64,000 nucleotides of DNA, from assembly GCA_964016885.1 (NCBI GenBank), contig OZ024741.1:52700001-52764000 (forward strand), given 5' to 3'. This document shows positions 1 to 64,000 of this stretch, piece by piece; positions within the stretch are counted from its first letter, which is position 1, and every line of letters begins with the position of its first letter. This DNA comes from Eledone cirrhosa (lineage: Eukaryota). A program made the translations under genes and the position numbers. The notes below the pieces were generated by a model. That model ran no database searches, was not told the DNA's origin, and saw only the letters and a list, made by a program, of their open reading frames with translations.

Positions 1-1206
<1,206 letters not shown>

Positions 1207-1208
<2 letters not shown>

Positions 1209-1670
1209 GGTTATGCACGAGTGCATTAATGTTTTCCAGGACACAGTGTTATGTACCGTGTAGTGGAATGTCAGCTTACAACAGAGTGGTGCTCAACGAA
1301 ATGCAGAAAAAGGTGTATATTCCAGTTTAGCTATATTCCGGGGCGTGTATAAAGAATTAAAAAGAACAGAAAGATGCAGTAAAAGAGATTTATTCGGTTC
1401 TTACGTACGTTTCAATAGACATCAATTTGGCTAAATCTCGCTACATCTATAATATTATATATTTAGTAGAGCATTCGATATCCAATGCACAATCGATCCC
1501 ATATCATCAGAGATCTCTGATGATATGGGATCGATTGCGCATTGGATATCGAATGCTCTAATAAATATATAATATTATAGATGTAGCGAGATCTAGGTAA
1601 ATTGATGTCTATTGAAACGTACGTAAGAACCGAATAAATCTCTTTTACTGCATCTTTCTGTTCTTTTTAA

Positions 1671-1672
<2 letters not shown>
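1207..1672. mobile_element. Solo Naiad-type pLTR with ~160-bp-arm palindrome; HHR motif in each arm
   Basis: Arms 1355-1513 and 1514-1672 with no spacer. Right arm reads CTGATGA(1517-1523)...GAAA-CGTACG-TA(1614-1625). Shares GCTCAACGA and TATATTCCGG with 9890-10090, and GGTTATGCA and TATATTCCGG with 21921-22130. Flanked by (TA)n. Confidence 0.8.
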
Positions 1673-1701
<29 letters not shown>

Positions 1702-1702
1702 A

Positions 1703-1961
1703 TTATACTTTGGGAGGGGTATGCTGCTAATAAAACACAAAACACACGCACCCGATGGTTTTTACTTCAATTTATGATAAATTTCCTGTTGGTTGGTTCG
1801 ATAACCGGAATGTTGTTTTTCTTATCCAAGCTCTTTCCTCACACATTCTGTGACTTCCTCAGTCACTAGATCTTTATTTTGTGTCTCTCCTTTGTTCTGT
1901 ACTACACCATTAAGGGTGAAAGCAGCGATTCTTTGCTTAAACTTTAATCTGTTATTTTAAT
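1703..1961 (+). repeat. Composite of two PLE-associated repeat fragments
   Basis: 1703-1890 resembles 3218-3440 and 20862-20960. 1910-1961 matches the terminus at 20722-20773. Confidence 0.7.
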
Positions 1962-2168
1962 ATATATATATATATATATATATAACGTCTCTTTAATTAA
2001 ACACAACCACTGTATCACTATATACATATTATATGAGCACTCTGAATATCGAAATGCAGTTTCACAACTATAGGCTTATCGTCTCATTGTGTGTGTGAGA
2101 AGAATAACATTACTGGAAATTTTAGGTCATTTATTTGATTATTCATACCTCAAGTGTTTCCAGAAAAT

Positions 2169-2236
<68 letters not shown>

Positions 2237-2708
2237 TAAAAAGAAATTCAAACACTCATATATGAAAAAACAACCTGTTTGAAGAACTTTGTAACGCAAC
2301 CTGGCACGAAATTTATTATAATTATTGACCAACCAATCAAATTACTTCTCTAAAAACTTGGCATTTCGAGCCACTTTTTTTCCATATAAAACAAGTAACA
2401 TTCAGAGACCAACCAGATGTGAGAAAAACCACAGACCCTCCATCTCAATTCTACTTTTGTAAAGCAGAAGAACTGTGAGACCGGTAAAGGAACCAAATAA
2501 ATATATATATTTTTTAAAAAATAAGACTCCAGTTCCATTTTCGATTTCATCTTTTTTTCTTTATACTTTCACTCGTGTAGGACACCTCGGTTATTTTTCA
2601 TTTTGTAAAAAAAACCCTCACTTTTCGCAACAATGCAGCACGCCATTTCTCATTTATATATATATTTATATATATATATACATACATATATATATATATA
2701 TTTATATA

Positions 2709-2824
<116 letters not shown>

Positions 2825-2954
2825 TATCTACATATATCTACATATATATACATATATATACATATATATATATATATACATATATACATATATATGTTGA
2901 TTTAAAACTGCACTATCCACAAGTGTTTTTTAGCCTTCATATCATGTCCTCCTG

Positions 2955-3021
2955 TTTTATCTGATGAAAACACAAATATTATTGTATGATGTTGTTTGTT
3001 TTTGAAATGCGCATAATAAAA
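2955..3021 (+). ncRNA. Type I hammerhead ribozyme, intact core, palindromic stem III
   Basis: TTTTAT-CTGATGA(2961-2967)-AAACA...TGTTTTT-GAAA(3004-3007)-TGCGCA-TA-ATAAAA, in a ~160-bp island between (TA)n tracts. Confidence 0.8.
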
Positions 3022-3060
3022 TACATGGAACTCCTTTAACCATCTTTTGATCTTATATAT

Positions 3061-3156
<96 letters not shown>

Positions 3157-3157
<1 letters not shown>

Positions 3158-3450
3158 CGTTTCTGAATTTGTTTAGCAAGATTCTTTATCTGAAATCGTG
3201 TGTTGAAACCGATATTGTTATACTTTGGGAGGGTCATGTTGCCAATAAGAAACACACGCACCAGTTGCTTTCACTTCAATTTAATTTAATATATATTTAT
3301 AAATTTACAAATTTATAAATTTCTGGTTGGTTGGTTGGTTCCACAACCAGATAGTTGTTTATATATATATAGTCATAGTTCTTTCGTCACACACTCTGTG
3401 ACCTCTTCAGTGACTGGGGATTTCTTTCTTCGTTTCTGTGCCTTTCCTTT
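3157..3450 (+). repeat. Dispersed repeat with degenerate HHR (family also at 1703 and 20801)
   Basis: Shared TTATACTTTGGGAGGG..AAACACACGCAC..CACTTCAATTTA. Core is CTGAAAT here versus CTGAAGA at 20834. Confidence 0.65.
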
Positions 3451-3712
3451 CTTCTATCCTACGCCATTTTGTTTGTGTGTGGGTTGCGTGCTCAGTTTGC
3501 GCATGCGCCACATCCGGGTGTCTGTGTGTGTTTGTGTTCATTTTTCTATTTTTCTATTTATATTTGTTTGTTTATTTATTTATTTATTGTTGGTTGGTTG
3601 TTTGTTCTATGTGTGTGTGTGTTTTCATTTTGTCTTGTGTGTGTTTTCATTTTGTGTGTGTTTTCAATTGTAAGTTGTTTGTTCTATGTGTGTGTGTGTT
3701 TTCATTTTGTCC

Positions 3713-4387
3713 TTAATTGTAAGTTGTGATGTTGCTGTTCCACTCATATTTTCTATTTAATTTTGGTTTTAATTCTTTTATGCTTACTGCCTCTGTAATT
3801 TGCCTAAACATTGCGTCTTTCTTGTGTGTGGATTCTATTTTTATTTCTATGCTCTCTAATTTACCCCTGTGTTCTATCTTAGCATGTTGGTAGAGCACAG
3901 ATGATTCTTTACTATCTTGGAGGTCTCGCCAGTGTTCATTTATTCGTTCCCCTATACTACGAGCTGTCTCACCTATGTACACTATATTTTTGTTTCTACA
4001 TTGTCCTTCAGTACATCTTATGCTATATACTACATTTCTAGTTTTACAGTTAATATGGGGGCTTATTTTACAGGTTATACATTTCTTATCTATACATGAG
4101 GGTCTTTGGAACAGGTATGTCTTGCTAATAAGTGTTTTTACGGAGGTACCAGGTCTTTCTACTATCTTAATATTGAGATTATGTTTCTTTAGGGCCCTTC
4201 TAAATTTGTAGGCTAGTTCGCCTCTAGGGGTTGTATTGATGAACATTACACTCTGGTATTTATTGCTATCATACCATGAGTTTATTCTATTGGCCTTGTT
4301 CTTAGTTCTTTCTATTCTATTCCAAAATTTGCTCCTATACAAGGGGCAGGTCCCATTTATGTCATTATTTACCATTTTTTTTCCCAT
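3713..4387 (-). CDS. PLE (Neptune-type) C-terminal linker plus GIY-YIG endonuclease; frameshifted continuation of 4369-6411
   Basis: CIDKKCITC..CKTRNVVYSIRC..C..YIGETARSIGERINEH..H..H..RQITEA..I..LN. The shift falls at a T8 homopolymer (~4375-4382). Confidence 0.85.
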   Translation of the reverse strand: MGKKMVNNDINGTCPLYRSKFWNRIERTKNKANRINSWYDSNKYQSVMFINTTPRGELAYKFRRALKKHNLNIKIVERPGTSVKTLISKTYLFQRPSCIDKKCITCKISPHINCKTRNVVYSIRCTEGQCRNKNIVYIGETARSIGERINEHWRDLQDSKESSVLYQHAKIEHRGKLESIEIKIESTHKKDAMFRQITEAVSIKELKPKLNRKYEWNSNITTYN

Positions 4388-6411
4388 TTGGTTCTGGCTC
4401 CTTTATACACTCTGATTCTATCTCTCTGATTGTAGCCAGAGAACTGCATACGGTGGATGAAGTGTTGTATGTGTCTCTCTAGTTCTTCGGGGTTGCACAT
4501 GCGGGACACATTTCTCATCACCCGTACCAAATCCGCAATCAGTATGTTGATTTTGGTATGGTCCGAAATGGCCGAGTTTCGGTGGATCAGATGTTTGGAA
4601 GTCATGGGTTTGGCATAATGGGAATGGAGGATTTGTTTTTGGTTGTTAATAGTATCTAACCAGAGCTCTGTGTCTAGTACAGGTAATCGATGGTTGGGGT
4701 ATCTACTTGGGTAGTCTATAGTAACTCTAATGCTCTGGTGGATGGAGTTTGCTATTTGCTGGATGCTTTCCATTGTGTTTTTCTCTGGTTCCTGACTGTT
4801 CTTTAGTGGGGGTGTCTTAACTACGATGTTTATATCATCTACGTAGCGGGAGTACATTATCAGGGTTAAGCTGTCTTCTAATTGTTCATTAAGTTTTTGT
4901 TTAAGTCTACTGTCCCACCATACCATGAACAAGTTAGCTATGTCGCCTGCAATGCTAACACCAATGGCTGCTCCTTCCTCTTGGGCATATGTTTTACCAT
5001 TAAATTTGAACATATGTTCCTTAAGGGTTAATTTTATGCTGGCCCCTACCGCATGTGCAATCATTTTCTTCAGTTCATCGTGGTTTTCGGGTGTCCGTAT
5101 GGCTCTGGTCCACCCGTTCCATCTATCTGTGTGGGTTTTCTTGGCCATTGAGGTAATGGTAGGTGGTCTGCCTCTTGCTGGTCTTGTAGGGCACAGGTTG
5201 CTAAGGTCATAAGTGTCTAGGTAACTATTACTATGGGTAAGCTTAAGTAGAAGTCCCAGCTCACTGGTATCAATCCCACGGAACTCAACCTTGCTCTCGC
5301 TGATCATTTCGACGCATTTCTCCACAGCAAAATCCACGTCAATAGATGGATACAGGGACACAACATCCATACTGCCTATTATGCAGTTTGTTAGGTCCCC
5401 AGATCGGTTACCCGCGCCGATTCTGCTGAGGAGGTCCTCCGTGCTGTCACACACATCTGGGGACATCTCAATGATGGGGCGTATGATCAGGGAGAGGAAG
5501 TAGGACAGTCTGTAGTTACTAGCAATGTTAGCCCCACAGACTGGCCGTGTTGGTGGTCCCGCGACAGGGTCCCAGCCCGTTTTATGGTCTTTTCGAAGCC
5601 CATACAACGCCGGCACGTCATTGTTCCAGGCCTGGAAGTTGTTGGCAGTCCTTTTGTTGGGCTGCATTATATTTGTCCACATCACCATATGGGCATTGAG
5701 GGTTTTTTCTCTATCCTCATGCTCCTGTGGTGTTACCTCTCTTGTGTTAGTGATGTGGGGTTGCATTGCCTGGATGTAGTTTGGCAGGCTGTCAACCGAC
5801 ATTCTGCCAGACTTGTCTGTTGGAAAGCATGCTATCTCTCCATTACGCGAGCGCTGTATGAGCTTACGCAAGCCATTTGCAGATTCTTCTCCCAGTTGCT
5901 GGGCCTCTATTCTATTATGCTTCTTGCTATACTGTTCTATAATATTTCTAAGTTCGGATTTAGCTATACTAAATTGTGCTTCTGTTTGTTCATCGACCTG
6001 CGACGGCAACTGCGTGCGTTTGTTAAATGGCAAAGTCGTGGCGTGGACTCGTCGTAGGTCGAATGATTTATCGGAGGGGTTATAAAACGGAGAGTTCCAG
6101 GCTGCTGCTTTATGTCTACTAGTGCTATTGTTAGTTGTGTTGTTTCTATTTCCACCAACAGCAGCAGCCTCAGCTTCATGGTTGTTTCTATGTCTCTCAT
6201 AATTACTCCTGTCTCTTTCCACTGGCTCAATGTTGTTATCTACCCTATTTTGTGTGTCTGTGTGTTCGTCTTGGTTATTCTCTTTGTCCTTAGCCTCCCT
6301 TCTCCTTTTAATCCTATTACTTTCTCTTATTTCTCTGATTTCTGTGCTACTGTCATTACTTGTTTTCTGTGTCTGTGTGTTTGTTAAGATTGTAGTGGTG
6401 GTGAGAGGCAT
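4369..6411 (-). CDS. PLE (Neptune-type) reverse transcriptase
   Basis: PTDKSG, LYGLRKDHK, TRPV, SMDVVSLYPSI, QEEGAAIG, RYVDD, LPVLD and HYAKP motifs. The frame extends upstream into a Thr-rich repeat. Confidence 0.92.
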   Translation of the reverse strand: MPLTTTTILTNTQTQKTSNDSSTEIREIRESNRIKRRREAKDKENNQDEHTDTQNRVDNNIEPVERDRSNYERHRNNHEAEAAAVGGNRNNTTNNSTSRHKAAAWNSPFYNPSDKSFDLRRVHATTLPFNKRTQLPSQVDEQTEAQFSIAKSELRNIIEQYSKKHNRIEAQQLGEESANGLRKLIQRSRNGEIACFPTDKSGRMSVDSLPNYIQAMQPHITNTREVTPQEHEDREKTLNAHMVMWTNIMQPNKRTANNFQAWNNDVPALYGLRKDHKTGWDPVAGPPTRPVCGANIASNYRLSYFLSLIIRPIIEMSPDVCDSTEDLLSRIGAGNRSGDLTNCIIGSMDVVSLYPSIDVDFAVEKCVEMISESKVEFRGIDTSELGLLLKLTHSNSYLDTYDLSNLCPTRPARGRPPTITSMAKKTHTDRWNGWTRAIRTPENHDELKKMIAHAVGASIKLTLKEHMFKFNGKTYAQEEGAAIGVSIAGDIANLFMVWWDSRLKQKLNEQLEDSLTLIMYSRYVDDINIVVKTPPLKNSQEPEKNTMESIQQIANSIHQSIRVTIDYPSRYPNHRLPVLDTELWLDTINNQKQILHSHYAKPMTSKHLIHRNSAISDHTKINILIADLVRVMRNVSRMCNPEELERHIQHFIHRMQFSGYNQRDRIRVYKGARTKWEKKW

Positions 6412-6497
6412 TGAATGTGTGTGTGTTGTTGTTGTTGATGTGTGTTGTTGTCTCCGTGTGTGTGTGTGTTATCGTTGTTGTGTGTGTTGTTATTGTT

Positions 6498-6983
6498 CCA
6501 ACAACATCCCAACAACAACAGACACACAGACACAAACAACAATAACAACAACAATAGCAACATACCCAGATACAACACCAACAATAGCAACATACCCAGA
6601 TACAACAGACACGCAGACACAAACAACAATAACAACACACACGGAGACAACAATAACAACAACACACACATCAACAACAACAACAACAGCAACATACCCA
6701 GATACAACAACAACAGACACGCAAACACAAACAACAATAACAACACACACAACAACGATAACACACACACACACGGAGACAACAACACACATCAACAACA
6801 ACACACATCAACAAGGTTGAGTTCCGTGGGATTGATACCAGTGAGCTGGGACTTCTACTTAAGCTTACCCATAGTAATAGTTACCTAGACACTTATGACC
6901 TTAGCAACCTGTGCCCTACAAGACCAGCAAGAGGCAGACCACCTACCATTACCTCAATGGCCAAGAAAACCCACACAGATAGA
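6498..6983 (+). mobile_element. Inverted 5' pieces of the Neptune-type PLE
   Basis: 6498-6811 is the Thr-rich repeat inverted, and its end duplicates ~6416-6497. 6812-6983 is the reverse complement of 5122-5293. Confidence 0.85.
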
Positions 6984-7557
6984 CTGAATACCTATGTATC
7001 GCTGCTTGCGTAATCATGTAATGTTAGCAAGTATTCGATAGCAAATGTATAATCATTTGTCACTTCTTCAGAGATTTTGGATAAATTGGATAAAATCAGA
7101 AAAATTGAAGTATTTATATTAGTAATAGAGGAAGAAAAAGAGGGGATAGTATATGACAGATGGTAAATCAATTTACTGCTAAACAAGTATATAATGGGTT
7201 TCTAATGAGAATACCATGAGTAAATGGTTCATTTTATCTAAATATGAATTTTTGGGAGTGCCAATTTTAATCTCTACTTGACCAATTGGACAGTGGTCAG
7301 GGCTGGTCATTTGGTATAGTAGTATTAATTATAAAGTGTCAATTGGGGAAGGGGGAGATTTCGATTGCTACTGAATAACATCAATCTTAGTAGTCAGCTG
7401 GTATATGCACTAGGGAATTGAATCAAGAAATCAGAAATCTCATTTTATCTATAGCAGTTTATATTAAAAGGTAAATAATAGAAGAGTTGATAGAATTAAG
7501 ACTAATAAAGAATGTTAATATCTATTTTGACAATCAAACGGGGATAGAGACAGGCGT

Positions 7558-9875
7558 TCAATCCTGGTAGTATTTATAATATGAAAATGTAGATTTTAAG
7601 CGATGGTTACAGTATAACGATCGCTCTATTCTGTTATTTAATAAAATGTTTTTGGATTTCATAATACAAAATAATTCTACATTACATAATTTACAATATT
7701 CCTGTCCATGGGATATGGGGGGGCAGCCGCTATTATATCCCATTTTAGGTGAAATTGTTGGTTATTTTCACGCAGCTGCCAAGCCTTGTCTGCGAGTGTT
7801 GTTACATAACGCTGGTTTTCATGTTTTATCGAGTAACGATGTCTATAAAGGCGTGATTTGAAGGAGGTGGCTGTAGATCCCACATAGTACCACTTCTGTC
7901 TATCCGATTCGATAGTACATTTGTATACGATGTTGCGTTCAAGACACTGATTGTTCAACGGACACATTCCTGGTTGGACACAGTTGCAATTATAATTTTG
8001 CGTTGTTGTATTGTCATGGATGGGTTGATGAGGTTGCTTATGTAGGACAGGATGTTGTTTTTTGTTTTGTGATGTTATAGCTAATGTTTTACGTGTATTG
8101 TTATGTGTTGGAATGCGTTTATACAACCGTTTTGCGTTAAGCTTTTTTATATGTTGTTCAATATTAGGGGCGGTTGAATATGAAAGTCGAATAGTGTTAG
8201 GGTTTAAGATTTTATTATATTTATGTGATGTTGGAAAGTGTTTTTTAACTAATCGAAAGAATTTTGAGGTTAGATTGGTTTTAATAGAGTTGTTATAGAC
8301 CGGGTTGTACCAAATATACTCCTTACATCGCCTTCTTTTTGGTGGTGTGCGACTATTATTGTGTCTATTGCGGTAGTGTATGTATGGTGGTGATTCTGTG
8401 CTATTTCTACTCCTATGGGATTTATTTTGGGTGTTTTGGTGATCTTCGACTATATACTCTATATTATCTAGGTGACCGGCTTTCCTAAGTGCATCATCAT
8501 AATATTCGGCATGTTCTTTGAAGGTTTGTTGGTTGGACGACAGGCGGGAGATTCTAAGAGAGACATTTCTAGGGATGGATTTAATTATAGAGAGTGGATG
8601 GTTGGAACTCGTATTTACATATTTAAGGTTCTCATTTAGTTTATGGAACGGTTTAATCGTATCTGTATTGAGATTGAAAGTAACATCAAGGAAATTGACC
8701 TCTTTGAGGTTATATTCAAATGTAATATTTAATCCTAGTTCCTTAAAAAGCTTTCTGATATTTTTACGCATCCTTTCTAAATTCTGGTTATTCATATGCT
8801 TAACTAATAGGAGCGCATCGTCACGGTAGATTCCACCGTGGAGATCCTTGAATTTTCCTTGTAATCTGTGGGTGATATAAATTCCCACAAGATCTGTTAC
8901 TTCCGCCGAATCATTAGAACCCATAGTGATATCAAAATTAGAAGGTCTATCTTTGCGAACCCAGTAGCTATCATCGAATTTAACTATAGTTTTCCTCGCT
9001 TCCATAATAATTTTAATTTCAGCATCCGTAAGGTCGGAATTATCCTTAGCGAACGAAAGAGCTTCATGTAGAGTATCAGGTGAAATTGAGGAATAATATT
9101 CATCAATATCAAACTGAATAAATTTTGATTTTTTCTTATCAGTAATGTTATTAAACCATCTTATTGCTTGATGAGTGTTACCCCATAGTTTAATTTCTAC
9201 TTTAACCTTAACTTGGGGGATAATTCTGTCTAGTATATATTTGCTAATTTTGCCTATATCAGATTTAGAGGGGCATATAAGTCTAATATTAGGGTTAGTA
9301 TCGAAGTTTACCTTGTGGTCCTTCAGGTTGAAGGATGGTATAGCTGGTGTTAAGGGTTGCGTTCTATCGTCAATACAAAGTTTTTTAACAATTTCACATG
9401 CCGCGTTGTTGATGTTTTTAAGTGTAGCTTCATTAGTTTTCCTGTATTTTTTATGCAATTCCTTACGGATGAAGTTATTGTAAGTGTCCACATCCATGGT
9501 ATATACGTTTGATGTTTTGTCTGCTCTAACAATAATTCCATTGGCGTTTTTTAGATTATTGAGCAGTGCCGTGATGTCATTCTGTAGTTTATTGTTCTTC
9601 CGTTTTGTAAATTTGATCTCCATGATCATATCCATTAGGTCTTGTTCAAATGCATCCAAAAGTGGGTTTGAGGGTGGGTTCTTGTAAGATTTAAATCCAA
9701 ATTTATCCTTGTTAAGATCCGTTGTTTGGTTTATACGGCTTTTGTCAAAATGGAATGTTTTCCATCTGATTCGTCGAATAAAATCATTGGTCCTTCGTAT
9801 CATACCTAGAATATATTCCCTTTTTGCCTGAATAGGTATGTTTTTTAACGACATATCGAATTGGTGCCTTTCCAT
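7558..9875 (-). CDS. Naiad-type PLE RT plus GIY-YIG protein (one frameshift near 7720)
   Basis: SLKNIP, ADKT, LKDHK, QFDIDEYYSSI, FDITMGS, IYRDD, FLDV, SNHP, CNC..CPL..C, IVY..YVG. The C-terminus CKLCNVE..LN.R.E..CNH is in the 7558-7743 frame, after a G7 run. Confidence 0.92.
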
Positions 9876-10075
9876 TTTAGAGGCGTATGCTGAATTAGTT
9901 GCTCAACTGTATAGGAGATTAATAAAATTTCAGGTTATCAATAATGTAGTGATAATATATCGCTACGTTAGAGATGAACAGCGTACGTGCAGGTTTGCTC
10001 AACGAGTATAAATTATATTCCGGAGAAAATGTAGAAAGGATGAATATAAAATGAAAAAGGAATTTATTAGGTATT

Positions 10076-10184
10076 GACATATGTTTCTGTAACAGACGGA
10101 ATACCTATGTATCGCTGCTTGCGTAATCATATAATGTTAGCAAGTATTCGATAGCAAATGTATAATCAGTTGTCACTTCTTCAG
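10076..10184 (-). ncRNA. Type I hammerhead with ~90-nt stem II insertion in the 5' pLTR
   Basis: Minus strand reads CTGAAGA-A-GTGACA...TGTTAC-A-GAAA-CATATG-TC. Confidence 0.7.
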
Positions 10185-10247
10185 AGATTTTGGATAAATT
10201 GGATAAAATCAGAAAAATTGAAGTATTTATATTAGTAATAGAGGAAG

Positions 10248-10291
<44 letters not shown>

Positions 10292-10293
<2 letters not shown>

Positions 10294-10840
10294 TCGGGTC
10301 GTTGGCGACTAAACTGGCAACCCCATCAAGGTTTATTGGTGAGGAGGGTGACTTTGGACATCCTGCAGGACTAAAAACAAAACCTGTCAAAGGCCAAAGG
10401 AGCTCTTAAGAGTCAATGGCCATCCAAAATCACCGGGTGAGATCACCCCTTAGCCTTTGTCGGGGCAGAATTCTAGGAGAAGGAAAACTCTGATATAACA
10501 CCTGCAACCCTGATGGTATCCAATGATGTTGACTTGTTCTTCTTTTTGGTAAATATCATCTTGGTTAAGAGACTGGGACTGGCTTTGTGCAGTGCCTTTG
10601 CTCACTATAAAAGCTTCACGACACAGGCATTGCTTTATATCTGGAGATCTCTCTGCACTTGTCGTAACATGGTACCATGGGCCCAGCACTGTGTCAATAA
10701 TTGTCACATGTGTAGTGTTTGTACCAGAGTTTTCAAGTCGCTGGCTGGACTAAAAAGTCACACTCGTCAGCGCATCGGTAGGCGTTCTCCTACATGGATA
10801 TAAAGTAGTGGCCGTACACGAAAACGAGTTGGCAGCCACC
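10292..10840 (+). mobile_element. Internally deleted non-autonomous RTE-like LINE derivative
   Basis: RTE-like 5' motifs (GGCGACTAAACTGGCAACC, GGAGAAGGAAAACTCTGA) joined to a terminal C2H2-like finger CSVCTRVFKSLAGLKSH. Lies between (TA)n tracts. Confidence 0.6.
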
Positions 10841-10859
10841 ATGTATATATATATATAAA

Positions 10860-11277
10860 AAATAACAAGAGGCTGGACTGGTGTAAATCCTTGAAAAGTT
10901 TATTATACTATGATCATTTCAATGAACGGGTTTCGTATGAATCTGGTGATATCATCAGGTATTCGAAATATAACAAAGGAATATATAAAATCCTTGGGTC
11001 CGAAAAACAAAGACAAAGAGGACGACTGACCATCTAGCTGCTTTCACATCGGTCAGTCGCCCTCAAGGCGCCCACTTGAGGGCGACTGACCGAGGTGAAA
11101 GCAGCTAGTTGGTCAGTCGTCCTCTTTGTCTCTGATTTTTCGGACCCATGGATTTTATATATTCCTTTGTTATATTTCGAATACCTGATGATATCACCGG
11201 ATTCATAGGGAAACCGGTCATTGAAATGATCATAGTATAATAAACTTTTCAAGGATTTACACCAGTCCAGCCTCTTG

Positions 11278-11283
<6 letters not shown>
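10860..11283. mobile_element. Palindromic pLTR-like element (~208-bp arms, 7-nt loop) with a type I HHR in each arm
   Basis: Arms 10860-11067 and 11075-11283. Right arm reads ATAC-CTGATGA(11185-11191)..ACCGG/CCGGT..GAAA-TGATCA-TA-GTAT. Confidence 0.85.
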
Positions 11284-11358
<75 letters not shown>

Positions 11359-11359
11359 C

Positions 11360-12637
<1,278 letters not shown>

Positions 12638-12640
<3 letters not shown>

Positions 12641-12905
12641 GTTGACAAATATATCAATGTGCCCAGACACGCAAATATATTGCCCTTGGTATGACATGAG
12701 GGCGACCGATCTAAATGTTCGGTCGCCCTTATGTCTCTGATTTTCAGCCCCATGGATTTTGTCTTTTATATTCCTTCCTTTGTTATATTTCAAATACCTG
12801 ATGATGTCACCGGATTCATACTGAACCCGGTCATTGAAATGATCATAGTATAATAAACCTTTCAAGGAAATACACCCTCCTGTTATTACAGCCTCCTGTT
12901 ATTTT
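12638..12905 (+). mobile_element. Second copy of the 10860-11283 family with type I HHR
   Basis: CTGATGA 12798-12804 and GAAA-TGATCA-TA 12836-12847. Colinear with 11120-11283. Confidence 0.8.
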
Positions 12906-13107
12906 ATAATAATTAACTCCGTACTCACACCACCAACTACACAAACGAAGACGGGTGAGTTGCATTACATTGAGTGCTCTCCATAATATTACATCGAGGT
13001 TGACCATACGGAATGACCAGTTCTATCCAGTGGCAAACCAACAAACCTAACTAAATATATATATATATATCCATGGAAAATGCCGTTGTTTCTTTTGATA
13101 TACTGGT

Positions 13108-13176
13108 GGTGAATAGTCCAGTCTTATAAAGCAACCGAAATTATAATGATCCCAAGAAAGGTAGCCGATGAGCGGT
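13108..13176 (+). ncRNA. Divergent copy of the reverse-order hammerhead/K-turn motif (core U4C)
   Basis: GG-T-GA-ATAG-TC-CAGTCTT-ATAAAGC-AACC-GAAA-TTAT-AAT-GA-T-CC..AAGGTAG-CCGATGA-GCGGT, in an island between (TA)n tracts. Confidence 0.55.
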
Positions 13177-14137
13177 AATTGTCCATGTACTTGTTATTTC
13201 CACGTTTTCTGTTACCTATATACCTCTCGTGTTTTTTAAATTAATTATATATATATATATGATTGTTATTCAAAGTTTAATCAATTAGTAGCTTGGGCCG
13301 CGTTTGTAATACTTCAATAAGTCAATAACGCATTTGTTGTCGCATGCATCTTGCTAGTTGTAATATAGGATCACCTCGGCAGTACATGACGGAATATGTG
13401 TATAGTAAAAACGAATTTGTAGATTAGTTTTCCAGAATACACTTTATTTGGAAATATGCTGTTATACGAATTTCTGCGGTGCCAGTCTTTATTACGTAAT
13501 GATATAGTTACGTATTTATTGAAACGACTTCTTCAGACAGCATTTTTTTAGCTTACACAATTTGGTGATAAGATGGTCCTATTTTCGTACTTGCTTTTTC
13601 AAAGTTCCGACTCCATATGGTACAGGAATCCATAATTTTCTCTACGTGTTGGCAGGCGTCGTTTAGATGTGGGGGTTTATTCAACTGCACATTATTTCAT
13701 TGCTCCTGAAGACTGATTCTCAACTTGATTAATGAGATTCGTGACAGACATCATCTCACCAATATACTATTCTATTCTTCCCTGGACACTTGTGGCAACA
13801 GATTACAATGTTGATGTGACATTCATGAAGCTGTATTCAGCTAATAAATCAGTTCTATCTTCTAGAGATGGTTCCCCGGTGATCCCTTATCATATTTACG
13901 GTCTCGTTTGTTTCCAGTTATTACTATTGTTTTAGTTCAGTGAAAATATGATTGAGTGAGCGTCTATTAAGTTAATTCTCAAATGGATACATGATAAATA
14001 TATTATAGTATGAAGTGTGAGTGGCAGTATGAGTGGCAGTGTGAGTGGCAGTGTGAGTGTATGTTGGTATGCGCGCGCGGATGTGTACGTCTACTTCCTC
14101 GTTATTATATTTTATATTGTCATATGGTTATATTAAC

Positions 14138-14329
14138 ATGAAGAAGAAGAAAACGGAGGAGAAGGAGGAGGAGGGGAAGAAAATGTAGAAGAAAAATGAG
14201 GAGAAGGAGGAGGAGGAGAGAGGTAGAAGAAGGAGGAGGAAGAGGAGGAGAAAAAGAAGAAGAAAAATGAGGACAAGGAGAGGGGAAGAAGAAGAAGAAG
14301 AAGAAGAAGAAGAAGAAGAAGAAGAAGAA
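14138..14329. repeat. Purine-rich (GAA/GGA)n tract
   Basis: Seen directly. Confidence 0.9.
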
Positions 14330-14409
14330 TTGTTCAATACTCGAAAAAGAAAAAAGATATAGAAAAAATGACCAACTTATCTGAGAAGAAATAAGACAAA
14401 GTCATATAA

Positions 14410-15330
14410 CTAAGCAAATATTGATTACAGCAGAGGAACAAAGTTTTCGCACAAAAGATTATCAAAAGCATAAAATGAATTATAATATATTATACTTACT
14501 TAATAATGTTGATGTAGCCAACATTGAAATTTTTATTTCTGCACACTCCATTTTTTTAACCCTTAAAGCTAAAGATTTTTTTACAATATTAACAAAAATA
14601 TAAAACAAAACAATTAATAGCATTAAAGAAATATATCACTCCTTTTGATATAAAAATTAAATTAGGAATTAATCTAATAAATATATATATAAATAAATAT
14701 AACCAATAGACCCAACGATGTGAAAGGTGGGAGAAAACAAACATTGACTGCTCAGTCTTAGCTTTCATACACTGGAAAATGTGCCAGTACCAGCATTGCG
14801 CAAACCAAGAGAAATGGTGTAGTATAAACTCTACCAGGAAATGACAAAGGACAATACTCTGAGGTATGTTAAACCACTCAGACAAGGAGATCAAATCTGA
14901 TCGACCAGCTGTTATGAAGCGTCATCCAAGTATTAATCCTAACAGACGACACACTATCTCTGAAAGACATGAAGAAATTACCCAATATAAAGATTTAGAA
15001 AACTTACGGACTGTAATACAAGTCTTACGAATAAGTAAACAAAAGATGGAGATAAATCTGCACAGTTGAAAACAAAAATGCAGAACACAGAAAATATAAT
15101 TTCCTGCATGGTTATCCTTTTTCTTGTTGTACCGTTCATCTCATCAACCTCAGCTCTTGTCTACTTGAGGATATCATCATTGTACCATATTATAGATACA
15201 GCTGAAGTGTTTACAGTAAAAATCAAGTGTCTTGAACGTTGTGTGGCCTGAAAGAGAAGCTTTAGCTTGTGGAAATATGTCTTTTTACGTCGTCCTTCAC
15301 TGAGCCACGCAATATCTTATGAATCAATAT
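14410..15330. pseudogene. Decayed R4/Dong-like non-LTR retrotransposon fragments
   Basis: Plus strand gives ITAEEQSFRTKDY, AFIHWKMCQY and HSDKEIKSDRPA..ITQYKDLE (restriction-like endonuclease region). Minus strand ~15100-15265 gives TVNTSAVSIIWY..ILK*TRAEVDEMNGTTRKRITM (post-RT region). Confidence 0.6.
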
Positions 15331-15659
15331 TTGTAATTACCATCACTTGGGCTACTCAATCCTTCATGATATGATAATTCGATGTTAGTTACATGGGACT
15401 CCCCTCTTTTCAAGTTAACGATTGCTCAGTTAACGACACTAAATGCCTTGGTAACGTCTTACAACTGTCTGTAGTAGCGACTCTAATTATGTGTCAGACA
15501 TCACATACAGTTTCATATCCAGAAGAAAGCGTGAGTAACAGAATGACGAAACTAACATACACTTGGATTTGTTACTACACACAGGCAGAAAGATGACGGA
15601 CGATTGATCAGATATTAAGTTAAAGACCACAAAGAAAATAAATGCCTTCTAATTGTCGT

Positions 15660-15812
15660 ATCAGTCACCGTAGACGATTTTTTTTTATCGACTCCGTAAG
15701 GATGAAAGGCAAAGTTAACCTCGAAGGGATTTGAACTCAGATCATAAGGGCCGTAGCTCTATGTTGCAAAGCATGGTGTCCGACTCTCTATCGATACTGC
15801 CAATCCACCGCC
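15660..15812 (-). mobile_element. tRNA-derived SINE
   Basis: Minus strand has an A-box-like TGGCAGTATCGA, B-box GAGTTCAAATCC and the conserved body GCCTTTCATCCTTACGGAGTCGATAAAA. Confidence 0.75.
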
Positions 15813-16065
15813 CTGGTATGGAGAAATAATAGAAATATAATGTTTTGGGAGAAAGAAATGTCTCAAATATGGATAACGAATATAGAAATAATAGTTATAA
15901 TAATAAGTGCCCTGGGAACGAACCCAGACTGGCACAAAACACAAAAATATAGCACCACTAGGCATAGCACACATATTACAAAAAATACTTTCAATACAAT
16001 AGAAGCGACAAATCCAAGCCGCACAGAGATGTGCTCGGTAATGCAGTTACGACATGCAATGAAAA

Positions 16066-16200
16066 TATGACTAATGATAATAATAACAACACCAGCAACA
16101 ATAATGATGATAATTCTGATGATGATGGTAGTGATGATGATAATAATAATGAGGATGATGATGGTGATGATAATAATGATAATGATGATGATGATGATGT
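16066..16200. repeat. Degenerate (GAT/AAT)n microsatellite
   Basis: Seen directly. Confidence 0.85.
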
Positions 16201-17029
16201 TGAGATTGCTAGTAATATCTAACACTGCATAATGATTTCTAATATAATATAACACAACATAATGGCATCCAATAATATAGTTTCTCTGCTTTTCATTACA
16301 TTGCAAGCTTTGCTAAAAGTTTAGTCACGCAAATAATACAAAAGACGAAAGAGTAACAAAACATTACATATTGCGTGTTTGTCTGGCATTTGAATTTCTT
16401 TTAACAGAATTTCCGTGAATTTCCCCAAATAACTAAGTAACTAACACTTCTAAATCTGAAGTAAGTTCATATGAGGTGGACATAGGAGAATATGGGTCTT
16501 CGTATTGCCGTTTCAAACAACTGACCTTCGTCAAATAACTTTTACTAATTGCAACTCACACTTAGTTTTCAATGGGCTCGTATTTTTCTTGGCTGAATTA
16601 ATCACGCCGTATTTTAAAGAGGTTGCGAATATTTATTATTCTTGTTGTTGAGCCTTACGTCTACACTAATCAAGCAGGTATCCCAACAATAATCACCACG
16701 CGTTTTCCATACAGCACTTGCTTCCGTGACAACACTACTCAATGTGTTCTATTTTTAAAGACCTTATGATGTGACTTGAGCGGAGTTTGTCTGCTATTTC
16801 TAGCTGGTCGAGATATTTGGCAGAATTCCCTCGTTTGCACGTGTTTAGGGACAGTTGATGCTATTTTTATTATTATTTGCAAACTACTATTTGAAAAGTT
16901 CTTTGATGAAAAGTCTTCCAATCATATCCATCCAATCATTTGAGGTATTTGAGTAGAACTGCCTTAATCAGAGTGTCTTTTAAAAGATATCTAAATGTAA
17001 TTTGAGATAGGCATGAAAGAGAATGATGG

Positions 17030-17075
17030 AGAGAGCGAGAGAGAGAGCGAGAGAGAGAGAAAGAGAGAGAGAGAA

Positions 17076-17135
<60 letters not shown>
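17030..17135. repeat. (GA)n microsatellite
   Basis: Seen directly. Confidence 0.95.
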
Positions 17136-17140
<5 letters not shown>

Positions 17141-17429
17141 CATACATATACATAGGGCTGTATGTGAACGTGTATGTAATATCTCACATACACTCCGCCT
17201 TGACCTCTGTGACTCACTTTCTCCTCAAACTTTTAGCCATTTTGAATTTGAGAAGAGAAAAAATTTGAAACGTGCTTTAAGAACCCGTCCCTCGAGGAAA
17301 GATATATGTGTGACTGAGTTTGCTTAGTCTATTGCGAAATAGGTGAGAGTGTTTTTAGCTGAGCACGGTCGGTGTAAATGTGCAAAATAGGACAAAAACG
17401 TAACTTCAAATAAACCGATGTCATCCCAA

Positions 17430-17650
17430 GGCAGCCAATCGGTAGGGTGCCGGATACCTTGGTTTGCGGCAAAGAGTTATTGCCCTTTTCGCATAGAGTT
17501 CAAATCTCGCCCAGGTTAGGTTTGCCTTTCATCCTTACGGGGTCGATGAAATAAAGCATTAATAATGCACTGGGGTCGATTTACTCGACTTCCCCACACT
17601 TCAAAATTGCTGGCCTTGTGCCTGAAGCAGAAACAATTATTATTATTATC
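17430..17650 (+). mobile_element. tRNA-derived SINE (same family as 15660)
   Basis: B-box GAGTTCAAATCT, body GCCTTTCATCCTTACGGGGTCGATGAAA and an (ATT)n tail. Confidence 0.8.
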
Positions 17651-18879
17651 AAACTCATGGAAAAGGAGACATTACTTTATTCATAAAATAAGATGTTTAG
17701 TCACTTCTTTGTTCAGACATTTAAACGGCGATTTGAAAAAATAAATAAATAAATAAGTTAAAATAAAGATAAATAAATAATTAAAACAAAACAAAAAATA
17801 AAAAATGGCTGATCTTTTCAGCTGTCTCCTCTTAAGTCAAAATATTAATTAAGATTCCAAGTCTAAATATTTGTACTGGCAATATACGAATCACTTTTAT
17901 ATGTATATGAGTTCATATAAATATATATATTGTGTGTATGTAGGTATGTTTTTAAATATGTATGCGCGTATGGATGGATGTGTGTGCATCTGTATATATA
18001 TACGTACGGAGATATATGATTATATGTATATGTGTGTGTGTGTGTTTGTATGCAAATATATGCAAATATACGTATGTATATATATATATACGCACACATA
18101 TATACATATACATTTATATGCACATGCACACACTGGTGTAGTATGAATATGTATGTTTGCGTGTTCGTATGTCTGCGGATGTGTGTATATAGTTTTGTGT
18201 TGTCGAAATTCGCGCTTCATGTAAATTCAGGCGTTATGCTATTATACTATTGAGAGAAATATGCTTAGACTATGCATGGACACATTCTGCCAAAATATAC
18301 CGTAAAAAAAAGATAAAACCATAAAAATAATATGGAAATCTACAAGCAAATGCAAGCAGACTCCAGCATATAAAGTATATAACCACATTTATATACATTT
18401 ACACGCCCTACACATACAAACACATACACACACATATATATAGTTCAAGAATAAATAAGAAAAACACAAAGATGCACACAAACACACACACACGCACTCA
18501 CACGCGTACACACACACATATACATATATATTCATTTATATATAGTATATATATATATATATATATATATAGTAATAATAATAAATTTCAAGACTAAAAT
18601 CCAAAGAGGGCTCGATAAGGATAAATATATATCAAATATATAAGACCCGTAGAGCAAATATTTATTAAAATAACAGATTAAAGTTTAAGCAAAGAATCGC
18701 TGCTTTCACCCTTAACGGGATCTTTTGAAACTAACAAAGTCAATCTGTAAACGGAGAAGTGGATATTTCAAAAAACGTTGCAACCGGAGGAAGACAGGAA
18801 GACGATACTTTGGTTGGTGGAAACGTTCCCTGGCAAAGAACGGGAAAAAACGAATATAATACGTCATTAATAGGATACG

Positions 18880-19773
18880 CTTAATTACATAAGTAAGCAT
18901 TCCAACCATCCTGCCAGCATAACCAAGAACCTGGTAAGAAACGTTTCGTTGAGGCTTTCCCTTCTATCTACTAACGAGCATATTTTCAACGACCATTCCA
19001 CTTATTACAATGAAGCTCTTGCTCGGAGTGGATTTGTCGATAAGGTAGCATATACAGAGTACGAAAATAGACCTAGAAGTAATAGATCCCGTCGCATTCG
19101 TTGATATAACCCACCATATAATATGGAGGTGGCCACACCATTAGCTAAGATCTTTCTTTCCCTTATTACGAAGCATTTTCCCCCTACACATAAATATAGT
19201 AAAATTTTTAATAGAAATACTATTAAAATTTCTTACTCTATGACTCCTAACCTTGCACATAACATCACAGCTTCAAATTTAGCTATACTACCTAACCGCA
19301 AGAACACGTGCAACCCTGTAGTTAGTACTAACTGTAATTGTAGGAATCGGATTGATTGCCCCCTATCTGGGAAATGCCTCTCTAGTAACATTGTCTACAA
19401 ATGTAAGGTTGTAACACCCACGTCCCGTAGGGCCTACATAGGGTTAACCGCCAATAGATTCAAGCAGCGTCTTTACATGCATACCCATTCTTTTCGTTAC
19501 CCTCTTAGAAGGCATATGACGTCACTTTCAGCTTATATCTGGAGTCTAAAAGACAACCACACCCAATTTAAGTTACACTGGGAGATCCTAGCTAGGGCTA
19601 GATCGTTTAACGGAAATAAAAGACCATGTGACCTCTGCGCCGCTGAGGCCCTGGAAATACTCTACGCCACAGACCACATCTTAAACAAAAAATCTGAGGC
19701 AATTTCGGCTTGTAAACATAAATTGCACAAAACTTTCCTGTATTACAGCCCCACATTATACCCTAACGGATAG
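18880..19773 (+). pseudogene. Naiad-type PLE thumb plus GIY-YIG remnant
   Basis: YISKHSNHP..YYNEAL..(W->TGA)YNPPYN..CNCRNRIDCPLSGKC..IVY..YIG..CDLC..E..LN..E..CKH. Confidence 0.88.
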
Positions 19774-20704
19774 TACGATCTATACGTGGATTTTTTACGT
19801 CTTGATGTGGCAGCTAAGTATATGTTTTGTTTATACCATTACTTATTTGCATAGGTAAGTATATATTACCTGCATGTTTTGTGAAGGTACGTATACTTTC
19901 TCATACGTATATTTGATTGTTATGGCGTATAATTTTTATATATTTCTGGTACATATGGTTTAGTTATGTGTATACGGGAGTTTTGCGTCTGTGTGTGTAT
20001 GCAGGTTCGTACGTATGTAGGGTGTGTGTATATGTGTACTTCATGTTTTGGCTGACTTACGTCTTCTAACATTTGTGTATTTACATGTAGGTATGTGTGT
20101 GCGCTTGTTATATACGTATTTATTTATTTATATACGTTTATTTAATTATTTATTTATTTGTAGACACGCACACGCACACACATATTTATATGTGCGTGGT
20201 TTTGTATACCTATGACAAGTGTTTTGCGTATGCTTGTGTATGTACGTATTTGTTTGCGGGTATGTATTTACTTATTTCTATTACCCCTGTATTGTATTTA
20301 TTTACTTTATTCTTAACTCTGAAGCGGAGATTCATTCGGTTTCCTAGTTAGAATTTAGTCTACGACTTCAGCTATACCATTTACGTGGTTTTTTCTTTGC
20401 GTGCAATTGTTCTCAACGCTCCACATATGACGTATTATCTTCGTTTTTTTCCGTTCATTGCCAGAGAACGTCTCTATGAACCACCTAAGAGAACATTAGT
20501 CTACGACTTCTTTTATACCATAAACGTGGTTCTGTCTTTGCGCGTAATTGTTTTTCACCGCTCCTATTAATGACGTATTATATTCGTTTTTTCCCGTTCT
20601 TTGCCAGGGAACGTTTCCACGAACCAAAGTATCGTCTTCCTGTCTTCCCCCGGTTGCAACGTTTTTTGAAATATCCACTTCTGCGTTTACAGATTGACTT
20701 TGTT

Positions 20705-20755
20705 AGTTTCAGAAGATCCCGTTAAGAGTGAAAGCAGCGATTCTTTGCTTAAACT
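20705..20755 (+). ncRNA. Type I hammerhead variant (CAGAAGA core)
   Basis: AGTTT-CAGAAGA-T-CCC-GTTAA-G(A/G)G-T-GAAA-GCA..TGC-TT-AAACT. Inverted copy at ~18682-18732. Confidence 0.6.
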
Positions 20756-20800
20756 TTAATCTGTTATTTTAATAAATATATATATAAATATATATATATA

Positions 20801-20982
20801 TCGTTTTTGTATTTGTATTGCAAGTTTTCTTATCTGAAGACGTTTGTTGAAACAGATGTTGTTATACTTTGGGAGGGTCATGTTGCTAATAAAAACACAC
20901 GCACATGTCAGTTTTCACTTCAATTTATTATACCCTCCCAGTCGGTTAGTATGATAAACGGATGCCAAAAGTAGAAACAATT
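20801..20982 (+). repeat. Dispersed repeat with minimal type I HHR motif
   Basis: TAT-CTGAAGA(20834-20840)-CGTTTGTT-GAAA-CAGATGTTG-TT-ATA. Homologous to 3157 and 1703. Confidence 0.6.
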
Positions 20983-20988
20983 ATATAT

Positions 20989-21900
<912 letters not shown>

Positions 21901-21920
21901 ATATATATATATATATATAT

Positions 21921-22526
21921 TAGGTTATGCAAGAAATGCTTAGGATTATCCTGAATGCACTAATGGTTAATTACTACACTAGATAGAGTCGACGTACCAG
22001 TTACAAAAGAACAGTTAAAGAAACTTGATTTTCGATTCTTCTATATTCCGGAATGTAGATAAAAAATTATTAATAAAACAGGGAGACATCATAAAAAGGT
22101 AATTTATTCTAAGTTTTTACAAATGTTTCTTTTGTAGTTACACAGCCTAGTCATGTTATATACAAATTAGTAGTTATTAATTTTCAGATACTCAATTTTC
22201 AAATGCTGCTCGTACCAAATCTTCAGAACGAATGGTTGAATCGTGGTTTCTTTATATTTCTTAAAGGGAGTAATTGGGGAAGATAGAGTAGAAAAGAGAT
22301 TAAGAAAGGGAAAGAGAGAGATATATATGTAGGGGTAGGAGAAATGGGAGAAAGAGGTTTGAAGAATACAAATAGCTTAATCTAAATCCTGTGCTAGCGG
22401 TCCAAGTGGTTTTATTATACTGCTTACTCTCAAAGTGACAACTTAGGCATTGTGTTGATATTATCAAGTTCGGAATTATTTATAGCTACAGAGAGCAGGT
22501 TAATAGATGTAGAGAAGGAGAGAGAT

Positions 22527-22593
<67 letters not shown>

Positions 22594-22730
22594 GAGAGAG
22601 AGAGAGTGGGGACTGAAAAAAGTTAGGGAGAAGGGGAAGGAAAGGCGATATAGACCGAGTTGATAGTTGTAGTTTGCTGATCGTACTTAAGTATCCATTT
22701 ATTACGATAAGCAAGGTACTGGTTAGTAGT

Positions 22731-22761
<31 letters not shown>

Positions 22762-24134
22762 GGGGGGTTATAGTTAGGAAGTAAGTAATGAGTTAAATTA
22801 GTTAGCGAGAAAGTGGTGTAATAGTCTCGGGTTCAAATTATGTTAAATTACTTTTATAGTGAGAAAATTTAGCCTTCAGTTTGTGGTTGCAGTATAACGA
22901 TCGTTCGATTCTATCATTTAATAAATTGTTTTTAGATTTGAAGATATAAAAAAGTTCAAGGTTGCATAATCTGCAGTATTTTAATCCACTCAGATATGCA
23001 CTAGCGCTGGATAATTTATCCCATTTTAGGATGAACTGCTGGTTGTATTCGAGGAGTTGCCAGGTCTTATTAGCGAATGTAGTTACATAACGGTGTTCAG
23101 GATGTTTAATCGAAAATTGATTACGATAGCAGCGTGATTTAAAGGAGGTAGTGGTACCCCGACGTAATACCATTTCTGGTCGTTTGATTCGACAGTACAT
23201 TGATAAACAATGTTGGACTCCAGAATATAGAAAGGCTACGCAAAAATATTAAGAAATCTTTTAGGGAACTGGGTCTGAAAATAACGTATGAATACAATCT
23301 TAAAGAAGCGAATTTTCTAGACGTAACTCTTAATTTGAACACAGGAATGTTACAACCTTTCCACAAGATAAACGAGAACCTTACCTATATTAATTACAAC
23401 TCGAATCACCCACTTTCCATGATTAAATCGGTTCCTCGTAGTATTTCTCTTAGAATCTCTCGCCTATCGTCTAACTCTCAGATTTTCAGCGAACATGCAG
23501 AATACTATAATAACGCACTAGGGAATGCTGACCACCGGGATAAAATGGAATACATTGATAAGAATCACAGAGCACACATAGCAACACACAGAATCGAATA
23601 ATATGTAACCGGGGCACAGACATACAAACACACACACACAGTACCACCAGACATACTAATAATAGAAAATCATCACCAAATTCAAGTAAATTACGTTTCA
23701 GGAAGTATGTCTCGTATAATCCCATTTTTAATGCTTCTATTAGTACAAAACTATCTCTTTTATTCTTTAAATTAATTAACAAGCATTTCCCTAATTCCCA
23801 TAAATACAGTAAAATTCTAAACTCTAAGACTATTAAGCTATCATACTCCACTGCACCAAACCTAGGTACACAAATAAAAAAACTTAACTTAAAGCGATTA
23901 TTAAACAACACTACAAAACAAAATATTTTAGACACAGATGGGCATACGTAATATCAACTTCCCAACCACCAAATGGGAAACGAGTATTACACAACCCATG
24001 TGTACTGTTATCCCAACATATCCATGGTACAGTTGTTACCCAAAACAAAAACTGTAATTGCCACCTACCCGAGAGATGCCCATTGAAGAATAAATGCCTG
24101 GAGTCCAACATTGTTTATCAATGCACTGTTGAAT
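21921..24134 (-). mobile_element. 5'-truncated Naiad-type PLE with internal inversion (close relative of 6981-10250)
   Basis: Minus 23223->22838 encodes the GIY-YIG C-terminus (CRLCNLE..LNDRIERSLYCNH). Plus 23221-24134 encodes the thumb/linker (FLDV, SNHP, CNC..CPL..C). pLTR at 21921-22250. Confidence 0.9.
22118..22226 (-). ncRNA. Type I hammerhead with long stem II insertion
   Basis: Minus strand reads CTGAAGA...GAAA-CATTTG-TA, with the same spacing as 10076-10184 and 1517-1625. Confidence 0.55.
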
Positions 24135-24139
24135 GCTGA

Positions 24140-25085
24140 AATATTTATTACATTATTGGATGATGATCCAACTTAATCAACAGTGTAAAATAGGCAGCTG
24201 AATGTAGGAAGAAAAGGGATAGTTTTGAAGATAACCTAAAGTCTGGGCGTCCTGCAACTGCCACCACCGAGTAAAACATTGATTGTGTTTACGACATGGT
24301 GATAGATACCAGGCATTTCTGTTTGGTGGGTGCCACGTTTTCTGACACCTGATCAAAAACGCACCAGGCTGATCACGGGAAAATTTGACATTGTTTGAGA
24401 CAAATCCAGTTGGTTTCCTTGTACGTTTTCTAACCCAGAACGAGTGTTGGCTTCGTCACTTTGATCCAGAGATAAAGAGATAATCCATGCTGTGGAAACA
24501 CTCCTCCTCACCTGTTTCAATGAAGGCCAAGCTCGTTTCATTTGCAGGGAAAGTGATGGTCTCAGTTTTTGGGGATGCAAAAGGCATTGTGTTTATTTAC
24601 TATCTTCAAAATGGCCATACCATCAATAGACAGTACTATGAAGTACTTACTGAAGTATTTACGAAAGGCTATTAAGACCAAATACCCAGCAAAACTGATG
24701 AGAAGGGTCTTGTTTCATGAGGACAATCTTGAGTACACACGTCCTTCGTTTCAATGACTGCTGTGCGTGACGGTTGCTTTGAACTGGTTGATCAACCTCC
24801 CCATTCTCTTGATTTGACCCTATCTCACTATCATCTGTTTCCCCACATGGAAAATAACTTGGCTGGGAACCAGTATCGTAGTGATGATGACATCCTATCT
24901 GCTGTTGATGACTTTTTTTTAATCAACAGGATGAAAGCTTCTTCACAAATGTGATCCAATCATGACAACATCGATGAAAGAAGTGTGTTGATCGCAAGGA
25001 GGCAATATGTTGAAAAACAAACATCATTTGGTCACATTCCACGAGAGTATCTTGGTCAGTCTATGAAGTTTTCAGCCGACCCTCG

Positions 25086-25087
<2 letters not shown>
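24140..25087 (+). mobile_element. Decayed mariner (DD34D) DNA transposon, left end missing
   Basis: SGRP, KVMVSVFGDAKG, VLFHEDN and QPPHSLDLTLSHYHLF (YSPDLAPSD-like). Right TIR ..AGTTTTCAGCCGACCCTCG followed by TA. Confidence 0.88.
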
Positions 25088-25117
<30 letters not shown>

Positions 25118-25619
25118 CAAACATATATTGATAAATAATAAATAGGAATAAATTGAGTAAATGAGAAGACACAATACAATATGCTTCCTCCTATTGCTTA
25201 AGCATAGGTTTTATCTAAAACATGCATTTTATTATATATATTCATATATTCTTTCTTCTCCCTGTCTCTCTTACACTTTGTCTTCTTAGAGATATCTCTG
25301 ACTCTCTCATGTTTGATCTTCATGTCGGTTGTTCTTCATGCCGTTTATATTTTTTCTATTGCCATGCTCCCCTTCTTTGCCTTTCATTACTGCTCTCACT
25401 CTCTTTCTCTCGCTCAATGTCTTTATTTCCATGTCTCATAATCTCTCTCTCTCCCTCTCAATAAAATATTTTGCCTCCACTATTCTCCATTGCACCCTTT
25501 TCCTCTCTCGTTCGAGCCTGCCTTTATATCCATGTCTCCTCATTCCCATCCCCATCATTTATATCTTTCTTCATAAATCTCTCCCTTCTCCCATAACTCC
25601 ATCTCTTTCTATTTTTATA

Positions 25620-25930
25620 ACACCCTCTCTCTCCTCACTTAAGTCCACTTCTCTTTATCTCTATCATACTCTCTCACCTTTCTTCCATAACACCCATTCT
25701 CTTTTCCTCTCCATTTCCATAACACTCTCTCTCTCTCGCCTCATCTAAGTCCACTTCTCTTTATCTCTATCATACTCTCTCACCTTTCTTCCATAACACC
25801 CATTCTCTCCTCTCCATTTCCATAACACTCTCTCTCTCCTCATCTAAGTCCACTTCTCTTTATCTCTATCATATTCTCTCACCTTTCTTCCATAACGCCC
25901 ACTCTATTCTCCTCTCCATCTCCATAACGC
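25620..25930. repeat. CT-rich ~100-bp tandem repeat, three copies
   Basis: AAGTCCACTTCTCTTTATCTCTATCATA at 25641, 25747 and 25846. Confidence 0.85.
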
Positions 25931-26366
25931 ACTCTCTCATCCTCTCTCTCCTTCTCTCTGCATGTCCCTACCACATTCATTGTCTGTTCTTCCCTTTCAT
26001 CACATCCATGTCTCTATTTCTCTTTTATCTCCACCACTCTCTCCTTCTAGCTATTCTCTTTACAAAAAAACAAACAAAAAACAAACACTAAACAAAACAG
26101 AACAAAATGACAGCAACAAGATCAACAACAAAAAACTCAAAAACGAAATAAAAAACAACATATAAGACACAATTAGGAAGATAGCAGCAGTTTCTATTGG
26201 TCGTTTCGCCATATTTCAGCATATAATTATTATATTGCAATGGCGGAGAAGAAAAAGTTATAGCTTTTTCAATGGACGAACTCATAGTTGCAGAAAATAT
26301 GAATAAATTTGTTTCTAGCTGATATTTTGAATATTAGATTCCTTTGTTTCAACGTTCTTCTAATTA

Positions 26367-27135
26367 TTGTTGATGCTGTTTCTGTTGTGGTTGATGTTGT
26401 TGTTGTTGCTGTTGGTGGTGGCGGTGTTGTTGATGCTGTGGTTGTTGTTGTTGTGGTTGCTGTGGTTGTTGTTGTGGGTGTTGTTGATGGTGTGGTTGCT
26501 GTTGATGCTGTGGTTGTTGTTGTTGGGGTTACTGTGGTTGTTGTTATTGTGGTTGCTGCCGCTGTTGTTGTTGTTGATGCTGTTGTTGTTGTTGTTGTTG
26601 TTGATGCTGTGACTGTGGTTGTTGTTGTTGTTGTTGTTGTTGTTTTTATTTTTGTTGTTGTTGTTGTTGTTGATGATGTGGTTGTTGTTGTTGTTGTTGT
26701 TTTTATTGTTGTTGTTGTTGTTGTTGTTGATGATGTGGTTGTTGTTGTTGTAGTTGCTGCTGTTGTTGTTGTTGTTGTTGTTGTTGTTGATGCTGTGGTT
26801 TTTGTAGTTGCTGCGGTTGTTGTTGTTGTGGTTGCTGCTGCTGTTGTTGTTGTTGTGGTTGCTGCTGATGTTGTTGTTGTGGTGGTTGCTGCTGCTGTTG
26901 TTGCGATTGATGTTGTTGTTGTTGCTGTTAGTGGTGGTGGTGTTGTTGATGCTGTGATTGTTGTTGTTGTTGTGGTTGCTGTGGTTGTTGTTGTTGTTGA
27001 TGCTGTGGTTGTTGTTGTTGCGGTTGCTGTTGCTGTTGTTGTTGTTGTTGATGATGTGGTTATTGTTGTTGTGGTTGCTGTTGTTGTTGTGGTTTTTGTT
27101 GTTGTTGTGGTTATTGTTGTTGTTGTGGTTGCTGC

Positions 27136-27169
<34 letters not shown>

Positions 27170-27536
27170 GATGCTGCTGTTGTTGTTGTTATTTGTAGTT
27201 GCTCTTGTGGTTGATGATGTTGTTGATGTTGTTGCTGTCGCTGTTTTTGTTGTTACAGTTGTGGTTGATGTTGTTGTTGTTGCTGTTGCTGCTGTTGTTG
27301 TTGTTGTGGTTGATCTTGTTGTTGGTGTTGTTGTTGTTATTGTTGTTGCTGTTGATGTTGTTGTTTCTGTTGATGGTGTTGTTATTGATGCGGTTGTTGT
27401 TGTTATTTGTAGACTGATGTTATTGCTGTTGCTCTTCTTGCTGTTGTTGTGGCTCTGGTTGCTCTTGTGATTATGATTGATGTTGTTACACTTCTTCTTC
27501 TTTCTATTGCTATTGTTGTAGTTGCTGTTGATGTCG
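26367..27536. repeat. Degenerate (GTT)n microsatellite
   Basis: GTT runs interrupted by GCT/GAT/GTG. Confidence 0.9.
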
Positions 27537-30500
27537 TTGTTATTGCTGTTCTTGTTGTGGTTGTTGTTATTGCTGTTCTTGTTGTGGTTTTGTTATTGCT
27601 GTTCTTGTTGTGGTTGTTCTTATTGCTGTTCTTGTTCTGGTTGTTGTTATTGCTGTTCTTGTTGTGGTTGTTGTTATTGCTGTTCTTGTTGTGGTCTTTG
27701 TTATTGCTGTTCTTGTTGTGGTTGTTCTTATTGCTGTTCTTGTTCTGGTTGTTGTTATTGCTGTTCTTGTTGTGGTTGTTGTTATTGCTGTTCTTGTTGT
27801 GGTCTTTGTTATTGCTGTTCTTGTTGTGGTTGTTGTTATTGCTGTTCTTGTTGTGGTTGTTGTTATTGCTGTTCTTGTTGTGGTCGTTGTTATTGCTGTT
27901 CTTGTTGTGGTTGTTGTTATTGCTGTTCTTGTTGTGGTTGTTGTTATTGCTGGTCTTGTTGTGGTTGTTCTTATTGCTGTTCTTGTTGTGGTTATTCTTA
28001 TTGCTGTTTTGTTGTGGTTGTTGTTATTGCTGCTCTTGTTGTGGTCTTTGTTATTGTTGTTCTTGTTGTGGTTGTTCTTATTGCTGTTCTTGTTGTGGTT
28101 GTTCTTATTGCTGTTCTTGTTGTGGTTGTTGTTATTGCTGTTCTTGTTGTGGTTGTTGTTACTGCTGTTCTTGTTGTGGTTGTTGTTATTGCTGTTTTGT
28201 TGTGGTTGTTGCTATTGCTTTTCTTGTTGTGGTTGTTGCTATTGCTTTTCTTGTTGTGGTTGTTGTTATTGCTGCTCTTGTTGTGGTTGTTCTTATTGCT
28301 GTTCTTGTTGTGGAGGTTGTTATTGCTGTTCTTGTTGTGGTTGTTCTTATTGCTGTTCTTGTTGTGGTTGTTGTTATTGCTGTTCTTGTTGTGGTTGTTG
28401 TTATTGCTGTTCTTGTTGTGGTTGTTCTTATTGCTGTTCTTGTTGTGGTGGTTGTTATTGCTGTTCTTGTTGTGGTTGTTCTTGTTGCTGTTCTTGTTGT
28501 GGTTGTTGTTATTGCTGTTCTTATTGTGGTTGTTCTTATTGCTGTTCTTGTTGTGGTTGTTGTTATTGCTGTTCTTGCTGTGGTTGTTGTTATTGCTGTT
28601 CTTGTTGTGGTTGTTGTTATTGCTGTTCTTGTTGTGGTTGTTCTTATTGCTGCTCTTGTTGTGTTTTTTCTTATTGCTATTCTTGTTGTGGTTGTTGTTA
28701 TTGCTGTTCTTGTTGTGGTGGTTGTTATTGCTGTTCTTGTTGTGGTTGTTCTTATTGCTGTTCTTGTTGTGGTTGTTGTTATTGCTGTTCTTGTTGTGGT
28801 TGTTGTTATTGCTGTTCTTGTTGTGGTTGTTCTTATTGCTATACTTATTGTGGTTGTTGTTATTGCTGTTCTTGTTGTGGTTGTTGTTATTGCTGTTCTT
28901 GTTGTGGTGGTTGTTATTGCTGTTCTTGTTGTGGTTGTTCTTGTTGCTGTTCTTGTTGTGGTTGTTGTTATTGCTGTTCTTGTTGTGGTTGTTCTTATTG
29001 CTGTTATTGTTGTGGTTATTGTTATTGCTGTTCTTGTTGTGGTTGTTGTTATTGCTGTTCTTGTTGTGGTTGTTGTTATTGCTGTTCTTGTTGTGGTTGT
29101 TCTTATTGTTGTTCTTGTTGTGGTTGTCCTTATTGCTGTTCTTGTTGTGGTTGTTGTTATTGCTGTTCCCGTTGTGGTTGTTGTTATAGCTGTTCTTGTT
29201 GTGGTTGTTCTTATTGCTGTTCTTGTTGTGGTTGTTGTTATTGCTGTTCTTGTTGTGGTGGTTGTTATTTCTGTTCTTGTTGTGGTTGATGCTATTGCCG
29301 TTCTTGTTGTGGTTGTTGCTATTGCTGTTCTTGTTGTGGTTGTTGTTATTGCTGTTCTTCTTGTGGTTGTTTTTATTGCTGTTCTTTTTGTGGTGGTTGT
29401 TATTGCTGTTCTTGTTGTGGTTATTCTTATTGCTGTGTTGTTGTGGTTGTTGTTATTGCTGCTCTTGTTGTGGTTGTTCTTATTGCAGTTCTTGTTGTGG
29501 TTCTTGGTATTGCAGTTCTTGTTGTGGTTGTTGTTATTGCTGTTCTTGTTGTGGTTGTTGTTATTGTTGTTCTTGTTGTGGTTGTTGTTACTGCTGTTCT
29601 TGTTGTGGTGGTTGTTATTGCTGTTTTTGTTGTGGTTCTTGCTATTGATTTTCTTGTTGTGGTTGTTGTTATTGCTGTTCTTGTTGTGGTTGTTGTTATT
29701 GCTGTTCTTGTTGTGGTTGTTCTTATTGCTGTTCTTGTTGTGGTTGTTGTTATTTCTGTTCTTGTTGTGGTGGTTGTTATTGCTGTTCTTGTTGTGGTTA
29801 TTCTTATTGCTGTTTTGTTGTGGTTGTTGTTATTGCTGCTCTTGTTGTGGTCTTTGTTATTGTTGTTCTTGTTGTGGTTGTGTTATTGCTGTTCTTGTTG
29901 TGGTTGTTGTTATTGCTGTTCTTGTTGTGGTCGTTGTTATTGCTGTACTTGTTGTGGTTGTTGTTATTGCTGTTCTTTTTGTGGTTGTTGTTATTGCTGT
30001 TCTTGTTGTGGTTGTTGTTATTGCTGTTCTTGTTGTGGTCTTTGTTATTGCTGTTCTTGTTGTGGTTGTTGTTATTGCTGTTCTTGTTGTGGTTGTTGTT
30101 ATTGCTGTTCTTGTTGTGGTTGTTGTTATTTCTGTTCATGTTGTGGTTGATCTTATTGCTGTTCTTGTTGTGGTTGTTCTTATTGCTGTTCTTGATGTGG
30201 TTGTTGTTATTGCTGTTCTTGTTGTGGTTGTTGTTATTGCTGTTCTTATTGTGGTTGTTCTTATTGCTGTTCTTGTTGTGGTTGTTCTTATTGCTGTTCT
30301 TGTTGAGGTTGTTCTTATTGCTGTTCTTGTTGTGGTTGTTGTTACTGCTGTTCTTGTTGTGGTTGTTGTTATTGCTGTTCTTGTTGTGGTTGTTGTTATT
30401 GCTGTTCTTGTTGTGGTTGTTACTATTGCTTTTCTTGTTGTGGTTGTTGTTATTGCTGTTCTTGTTGTGGTTGTTGTTATTGCTGTTCTTGTTGTGGTTG

Positions 30501-33500
30501 TTCTTATTGTTGTTCTTGTTGTGGTTGTTGTTATTTCTGTTCTTGTTGTGATGGTTGTTATTGCCGTTCTTATTGTGTTATACTTATTGCTGTTTTGTTG
30601 TGGTTGTTCTTATTGCTGTTCATGTTGTGGTTGATCTTATTGCTGTTCTTGTTGTGGTTGTTCTTATTGCTGTTCTTGATGTGGTTGTTGTTAATGCTGT
30701 TCTTCTTGTGGTTGTTGTTATTGCTGTTCTTGTTGTGGTTGTTCTTATTGCTGTTCTTGTTGTGGTTGTTCTTATTGCTGTTCTTGTTGTGGTTGTTCTT
30801 ATTGCTGTTCTTGTTGTGGTTGTTCTTATTGCTGTTCTTGTTGTGGTTGTTCGTATTGCTGTTCTTGTTGTGGTTGTTGCTATTGCTTTTCTTTTTGTGG
30901 TTGTTGTTATTGCTGTTCTTGTTGTGGTTGTTGTTATTGCTGTTCTTGTTGTGGTTGTTCTTATTGTTGTTCTTGTTGTTGTTGTTGTTATTTCTGTTCT
31001 TGTTGTGATGGTTGTTATTGCCGTTCTTATTGTGGTTATTCTTATTGCTGTTTTGTTGTGGTTGTTTTTATTGCCGCTCTTGTTGTGGTTGTTCTTATTG
31101 CTGTTCTTGTTGTGGGTGTTGTTATTGCTGTTCTTGTTGTGGTTGTTGTTATTGCTGTTCTTGTTGTGGTGATTGTTATTGCTGTTCTTGTTGTGGTTGT
31201 TTTTGTTGCTGTTCTTGTTGTTGTTGTTGTTATTGCTGTTCTCGCTGTGGTTGCTGTTATTGCTGTTCTTGTTGTGGTTGTTCTTATTTCTGTTCTTGTT
31301 TTGGTTGTTGTTATTGCTGTTCTTGTTGTGGTTGTTGATATTGCTGTTCTTGTTGTGGTGCTTGTTATTGCTGTTCTTGTTGTGGTTGTCCTTATTGCTG
31401 TTCTTGTTGTGGTTGTTGTTATTGCTGTTCTTGTTGTGGTGGTTGTTATTTCTGTTCTTGTTGTGGTTGATGCTATTGCCGTTCTTGTTGTGGTTGTTGC
31501 TATTGCTGTTCTTGTTGTGGTTGTTGTTATTGCTGTTCTTCTTGTGGTTGTTTTTATTGTTGTTCTTGTTGTGGTGGTTGTTATTGCCGTTCTTGTTGTG
31601 GTTATTCTTATTGCTGTGTTGTTGTGGTTGTTGTTATTGCTGCTCTTGTTGTGGTTGTTCTTATTGCAGTTCTTGTTGTGGTTCTTGGTATTGCATTTCT
31701 TGTTGTGGTTGTTGTTATTGCTGTTCTTGTTGTGGTTGTTGTTATTGTTGTTCTTGTTGTGGTTGTTGTTACTGCTGTTCTTGTTGTGGTGGTTGTTATT
31801 GCTGTTTTTGTTGTGGTTCTTGCTATTGATTTTCTTGTTGTGGTTGTTGTTATTGCTGTTCTTGTTGTGGTTGTTGTTATTGCTGTTCTTGTTGTGGTTG
31901 TTCTTATTGCTGTTCTTGTTGTGGTTGTTGTTATTTCTGTTCTTGTTGTGGTGGTTGTTATTGCTGTTCTTGTTGTGGTTATTCTTATTGCTGTTTTGTT
32001 GTGGTTGTTGTTATTGCTGTTCTTTTTGTGGTTGTTGTTATTGCTGTTCTTGTTGTGGTTGTTGTTATTGCTGTTCTTGTTGTGGTCTTTGTTATTGCTG
32101 TTCTTGTTGTGGTTGTTGTTATTGCTGTTCTTGTTGTGGTTGTTGTTATTGCTGTTCTTGTTGTGGTTGTTGTTATTTCTGTTCATGTTGTGGTTGATCT
32201 TATTGCTGTTCTTGTTGTGGTTGTTCTTATTGCTGTTCTTGATGTGGTTGTTGTTATTGCTGTTCTTGTTGTGGTTGTTGTTATTGCTGTTCTTATTGTG
32301 GTTGTTCTTATTGCTGTTCTTGTTGTGGCTGTTCTTATTGCTGTTCTTGTTGAGGTTGTTCTTATTGCTGTTCTTGTTGTGGTTGTTGTTACTGCTGTTC
32401 TTGTTGTGGTTGTTGTTATTGCTGTTCTTGTTGTGGTTGTTCTTATTGCTGTTCTTGTTGTGGTTGTTACTATTGCTTTTCTTGTTGTGGTTGTTGTTAT
32501 TGCTGTTCTTGTTGTGGTTGTTGTTATTGCTGTTCTTGTTGTGGTTGCTCTTATTGTTGTTCTTGTTGTGGTTGTTGTTATTTCTGTTCTTGTTGTGATG
32601 GTTGTTATTGCCGTTCTTATTGTGTTATACTTATTGCTGTTTTGTTGTGGTTGTTCTTATTGCTGTTCATGTTGTGGTTGATCTTATTGCTGTTCTTGTT
32701 GTGGTTGTTCTTATTGCTGTTCTTGATGTGGTTGTTGTTATTGCTGTTCTTGTTGTGGTTGTTGTTATTGCTGTTCTTGTTGTGGTTGTTCTTATTGCTG
32801 TTCTTGTTGTGGTTGTTCTTATTGCTGTTCTTGTTGTGGTTGTTCTTATTGCTGTTCTTGTTGTGGTTGTTCTTATTGCTGTTCTTGTTGTGGTTGTTCG
32901 TATTGCTGTTCTTGTTGTGGTTGTTGCTATTGCTTTTCTTTTTGTGGTTGTTGTTATTGCTGTTCTTGTTGTGGTTGTTGTTATTGCTGTTCTTGTTGTG
33001 GTTGTTCTTATTGTTGTTCTTGTTGTTGTTGTTGTTATTTCTGTTCTTGTTGTGATGGTTGTTATTGCCGTTCTTATTGTGGTTATTCTTATTGCTGTTT
33101 TGTTGTGGTTGTTTTTATTGCTGCTCTTGTTGTGGTTGTTCTTATTGCTGTTCTTGTTGTGGGTGTTGTTATTGCTGTTCTTGTTGTGGTTGTTGTTATT
33201 GCTGTTCTTGTTGTGGTGGTTGTTATTGCTGTTCTTGTTGTGGTTGTTTTTGTTGCTGTTCTTGTTGTTGTTGTTGTTATTGCTGTTCTCGCTGTGGTTG
33301 TTGTTATTGCTGTTCTTGTTGTGGTTGTTCTTATTTCTGTTCTTGTTGTGGTTGTTGTTATTGCTGTTCTTGTTGTGGTTGTTGATATTGCTGTTCTTGT
33401 TGTGGTGCTTGTTATTGCTGTTCTTGTTGTGGTTGTCCTTATTGCTGTTCTTGTTGTGGTTGTTGTTATTGCTGTTCTCGTTGTGGTTGTTGTTATTGCT

Positions 33501-36500
33501 GTTCTTGTTGTGGTTGTTCTTATTGTTGTTCTTGTTGTGGTTGTTTTTATTGCTTTTCTTGTTGTGGTTGTTGTTATTGCTGTTCTCGTTGTGGTTGTTG
33601 TTATTGCTGTTCTTGTTGTGGGTGTTCTTATTGCTGTTCTTGTTGTGGTTGTTGTTATTGCTGTTCTTGTTGTGGTTGTTGTTATTGCTGTTCTTTTTGT
33701 GGTTGTTGTTATTGCTGTTCTTGTTGTGGTGGTTGTTATTTCTGTTTTTGTTGTGGTTGATGCTATTGCCGTTCTTGCTGTGGTTGTTGCTATTGCTGTT
33801 CTTGTTGTGGTTGTTGTTATTGCTGTTCTTGTTGTGGTTGTTGTTATTGCTGTTCTTGTTGTGGTGGTTGTTATTGCTGTTCTTGTTGTGGTTATTCTTA
33901 TTGCTGTGTTGTTGTCGTTGTTGTTATTGCTGCTCTTGTTGTGGTTGTTCTTATTGCTGTTCTTGTTGTGGTTCTTGGTATTTCAGTTCTTGTTGTGGTT
34001 GTTGTTATTGCTGTTCGTGTTGTGGTTGTTGTTATTGCTGTTCTTGTTGTGGTTGTTGTTACTGCTGTTCTTGTTGTGGTGGTTGTTATTTCTGTTCTTG
34101 TTGTAGTTGTTGTTATTGCTGTTCTTGTTGTGGTTGTTCTTATTGCTGTCCTTGTTGTGGTTGTTGATATTGCTTTTCTTGTTGTGGTTGTTCTTCTTGC
34201 TGTTCTTGTTGTGGTTGTTGTTATTGCTGCTCTTGTTATGGTGGTTGTTATTGCTGTTCTTGTTGTGGTTGATGCTATTGCCGTTCTTGTTGTGGTTGTT
34301 GCTATTGCTGTTCTTGTTGTGGTTGTTCTTATTGCTGTTTTGTTGTGGTTGTTGTTATTGCTGTTCTTGTTGTGGTGGTTGTTATTGCTGTTCTTGTTGT
34401 GGTTATTCTTATTGCTGTTTTGTTGTGGTTGTTGTTATTGCTGCTCTTGTTGTGGTTGTTGTTATTGCTGTTCTTATTGTGGTTGTTGTTATTGCTGTTC
34501 TTGTTGTAGTTGTTCTTATTGCTGTTCTTGTTGTGGTTGTTGTTACTGCTGTTCTTGTTGTGTTTGTTGTTATTGCTGTTCTTGTTGTGGTTGTTCTTAT
34601 TGCTGTTTTTGTTGTGGTTGTTGCTATTGCTTTTCTTGTTGTGGTTGTTGTTATTGCTGTTCTTGTTGTGGTTGTTGTTATTGCTGTTCTTGTGGTTGTT
34701 CTTATTGCTGTTCTTGTTGTGGTTGTTGTTATTTCTGTTCTTGTTGTGGTGGTTGTTATTGCTGTTCTTGTTGTGGTTATTCTTATTGCTGTTTTGTTGT
34801 GGTTGTTGTTATTGCTGCTCTTGTTGTGGTCTTGTTATTGTTGTTCTTGTTGTGGTTGTGTTATTGCTGTTCTTGTTGTGGTTGTTGTTATTGCTGTTCT
34901 TGTTGTGGTCGTTGTTATTGCTGTTCTTGTTGTGGTTTTTGTTATTGCTGTTCTTGTTGTGGTTGTTGTCATTGCTGTTCTTGTTGTGGTCGTTGTTATT
35001 GCTGTTCTTGTTGTGGTTGTTCTTATTGCTGTTCTTGTTGTGGTTGTTGTTATTTCTGTTCATGTTGTGGTTGATCTTATTGCTGTTCTTATTGTGGTTG
35101 TTCTTATTGCTGTTCTTGTTGTGGTTGTTGTTATTGCTGTTCATGTTGTGGTTGATCTTATTTCTGTTCTTGTTGTGGTTGTTCTTATTGCTGTTCTTGA
35201 TGTGGTTGTTGTTATTGCTGTTCTTGTTGTGGTTGTTGTTATTGCTGTTCTTGTTGTGGTTGTTCTTATTGCTATTCTTATTGTGGTTGTTGTTATTGCT
35301 GTTCTTGTTGTGGTTGTTGTTATTGCTGTTCTTGTTGTGGTGGTTGTTATTGCTGTTCTTGTTGTGGTTGTTCTTGTTGCTGTTCTTGTTGTGGTTGTTG
35401 TTATTGCTGTTCTCGTTGTGGTTGTTCTTATTGCTGTTCTTGTTGTGGTTGTTGTTATTGCTGTTCTTGTTGTGGTTGTTGTTATTGCTGTTGTTGTTGT
35501 GGTTGTTGTTATTGCTGTTCTTGTTGTGGTTGTTCTTATTGTTGTTCTTGTTGTGGTTGTCCTTATTGCTGTTCTTGTTGTGGTTGTTGTTATTGCTGTT
35601 CTCGTTGTGGTTGTTGTTATTGCTGTTCTTGTTGTGGTTGTTCTTATTGCTGTTCTTGTTGTGGTTGTTGTTATTGCTGTTCTTGTTGTGGTTTTTGTTA
35701 TTGCTGTTATTTTTGTGGTTGTTGTTATTGCTGTTCTTGTTGTGGTGGTTGTTATTTCTGTTTTTGTTGTGGTTGATGCTATTGCCGTTCTTGTTGTGGT
35801 TGTTGCTATTGCTGTTCTTGTTGTGGTTGTTGTTATGGCTGTTCTTGTTGTGGTTGTTTTTATTGCTGTTCTTGTTGTGGTGGTTGTTATTGCTGTTCTT
35901 GTTGTGGTTATTCTTATTGCTGTGTTGTTGTGGTTGTTGTTATTGCTGCTCTTGTTGTGGTTGTTCTTATTGCTGTTCTTGTTGTGGTTCTTGGTATTGC
36001 AGTTCTTGTTGTGGTTGTTGTTATTGCTGTTCTTGTTGTGGTTGTTGTTATTGCTGTTCTTGTTGTGGTTGTTGTTACTGCTGTTCTTGTTGTGGTGGTT
36101 GTTATTGCTGTTTTTGTTGTGGTTCTTGCTATTGCTTTTCTTGTTGTGGTTGTTGTTATTGCTGTTCTTGTTGTGGTTGTTGTTATTGCTGTTCTTGTTG
36201 TGGTTGTTCTTATTGCTGTTCTTGTTGTGGTTGTTGTTATTTCTGTTCTTGCTGTGGTGGTTGTTATTGCTGTTCTTGTTGTGGTTATTCTTATTGTTGT
36301 TTTGTTGTGGTTGTTGTTATTGCTGTTCATGTTGTGGTTGATCTTATTGCTGTTCTTGTTGTGGTTGTTGTTATTTCTGTTCTTGTTGTGATGGTTGTTA
36401 TTGCCGTTCTTATTGTGGTTATTCTTATTGCTGTTTTGTTGTGGTTGTTGTTATTGCTGTTCATGTTGTGGTTGATCTTATTGCTGTTCTTGTTGTGGTT

Positions 36501-39500
36501 GTTCTTATTGCTGTTCTTGATGTGGTTGTTGTTATTGCTGTTCTTGTTGTGGTTGTTCTTATTGCTGTTCTTGTTGTGGTTGTTCTTATTGCTGTTCTTG
36601 TTGTGGTTGTTCTTATTGCTGTTCTTGTTGTGGTTGTTCTTATTGCTGTTCTTGTTGAGTTTGTTCTTATTGCTGTTCTTGTTGTGGTTGTTGTTACTGC
36701 TGTCCTTGTTGTGGTTGTTGTTATTGCTGTTCTTGTTGTGGTTGTTCTTATTGCTGTTCTTGTTGTGGTTGTTGCTATTGCTTTTCTTTTTGTGGTTGTT
36801 GTTATTGCCGTTCTTGTTGTGGTTGTTGTTATTGCTGTTCTTGTTGTGGTTGTTCTTATTGTTGTTCTTGTTGTTGTTGTTGTTATTTCTGTTCTTGTTG
36901 TGATGGTTGTTATTGCCGTTCTTATTGTGGTTATTCTTATTGCTGTTTTGTTGTGGTTGTTGTTATTGCTGCTCTTGTTGTGGTTGTTCTTATTGCTGTT
37001 CTTGTTGTGGGTGTTGTTATTGCTGTTCTTGTTGTGGTGGTTGTTATTGCTGTACTTGTTGTGGTTGTTCTTATTGCTGTTCTTGTTGTGGTTGTTGTTA
37101 TTGCTGTTCTTTTTGTGGTTGTTGTTATTGCTGTTCTTGTTGTGGTTGTTCTTATTGCTATTCTTATTGTGGTTGTTATTATTGCCGTTCTTGTTGTGGT
37201 TGTTGTTATTGCTGTTCTTGTTGTGGTGGTTGTTATTGCTGTTCTTGTTGTGGTTGTTCTTGTTGCTGTTCTTGTTGTTGTTGTTGTTATTGCTGTTCTC
37301 GTTGTGGTTGTTGTTATTGCTGTTCTTGTTGTGGTTGTTCTTATTGCTGTTCTTGTTGTGGTTGTTGTTATTGCTGTTCTTGTTGTGGTTGTTGTTATTG
37401 CTGTTCTCGTTGTGGTTGTTGTTATTGCTGTTCTTGTTGTGCTTGGTCTTATTGCTGTTCTTGTTGTGGTTGTTGTTATTGCTGTTCTTGTTGTGGTTGT
37501 TGTTATTGCTGTTCTTTTTGTGGTTGTTGTTATTGCTGTTCTTGTTGTGGTGGTTGTTATTTCTGTTCTTGTTGTGGTTGATGCTATTGCCGTTCTTGTT
37601 GTGGTTGTTGCTATTGCTGTTCTTGTTGTGGTTGTTGTTATTGCTGTTCTTGTTGTGGTTGTTGTTATTGCTGTTCTTGTTGTGGTGGTTGTTATTGCTG
37701 TTCTTGTTGTGGTTATTCTTATTGCTGTGTTGTTGTGGTTGTTGTTTTTGCTGCTCTTGTTGTGGTTGTTCTTATTGCTGTTCTTGTTGTGGTTCTTGGT
37801 ATTGCAGTTCTTGTTGTGGTTGTTGTTATTGCTGTTCTTGTTGTGGTTGTTGTTATTGCTGTTCTTGTTGTGGTTGTTGTTACTGCTGTTCTTGTTGTGG
37901 TGGTGGTTATTGCTGTTCTTGTTGTGGTTGTTGTTATTGCTGTTCTTGTTGTGGTTGTTCTTATTGCTGTCCTTGTTGTGGTTGTTGATATTGCTTTTCT
38001 TGTTGTGGTTGTTCTTCTTGCTGTTCTTGTTGTGGTTGTTGTTATTGCTGTTCTTGTTATGGTGGTTGTTATTGCTGTTCTTGTTGTGGTTGATGCTATT
38101 GCCGTTCTTGTTGTGGTTGTTGCTCTTGCTGTTCTTGTTGTGGTTGTTGTTATTGCTGTTCTTGTTGTGGTTGTTGTTATTGCTGTTCTTGTTGTGGTGG
38201 TTGTTATTGCTGTTCTTGTTGTGGTTATTCTTATTGCTGTTTTGTTGTGGTTGTTGTTATTGCTGCTCTTGTTGTGGTTGTTGTTATTGCTGTTCTTATT
38301 GTGGTTGTTGTTATTGCTGTTCTTGTTGTAGTTGTTCTTATTGCTGTTCTTGTTGTGGTTGTTGTTACTGCTGTTCTTGTTGTGTTTGTTGTTATTGCTG
38401 TTCTCGTTGTGGTTGTTCTTATTGCTGTTTTTGTTGTGGTTGTTGCTATTGCTTTTCTTGTTGTGGTTGTTGTTATTGCTGTTCATGTTGTGGTTGATCT
38501 TATTTCTGTTCTTGTTGTGGTTGTTCTTATTGCTGTTCTTGATGTGGTTGTTGTTATTGCTGTTCTTGTTGTGGTTGTTGTTATTGCTGTTCTTGTTGTG
38601 GTTGTTCTTATTGCTATTCTTATTGTGGTTGTTGTTATTGCTGTTCTTGTTGTGGTTGTTGTTATTGCTGTTCTTGTTGTGGTGGTTGTTATTGCTGTTC
38701 TTGTTGTGGTTGTTCTTGTTGCTGTTCTTGTTGTGGTTGTTGTTATTGCTGTTCTTGTTGTGGTTGTTCTTATTGCTGTTCTTGTTGTGGTTGTTGTTAT
38801 TGCTGTTCTTGTTGTGGTTGTTGTTATTGCTATTCTTGTTGTGGTTGTTGTTATTGCTGTTCTTGTTTTGGTTGTTCTTATTGTTGTTCTTGTTGTGGTT
38901 GTCCTTATTGCTGTTCTTGTTGTGGTTGTTGTTATTGCTGTTCTCGTTGTGGTTGTTGTTATTGCTGTTCTTGTTGTGGTTTTTGTTATTGCTGTTCTTT
39001 TTGTGGTTGTTGTTATTGCTGTTCTTGTTGTGGTGGTTGTTATTTCTGTTTTTGTTGTGGTTGATGCTATTGCCGTTCTTGTTGTGGTTGTTGCTATTGC
39101 TGTTCTTGTTGTGGTTGTTGTTATGGCTGTTCTTGTTGTGGTTGTTTTTATTGCTGTTCTTGTTGTGGTGGTTGTTATTGCTGTTCTTGTTGTGGTTATT
39201 CTTATTGCTGTGTTGTTGTGGTTGTTGTTATTGCTGCTCTTGTTGTGGTTGTTCTTATTGCTGTTCTTGTTGTGGTTCTTGGTATTGCAGTTCTTGTTGT
39301 GGTTGTTGTTATTGCTGTTCTTGTTGTGGTTGTTGTTATTGCTGTTCTTGTTGTGGTTGTTGTTACTGCTGTTCTTGTTGTGGTGGTTGTTATTGCTGTT
39401 TTTGTTGTGGTTCTTGCTATTGCTTTTCTTGTTGTGGTTGTTGTTATTGCTGTTCTTGTTGTGGTTGTTGTTATTGCTGTTCTTGTTGTGGTTGTTCTTA

Positions 39501-42500
39501 TTGCTGTTCTTGTTGTGGTTGTTGTTATTTCTGTTCTTGCTGTGGTGGTTGTTATTGCTGTTCTTGTTGTGGTTATTCTTATTGCTGTTTTGTTGTGGTT
39601 GTTGTTATTGCTGCTCTTGTTGTGGTCTTTGTTATTGTTGTTCTTGTTGTGGTTGTGTTATTGCTGTTCTTGTTGTGGTTGTTGTTATTGCTGTTCTTGT
39701 TGTGGTCGTTGTTATTGTTGTACTTGTTGTGGTTGTTGTTATTGCTGTTCTTTTTGTGGTTGTTGTTATTGCTGTTCTTGTTGTGGTTGTTGTTACTGCT
39801 GTTCTTGTTGTGGTGGTTGTTATTGCTGTTTTTGTTGTGGTTCTTGCTATTGCTTTTCTTGTTGTGGTTGTTGTTATTGCTGTTCTTGTTGTGGTTGTTG
39901 TTATTGCTGTTCTTGTTGTGGTTGTTCTTATTGCTGTTCTTGTTGTGGTTGTTGTTATTTCTGTTCTTGCTGTGGTGGTTGTTATTGCTGTTCTTGTTGT
40001 GGTTATTCTTATTGTTGTTTTGTTGTGGTTGTTGTTATTGCTGTTCATGTTGTGGTTGATCTTATTGCTGTTCTTGTTGTGGTTGTTGTTATTTCTGTTC
40101 TTGTTGTGATGGTTGTTATTGCCGTTCTTATTGTGGTTATTCTTATTGCTGTTTTGTTGTGGTTGTTGTTATTGCTGTTCATGTTGTGGTTGATCTTATT
40201 GCTGTTCTTGTTGTGGTTGTTCTTATTGCTGTTCTTGATGTGGTTGTTGTTATTGCTGTTCTTGTTGTGGTTGTTCTTATTGCTGTTCTTGTTGTGGTTG
40301 TTCTTATTGCTGTTCTTGTTGTGGTTGTTCTTATTGCTGTTCTTGTTGTGGTTGTTCTTATTGCTGTTCTTGTTGAGTTTGTTCTTATTGCTGTTCTTGT
40401 TGTGGTTGTTGTTACTGCTGTCCTTGTTGTGGTTGTTGTTATTGCTGTTCTTGTTGTGGTTGTTCTTATTGCTGTTCTTGTTGTGGTTGTTGCTATTGCT
40501 TTTCTTTTTGTGGTTGTTGTTATTGCCGTTCTTGTTGTGGTTGTTGTTATTGCTGTTCTTGTTGTGGTTGTTCTTATTGTTGTTCTTGTTGTTGTTGTTG
40601 TTATTTCTGTTCTTGTTGTGATGGTTGTTATTGCCGTTCTTATTGTGGTTATTCTTATTGCTGTTTTGTTGTGGTTGTTGTTATTGCTGCTCTTGTTGTG
40701 GTTGTTCTTATTGCTGTTCTTGTTGTGGGTGTTGTTATTGCTGTTCTTGTTGTGGTGGTTGTTATTGCTGTACTTGTTGTGGTTGTTCTTATTGCTGTTC
40801 TTGTTGTGGTTGTTGTTATTGCTGTTCTTTTTGTGGTTGTTGTTATTGCTGTTCTTGTTGTGGTTGTTCTTATTGCTATTCTTATTGTGGTTGTTATTAT
40901 TGCCGTTCTTGTTGTGGTTGTTGTTATTGCTGTTCTTGTTGTGGTGGTTGTTATTGCTGTTCTTGTTGTGGTTGTTCTTGTTGCTGTTCTTGTTGTTGTT
41001 GTTGTTATTGCTGTTCTCGTTGTGGTTGTTGTTATTGCTGTTCTTGTTGTGGTTGTTCTTATTGCTGTTCTTGTTGTGGTTGTTGTTATTGCTGTTCTTG
41101 TTGTGGTTGTTGTTATTGCTGTTCTCGTTGTGGTTGTTGTTATTGCTGTTCTTGTTGTGCTTGGTCTTATTGCTGTTCTTGTTGTGGTTGTTGTTATTGC
41201 TGTTCTTGTTGTGGTTGTTGTTATTGCTGTTCTTTTTGTGGTTGTTGTTATTGCTGTTCTTGTTGTGGTGGTTGTTATTTCTGTTCTTGTTGTGGTTGAT
41301 GCTATTGCCGTTCTTGTTGTGGTTGTTGCTATTGCTGTTCTTGTTGTGGTTGTTGTTATTGCTGTTCTTGTTGTGGTTGTTGTTATTGCTGTTCTTGTTG
41401 TGGTGGTTGTTATTGCTGTTCTTGTTGTGGTTATTCTTATTGCTGTGTTGTTGTGGTTGTTGTTTTTGCTGCTCTTGTTGTGGTTGTTCTTATTGCTGTT
41501 CTTGTTGTGGTTCTTGGTATTGCAGTTCTTGTTGTGGTTGTTGTTATTGCTGTTCTTGTTGTGGTTGTTGTTATTGCTGTTCTTGTTGTGGTTGTTGTTA
41601 CTGCTGTTCTTGTTGTGGTGGTGGTTATTGCTGTTCTTGTTGTGGTTGTTGTTATTGCTGTTCTTGTTGTGGTTGTTCTTATTGCTGTCCTTGTTGTGGT
41701 GTTGATATTGCTTTTCTTGTTGTGGTTGTTCTTCTTGCTGTTCTTGTTGTGGTTGTTGTTATTGCTGTTCTTGTTATGGTGGTTGTTATTGCTGTTCTTG
41801 TTGTGGTTGATGCTATTGCCGTTCTTGTTGTGGTTGTTGCTCTTGCTGTTCTTGTTGTGGTTGTTGTTATTGCTGTTCTTGTTGTGGTTGTTGTTATTGC
41901 TGTTCTTGTTGTGGTGGTTGTTATTGCTGTTCTTGTTGTGGTTATTCTTATTGCTGTTTTGTTGTGGTTGTTGTTATTGCTGCTCTTGTTGTGGTTGTTG
42001 TTATTGCTGTTCTTATTGTGGTTGTTGTTATTGCTGTTCTTGTTGTAGTTGTTCTTATTGCTGTTCTTGTTGTGGTTGTTGTTACTGCTGTTCTTGTTGT
42101 GTTTGTTGTTATTGCTGTTCTCGTTGTGGTTGTTCTTATTGCTGTTTTTGTTGTGGTTGTTGCTATTGCTTTTCTTGTTGTGGTTGTTGTTATTGCTGTT
42201 CATGTTGTGGTTGATCTTATTTCTGTTCTTGTTGTGGTTGTTCTTATTGCTGTTCTTGATGTGGTTGTTGTTATTGCTGTTCTTGTTGTGGTTGTTGTTA
42301 TTGCTGTTCTTGTTGTGGTTGTTCTTATTGCTATTCTTATTGTGGTTGTTGTTATTGCTGTTCTTGTTGTGGTTGTTGTTATTGCTGTTCTTGTTGTGGT
42401 GGTTGTTATTGCTGTTCTTGTTGTGGTTGTTCTTGTTGCTGTTCTTGTTGTGGTTGTTGTTATTGCTGTTCTTGTTGTGGTTGTTCTTATTGCTGTTCTT

Positions 42501-45500
42501 GTTGTGGTTGTTGTTATTGCTGTTCTTGTTGTGGTTGTTGTTATTGCTATTCTTGTTGTGGTTGTTGTTATTGCTGTTCTTGTTTTGGTTGTTCTTATTG
42601 TTGTTCTTGTTGTGGTTGTCCTTATTGCTGTTCTTGTTGTGGTTGTTGTTATTGCTGTTCTCGTTGTGGTTGTTGTTATTGCTGTTCTTGTTGTGGTTTT
42701 TGTTATTGCTGTTCTTTTTGTGGTTGTTGTTATTGCTGTTCTTGTTGTGGTGGTTGTTATTTCTGTTTTTGTTGTGGTTGATGCTATTGCCGTTCTTGTT
42801 GTGGTTGTTGCTATTGCTGTTCTTGTTGTGGTTGTTGTTATGGCTGTTCTTGTTGTGGTTGTTTTTATTGCTGTTCTTGTTGTGGTGGTTGTTATTGCTG
42901 TTCTTGTTGTGGTTATTCTTATTGCTGTGTTGTTGTGGTTGTTGTTATTGCTGCTCTTGTTGTGGTTGTTCTTATTGCTGTTCTTGTTGTGGTTCTTGGT
43001 ATTGCAGTTCTTGTTGTGGTTGTTGTTATTGCTGTTCTTGTTGTGGTTGTTGTTATTGCTGTTCTTGTTGTGGTTGTTGTTACTGCTGTTCTTGTTGTGG
43101 TGGTTGTTATTGCTGTTTTTGTTGTGGTTCTTGCTATTGCTTTTCTTGTTGTGGTTGTTGTTATTGCTGTTCTTGTTGTGGTTGTTGTTATTGCTGTTCT
43201 TGTTGTGGTTGTTCTTATTGCTGTTCTTGTTGTGGTTGTTGTTATTTCTGTTCTTGCTGTGGTGGTTGTTATTGCTGTTCTTGTTGTGGTTATTCTTATT
43301 GCTGTTTTGTTGTGGTTGTTGTTATTGCTGCTCTTGTTGTGGTCTTTGTTATTGTTGTTCTTGTTGTGGTTGTGTTATTGCTGTTCTTGTTGTGGTTGTT
43401 GTTATTGCTGTTCTTGTTGTGGTCGTTGTTATTGTTGTACTTGTTGTGGTTGTTGTTATTGCTGTTCTTTTTGTGGTTGTTGTTATTGCTGTTCTTGTTG
43501 TGGTTGTTGTTATTGCTGTTCTTGTTGTGGTCTTTGTTATTGCTGTTCCTGTTGTGGTTGTTCTTATTGCTGTTCTTGTTGTGGTTGTTGTTATTTCTGT
43601 TCTTGTTGTGATGGTTGTTATTGCCGTTCTTATTGTGGTTATTCTTATTGCTGTTTTGTTGTGGTTGTTGTTATTGCTGTTCATGTTGTGGTTGATCTTA
43701 TTGCTGTTCTTGTTGTGGTTGTTCTTATTGCTGTTCTTGATGTGGTTGTTGTTATTGCTGTTCTTGTTGTGGTTGTTCTTATTGCTGTTCTTGTTGTGGT
43801 TGTTCTTATTGCTGTTCTTGTTGTGGTTGTTCTTATTGCTGTTCTTGTTGTGGTTGTTCTTATTGCTGTTCTTGTTGAGGTTGTTCTTATTGCTGTTCTT
43901 GTTGTGGTTGTTGTTACTGCTGTCCTTGTTGTGGTTGTTGTTATTGCTGTTCTTGTTGTGGTTGTTCTTATTGCTGTTCTTGTTGTGGTTGTTGCTATTG
44001 CTTTTCTTTTTGTGGTTGTTGTTATTGCCGTTCTTGTTGTGGTTGTTGTTATTGCTGTTCTTGTTGTGGTTGTTCTTATTGTTGTTCTTGTTGTTGTTGT
44101 TGTTATTTCTGTTCTTGTTGTGATGGTTGTTATTGCCGTTCTTATTGTGGTTATTCTTATTGTTGTTTTGTTGTGGTTGTTGTTATTGCTGCTCTTGTTG
44201 TGGTTGTTCTTATTGCTGTTCTTGTTGTGGGTGTTGTTATTGCTGTTCTTGTTGTGGTGGTTGTTATTGCTGTACTTGTTGTGGTTGTTCTTATTGCTGT
44301 TCTTGTTGTGGTTGTTGTTATTGCTGTTCTTTTTGTGGTTGTTGTTATTGCTGTTCTTGTTGTGGTTGTTCTTATTACTATTCTTATTGTGGTTGTTGTT
44401 ATTGCTGTTCTTGTTGTGGTTGTTGTTATTGCTGTTCTTGTTGTGGTGGTTGTTATTGCTGTTCTTGTTGTGGTTGTTCTTGTTGCTGTTCTTGTTGTTG
44501 TTGTTGTTATTGCTGTTCTCGTTGTGGTTGTTGTTATTGCTGTTCTTGTTGTGGTTGTTCTTATTGCTGTTCTTGTTGTGGTTGTTGTTATTGCTGTTCT
44601 TGTTGTGGTTGTTGTTATTGCTGTTCTCGTTGTGGTTGTTGTTATTGCTGTTCTTGTTGTGGTTGTTCTTATTGCTGTTCTTGTTATGGTTGTTGTTATT
44701 GCTGTTCTTGTTGTGGTTGTTGTTATTGCTGTTCTTTTTGTGGTTGTTGTTATTGCTGTTCTTGTTGTGGTGGTTGTTATTTCTGTTCTTGTTGTGGTTG
44801 ATGCTATTGCCGTTCTTGTTGTGGTTGTTGCTATTGCTGTTCTTGTTGTGGTTGTTGTTATTGCTGTTCTTGTTGTGGTTGTTGTTATTGCTGTTCTTGT
44901 TGTGGTGGTTGTTATTGCTGTTCTTGTTGTGGTTATTCTTATTGCTGTGTTGTTGTGGTTGTTGTTTTTGCTGCTCTTGTTGTGGTTGTTCTTATTGCTG
45001 TTCTTGTTGTGGTTCTTGGTATTGCAGTTCTTGTTGTGGTTGTTGTTATTGCTGTTCTTGTTGTGGTTGTTGTTATTGCTGTTCTTGTTGTGGTTGTTGT
45101 TACTGCTGTTCTTGTTGTGGTGGTTGTTATTGCTGTTCTTGTTGTGGTTGTTGTTATTGCTGTTCTTGTTGTGGTTGTTCTTATTGCTGTCCTTGTTGTG
45201 ATTGTTGATATTGCTTTTCTTGTTGTGGTTGTTCTTCTTGCTGTTCTTGTTGTGGTTGTTGTTATTGCTGTTCTTGTTATGGTGGTTGTTATTGCTGTTC
45301 TTGTTGTGGTTGATGCTATTGCCGTTCTTGTTGTGGTTGTTGTTATTGCTGTTCTTGTTGTGGTTGTTGTTATTGCTGTTCTTGTTGTGGTTGTTGTTAT
45401 TGCTGTTCTTGTTGTGGTGGTTGTTATTGCTGTTCTTGTTGTGGTTATTCTTATTGCTGTTTTGTTGTGGTTGTTGTTATTGCTGCTCTTGTTGTGGTTG

Positions 45501-48500
45501 TTGTTATTGTTGTTCTTATTGTGGTTGTTGTTATTGCTGTTCTTGTTGTAGTTGTTCTTATTGCTGTTCTTGTTGTGGTTGTTGTTACTGCTGTTCTTGT
45601 TGTGTTTGTTGTTATTGCTGTTCTTGTTGTGGTTGTTCTTATTGCTGTTTTTGTTGTGGTTGTTGCTATTGCTTTTCTTGTTGTGGTTGTTGTTATTGCT
45701 GTTCTTGTTGTAGTTGTTCTTATTGCTGTTCTTGTTGTGGTTGTTGTTATTTCTGTTCTTGTTGTGGTGGTTGTTATTGCTGTTCTTGTTGTGGTTATCC
45801 TTATTGCTGTTTTGTTGTGGTTGTTGTTATTGCTGCTCTTGTTGTGGTCTTGTTATTGTTGTTCTTCTTGTGGTTGTGTTATTGCTGTTCTTGTTGTGGT
45901 TGTTGTTATTGCTGTTCTTGTTGTGGTCGTTGTTATTGCTGTTCTTGTTGTGGTTGTTGTTATTGCTGTTCTTGTTGTGGTTGTTGTTATTGCTGTTCTT
46001 GTTGTGGTCGTTGTTATTGCTGTTCTTGTTGTGGTTGTTCTTATTGCTGTTCTTGTTGTGGTTGTTGTTATTTCTGTTCATGTTGTGGTTGATCTTATTG
46101 CTGTTCTTGTTGTGGTTGTTCTTATTGCTGTTCTTGATGTGGTTGTTGTTATTGCTGTTCTTGTTGTGGTTGTTCTTATTGCATTTCTTGTTGTGGTTGT
46201 TGTTATTGCTGTTCATGTTGTGGTTGATCTTATTGCTGTTCTTGTTGTGGTTGTTCTTATTGCTGTTCTTGATGTGGTTGTTGTTATTGCTGTTCTTGTT
46301 GTGGTTGTTCTTATTGCTGTTCTTGTTGTGGTTGTTGTTATTTCTGTTCTTGTTGTGATGGTTGTTATTGCCGTTCTTATTGTGGTTATTCTTATTGCTG
46401 TTTTGTTGTGGTTGTTGTTATTGCTGCTCTTGTTGTGGTTGTTCTTATTGCTGTTCTGGTTGTGGTTGTTGTTATTGCTGTTCATGTTGTAGTTGATCTT
46501 ATTGCTGTTCTTGTTGTGGTTGTTCTTATTGCTGTTCTTGATGTGGTTGTTGTTATTGCTGTTCTTGTTGTGGTTGTTGTTACTGCTGTTCTTGTTGTGG
46601 TTGTTGTTATTGCTGTTCTTGTTGTGGTTGTTCTTATTGCTGTTCTTGTTGTGGTTGTTGCTATTGCTTTTCTTGTTGTGGTTGTTGTTATTGCTGTTCT
46701 TGTTGTGGTTGTTGTTATTGCTGTTCTTGTTGTGGTTGTTCTTATTGTTGTTCTTGTTGTGGTTGTTGTTATTTCTGTTCTTGTTGTGATGGTTGTTATT
46801 GCCGTTCTTATTGTGGTTATTCTTATTGCTGTTTTGTTGTGGTTGTTGTTATTGCTGCTCTTGTTGTGGTTGTTCTTATTGCTGTTCTTATTGTGGTTGT
46901 TGTTATTGCTGTTCTTGTTGTGGTGGTTGTTATTGCTGTTCTTGTTGTGGTGGTTGTTATTGCTGTTCTTGTTGTGGTTGTTCTTGTTGCTGTTCTTGTT
47001 GTGGTTGTTGTTATTGCTGTTCTCGTTGTGGTTGTTGTTATTGCTGTTCTTGTTGTGGTTGTTCTTATTGCTGTTCTTGTTGTGGTTGTTGTTATTGCTG
47101 TTCTTGTTGTGGTTGTTGTTATTGCTGTTCTTGTTGTGGTGCTTGTTATTGCTGTTCTTGTTGTGGTTGTCCTTATTGCTGTTCTTGTTGTGGTTGTTGT
47201 TATTGCTGTTCTCGTTGTGGTTGTTGTTATTGCTGTTCTTGTTGTGGTTGTTCTTATTGCTGTTCTTGTTGTGGTTGTTGTTATTGCTGTTCTTGTTGTG
47301 GTTGTTGTTATTGCTGTTCTCGTTGTGGTTGTTGTTATTGCTGTTCTTGTTGTGGTTGTTCTTATTGCTGTTCTTGTTGTGGTTGTTGTTATTTCTGTTC
47401 TTTTTGTGGTTGTTCTTATTGCTGTTCTTGTTGTGGTTGTTCTTATTGCTGTTCTTGTTGTGGTTGTTCTTATTGCTGTTCTTGTTGTGGTTGTTCTTAT
47501 TGCTGTTCTTGTTGAGGTTGTTCTTATTGCTGTTCTTGTTGTGGTTGTTGTTACTGCTGTCCTTGTTGTGGTTGTTGTTATTGCTGTTCTTGTTGTGGTT
47601 GTTCTTATTGCTGTTCTTGTTGTGGTTGTTGCTATTGCTTTTCTTTTTGTGGTTGTTGTTATTGCCGTTCTTGTTGTGGTTGTTGTTATTGCTGTTCTTG
47701 TTGTGGTTGTTCTTATTGTTGTTCTTGTTGTTGTTGTTGTTATTTCTGTTCTTGTTGTGATGGTTGTTATTGCCGTTCTTATTGTGGTTATTCTTATTGT
47801 TGTTTTGTTGTGGTTGTTGTTATTGCTGCTCTTGTTGTGGTTGTTCTTATTGCTGTTCTTGTTGTGGGTGTTGTTATTGCTGTTCTTGTTGTGGTGGTTG
47901 TTATTGCTGTACTTGTTGTGGTTGTTCTTATTGCTGTTCTTGTTGTGGTTGTTGTTATTGCTGTTCTTTTTGTGGTTGTTGTTATTGCTGTTCTTGTTGT
48001 GGTTGTTCTTATTGCTATTCTTATTGTGGTTGTTGTTATTGCTGTTCTTGTTGTGGTTGTTGTTATTGCTGTTCTTGTTGTGGTGGTTGTTATTGCTGTT
48101 CTTGTTGTGGTTGTTCTTGTTGCTGTTCTTGTTGTTGTTGTTGTTATTGCTGTTCTCGTTGTGGTTGTTGTTATTGCTGTTCTTGTTGTGGTTGTTCTTA
48201 TTGCTGTTCTTGTTGTGGTTGTTGTTATTGCTGTTCTTGTTGTGGTTGTTGTTATTGCTGTTCTCGTTGTGGTTGTTGTTATTGCTGTTCTTGTTGTGGT
48301 TGTTCTTATTGCTGTTCTTGTTATGGTTGTTGTTATTGCTGTTCTTGTTGTGGTTGTTGTTATTGCTGTTCTTTTTGTGGTTGTTGTTATTGCTGTTCTT
48401 GTTGTGGTGGTTGTTATTTCTGTTCTTGTTGTGGTTGATGCTATTGCCGTTCTTGTTGTGGTTGTTGCTATTGCTGTTCTTGTTGTGGTTGTTGTTATTG

Positions 48501-51500
48501 CTGTTCTTGTTGTGGTTGTTGTTATTGCTGTTCTTGTTGTGGTGGTTGTTATTGCTGTTCTTGTTGTGGTTATTCTTATTGCTGTGTTGTTGTGGTTGTT
48601 GTTTTTGCTGCTCTTGTTGTGGTTGTTCTTATTGCTGTTCTTGTTGTGGTTCTTGGTATTGCAGTTCTTGTTGTGGTTGTTGTTATTGCTGTTCTTGTTG
48701 TGGTTGTTGTTATTGCTGTTCTTGTTGTGGTTGTTGTTACTGCTGTTCTTGTTGTGGTGGTTGTTATTGCTGTTCTTGTTGTGGTTGTTGTTATTGCTGT
48801 TCTTGTTGTGGTTGTTCTTATTGCTGTCCTTGTTGTGGTTGTTGATATTGCTTTTCTTGTCGTGGTTGTTCTTCTTGCTGTTCTTGTTGTGGTTGTTGTT
48901 ATTGCTGTTCTTGTTATGGTGGTTGTTATTGCTGTTCTTGTTGTGGTTGATGCTATTGCCGTTCTTGTTGTGGTTGTTGTTATTGCTGTTCTTGTTGTGG
49001 TTGTTGTTATTGCTGTTCTTGTTGTGGTTGTTGTTATTGCTGTTCTTGTTGTGGTGGTTGTTATTGCTGTTCTTGTTGTGGTTATTCTTATTGCTGTTTT
49101 GTTGTGGTTGTTGTTATTGCTGCTCTTGTTGTGGTTGTTGTTATTGTTGTTCTTATTGTGGTTGTTGTTATTGCTGTTCTTGTTGTAGTTGTTCTTATTG
49201 CTGTTCTTGTTGTGGTTGTTGTTACTGCTGTTCTTGTTGTGTTTGTTGTTATTGCTGTTCTTGTTGTGGTTGTTCTTATTGCTGTTTTTGTTGTGGTTGT
49301 TGCTATTGCTTTTCTTGTTGTGGTTGTTGTTATTGCTGTTCTTGTTGTAGTTGTTCTTATTGCTGTTCTTGTTGTGGTTGTTGTTATTTCTGTTCTTGTT
49401 GTGGTGGTTGTTATTGCTGTTCTTGTTGTGGTTATTCTTATTGCTGTTTTGTTGTGGTTGTTATTATTGCTGCTCTTGTTGTGGTCTTGTTATTGTTGTT
49501 CTTCTTGTGGTTGTGTTATTGCTGTTCTTGTTGTGGTTGTTGTTATTGCTGTTCTTGTTGTGGTCGTTGTTATTGCTGTTCTTGTTGTGGTTGTTGTTAT
49601 TGCTGTTCTTGTTGTGGTTGTTGTTATTGCTGTTCTTGTTGTGGTCGTTGTTATTGCTGTTCTTGTTGTGGTTGTTCTTATTGCTGTTCTTGTTGTGGTT
49701 GTTGTTATTTCTGTTCATGTTGTGGTTGATCTTATTGCTGTTCTTGTTGTGGTTGTTCTTATTGCTGTTCTTGATGTGGTTGTTGTTATTGCTGTTCTTG
49801 TTGTGGTTGTTCTTATTGCATTTCTTGTTGTGGTTGTTGTTATTGCTGTTCATGTTGTGGTTGATCTTATTGCTGTTCTTGTTGTGGTTGTTCTTATTGC
49901 TGTTCTTGATGTGGTTGTTGTTATTGCTGTTCTTGTTGTGGTTGTTCTTATTGCTGTTCTTGTTGTGGTTGTTGTTATTTCTGTTCTTGTTGTGATGGTT
50001 GTTATTGCCGTTCTTATTGTGGTTATTCTTATTGCTGTTTTGTTGTGGTTGTTGTTATTGCTGCTCTTGTTGTGGTTGTTCTTATTGCTGTTCTGGTTGT
50101 GGTTGTTGTTATTGCTGTTCATGTTGTAGTTGATCTTATTGCTGTTCTTGTTGTGGTTGTTCTTATTGCTGTTCTTGATGTGGTTGTTGTTATTGCTGTT
50201 CTTGTTGTGGTTGTTGTTACTGCTGTTCTTGTTGTGGTTGTTGTTATTGCTGTTCTTGTTGTGGTTGTTCTTATTGCTGTTCTTGTTGTGGTTGTTGCTA
50301 TTGCTTTTCTTGTTGTGGTTGTTGTTATTGCTGTTCTTGTTGTGGTTGTTGTTATTGCTGTTCTTGTTGTGGTTGTTCTTATTGTTGTTCTTGTTGTGGT
50401 TGTTGTTATTTCTGTTCTTGTTGTGATGGTTGTTATTGCCGTTCTTATTGTGGTTATTCTTATTGCTGTTTTGTTGTGGTTGTTGTTATTGCTGCTCTTG
50501 TTGTGGTTGTTCTTATTGCTGTTCTTATTGTGGTTGTTGTTATTGCTGTTCTTGTTGTGGTGGTTGTTATTGCTGTTCTTGTTGTGGTGGTTGTTATTGC
50601 TGTTCTTGTTGTGGTTGTTCTTGTTGCTGTTCTTGTTGTGGTTGTTGTTATTGCTGTTCTCGTTGTGGTTGTTGTTATTGCTGTTCTTGTTGTGGTTGTT
50701 CTTATTGCTGTTCTTGTTGTGGTTGTTGTTATTGCTGTTCTTGTTGTGGTTGTTGTTATTGCTGTTCTTGTTGTGGTGCTTGTTATTGCTGTTCTTGTTG
50801 TGGTTGTCCTTATTGCTGTTCTTGTTGTGGTTGTTGTTATTGCTGTTCTCGTTGTGGTTGTTGTTATTGCTGTTCTTCTTGTGGTTGTTCTTATTGCTGT
50901 TCTTGTTGTGGTTGTTGTTATTGCTGTTCTTGTTGTGGTTGTTGTTATTGCTGTTCTCGTTGTGGTTGTTGTTATTGCTGTTCTTGTTGTGGTTGTTCTT
51001 ATTGCTGTTCTTGTTGTGGTTGTTGTTATTTCTGTTCTTTTTGTGGTTGTTGTTATTGCTGTTCTTGTTGTGGTGGTTGTTATTTCTGTTCTTGTTGTGG
51101 TTGATGCTATTGCCGTTCTTGTTGTGGTTGTTGCTATTGCTGTTCTTGTTGTGGTTGTTGTTATTGCTGTTCTTGTTGTGGTTGTTGTTACTGCTGTTCT
51201 TGTTGTGGTGGTTGTTATTGCTGTTCTTGTTGTGGTTGTTGTTATTGCTGTTCTTGTTGTGGTTGTTCTTATTGCTGTTCTTGTTATGGTTGTTGTTATT
51301 GCTGTTCTTGTTGTGGTTGTTTTTAATGTTGTTCTTGTTGTGGTTGTTCTTATTTCTGTTCTTGTTGTTGCCGTTTTTATTGCTGTTCTTGTTGTGGTTG
51401 TTGTTATTGCTGTTCTTGTTGTGGTTGTTGTTATTGCTGTTCTTGTAGTGGTGGTTGTTATTGCTGTTCTTGTTGTGGTTGTTCTTGTTGATGTTCTTGT

Positions 51501-54365
51501 TGTGGTTGTTGTTATTTCTGTTCTTGTTGTGGTGGTTGTTATTGCTGTTCTTGTTGTGGTTATTCTTATTGCTGTTTTGTTGTGGTTGTTGTTATTGCTG
51601 CTCTTGTTGTGGTCTTTCTTATTGTTGTTCTTGTTGTGGTTGTTGTTATTGCTGTACTTGTTGTGGTTGTTGTTATTGCTGTTCTTGTTGTGGTCGTTGT
51701 TATTGCTGTTCTTGTTGTGGTTGTTGTTATTGCTGTCCTTGTTGTGGTTGTTGTTATTGCTGTTCTTGTTGTGGTTGTTGTTATTGCTGTTCTTGTTGTG
51801 GTCTTTGTTATTGCTGTTCTTGTTGTGGTTGTTGTTATTGCTCTTCTTGTTGTGGTTGTTGTTATTGCTGTTCTTGTTGTGGTTGTTGTTATTGCTGTTC
51901 TTGTTGTGGTTGTTCTTATTGCTGTTCTTGTTATGGTTGTTGTTATTGCTGTTCTTGTTGTGGTTGTTGTTAATGTTGTTCTTGTTGTGGTTGTTGTCAT
52001 TGCTGTTCTTGTTGTTGTCGTTGTTATTGCTGTTCTTGTTGTGGTTGTTGTTATTGCTGTTCTTGTTGTGGTTGTTGTTATTGCTGTTCTTGTTGTGGTG
52101 GTCGTTATTGCTGTTCTTGTTGTGGTTGTTCTTGTTGCTGTTCTTGTTGTGGTTGTTGTTATTGCTGTGGTTGTTGTTATTGCTGTACTTGTTGTGGTTG
52201 TTCTTATTGCTGTTCTTGTTGCGGTTGTTGTTATTGCTGTTCTTGTTGTGGTTGTTGTTATTGCTGTTCTTGTTGTGGTTGTTGTTATTGCTGTTCATGT
52301 TGTGGTTGTTCTTATTGCTGCTCTTGTTGTGGTTGTTGTTATTGCTGTTCTTGTTGTGGTTGTTCTTATTGCTGTCCTTGTTGTGGTTGTTGATATTGCT
52401 TTTCTTGTTGTGGTTATTCTTCTTGCTGTTCTTGTTGTGGTTGTTGTTATTGCTGTTCTTGTTATGGTGGTTGTTATTGCTGTTCTTGTTGTGGGTGATG
52501 CTATTGCCGTTCTTGTTGTGGTTGTTGCTATTGCTGTTCTTGTTGTGGTTGTTCTTATTGCTGTTCTTGTTGTGGTTGTTGTTATTGCTGTTCTTATTGT
52601 GGTGGTTGTTATTGCTGTTCTTGTTGTGGTTGTTGTTATTGCTGTTCTTGTTGTGGTTGTTGTTATTGCTGTTCTTGTCGTGGTTGTTGTTATTGTTGTT
52701 CTTGTTGTGGTTGTTCTTATTGCTGTTCTTGTTGTGGTGGTTGTTATTGCTGTTCTTGTTGTGGTTGTTCTTGTTGCTGTTCTTGTTGTGGTTGTTGTTA
52801 TTGCTGTTCTCGTTGTGGTTGTTGTTATTGCTGTACTTGTTGTGGTTGTTCTTATTGCTGTTCTTGTTGCGGTTGTTGTTATTGCTGTTCTTGTTGTGGT
52901 TGTTGTTATTGCTGTTCTTGTTGTGGTTGTTCTTATTGCTGTTCATGTTGTGGTTGTTCTTATTGCTGCTCTTGTTGTGGTTGTTGTTATTGCTGTTCTT
53001 GTTGTGGTTGTTCTTATTGCTGTCCTTGTTGTGGTTGTTGATATTGCTTTTCTTGTTGTGGTTATTCTTCTTGCTGTTCTTGTTGTGGTTGTTGTTATTG
53101 CTGTTCTTGTTATGGTGGTTGTTATTGCTGTTCTTGTTGTGGGTGATGCTATTGCCGTTCTTGTTGTGGTTGTTGCTATTGCTGTTCTTGTTGTGGTTGT
53201 TCTTATTGCTGTTCTTGTTGTGGTTGTTGTTATTGCTGTTCTTATTGTGGTGGTTGTTATTGCTGTTCTTGTTGTGGTTGTTGTTATTGCTGTTCTTGTT
53301 GTGGTTGTTGTTATTGCTGTTCTTGTTGTGGTTGTTGTTATTGCTGTTCTTGTTGTGGTTGTTCTTATTGCTGTTCTTGTTGTGGTGATTGTTATTGCTG
53401 TTCTTGTTGTGGTTGTTCTTGTTGCTGTTCTTGTTGTGGTTGTTGTTATTGCTGTTCTCGTTGTGGTTGTTGTTATTGCTGTACTTGTTGTGGTTGTTCT
53501 TATTGCTGTTCTTGTTGCGGTTGTTGTTATTGCTGTTCTTGTTGTGGTTGTTGTTATTGCTGTTCTTGTTGTGGTTGTTGTTATTGCTGTTCATGTTGTG
53601 GTTGTTCTTATTGCTGCTCTTGTTGTGGTTGTTGTTATTGCTGTTCTTGTTGTGGTTGTTCTTATTGCTGTCCTTGTTGTGGTTGTTGATATTACTTTTC
53701 TTGTTGTGGTTATTCTTCTTGCTGTTCTTGTTGTGGTTGTTGTTATTGCTGTTCTTGTTATGGTGGTTGTTATTGCTGTTCTTGTTGTGGGTGATGCTAT
53801 TGCCGTTCTTGTTGTGGTTGTTGCTATTGCTGTTCTTGTTGTGGTTGTTCTTATTGCTGTTCTTGTTGTGGTTGTTGTTATTGCTGTTCTTATTGTGGTG
53901 GTTGTTATTGCTGTTCTTGTTGTGGTTGTTGTTATTGCTGTTCTTGTTGTGGTTGTTGTTATTGCTGTTCTTGTTGTGGTTGTTGTTATTGCTGTTCTTG
54001 TTGTGGTTGTTCTTATTGCTGTTCTTATTGTGGTTGTTGTTATTGCTGTTCTTGTTGTGGTTGATGTTATTGCTGTTCTTGTTGTGGTGGTTATTATTGC
54101 TGTTCTTGTTGTGGTTGTTCTTGTTGCTGTTCTTGTTGTGGTTGTTGTTATTGCTGTTCTCGTTGTGGTTGTTGTTATTGCTGTTCTTGTTGTGGTTGTT
54201 CTTATTGCTGTTCTTGTTGTGGTTGTCGTTATTGCTGTTCTTGTTGTGGTTGTTGTTATTGCTGTTCTTGTTGTGGTGGTTGTTTTTGCTGTTCTTGTTG
54301 TTGTTATTGCTGTTCTTGTTGTGGTTGTTGTTATTGCTGTTCTTGTTGTGGTTGTTGTTATTGCT
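27537..54365. repeat. 27-bp minisatellite/satellite array (TTATTGCTGTTCTTGTTGTGGTTGTTG), roughly 990 units, with higher-order repeats
   Basis: Seen directly. Variant units recur at periods of ~2047, ~3717, 3637 and 648 bp. Confidence 0.97.
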
Positions 54366-54478
54366 ACTGTTGTTTGTGTTATAATTGTTGTTACTCTTAT
54401 TCTCGCTGTCATCGTTGTTATTGTTGTTTTTCGTTTCGTTGTTTGTGTTATTATTGCTGTTGTTAATCATCATCCTCA

Positions 54479-54612
54479 TCTTCTTCTTCTTCTTCTTCTT
54501 CTTCTTCTTCTTCTTCTTCTTCTTCTTCTTCTTCTTCTTCTTCTTCTTCTTCTTCTTCTTCTTCTTCTTCTTCTTCTTCTTCTTCTTCTTCTTCTTCTTC
54601 TTCTTCTTCTTC
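54479..54612. repeat. Pure (TTC)n microsatellite
   Basis: Seen directly. Confidence 0.97.
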
Positions 54613-56264
54613 TCCCCCCCCCATCATCCCTAACACTTCCTCTTCCTTTCTTCTCCCTTTTCGTTTCATTACATATTTGTATGGTACATATTTCCACAAC
54701 AGCCTTTACACTGATATTGCTGTTGTTGTTGTTGTTGTTGCTATTGTATTGCTGTTGAGTTGTTGTTTTATTGATTGTTGTTGTTGTTGATGTAGTAGTC
54801 GTGTTGTGATCGATGTCTCATTATCATTGTCATTAAAGTCATTGATGTTGCTGTTATCACTATACCTGTTGCTCAAGTTGTGATTATTGTAGCTATTATT
54901 TCATGTTGCTGTTGATGTTTTTGTGGTTAGTGTCATATATTCTCATCGTTGTTGATGTTGTTGTTGTTGGTGTAGTAGTAAACCTGTTCTTTTAATTTAT
55001 TATTGTTGTCGTTGTTCATATATTTGCATGTAATCTCGCTGTCAGTGTCGTTATTATCATGGATGTTGTTTTTCATCTTCCTGTTTTCTTAATAGTCTTC
55101 TTTCTAGTCTCCAGAGTCGGAACGGAATTAATTCTGTAAAACGCATAATCGAAAACACACACACACACACACACACATACCCCCACCCCCACACGCACGC
55201 TCAGACGCATACATACACGCATGTACACACACAGTTGTGTAGAAGTCATTTCTATATGAAAGGAACATGTATCTTTTTTAGTAACGTATTGAGTACCTTA
55301 TTTAACGTCGGCTTCCTTCCGTTTCTCTTCATATATATATATATATGTTTGCACGTATGTATTCATGTATAAATATCTACATAGGTTATATATGGAGTGG
55401 TATTTCATCCTACCTCTATATACATTTCTATATACCTATAATAAGAAATACTACTTTCTGTGCGTGTGTGAGGATGCAATTCTCGCTTCAGCAAATATAA
55501 GTATTATCTCCTTAAATATTTAAGGAGATAAGCCGCAAGATGATATACGCCATTGCAATTTTGTATCGTTCTTCCGCCACGAAAGAATTTTTGCCTTTTA
55601 ATCAGAAGCGATTCACTGCGCAACTCGCATTTGGCTGTTCGAGTGGATCAAAGGGGGGAGAGAGTCGATAAAGAAAAAAAAAAAAATAATAAATAAATAA
55701 ATAAAACGCTTTCATTCAAAAATCGGTAAGGGTTCGAATTTCATCGTGGGTGATGATTTATGTTGTTTCAATTATGGCTCTGCCTCTTCCTGGTTCACAT
55801 CCCATCTTTGTTTAATTCAGTTACTGAACGAGAGGAGCGATGGAGGTGTTGTTCCACTCTTTTATACAGAATAAACGTTGTGTTAAATTCAAATGAATAA
55901 ACATCAAAAGAAAATCTGGTTCGAATTCGCATTATTTGAATCTCAAAATGTAGTTTTCTTTTTTCATACAGTCAAGACGTTTGAAGATTTTTTCTATTCA
56001 ATCACCTTTAATTTACCTACGTAACTGGAACTCTGATAGACCTTTCATATGGTTATAATAAGCTAAAATGCCAAATATTTTTTTCTTCCAGGTTTAAGTT
56101 TGGGGCCGCTACAGAACTTTAAACGTTACCTGTCATACACATCTAGTTATAGCTGACTGATTCCACAGTGCAGTCGGGACGCGAGGACAATCCGTACATT
56201 TGTATTGAAAAATACATAAAACACGAGACACACACAAAGAAACACAGGTACATGCGCACGCGCG

Positions 56265-56398
<134 letters not shown>

Positions 56399-56517
56399 TA
56401 TATATATATGCGTGTATATATATATGCGTGTAATATTGATGGACGTGAAAATGAGTACTCAATATCGATGTAGAGTTTAAATATATTTTATTTAAACTTG
56501 GAATGGGTAAAAGAATA

Positions 56518-56561
<44 letters not shown>

Positions 56562-56657
56562 GTTTGTTTTTATATTTTTTACACGACTGTATGTAAAATC
56601 CCCGGCATGTCTTTGTATTGTCCCCTTTCTTGTTGCGCCCTTGTGGCTAATAAAGAA

Positions 56658-56658
<1 letters not shown>
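56562..56658 (+). mobile_element. 3'-terminal fragment of a Tx1-like LINE within (TCTA)n
   Basis: Similar to 62370-62435 (TGTAAA.TCCCC..CTTTGTA.TTGTCCC..GCCCT.GTGGC.AATAAA(A)GAAA). Confidence 0.75.
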
Positions 56659-56698
<40 letters not shown>

Positions 56699-56925
56699 CT
56701 ATCTATCTATCTCTGGGATGGACACACGCGTATAACTTGCTGAGTAAGTTCTGTTTAAATTTCTATAGAAATTCTTGTCTGATAACTTTAATTTTTGTAC
56801 CATTTTGTAGAGGGACTGCCAGGTCAAACTTTGATCTGGTCAGTCTCTCAAAATATTCTACGCCTTTAGGCGAAATAGTTAAAAAAAAAAAGTTTTTTCT
56901 TGTTGAAAAGTCAATATTTTTTTAA

Positions 56926-58413
56926 ATGGCCGAAGCTTCTTCACCAAAATTCGAAGGAGGAAAGGGGAAGATGAACTTACAGCTTCCCCCTGCCACTGTC
57001 ACAGTAGCAGAGGTCAAGAAGATAGGTCAGCCAGAGGAAGAATTCTCTCCACCTGTTAACCGACAACTTGACGTTGCCATGGCAACAACCCAAAGAACCA
57101 GCAGCAACAGCAACAACAACAACAATGCGACGGACGAAAGCAACACCAATAACAATAACAATAACAACAACAAGACCAATAACGGTGACAACAACAACAA
57201 TGATAACAACAACACCACCAACGACAACAACAACACAAACAAACAAAATTTCTCCTTCGCCGAGACGACAAGGAAAACCCTCGACTATCTGCCAGTAGAT
57301 ATAACAAAAGCGAAGGAGCTACTGGCGGATGCGAAAAAATATATAGTGTACGGGGAAAATGGTTCATTCACAATCCATTCCCCCCCGGAACTAAAAAGCC
57401 AGAGACTCCTAAACACGGTCATGTTTAGGACAATCTCGAACAAAAGTAAAAAACCAGCTCAACCATCACAGAGCGAAATAGAGCTGGTTTTAAAAGACGT
57501 CATGAAGGACATCACCTTCATTCAGAAGGATAGACTCTACGGGAGTCTATCCATTCTCATGAAGGACAGGGACACAGCAGTGAAACTGTCCATCAAACCA
57601 ATCACATCCAGCGCATACACCTTCTACCCTACGTACATGGGTAGAAGAACACAAAAAATAAAAATCCACACCATCCTGCCGATTATGGACATATGGTGGG
57701 TTTTGACAGGTTTTCTGGACCTGGAGGATGACATGCTGGTGTCCATGGGAAAGGCATCGGGTGACGCGTTCAGTGGAACGAGCCTCGAACTTGTAGTTCA
57801 AATGAGGCCCGAAAGGATCGCCCAGATCCCTGAACGCGTCATACTAGATGATCTAACCTTCATCAACATTACCGTTGAGGGTAGACGGCCCTCGTGTTAC
57901 CTCTGCAGAACCAGAGGTCACCTGAGGGCTGTCTGTCCCCAACTTAATAAGAAAACCCCAATCCTGCCTACACCACCAACAACTGCACAACCAACACAAT
58001 CACCACAACTACCACTACAAAAACAACCACCACAGCTCAAACCAAAACAAAACAATGTCCAACCCATCCCCTCCACTCAAAAAACAAAAACAATTTCCAA
58101 AACACCCGTACCGCAAACACAACCCGAAAATATACCCCTCCCCTCCAACGCGGAAGATGACCCTAGTTCGTCGTCAGACGAGGAGGAGCACTTCCACACA
58201 ATCAAAAGAAAAAAGAAAACACACCTCAGACACACAAATGAAAAAAACCCCTCCCCAAAACATAACACTGACACCAACACAAAAGAGCTCACAACAGCAA
58301 ACAAAAAACACCACACAAAAACAAAAACATGCATACACATACATAAATACAAGAAACAAAAAACTGTTAAACATTGTGTACAACAACAATCTAATAAAAA
58401 CACAAGGGCCTAA
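56926..58413 (+). CDS. Tx1 ORF1 with CCHC zinc knuckle (probably continues in the 58055-58711 frame)
   Basis: CYLCRTRGHLRAVC, with Asn-rich and Pro/Gln-rich low-complexity regions. Homologous to the ORF at 62790. Confidence 0.85.
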   Translation: MAEASSPKFEGGKGKMNLQLPPATVTVAEVKKIGQPEEEFSPPVNRQLDVAMATTQRTSSNSNNNNNATDESNTNNNNNNNNKTNNGDNNNNDNNNTTNDNNNTNKQNFSFAETTRKTLDYLPVDITKAKELLADAKKYIVYGENGSFTIHSPPELKSQRLLNTVMFRTISNKSKKPAQPSQSEIELVLKDVMKDITFIQKDRLYGSLSILMKDRDTAVKLSIKPITSSAYTFYPTYMGRRTQKIKIHTILPIMDIWWVLTGFLDLEDDMLVSMGKASGDAFSGTSLELVVQMRPERIAQIPERVILDDLTFINITVEGRRPSCYLCRTRGHLRAVCPQLNKKTPILPTPPTTAQPTQSPQLPLQKQPPQLKPKQNNVQPIPSTQKTKTISKTPVPQTQPENIPLPSNAEDDPSSSSDEEEHFHTIKRKKKTHLRHTNEKNPSPKHNTDTNTKELTTANKKHHTKTKTCIHIHKYKKQKTVKHCVQQQSNKNTRA

Positions 58414-58735
58414 CTTCACCCAGGCAGGGGATTTCCCCCACCTCAAAATGATTAAGGCCCCACAGGACACCTATAAAACTTTAAAAAACAATTTTAAAGA
58501 GGACGTGGGTCCCCCCTGCGTCGGGCCCATTAACCGCGTCCTCCTAAAAAACTATCCCACCCCCTCCCCAAACACCCTCACAACTCCAAGCTCCCCAACC
58601 ACACAACACACTGATGCCCCCACACTTCCACAAACCACCACCCCACCCAACAACCCATCCCCCACCCTAATGGAAATTGTGCAGCCCGATACCCGGGACG
58701 CAGAGAGGTAAGTGCCTTTTCTCTTCACCACCAAC

Positions 58736-61700
58736 ATGGCTATGCTAAGAGTAGGCTGTTTAAATGCGCGTGGCCTGGGCTCAACTTGGAAGCAAGCAAT
58801 GCTTCTAAATGACCTCAGGTCACAACGTATAGATGTGATGGTTATTTGCGAGGCCCGGATCAGCAACGTGCGACAGCTGGCCCCCACCTTTGATGACTTT
58901 GAGATGCACGCATCTCTCTGTCAGCCCGGAGGTGGGGGTGGAGTTGTCGTTCTGCTGCAAAAACATCTGGGTCTCGCAACACAGATGGTACATTTGGACC
59001 CGGAGGGTCGACTAGTGGTTCTGGACCTTGGCAGTGGTAAAGGCGGAGCGTTTAGGTTGGTAGCCGCCTACGGCCCTTTCGGGTCAATGCGGCCGGACTT
59101 CTTCCATCGTCTGGAGACTTTTCTAGGGACGTCCCGCTCCTTGCTATTAGTGGGGGACTGGAATGGTATCCTAGATGCACGCTGGGACTACGTAGGGGCC
59201 TGCCCCGATAGAGAGGGGTGTAATAGCCTCAAAGGGTTAATCGGTCGATTTGACCTGGCCGATAGATATCGACTAGATTTTCCGACTGCGCCAACCTGGA
59301 CTTGGGCAAATCGTAGCGGATCATCTAGGTCGTACCTAGATAGGTTCTTAGTTAGAATTAAGGATAAGGACTTTTTAAGTTGTCCAAAAATGCGCATTGT
59401 TGGCTATTCAGACCACAAATTAGTGACCTGCATGGTCAACCTTGACAGAACTCATAAACAGGGCCCCGGTTACTGGAAGCTCAACTTGTCCTTGCCGGCA
59501 AGTAGAGTCTACAGGAATCGGATTAGTACGTTAGTTAAGGAACGGTTGACTGGAGCGATCGTCAACAGCAGGTGGTGGGTATCTCTAAAGAGAGAGATTA
59601 GAGTAGTCTCGATAGAATTTAGTAAGGTTCTAGCTGCGGATAGGAATAGGAAGGAAAGGGAGCTAATAGATAGAGTAGAAGAGGCAATTAGAAGCGGCGA
59701 CGTGGCCAGAGTGCTAGCGTCGAGAACGGCTTTGAGCCAGTTTTTCGACGCGAAGCACGAAGGCTGCGTTGTCCGAAGTAAAATACGTGCTCTAGGGAAC
59801 GAGGGGACCAAAGCTGTTAGCTGGGCCCGCGTGACAGAGGCCAACAGTGGAACTAAATCCACCATCCGGTCTTTGCGAGACCTGGATGGACGGGCGATTC
59901 TTGAGCCTAAGCAGATATGTGAGGCCTTTCAAAGGCACTTTGCCCGACTGTTCGGGAGGGGCGGGGAGCCGGTTGGGAACGTGGACTTCGGTCCATACCT
60001 CGACGGCCTGCCGCGCCTCTCGGACAGTGAGGCGAAGTCCTGCGAGGAGCCGATTTCGGCCGCTGAGATAGAGGACGTGCTGAGCCAATGCGGCAAACGC
60101 AAATCCCCGGGTCTCGATGGTCTTCCTTACGAATTATATCTAGCTATGCCGGACTTGTTCCCCGATCTCCTCGAGGCGGTCTACTGCAACTGGCAACAGA
60201 ACGGGAGAATTCCCTGTACTGTGACCAAGGGCGTAGTCACGCTAGTGAGGAAGGACGAGAAAAAGGGGGACGAAATAAGTAACTTCAGGCCCATAACACT
60301 GCTAAATACAGAGTTACAGATTTTGGCCAAGGTGCTAGCAAAGAGGTTGGCGCTTGTCGTGGGCAACCTGGTGGGAGATGCGCAGACATGCGCTATCCCG
60401 TCCAGGTCCATCCATGACAACCTCCACCTCATGCGATACATCATAGAGAGGGTTGGGAACGAACCCGGCTTTGGTGGGGCTCTGATCAACTTGGATCAAT
60501 CTAAGGCGTTCGATAGGGTCGACCATGGTTACCTGGATGCGGTGCTAGCGGCGGCAGGCTTCGGACCCGTTTTCAGGGGCTGGATCACTGCTATGCACAG
60601 CAGCCGCATCTGCTCTAGGGTCAAGGTGAACGGCTACCTCTCGGAGCCGTTCAAAATCGCGCGGTCCATCCGACAAGGGTGCCCTCTCTCCTCCCTTCTG
60701 TATGTGTTGACTCTCGAGCCACTACTGCGGAAGTTGGAGTTGTTGCAGGGCATCCCTTTGGAACCGGGATTGCGGAAAGCGGTGTCGGCCTACGCCGATG
60801 ACGTGACAGTAATGGTGTCGACGGCCTCCGAAATCGAGGCGGTCGGCACCTTACTGGAGGAGTACGAAAAGTTCACAGGGGCTAAGCTGAACCGGGACAA
60901 GTCGATCGGTTTGCAACTCGGCACGTGGAGGGGCAGACCGATGCCCTCCGATAGCGTCGTCGGACGCTGGACGGAGGGCCCGGTGAAGTTGCTCGGGGTC
61001 TGGTTCGGACCGGACCTCCAGGTGGAGAAAAACTGGGCGGAGGTTACGAACAGGGTGTTTGCACTGACCCAGAAGTGGGCCAGTTGCAAACTATCCCTGA
61101 AAGGTCGGGCGGAGGTGGCGAACACCTACATAGCGTCCGTCATCTACTACCGCCTGACCGTAGTGCCCTGCCCAAGGGAAACCCTCACCAAGATGGAGCG
61201 CGCGCTCTTCCAATTCCTTTGGAAGAGGCGGGCTCCTATGGTGAGGAGATCCATCTGCTGTCAACACCCTTCGAAAGGAGGGCTGGGGATGCCGTGGCTA
61301 ATGATGCGTAAACACGCATTAAGGCTACGGCACCTCTACGTATTCCTCACCGGACAACCGGTGTGGGCCTCGTTTGTGAGACGAACCTTTCCCAAACTCG
61401 TCTCACTCACCGAGCTGCAATCCTGGGTCAAGCAAAGACCGAGAAAACTGGGCGCCTGGCACACTGAGTGTGCCCAGGCGCTCACCGCCCTCTGGCAGGC
61501 GGATCCGGTTATCAGTGGAGACTCCACCGCAACATTCTATAGAGGGCTGGTACGCAGCAGGTGCGACGACGCCCTCGGAGAAGCCCTAGACATGGAGGAG
61601 GACGAACTGGCCAGCCTGTTCGGTAGGACATTCAGCCCGGGACCTATGGACAACTTCCAGAAGTCCCTGGCCTGGCAGTGCTACCGAGGGGCTTTACCCG

Positions 61701-62173
61701 TTCGAGAAAGGCTCTACAGACACGGGCGCCCGGGTAGGGACCCCGCCAAAAAGATCTGTCCCAGATGCGTGTGCGACGAGGAAACCGTTGCACACGCATT
61801 AGTACACTGCTCGGGCGTAGCCGATCTGTGGGGCTATGTCGAACAACTGCTGTCAAGGGTGGGACCGATCCGGTTGACCACCGAGTCGATTGTAATGATC
61901 AAGCCGCCTCCCCCCTTCAAAGATGAAGCAGAGGCGGTGTTTCTGTGCGTAATAGCCATGGCGAAAGAGGTTGTATGGTGGACGCGTCTGAAAGGACTGA
62001 GGTCGGGCACCTTTCTCTCTGGCCAACAACTGGTCCGTTTCTTCCGATATCATTTCGGAAGAAGGATCAGGATGGAGAGAGAGGTGCTGCACCCCAGCCG
62101 TTTCTATGAAAGATGGGTGAAAGTGGCGAGAATGGCCCGTGTGAATGGGCCTTCACTCTACATCAGACTATAG
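58736..62173 (+). CDS. Tx1/L1 ORF2: APE endonuclease, RT and C-terminal Cys motif; intact
   Basis: LNARGL, GDWN, SYLDRF, SDH, WKLN, KSPGLDG, FRPITLLN, DQSKAFDRVDH, RQGCPLS, YADD, CPRC..ETVAHALVHC. Confidence 0.96.
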   Translation: MAMLRVGCLNARGLGSTWKQAMLLNDLRSQRIDVMVICEARISNVRQLAPTFDDFEMHASLCQPGGGGGVVVLLQKHLGLATQMVHLDPEGRLVVLDLGSGKGGAFRLVAAYGPFGSMRPDFFHRLETFLGTSRSLLLVGDWNGILDARWDYVGACPDREGCNSLKGLIGRFDLADRYRLDFPTAPTWTWANRSGSSRSYLDRFLVRIKDKDFLSCPKMRIVGYSDHKLVTCMVNLDRTHKQGPGYWKLNLSLPASRVYRNRISTLVKERLTGAIVNSRWWVSLKREIRVVSIEFSKVLAADRNRKERELIDRVEEAIRSGDVARVLASRTALSQFFDAKHEGCVVRSKIRALGNEGTKAVSWARVTEANSGTKSTIRSLRDLDGRAILEPKQICEAFQRHFARLFGRGGEPVGNVDFGPYLDGLPRLSDSEAKSCEEPISAAEIEDVLSQCGKRKSPGLDGLPYELYLAMPDLFPDLLEAVYCNWQQNGRIPCTVTKGVVTLVRKDEKKGDEISNFRPITLLNTELQILAKVLAKRLALVVGNLVGDAQTCAIPSRSIHDNLHLMRYIIERVGNEPGFGGALINLDQSKAFDRVDHGYLDAVLAAAGFGPVFRGWITAMHSSRICSRVKVNGYLSEPFKIARSIRQGCPLSSLLYVLTLEPLLRKLELLQGIPLEPGLRKAVSAYADDVTVMVSTASEIEAVGTLLEEYEKFTGAKLNRDKSIGLQLGTWRGRPMPSDSVVGRWTEGPVKLLGVWFGPDLQVEKNWAEVTNRVFALTQKWASCKLSLKGRAEVANTYIASVIYYRLTVVPCPRETLTKMERALFQFLWKRRAPMVRRSICCQHPSKGGLGMPWLMMRKHALRLRHLYVFLTGQPVWASFVRRTFPKLVSLTELQSWVKQRPRKLGAWHTECAQALTALWQADPVISGDSTATFYRGLVRSRCDDALGEALDMEEDELASLFGRTFSPGPMDNFQKSLAWQCYRGALPVRERLYRHGRPGRDPAKKICPRCVCDEETVAHALVHCSGVADLWGYVEQLLSRVGPIRLTTESIVMIKPPPPFKDEAEAVFLCVIAMAKEVVWWTRLKGLRSGTFLSGQQLVRFFRYHFGRRIRMEREVLHPSRFYERWVKVARMARVNGPSLYIRL

Positions 62174-62435
62174 GTGAGGAAGATAAAAGACCAAGGGAGC
62201 ACCCCTTCTCTGTGCTCCTGAGGAGAAGGGTTGCACACTTTTTTCGGGGGTGTGTGCGACCCCCCAAGGCGCCTCCTCTCTATTGAGGATTTTGTTAAAA
62301 ATTTTATTTTTTGTTATATCTTATTTTATTTTTATATTTTGTTATTGCCTTCTCCTTATTGAGGACGCCTTTTTGTGTAAACTCCCCCCTTTGTACTTGT
62401 CCCACTTTTGATGCCCTAGTGGCAAATAAAAGAAA

Positions 62436-62437
62436 TA

Positions 62438-62532
<95 letters not shown>

Positions 62533-62558
62533 ATATCTATCTATCTATCTATCTATAT
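62436..62558. repeat. (TCTA)n/(GATA)n microsatellite
   Basis: Seen directly; also at 56518-56560 and 56659-56712. Confidence 0.95.
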
Positions 62559-62789
62559 CACCTAGCTGTCGTCTGTTCGATAGCGTAGACGTAATTCACT
62601 TCGCGCAGAAGTTTTGTTCCAATTTATTGCGGAAATATTGTAAGTTTAATTTTAATTTTGATACTATTGTGTAGCTTGAACCCCGTCTGAACTGTCAGGC
62701 GGTGGGTCAACTCATTTTCGCCCCTCCCAGGGGTGAAAAACCTGTTTAAAAAAAATTTTGTTGCATAAAATTTCAATCGTCTGGGAGAA

Positions 62790-64000
62790 ATGTTAAATGA
62801 AGCTAACGAAAATAGTGGTGGGGGGACAGCGGTAAGAGTTGTAAGCTCGCACGCTTTAGTCGCCCCTTCCTTCCCAACTAACGTCATAGAGAAGGAAAGA
62901 AAAAATAAAATAAAAACAGACGAATGTGCGGAGAAAAATGTTGACGAAAACACAAATCTGGACATTGATTCCAACAACAACAAAAATTTGGAAGAATTGC
63001 ATGACAATATTAATACCACAAACAAAGAAACAACAAACACAAAAATAACATTTGAAAACAATAACATCATAACAGAAAGCAAAACAGACGACAAAGTCAA
63101 CACCAATAATATCTCATTTGCACAAACAACAAAAAAATCTTTAACATACATACCTGAAAATATTTCAGATGTGGCACAAAGAATAAAAAACGCCAAACAA
63201 TTCATAACTCAAGGGGAAAATGGAGCCTTGTCGGTAAAAATGTCCCAAGAACTCACCAAAGATATTGTAAGTCGGACGGTCGTTTTCCGCACCATCAACA
63301 ACATCTCAAAAAAGCCGCAACAACCAACACAAGTAGAAATTAAAGCGGTACTTAGAGAAGTATTTAATGAAGCCACTTTCATAAGAAGAGACAGGCTGTA
63401 TGCAAGCCTGGCCATTATTATGAAGAACGAATCGGCGGCGAAAAAATATGCTTTGTCGCCGATTCATTCGACACATTTTACCTTTTATCCATCTTATATG
63501 GGTAAAAGAACTCAGCGCATATGGCTGGATGCGATGATGCCAGATATGGACTACTGCTGGCTCATAGCTGGCTTCATTGATCCAGCGAATGACAACGTAA
63601 TTTCCATTGGGAAAACCACAGGCAATGCGTTCAGTGGAACAGGTATAGAACTTGTAGTGCAAATGAAGCCTGAACGCATTGCCCAAATACCCGACAGAAT
63701 CCTATTAGAGGGCCACGGGTATATAAACATTAGCGTGGAGGGGAGAAGGCCGTCCTGTCATATCTGTGCAGGCAGAAGGCACCTGAAGGCGGCTTGTCCA
63801 CAACTCAACAAGAAGAAAACCCTGCTACCAACACCAGCTCCACCACCACCACAACAGATAAACAAACAACAAAACTCAGTCCCACCCAACCCGTCCCTCA
63901 GTAAAACTACACCACCACCACAGAACATTACCCCAAAACAAAACACAGTCCCACCCAACCCCTCACTCAATAAAACAACACAACCACCGCAGCCACAACA
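62790..64000 (+). CDS. ORF1 of a second, divergent Tx1 element (5' UTR from ~62559; runs off window; absent from ORF track)
   Basis: ATG at 62790. ISFAQTTKKSLTYIP..QGENGA..YPSYMGKRTQ..VEGRRPSCHICAGRRHLKAAC aligns with ORF1 at 56926. Confidence 0.88.
   Translation, partial: MLNEANENSGGGTAVRVVSSHALVAPSFPTNVIEKERKNKIKTDECAEKNVDENTNLDIDSNNNKNLEELHDNINTTNKETTNTKITFENNNIITESKTDDKVNTNNISFAQTTKKSLTYIPENISDVAQRIKNAKQFITQGENGALSVKMSQELTKDIVSRTVVFRTINNISKKPQQPTQVEIKAVLREVFNEATFIRRDRLYASLAIIMKNESAAKKYALSPIHSTHFTFYPSYMGKRTQRIWLDAMMPDMDYCWLIAGFIDPANDNVISIGKTTGNAFSGTGIELVVQMKPERIAQIPDRILLEGHGYINISVEGRRPSCHICAGRRHLKAACPQLNKKKTLLPTPAPPPPQQINKQQNSVPPNPSLSKTTPPPQNITPKQNTVPPNPSLNKTTQPPQPQ

What the first reader, a model, noticed from the sequence alone, without database searches (positions are those of the whole stretch)
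13108..13176. Third, independently diverged sequence type with the same reverse-order hammerhead/K-turn layout
Seen: the flanks show no evident similarity to the other copies, but the layout is the same: T-GA-ATAG-TC-CAGTCTT-ATAAAGC-AACC-GAAA-TTAT-AAT-GA-T..AAGGTAG-CCGATGA-G. Stem III changes on both sides (ATAG/TTAT), the first stem I pair becomes C-G, the first stem II pair becomes G-C, and the triplet is GUC. The linker TAA(A/T)GC and GTCTT are conserved across all types. This copy has U4C and one stem I mismatch, so it may be decayed. Inference: structure-level conservation argues for selection on the fold, and the linker may replace the usual loop I-loop II tertiary contact.
Basis: partly seen in the sequence, partly recalled or inferred. 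Interest (0 to 1): 0.8.

Follow-up and report, generated by a model that had tools for sequence, protein, structure and literature searches.

The report
Rewired hammerhead ribozyme in animal retroelements
This is a worn copy from a group of jumping repeats (about 17,000 motif matches in this animal genome) whose hammerhead-ribozyme parts lie in reversed order and are predicted to be held together by a kinked arm; it is likely the self-cleaving RNA that was reported missing from Naiad retroelements.

Summary
The layout is real. Hammerhead blocks lie in the non-circular order S-G-C, so far published only from metatranscriptomes (Eckert 2023). A short pattern finds 16,983 matches in this genome against 0 for the reversed control. 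Helices I, III and a K-turn-capped extension covary across families. The far ends of helices I, II and the kinked arm would form a second three-way junction, a closed cage outside the six published permutations. The carriers are non-coding, roughly 630-nt, Penelope-type units at (TA)n. By eye, 16 of 54 published Naiad consensus sequences, described as lacking hammerheads, carry this or the C-S-G order in their 3' region; two octopus Naiads have the same K-turn form. This copy is decayed, and C4 is probably the family's original letter. Cleavage, expression and the mobilising element in this genome are untested or not found. New variant of a known kind.

The parts
13072..13246 (+). 5'-truncated copy of the family 3 non-coding Penelope-type repeat, flanked by (TA)n on both sides
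   Evidence: aligns with a longer copy at 80.7%
13097..13101 (+). upstream 5' strand of helix II (pairs with 13131-13135; 3 of 5 pairs left in this copy)
   Evidence: 23-28 of 30 copies pair per position
13103..13109 (+). 5' strand of the helix beyond the K-turn (NC helix), one bulged U at 13107
   Evidence: 23-26 of 30 per pair with 13151-13156; covariation across families
13110..13112 (+). K-turn non-bulged strand (3n, 2n, 1n = U, G, A)
   Evidence: sequence; census
13113..13118 (+). block S: stem III strand and GUC triplet; predicted cut between 13118 and 13119
   Evidence: cut site inferred by analogy with PMC10085705
13119..13125 (+). stem I strand after the cut site (pairs with 13158-13164; 6 of 7 pairs here)
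13126..13130 (+). single-stranded linker from the far end of helix I to the far end of helix II
   Evidence: sequence; helix assignment
13131..13144 (+). block G: helix II 3' strand (13131-13136), GAAA (13137-13140), stem III strand (13141-13144)
13145..13157 (+). K-turn 3-nt bulge (13145-13147), G-A-U (1b, 2b, 3b), NC helix 3' strand (13151-13156) and one junction base
13158..13172 (+). block C: stem I strand (13158-13164), core CCGAUGA (13165-13171, C at position 4), G10.1 (13172) pairing with C11.1 (13136)
12480..12551 (+). intact-looking copy of the same motif, family 1
12106..12200 (-). inverted family 1 copy with a 4-nt insertion after GAAA (5' inversion partner of the 12480 copy)
   Evidence: (I15)
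11541..11630 (-). further family 1 copy with a changed last core base
21354..21425 (+). intact-looking copy, family 2 (first of a 420-nt identical tandem)
21774..21845 (+). second family 2 copy of the tandem

Best explanation
This is a decayed genomic copy of a non-coding Penelope-type retroelement, likely derived from and moved by a Naiad element, whose end carries a hammerhead motif with its blocks in the non-circular order S-G-C that is predicted to self-cleave in intact copies. Shown by sequence and covariation: the chain runs helix II 5' strand, NC helix, K-turn, stem III, UH, stem I, linker, helix II 3' strand, GAAA, stem III, K-turn, NC helix, stem I, CUGAUGA, base 10.1. Inferred: the K-turn folds the stem III arm back so that its far end meets the far ends of helices I and II in a second three-way junction, which replaces the usual loop I-loop II contact. 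Inferred: in a transcript of a tandem pair the RNA is cut after GUH in each unit; the two ends of the released ~630-nt unit stay paired through helices I, II, III and NC and can rejoin to a circle or be copied uncut. Inferred: a Penelope-type reverse transcriptase/GIY-YIG protein nicks (TA)n DNA and starts copying at one of two internal sites about 40 nt apart downstream of the motif, which gives the partial tandems, 5' truncations and 5' inversions. This copy (helix II 4 of 6, helix I 6 of 7 pairs, C4) is probably weak or dead.
For: 16,983 exact pattern matches against 0 reversed control; 101 against 0 for a second pattern. 16-row alignment: 87.4% of 286 cells paired, 17 of 18 pairs with a two-sided change, score 0.707 against at most 0.196 for slid partners. 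Upstream helix II 72.5% paired with two-sided changes at 3 of 5 pairs; downstream rival 35%, only 10.1-11.1 holding (13 of 16). Offset scan anchored on fixed motifs only: peak 3.9 of 5 Watson-Crick pairs at one upstream offset in 121 copies and 3.6 in 8, at most 1.8 and 2.5 downstream. K-turn census of 134 copies: 1b-1n G-A 116, 2b-2n A-G 83 or A-U 40. Tandem spacings mostly 620-640 nt and many inverted neighbours (overlapping loci counted more than once). 3' ends at two sites: family 2 at 15-16 nt (12 of 44) and 55-61 nt (17 of 44), family 1 at 35-36 (12 of 23) and 80-81 (6 of 23), like the 30-40-nt tail of Penelope elements (PMC11167929). By eye, the Octopus Naiad consensus sequences Obim and Ovul end with the same K-turn form on the coding strand and share the upstream stretch with families 1, 2, 4, 6, 11. 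Type-SGC RNAs with a short linker do cleave (PMC10085705). Same fold in 4 of 119 metagenome matches.
Against: No cleavage assay and no RNA data. No intact Naiad was found in this genome: one match to a Naiad reverse-transcriptase motif, 80 related matches with open frames of at most 223 aa, and no same-strand motif at E below 0.35 downstream of 30 and 21 such remnants, although families 1 and 2 are young (94-98% identity among the best full-length matches), so the present mobiliser is unidentified. The Naiad link rests on sequences read by eye, and I saw no fitting motif in the bivalve or hemichordate Naiads. Pair 10.1-11.1 fails in 3 of 16 rows and the fifth upstream pair in 10 of 16. The covarying rows are related, which inflates the shuffle test. 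In a Penelope element tested in vitro hammerhead cleavage was not needed for insertion and no reads ended at the cut site (PMC11167929); 8 of 9 Xenopus retrozyme dimers did not cleave (bioRxiv 10.64898/2026.07.22.740005). Nested folding predicts only parts of the structure.
Confidence: 0.75

Rival explanations
1. The fold is real and hammerhead-derived but is kept mainly as a binding platform for the retrotransposon protein (or a host K-turn protein); cleavage is slow or dispensable.
For: Cleavage was dispensable in vitro for a Penelope element. Family 3 seems to have spread to at least 40 sites with C4, a change that lowers activity in vitro though it still allowed viroid infection (PMC3088659). 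Genomic copies extend past the cut site, so an uncut or rejoined template was copied.
Against: Core letters C3, G5, A6, G8, A9, G12, A13, A14, A15.1 are invariant in the 16-row alignment and U16.1 nearly so (rows were picked with these motifs, so this is partly built in), and position 17 is A or C in 116 of 134 copies although it was not part of the search pattern, as expected for a working cleavage site.
Confidence: 0.15
2. The catalytic core forms only between two or three units (in trans or along a tandem), in the ordinary C-G-S order, as for the dimeric minimal hammerheads of other Penelope elements; the reverse order in one unit is incidental.
For: Units often lie in tandem; minimal Penelope hammerheads are thought to work as dimers (PMC4209133).
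Against: A tandem or a circle keeps the cyclic order S-G-C, so an ordinary order needs three units and ~600-nt loops. The NC helix, K-turn and upstream helix II covary locally within 75 nt and have the lengths needed to connect the blocks in one molecule. Single-chain SGC RNAs cleave.
Confidence: 0.06
3. The motif came from, or is now moved by, a non-Naiad Penelope clade (Neptune-type) in this genome; the resemblance to Naiad ends reflects only remote ancestry.
For: Naiad-like coding remnants here are all broken while elements with a C-terminal GIY-YIG domain are common and some are young (88-95% amino-acid identity between two copies) and also sit at (TA)n.
Against: The C-terminal-endonuclease element at window 4372-6468 has an ordinary type I minimal hammerhead near 3404 (by eye); none of the loci held had such a coding region joined upstream of a real S-G-C motif (the only anchor it listed overlaps an ORF). 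This rival concerns the present carrier and can coexist with a Naiad origin.
Confidence: 0.25
4. This particular copy at 13097-13172 is itself functional or co-opted by the host.
For: Its ten scored core letters other than position 4 are all intact.
Against: It is 12.2% away from the column majority, like the family mean of 11.1%; helix II has 4 of 6 and helix I 6 of 7 pairs; core positions are hardly better kept than others across 30 copies.
Confidence: 0.04

Closest known systems
Type-SGC hammerhead ribozymes (HRIMA-1 and variant; Eckert et al. 2023, PMC10085705)
   Same: Order S-G-C, all core letters, short linker from stem I to stem II, pseudoknotted core.
   Different: There helix II pairs wholly with bases after CUGAUGA and a helix encloses block C (structure lines); here 4-5 of its pairs come from an upstream strand and a K-turn arm reaches stem I. 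[quoted passage not shown] 'kink' and 'k-turn' occur 0 times in its supplement.
Type-CSG hammerhead ribozymes (two metagenomic sequences, same paper)
   Same: Same cyclic order; their linker before helix II reads UUAAU or UUAAA, as in several families and Naiads here.
   Different: Opened at another place; six nematode-group Naiad consensus sequences fit C-S-G by eye, which suggests, untested, that the orphan CSG sequences come from animal Naiads.
Naiad Penelope-like elements (Craig et al. 2021, PMC8557442)
   Same: (TA)n targets, partial tandems, 5' inversions, 30-40-nt tail; Obim and Ovul end in the same K-turn motif and upstream stretch.
   Different: The units here code for nothing; the paper reports no canonical hammerhead in Naiads and only 'half cores' in eight.
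Animal non-LTR retrozymes (PMC7229834; bioRxiv 10.64898/2026.07.22.740005)
   Same: Non-coding hammerhead-bearing units in monomers and tandems, proposed Penelope derivatives, unit length within the reported 51-972 bp.
   Different: Defined by type I hammerheads and found with type I descriptors, which cannot see this motif; circular RNA not shown here.
Standard K-turns (box C/D, Kt-7; PMC6779385)
   Same: 3-nt bulge followed by G-A and A-G pairs between two helices; often U-U at 3b-3n and U at L3 (62 and 88 of 134).
   Different: A-U instead of A-G at 2b-2n in 40 of 134 copies; placed inside a ribozyme; protein binding untested.

Membership tests
Hammerhead ribozyme | core CUGANGA, GAAA and UH | tested here: met
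   Intact in families 1, 2, 4, 5, 6, 8, 9, 11, 12; this copy has C at position 4; position 17 is A or C in 116 of 134
Hammerhead ribozyme | three helices around the core, supported by covariation | tested here: met
   helix II is nicked after 10.1
Hammerhead ribozyme | site-specific self-cleavage after UH | not testable with these tools
   no assay; no RNA run listed
Hammerhead types I-III (circular permutations) | cyclic block order C-G-S | tested here: not met
   order is S-G-C
Type-SGC hammerhead (Eckert 2023) | 5'-3' order S, G, C | tested here: met
Type-SGC hammerhead (Eckert 2023) | uninterrupted block C: CUGANGA followed directly by the whole 5' strand of helix II | tested here: not met
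   only pair 10.1-11.1 is downstream; the rest is upstream
Type-SGC hammerhead (Eckert 2023) | helix enclosing block C that joins stems I and II | tested here: not met
   stem I is reached directly (0-1 nt) from the NC helix; no such helix seen in the alignments
K-turn | 3-nt bulge, 1b-1n G-A, 2b-2n A-G, helices on both sides | tested here: met
   116 and 83 of 134 (40 more with A-U); NC helix covaries at 6 of 6 pairs
K-turn | kinked geometry and L7Ae/15.5K binding | not testable with these tools
   needs FRET, binding or structure
Penelope-like element insertion products | partial tandems, 5' truncation, inverted 5' copies, two 3' ends 30-40 nt apart, microsatellite targets | tested here: met
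Naiad (autonomous) | ORF with N-terminal GIY-YIG, CxC, DKA and reverse transcriptase | tested here: not met
   units hold no such ORF; only broken remnants elsewhere
Non-autonomous Naiad derivative | 3' end shared with an autonomous Naiad | tested here: inconclusive
   clear by eye with published Octopus Naiads; no physical link found in this genome
Non-LTR retrozyme | type I hammerhead in each unit | tested here: not met
   motif is S-G-C
Non-LTR retrozyme | expressed as circular RNA | not testable with these tools
   no RNA holder listed

The most novel reading that the evidence does not exclude
Naiad retroelements of at least six animal phyla do carry hammerheads, but only in non-circularly permuted form, which is why they were reported as lacking them. 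The cephalopod-type form is an active, covalently closed cage (two three-way junctions joined by helix I, a nicked helix II and a K-turn arm), a topology outside the six permutations thought possible, amplified to tens of thousands of chromosomal copies through circular RNA and possibly switched on by a host K-turn-binding protein.
Probability: 0.55. Interest if true: 0.9.

Novelty: new variant of a known kind. Interest (0 to 1): 0.8.

Why it matters
Non-circular permutations of an RNA were first reported in 2023 and only from environmental RNA or DNA of unknown hosts. This puts them in animal chromosomes in thousands of copies and gives them a host and a job. It breaks the assumption that CUGANGA must be followed by the whole helix II strand, so the list of six possible hammerhead permutations is incomplete. 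It offers a direct answer to an open remark in the Penelope field, that Naiads proliferate without hammerheads, and implies that hammerhead surveys with type I-III descriptors miss a large class. An 80-nt natural construct with a K-turn inside a ribozyme is immediately testable and could be a protein-switchable ribozyme scaffold.

Tried and rejected
Downstream helix II (in register, or shifted by two bases): rejected. A downstream GGA-N3-4-TCC hairpin stacking on a one-pair helix II: seen in some families by eye, not tested, no longer needed. Rfam: nothing. RNA evidence: no RNA holder listed among 5 runs; contigs of three runs of unknown kind were laid and show only that the repeat is present, including a few pieces in a second organism; no statement on expression follows. 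Search for a Naiad protein through the GIY-YIG piece in L062 returned only C-terminal-endonuclease proteins (23 hits; best 150 of 4952); a decayed Naiad-like piece found no protein relative. No link between Naiad-like remnants and the motif. A family 3 exact pattern gave only 4 matches, too few to count position 4 genome-wide. The octopus 'Twin' SINE (recalled) was looked for in the literature without a relevant hit, so identity with it is untested. A triangle estimate with recalled helix lengths and kink angles put the arm ends 26-33 A apart: compatible with a junction but not a test. In one search, 11 of 23 representatives were not parsed because the spacing limits were too tight or the copies decayed. 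For alignments A1 and A2 I used 16 rows: 13 of the 20 cluster representatives, plus L011, L003 and the window copy in place of the two family 3 representatives; five representatives whose 5' part looked replaced by microsatellite, an inversion or unrelated DNA were left out. Earlier findings of the scan: none returned.

Full report
The observation. The window lies in a 3.0-Gb genome rich in (TA)n. It is probably a cephalopod mollusc: the only named animal hits of a local Penelope protein are from Argonauta and an oyster, and reverse-transcriptase remnants resemble the published Octopus Naiads by eye; this is an inference. The copy spans about 13072-13246 between (TA)n runs and belongs to an old dispersed family ('family 3'; 170 candidates, 40 scored) with a sharp 3' end and ragged 5' ends. 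Five more copies of the same motif, of two younger families, lie in the window.

Block order. Eckert et al. (PMC10085705; main text read through the discussion; supplement passages) divide the hammerhead into blocks C (CUGANGA), G (GAAA) and S (cut site). Types I-III share the cyclic order C-G-S; the order here is S-G-C, their non-circular type SGC, which cleaves at 0.007-0.19 per minute and was found only in metatranscriptomes. In 590 kb of unbiased sample a strict descriptor found 3 SGC and no other order, against 0 in shuffles. A pattern of linker, GAAA and CTGATGA has 16,983 exact matches in the genome and 0 when read backwards; 33 of 48 such matches in the loci fetched have both stem III of at least 3 and stem I of at least 4 pairs, against 4 of 119 in metagenomes and 0 of 31 in viral contigs. 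About a dozen families turned up.

Pairing. In a 16-row alignment of natural copies, helices I and III, the helix beyond the K-turn and pair 10.1-11.1 give 87.4% paired cells, two-sided changes at 17 of 18 pairs and a score of 0.707 against at most 0.196 when partners are slid. The rows are related, so the shuffle control overstates significance; the slide control and the number of pair types carry the weight. Helix II was the weak point: only one pair forms with the bases after CUGAUGA. Reading published Naiad ends showed why. The five or six bases before GAAA pair with a strand upstream of the whole motif. Tested on this genome, the upstream helix has 72.5% paired cells and two-sided changes at 3 of 5 pairs against 35% for the downstream rival; an offset scan anchored on fixed motifs peaks at one upstream offset (3.9 of 5 pairs, 121 copies); in family 3 the five pairs hold in 23-28 of 30 copies. 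Where the upstream strand cannot pair with position 11.1, the base after CUGAUGA does (A-U, G-C, G-U); in family 12 and, by eye, in several Naiads the upstream strand supplies that pair too. So the chain is opened between 10.1 and 10.2 or between A9 and 10.1, inside what Eckert et al. treated as an unbreakable block; their own SGC alignments have helix II wholly downstream.

The cage (inferred). The linker runs from the far end of helix I to the far end of helix II; the upstream strand leaves helix II at its far end and enters the NC helix after one base; the NC helix runs into helix I after 0-1 base. The three far ends therefore form a second three-way junction. The stem III arm points away from helices I and II in the known hammerhead fold (PMC4209133, part 1 read), so it must turn back; the K-turn would do so. 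Among 134 copies the 1b-1n pair is G-A in 116 and the 2b-2n pair A-G in 83 or A-U in 40 (nomenclature and 15.5K binding from passages of PMC6779385). Non-cephalopod examples have a large bulge or a long junction at the same place. No three-dimensional test was possible.

This copy. It keeps 4 of 4 stem III, 6 of 7 stem I and 4 of 6 helix II pairs and is 12.2% from the column majority (family mean 11.1%). Core positions are hardly better kept than others (93.3% against 91.2%), so copies decay neutrally and selection acted on source elements. Positions 4-5 read TG 13, CG 7, CA 7 of 30, like other CpG sites and unlike TG controls, so C4 is probably original in this family or in a large part of it (the 30 copies were picked by likeness to a C4 copy). 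U4C lowers activity in vitro but still allowed viroid infection (passage of PMC3088659).

The carrier. Units hold no coding region, recur at spacings of mostly 620-640 nt, often have an inverted neighbour at the 5' side and end in (TA)n at two sites about 40-45 nt apart. These are the marks of Penelope-like elements: partial tandems, 5' inversions and a 30-40-nt tail (PMC8557442 section 6), the tail being the distance between two internal start sites of reverse transcription (PMC11167929). Animal non-LTR retrozymes are such non-coding units but are defined and searched by type I hammerheads (passages of PMC7229834; bioRxiv 10.64898/2026.07.22.740005, parts 1-3 of 5, its supplements not seen).

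The Naiad link. Craig et al. (PMC8557442; passages) report that Naiads target (TA)n, lack canonical hammerheads and in eight cases have a 'half core' with the other half 35-50 nt away on either side. I read their consensus file by eye around four core strings (CTGATGA places 1-56 of 62; the other three places 4-21; hits split by line ends are invisible). Of 54 Naiads, 10 show S-G-C with an upstream helix II strand (Bfor, with weak helix I; Amil, Aacu, Anas; one Clytia element; Movir-2; Plae; one arthropod element; Obim; Ovul) and 6 in the nematode part show clean C-S-G (one Pristionchus element, Nbra-1, -2, -3 and two more); two are doubtful; for the remaining 36, including all bivalves and hemichordates, I saw nothing that fits. 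Some names are taken from file order. In the four records read in full at the 3' end (Movir-2, Plae, Obim, Ovul) the motif lies on the coding strand after the stop codon. Obim and Ovul have the K-turn form and an upstream stretch much like that of families 1, 2, 4, 6 and 11. Against this: in the present genome I found only broken Naiad-like remnants and no motif attached to them, though families 1 and 2 are young; the present mobiliser is unknown.

Mechanism. Most likely (0.75) an intact unit self-cleaves after GUH; since both products stay paired, unit-length RNA can rejoin or circularise, and a Penelope-type protein copies uncut or rejoined RNA into (TA)n from internal start sites. That genomic copies run through the cut site shows that such a template was used. 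Cleavage, circles and protein binding are all inferred. Hammerhead cleavage was not needed for insertion by a Penelope protein in vitro, and 8 of 9 Xenopus retrozyme dimers did not cleave, so a mainly structural role stays open.

Novelty. Ten literature searches were run. 'Non-circular permutation' with 'hammerhead' gave 8 papers, 6 listed, of which I read only Eckert 2023 and saw the others as listings; Naiad with hammerhead and 'permut' gave 4, 3 listed; type-SGC, type-CSG, permuted hammerhead and Penelope-like, two of four since 2023, gave only Eckert; Naiad with ribozyme since 2022 gave 2. None of what I saw reports permuted hammerheads in animal genomes or Naiads, or a K-turn in a natural hammerhead; subscription papers are not in the library and the Hammann 2012 review was not held. 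Verdict: new variant of a known kind, interest 0.8.

Noticed in passing
window 12798-12851 (+), 11185-11238 (+), 10905-10958 (-): A separate repeat family with an ordinary type I minimal hammerhead (long helix II, palindromic stem III), in inverted arrangement at (TA)n; typical Penelope terminal repeat.
   Followed up: partly
window 4372-6468 (-) and about 3380-3420 (-): 699-aa Penelope-type frame (weak RVT_1) followed by a GIY-YIG-like stretch and, by eye, a type I minimal hammerhead near 3404.
   Followed up: partly
window 7680-9902 (-) with repeats near 7065 and 10178: 741-aa open frame similar to other Penelope pieces, no Pfam match, flanked by direct repeats that hold a CUGAAGA core whose partners I did not identify.
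   Followed up: partly
window 26300-54400: 28-kb array of a 27-nt unit with higher-order repeats and extreme strand skew; minus-strand frames read as Thr-rich or Asn-rich repeats but are broken into pieces of at most 1387 aa. Satellite or a mucin-like exon with frameshifts; undecided.
   Followed up: partly
window 56926-62170 (+): Apparently intact LINE: 495-aa ORF without Pfam match and 1153-aa ORF with endonuclease, RVT_1 and zf-RVT.
   Followed up: partly
upstream of helix II in families 1, 2, 4, 6, 11 (e.g. window 12458-12478): A conserved hairpin directly 5' of the upstream helix II strand, also in the Octopus Naiad ends, and a conserved TGCT/TGTT just before that strand in several phyla; could stack near A9/10.1 or bind the protein.
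   Followed up: no
L288, L323, L367, L402 (metagenome contigs): Four copies of the same fold without K-turn but with an asymmetric loop in the stem III arm; hosts unknown.
   Followed up: partly
PMC10085705 supplement, type-CSG alignment: The two orphan metagenomic CSG hammerheads share layout with nematode Naiad ends and the UUAAU-type linker with other Naiads; they may be Naiad ends.
   Followed up: no
L232-L261, L268, L272-L285: Further families (11, 12) and scattered old copies whose core resembles the Octopus Naiad end more closely than families 1-3 do.
   Followed up: partly
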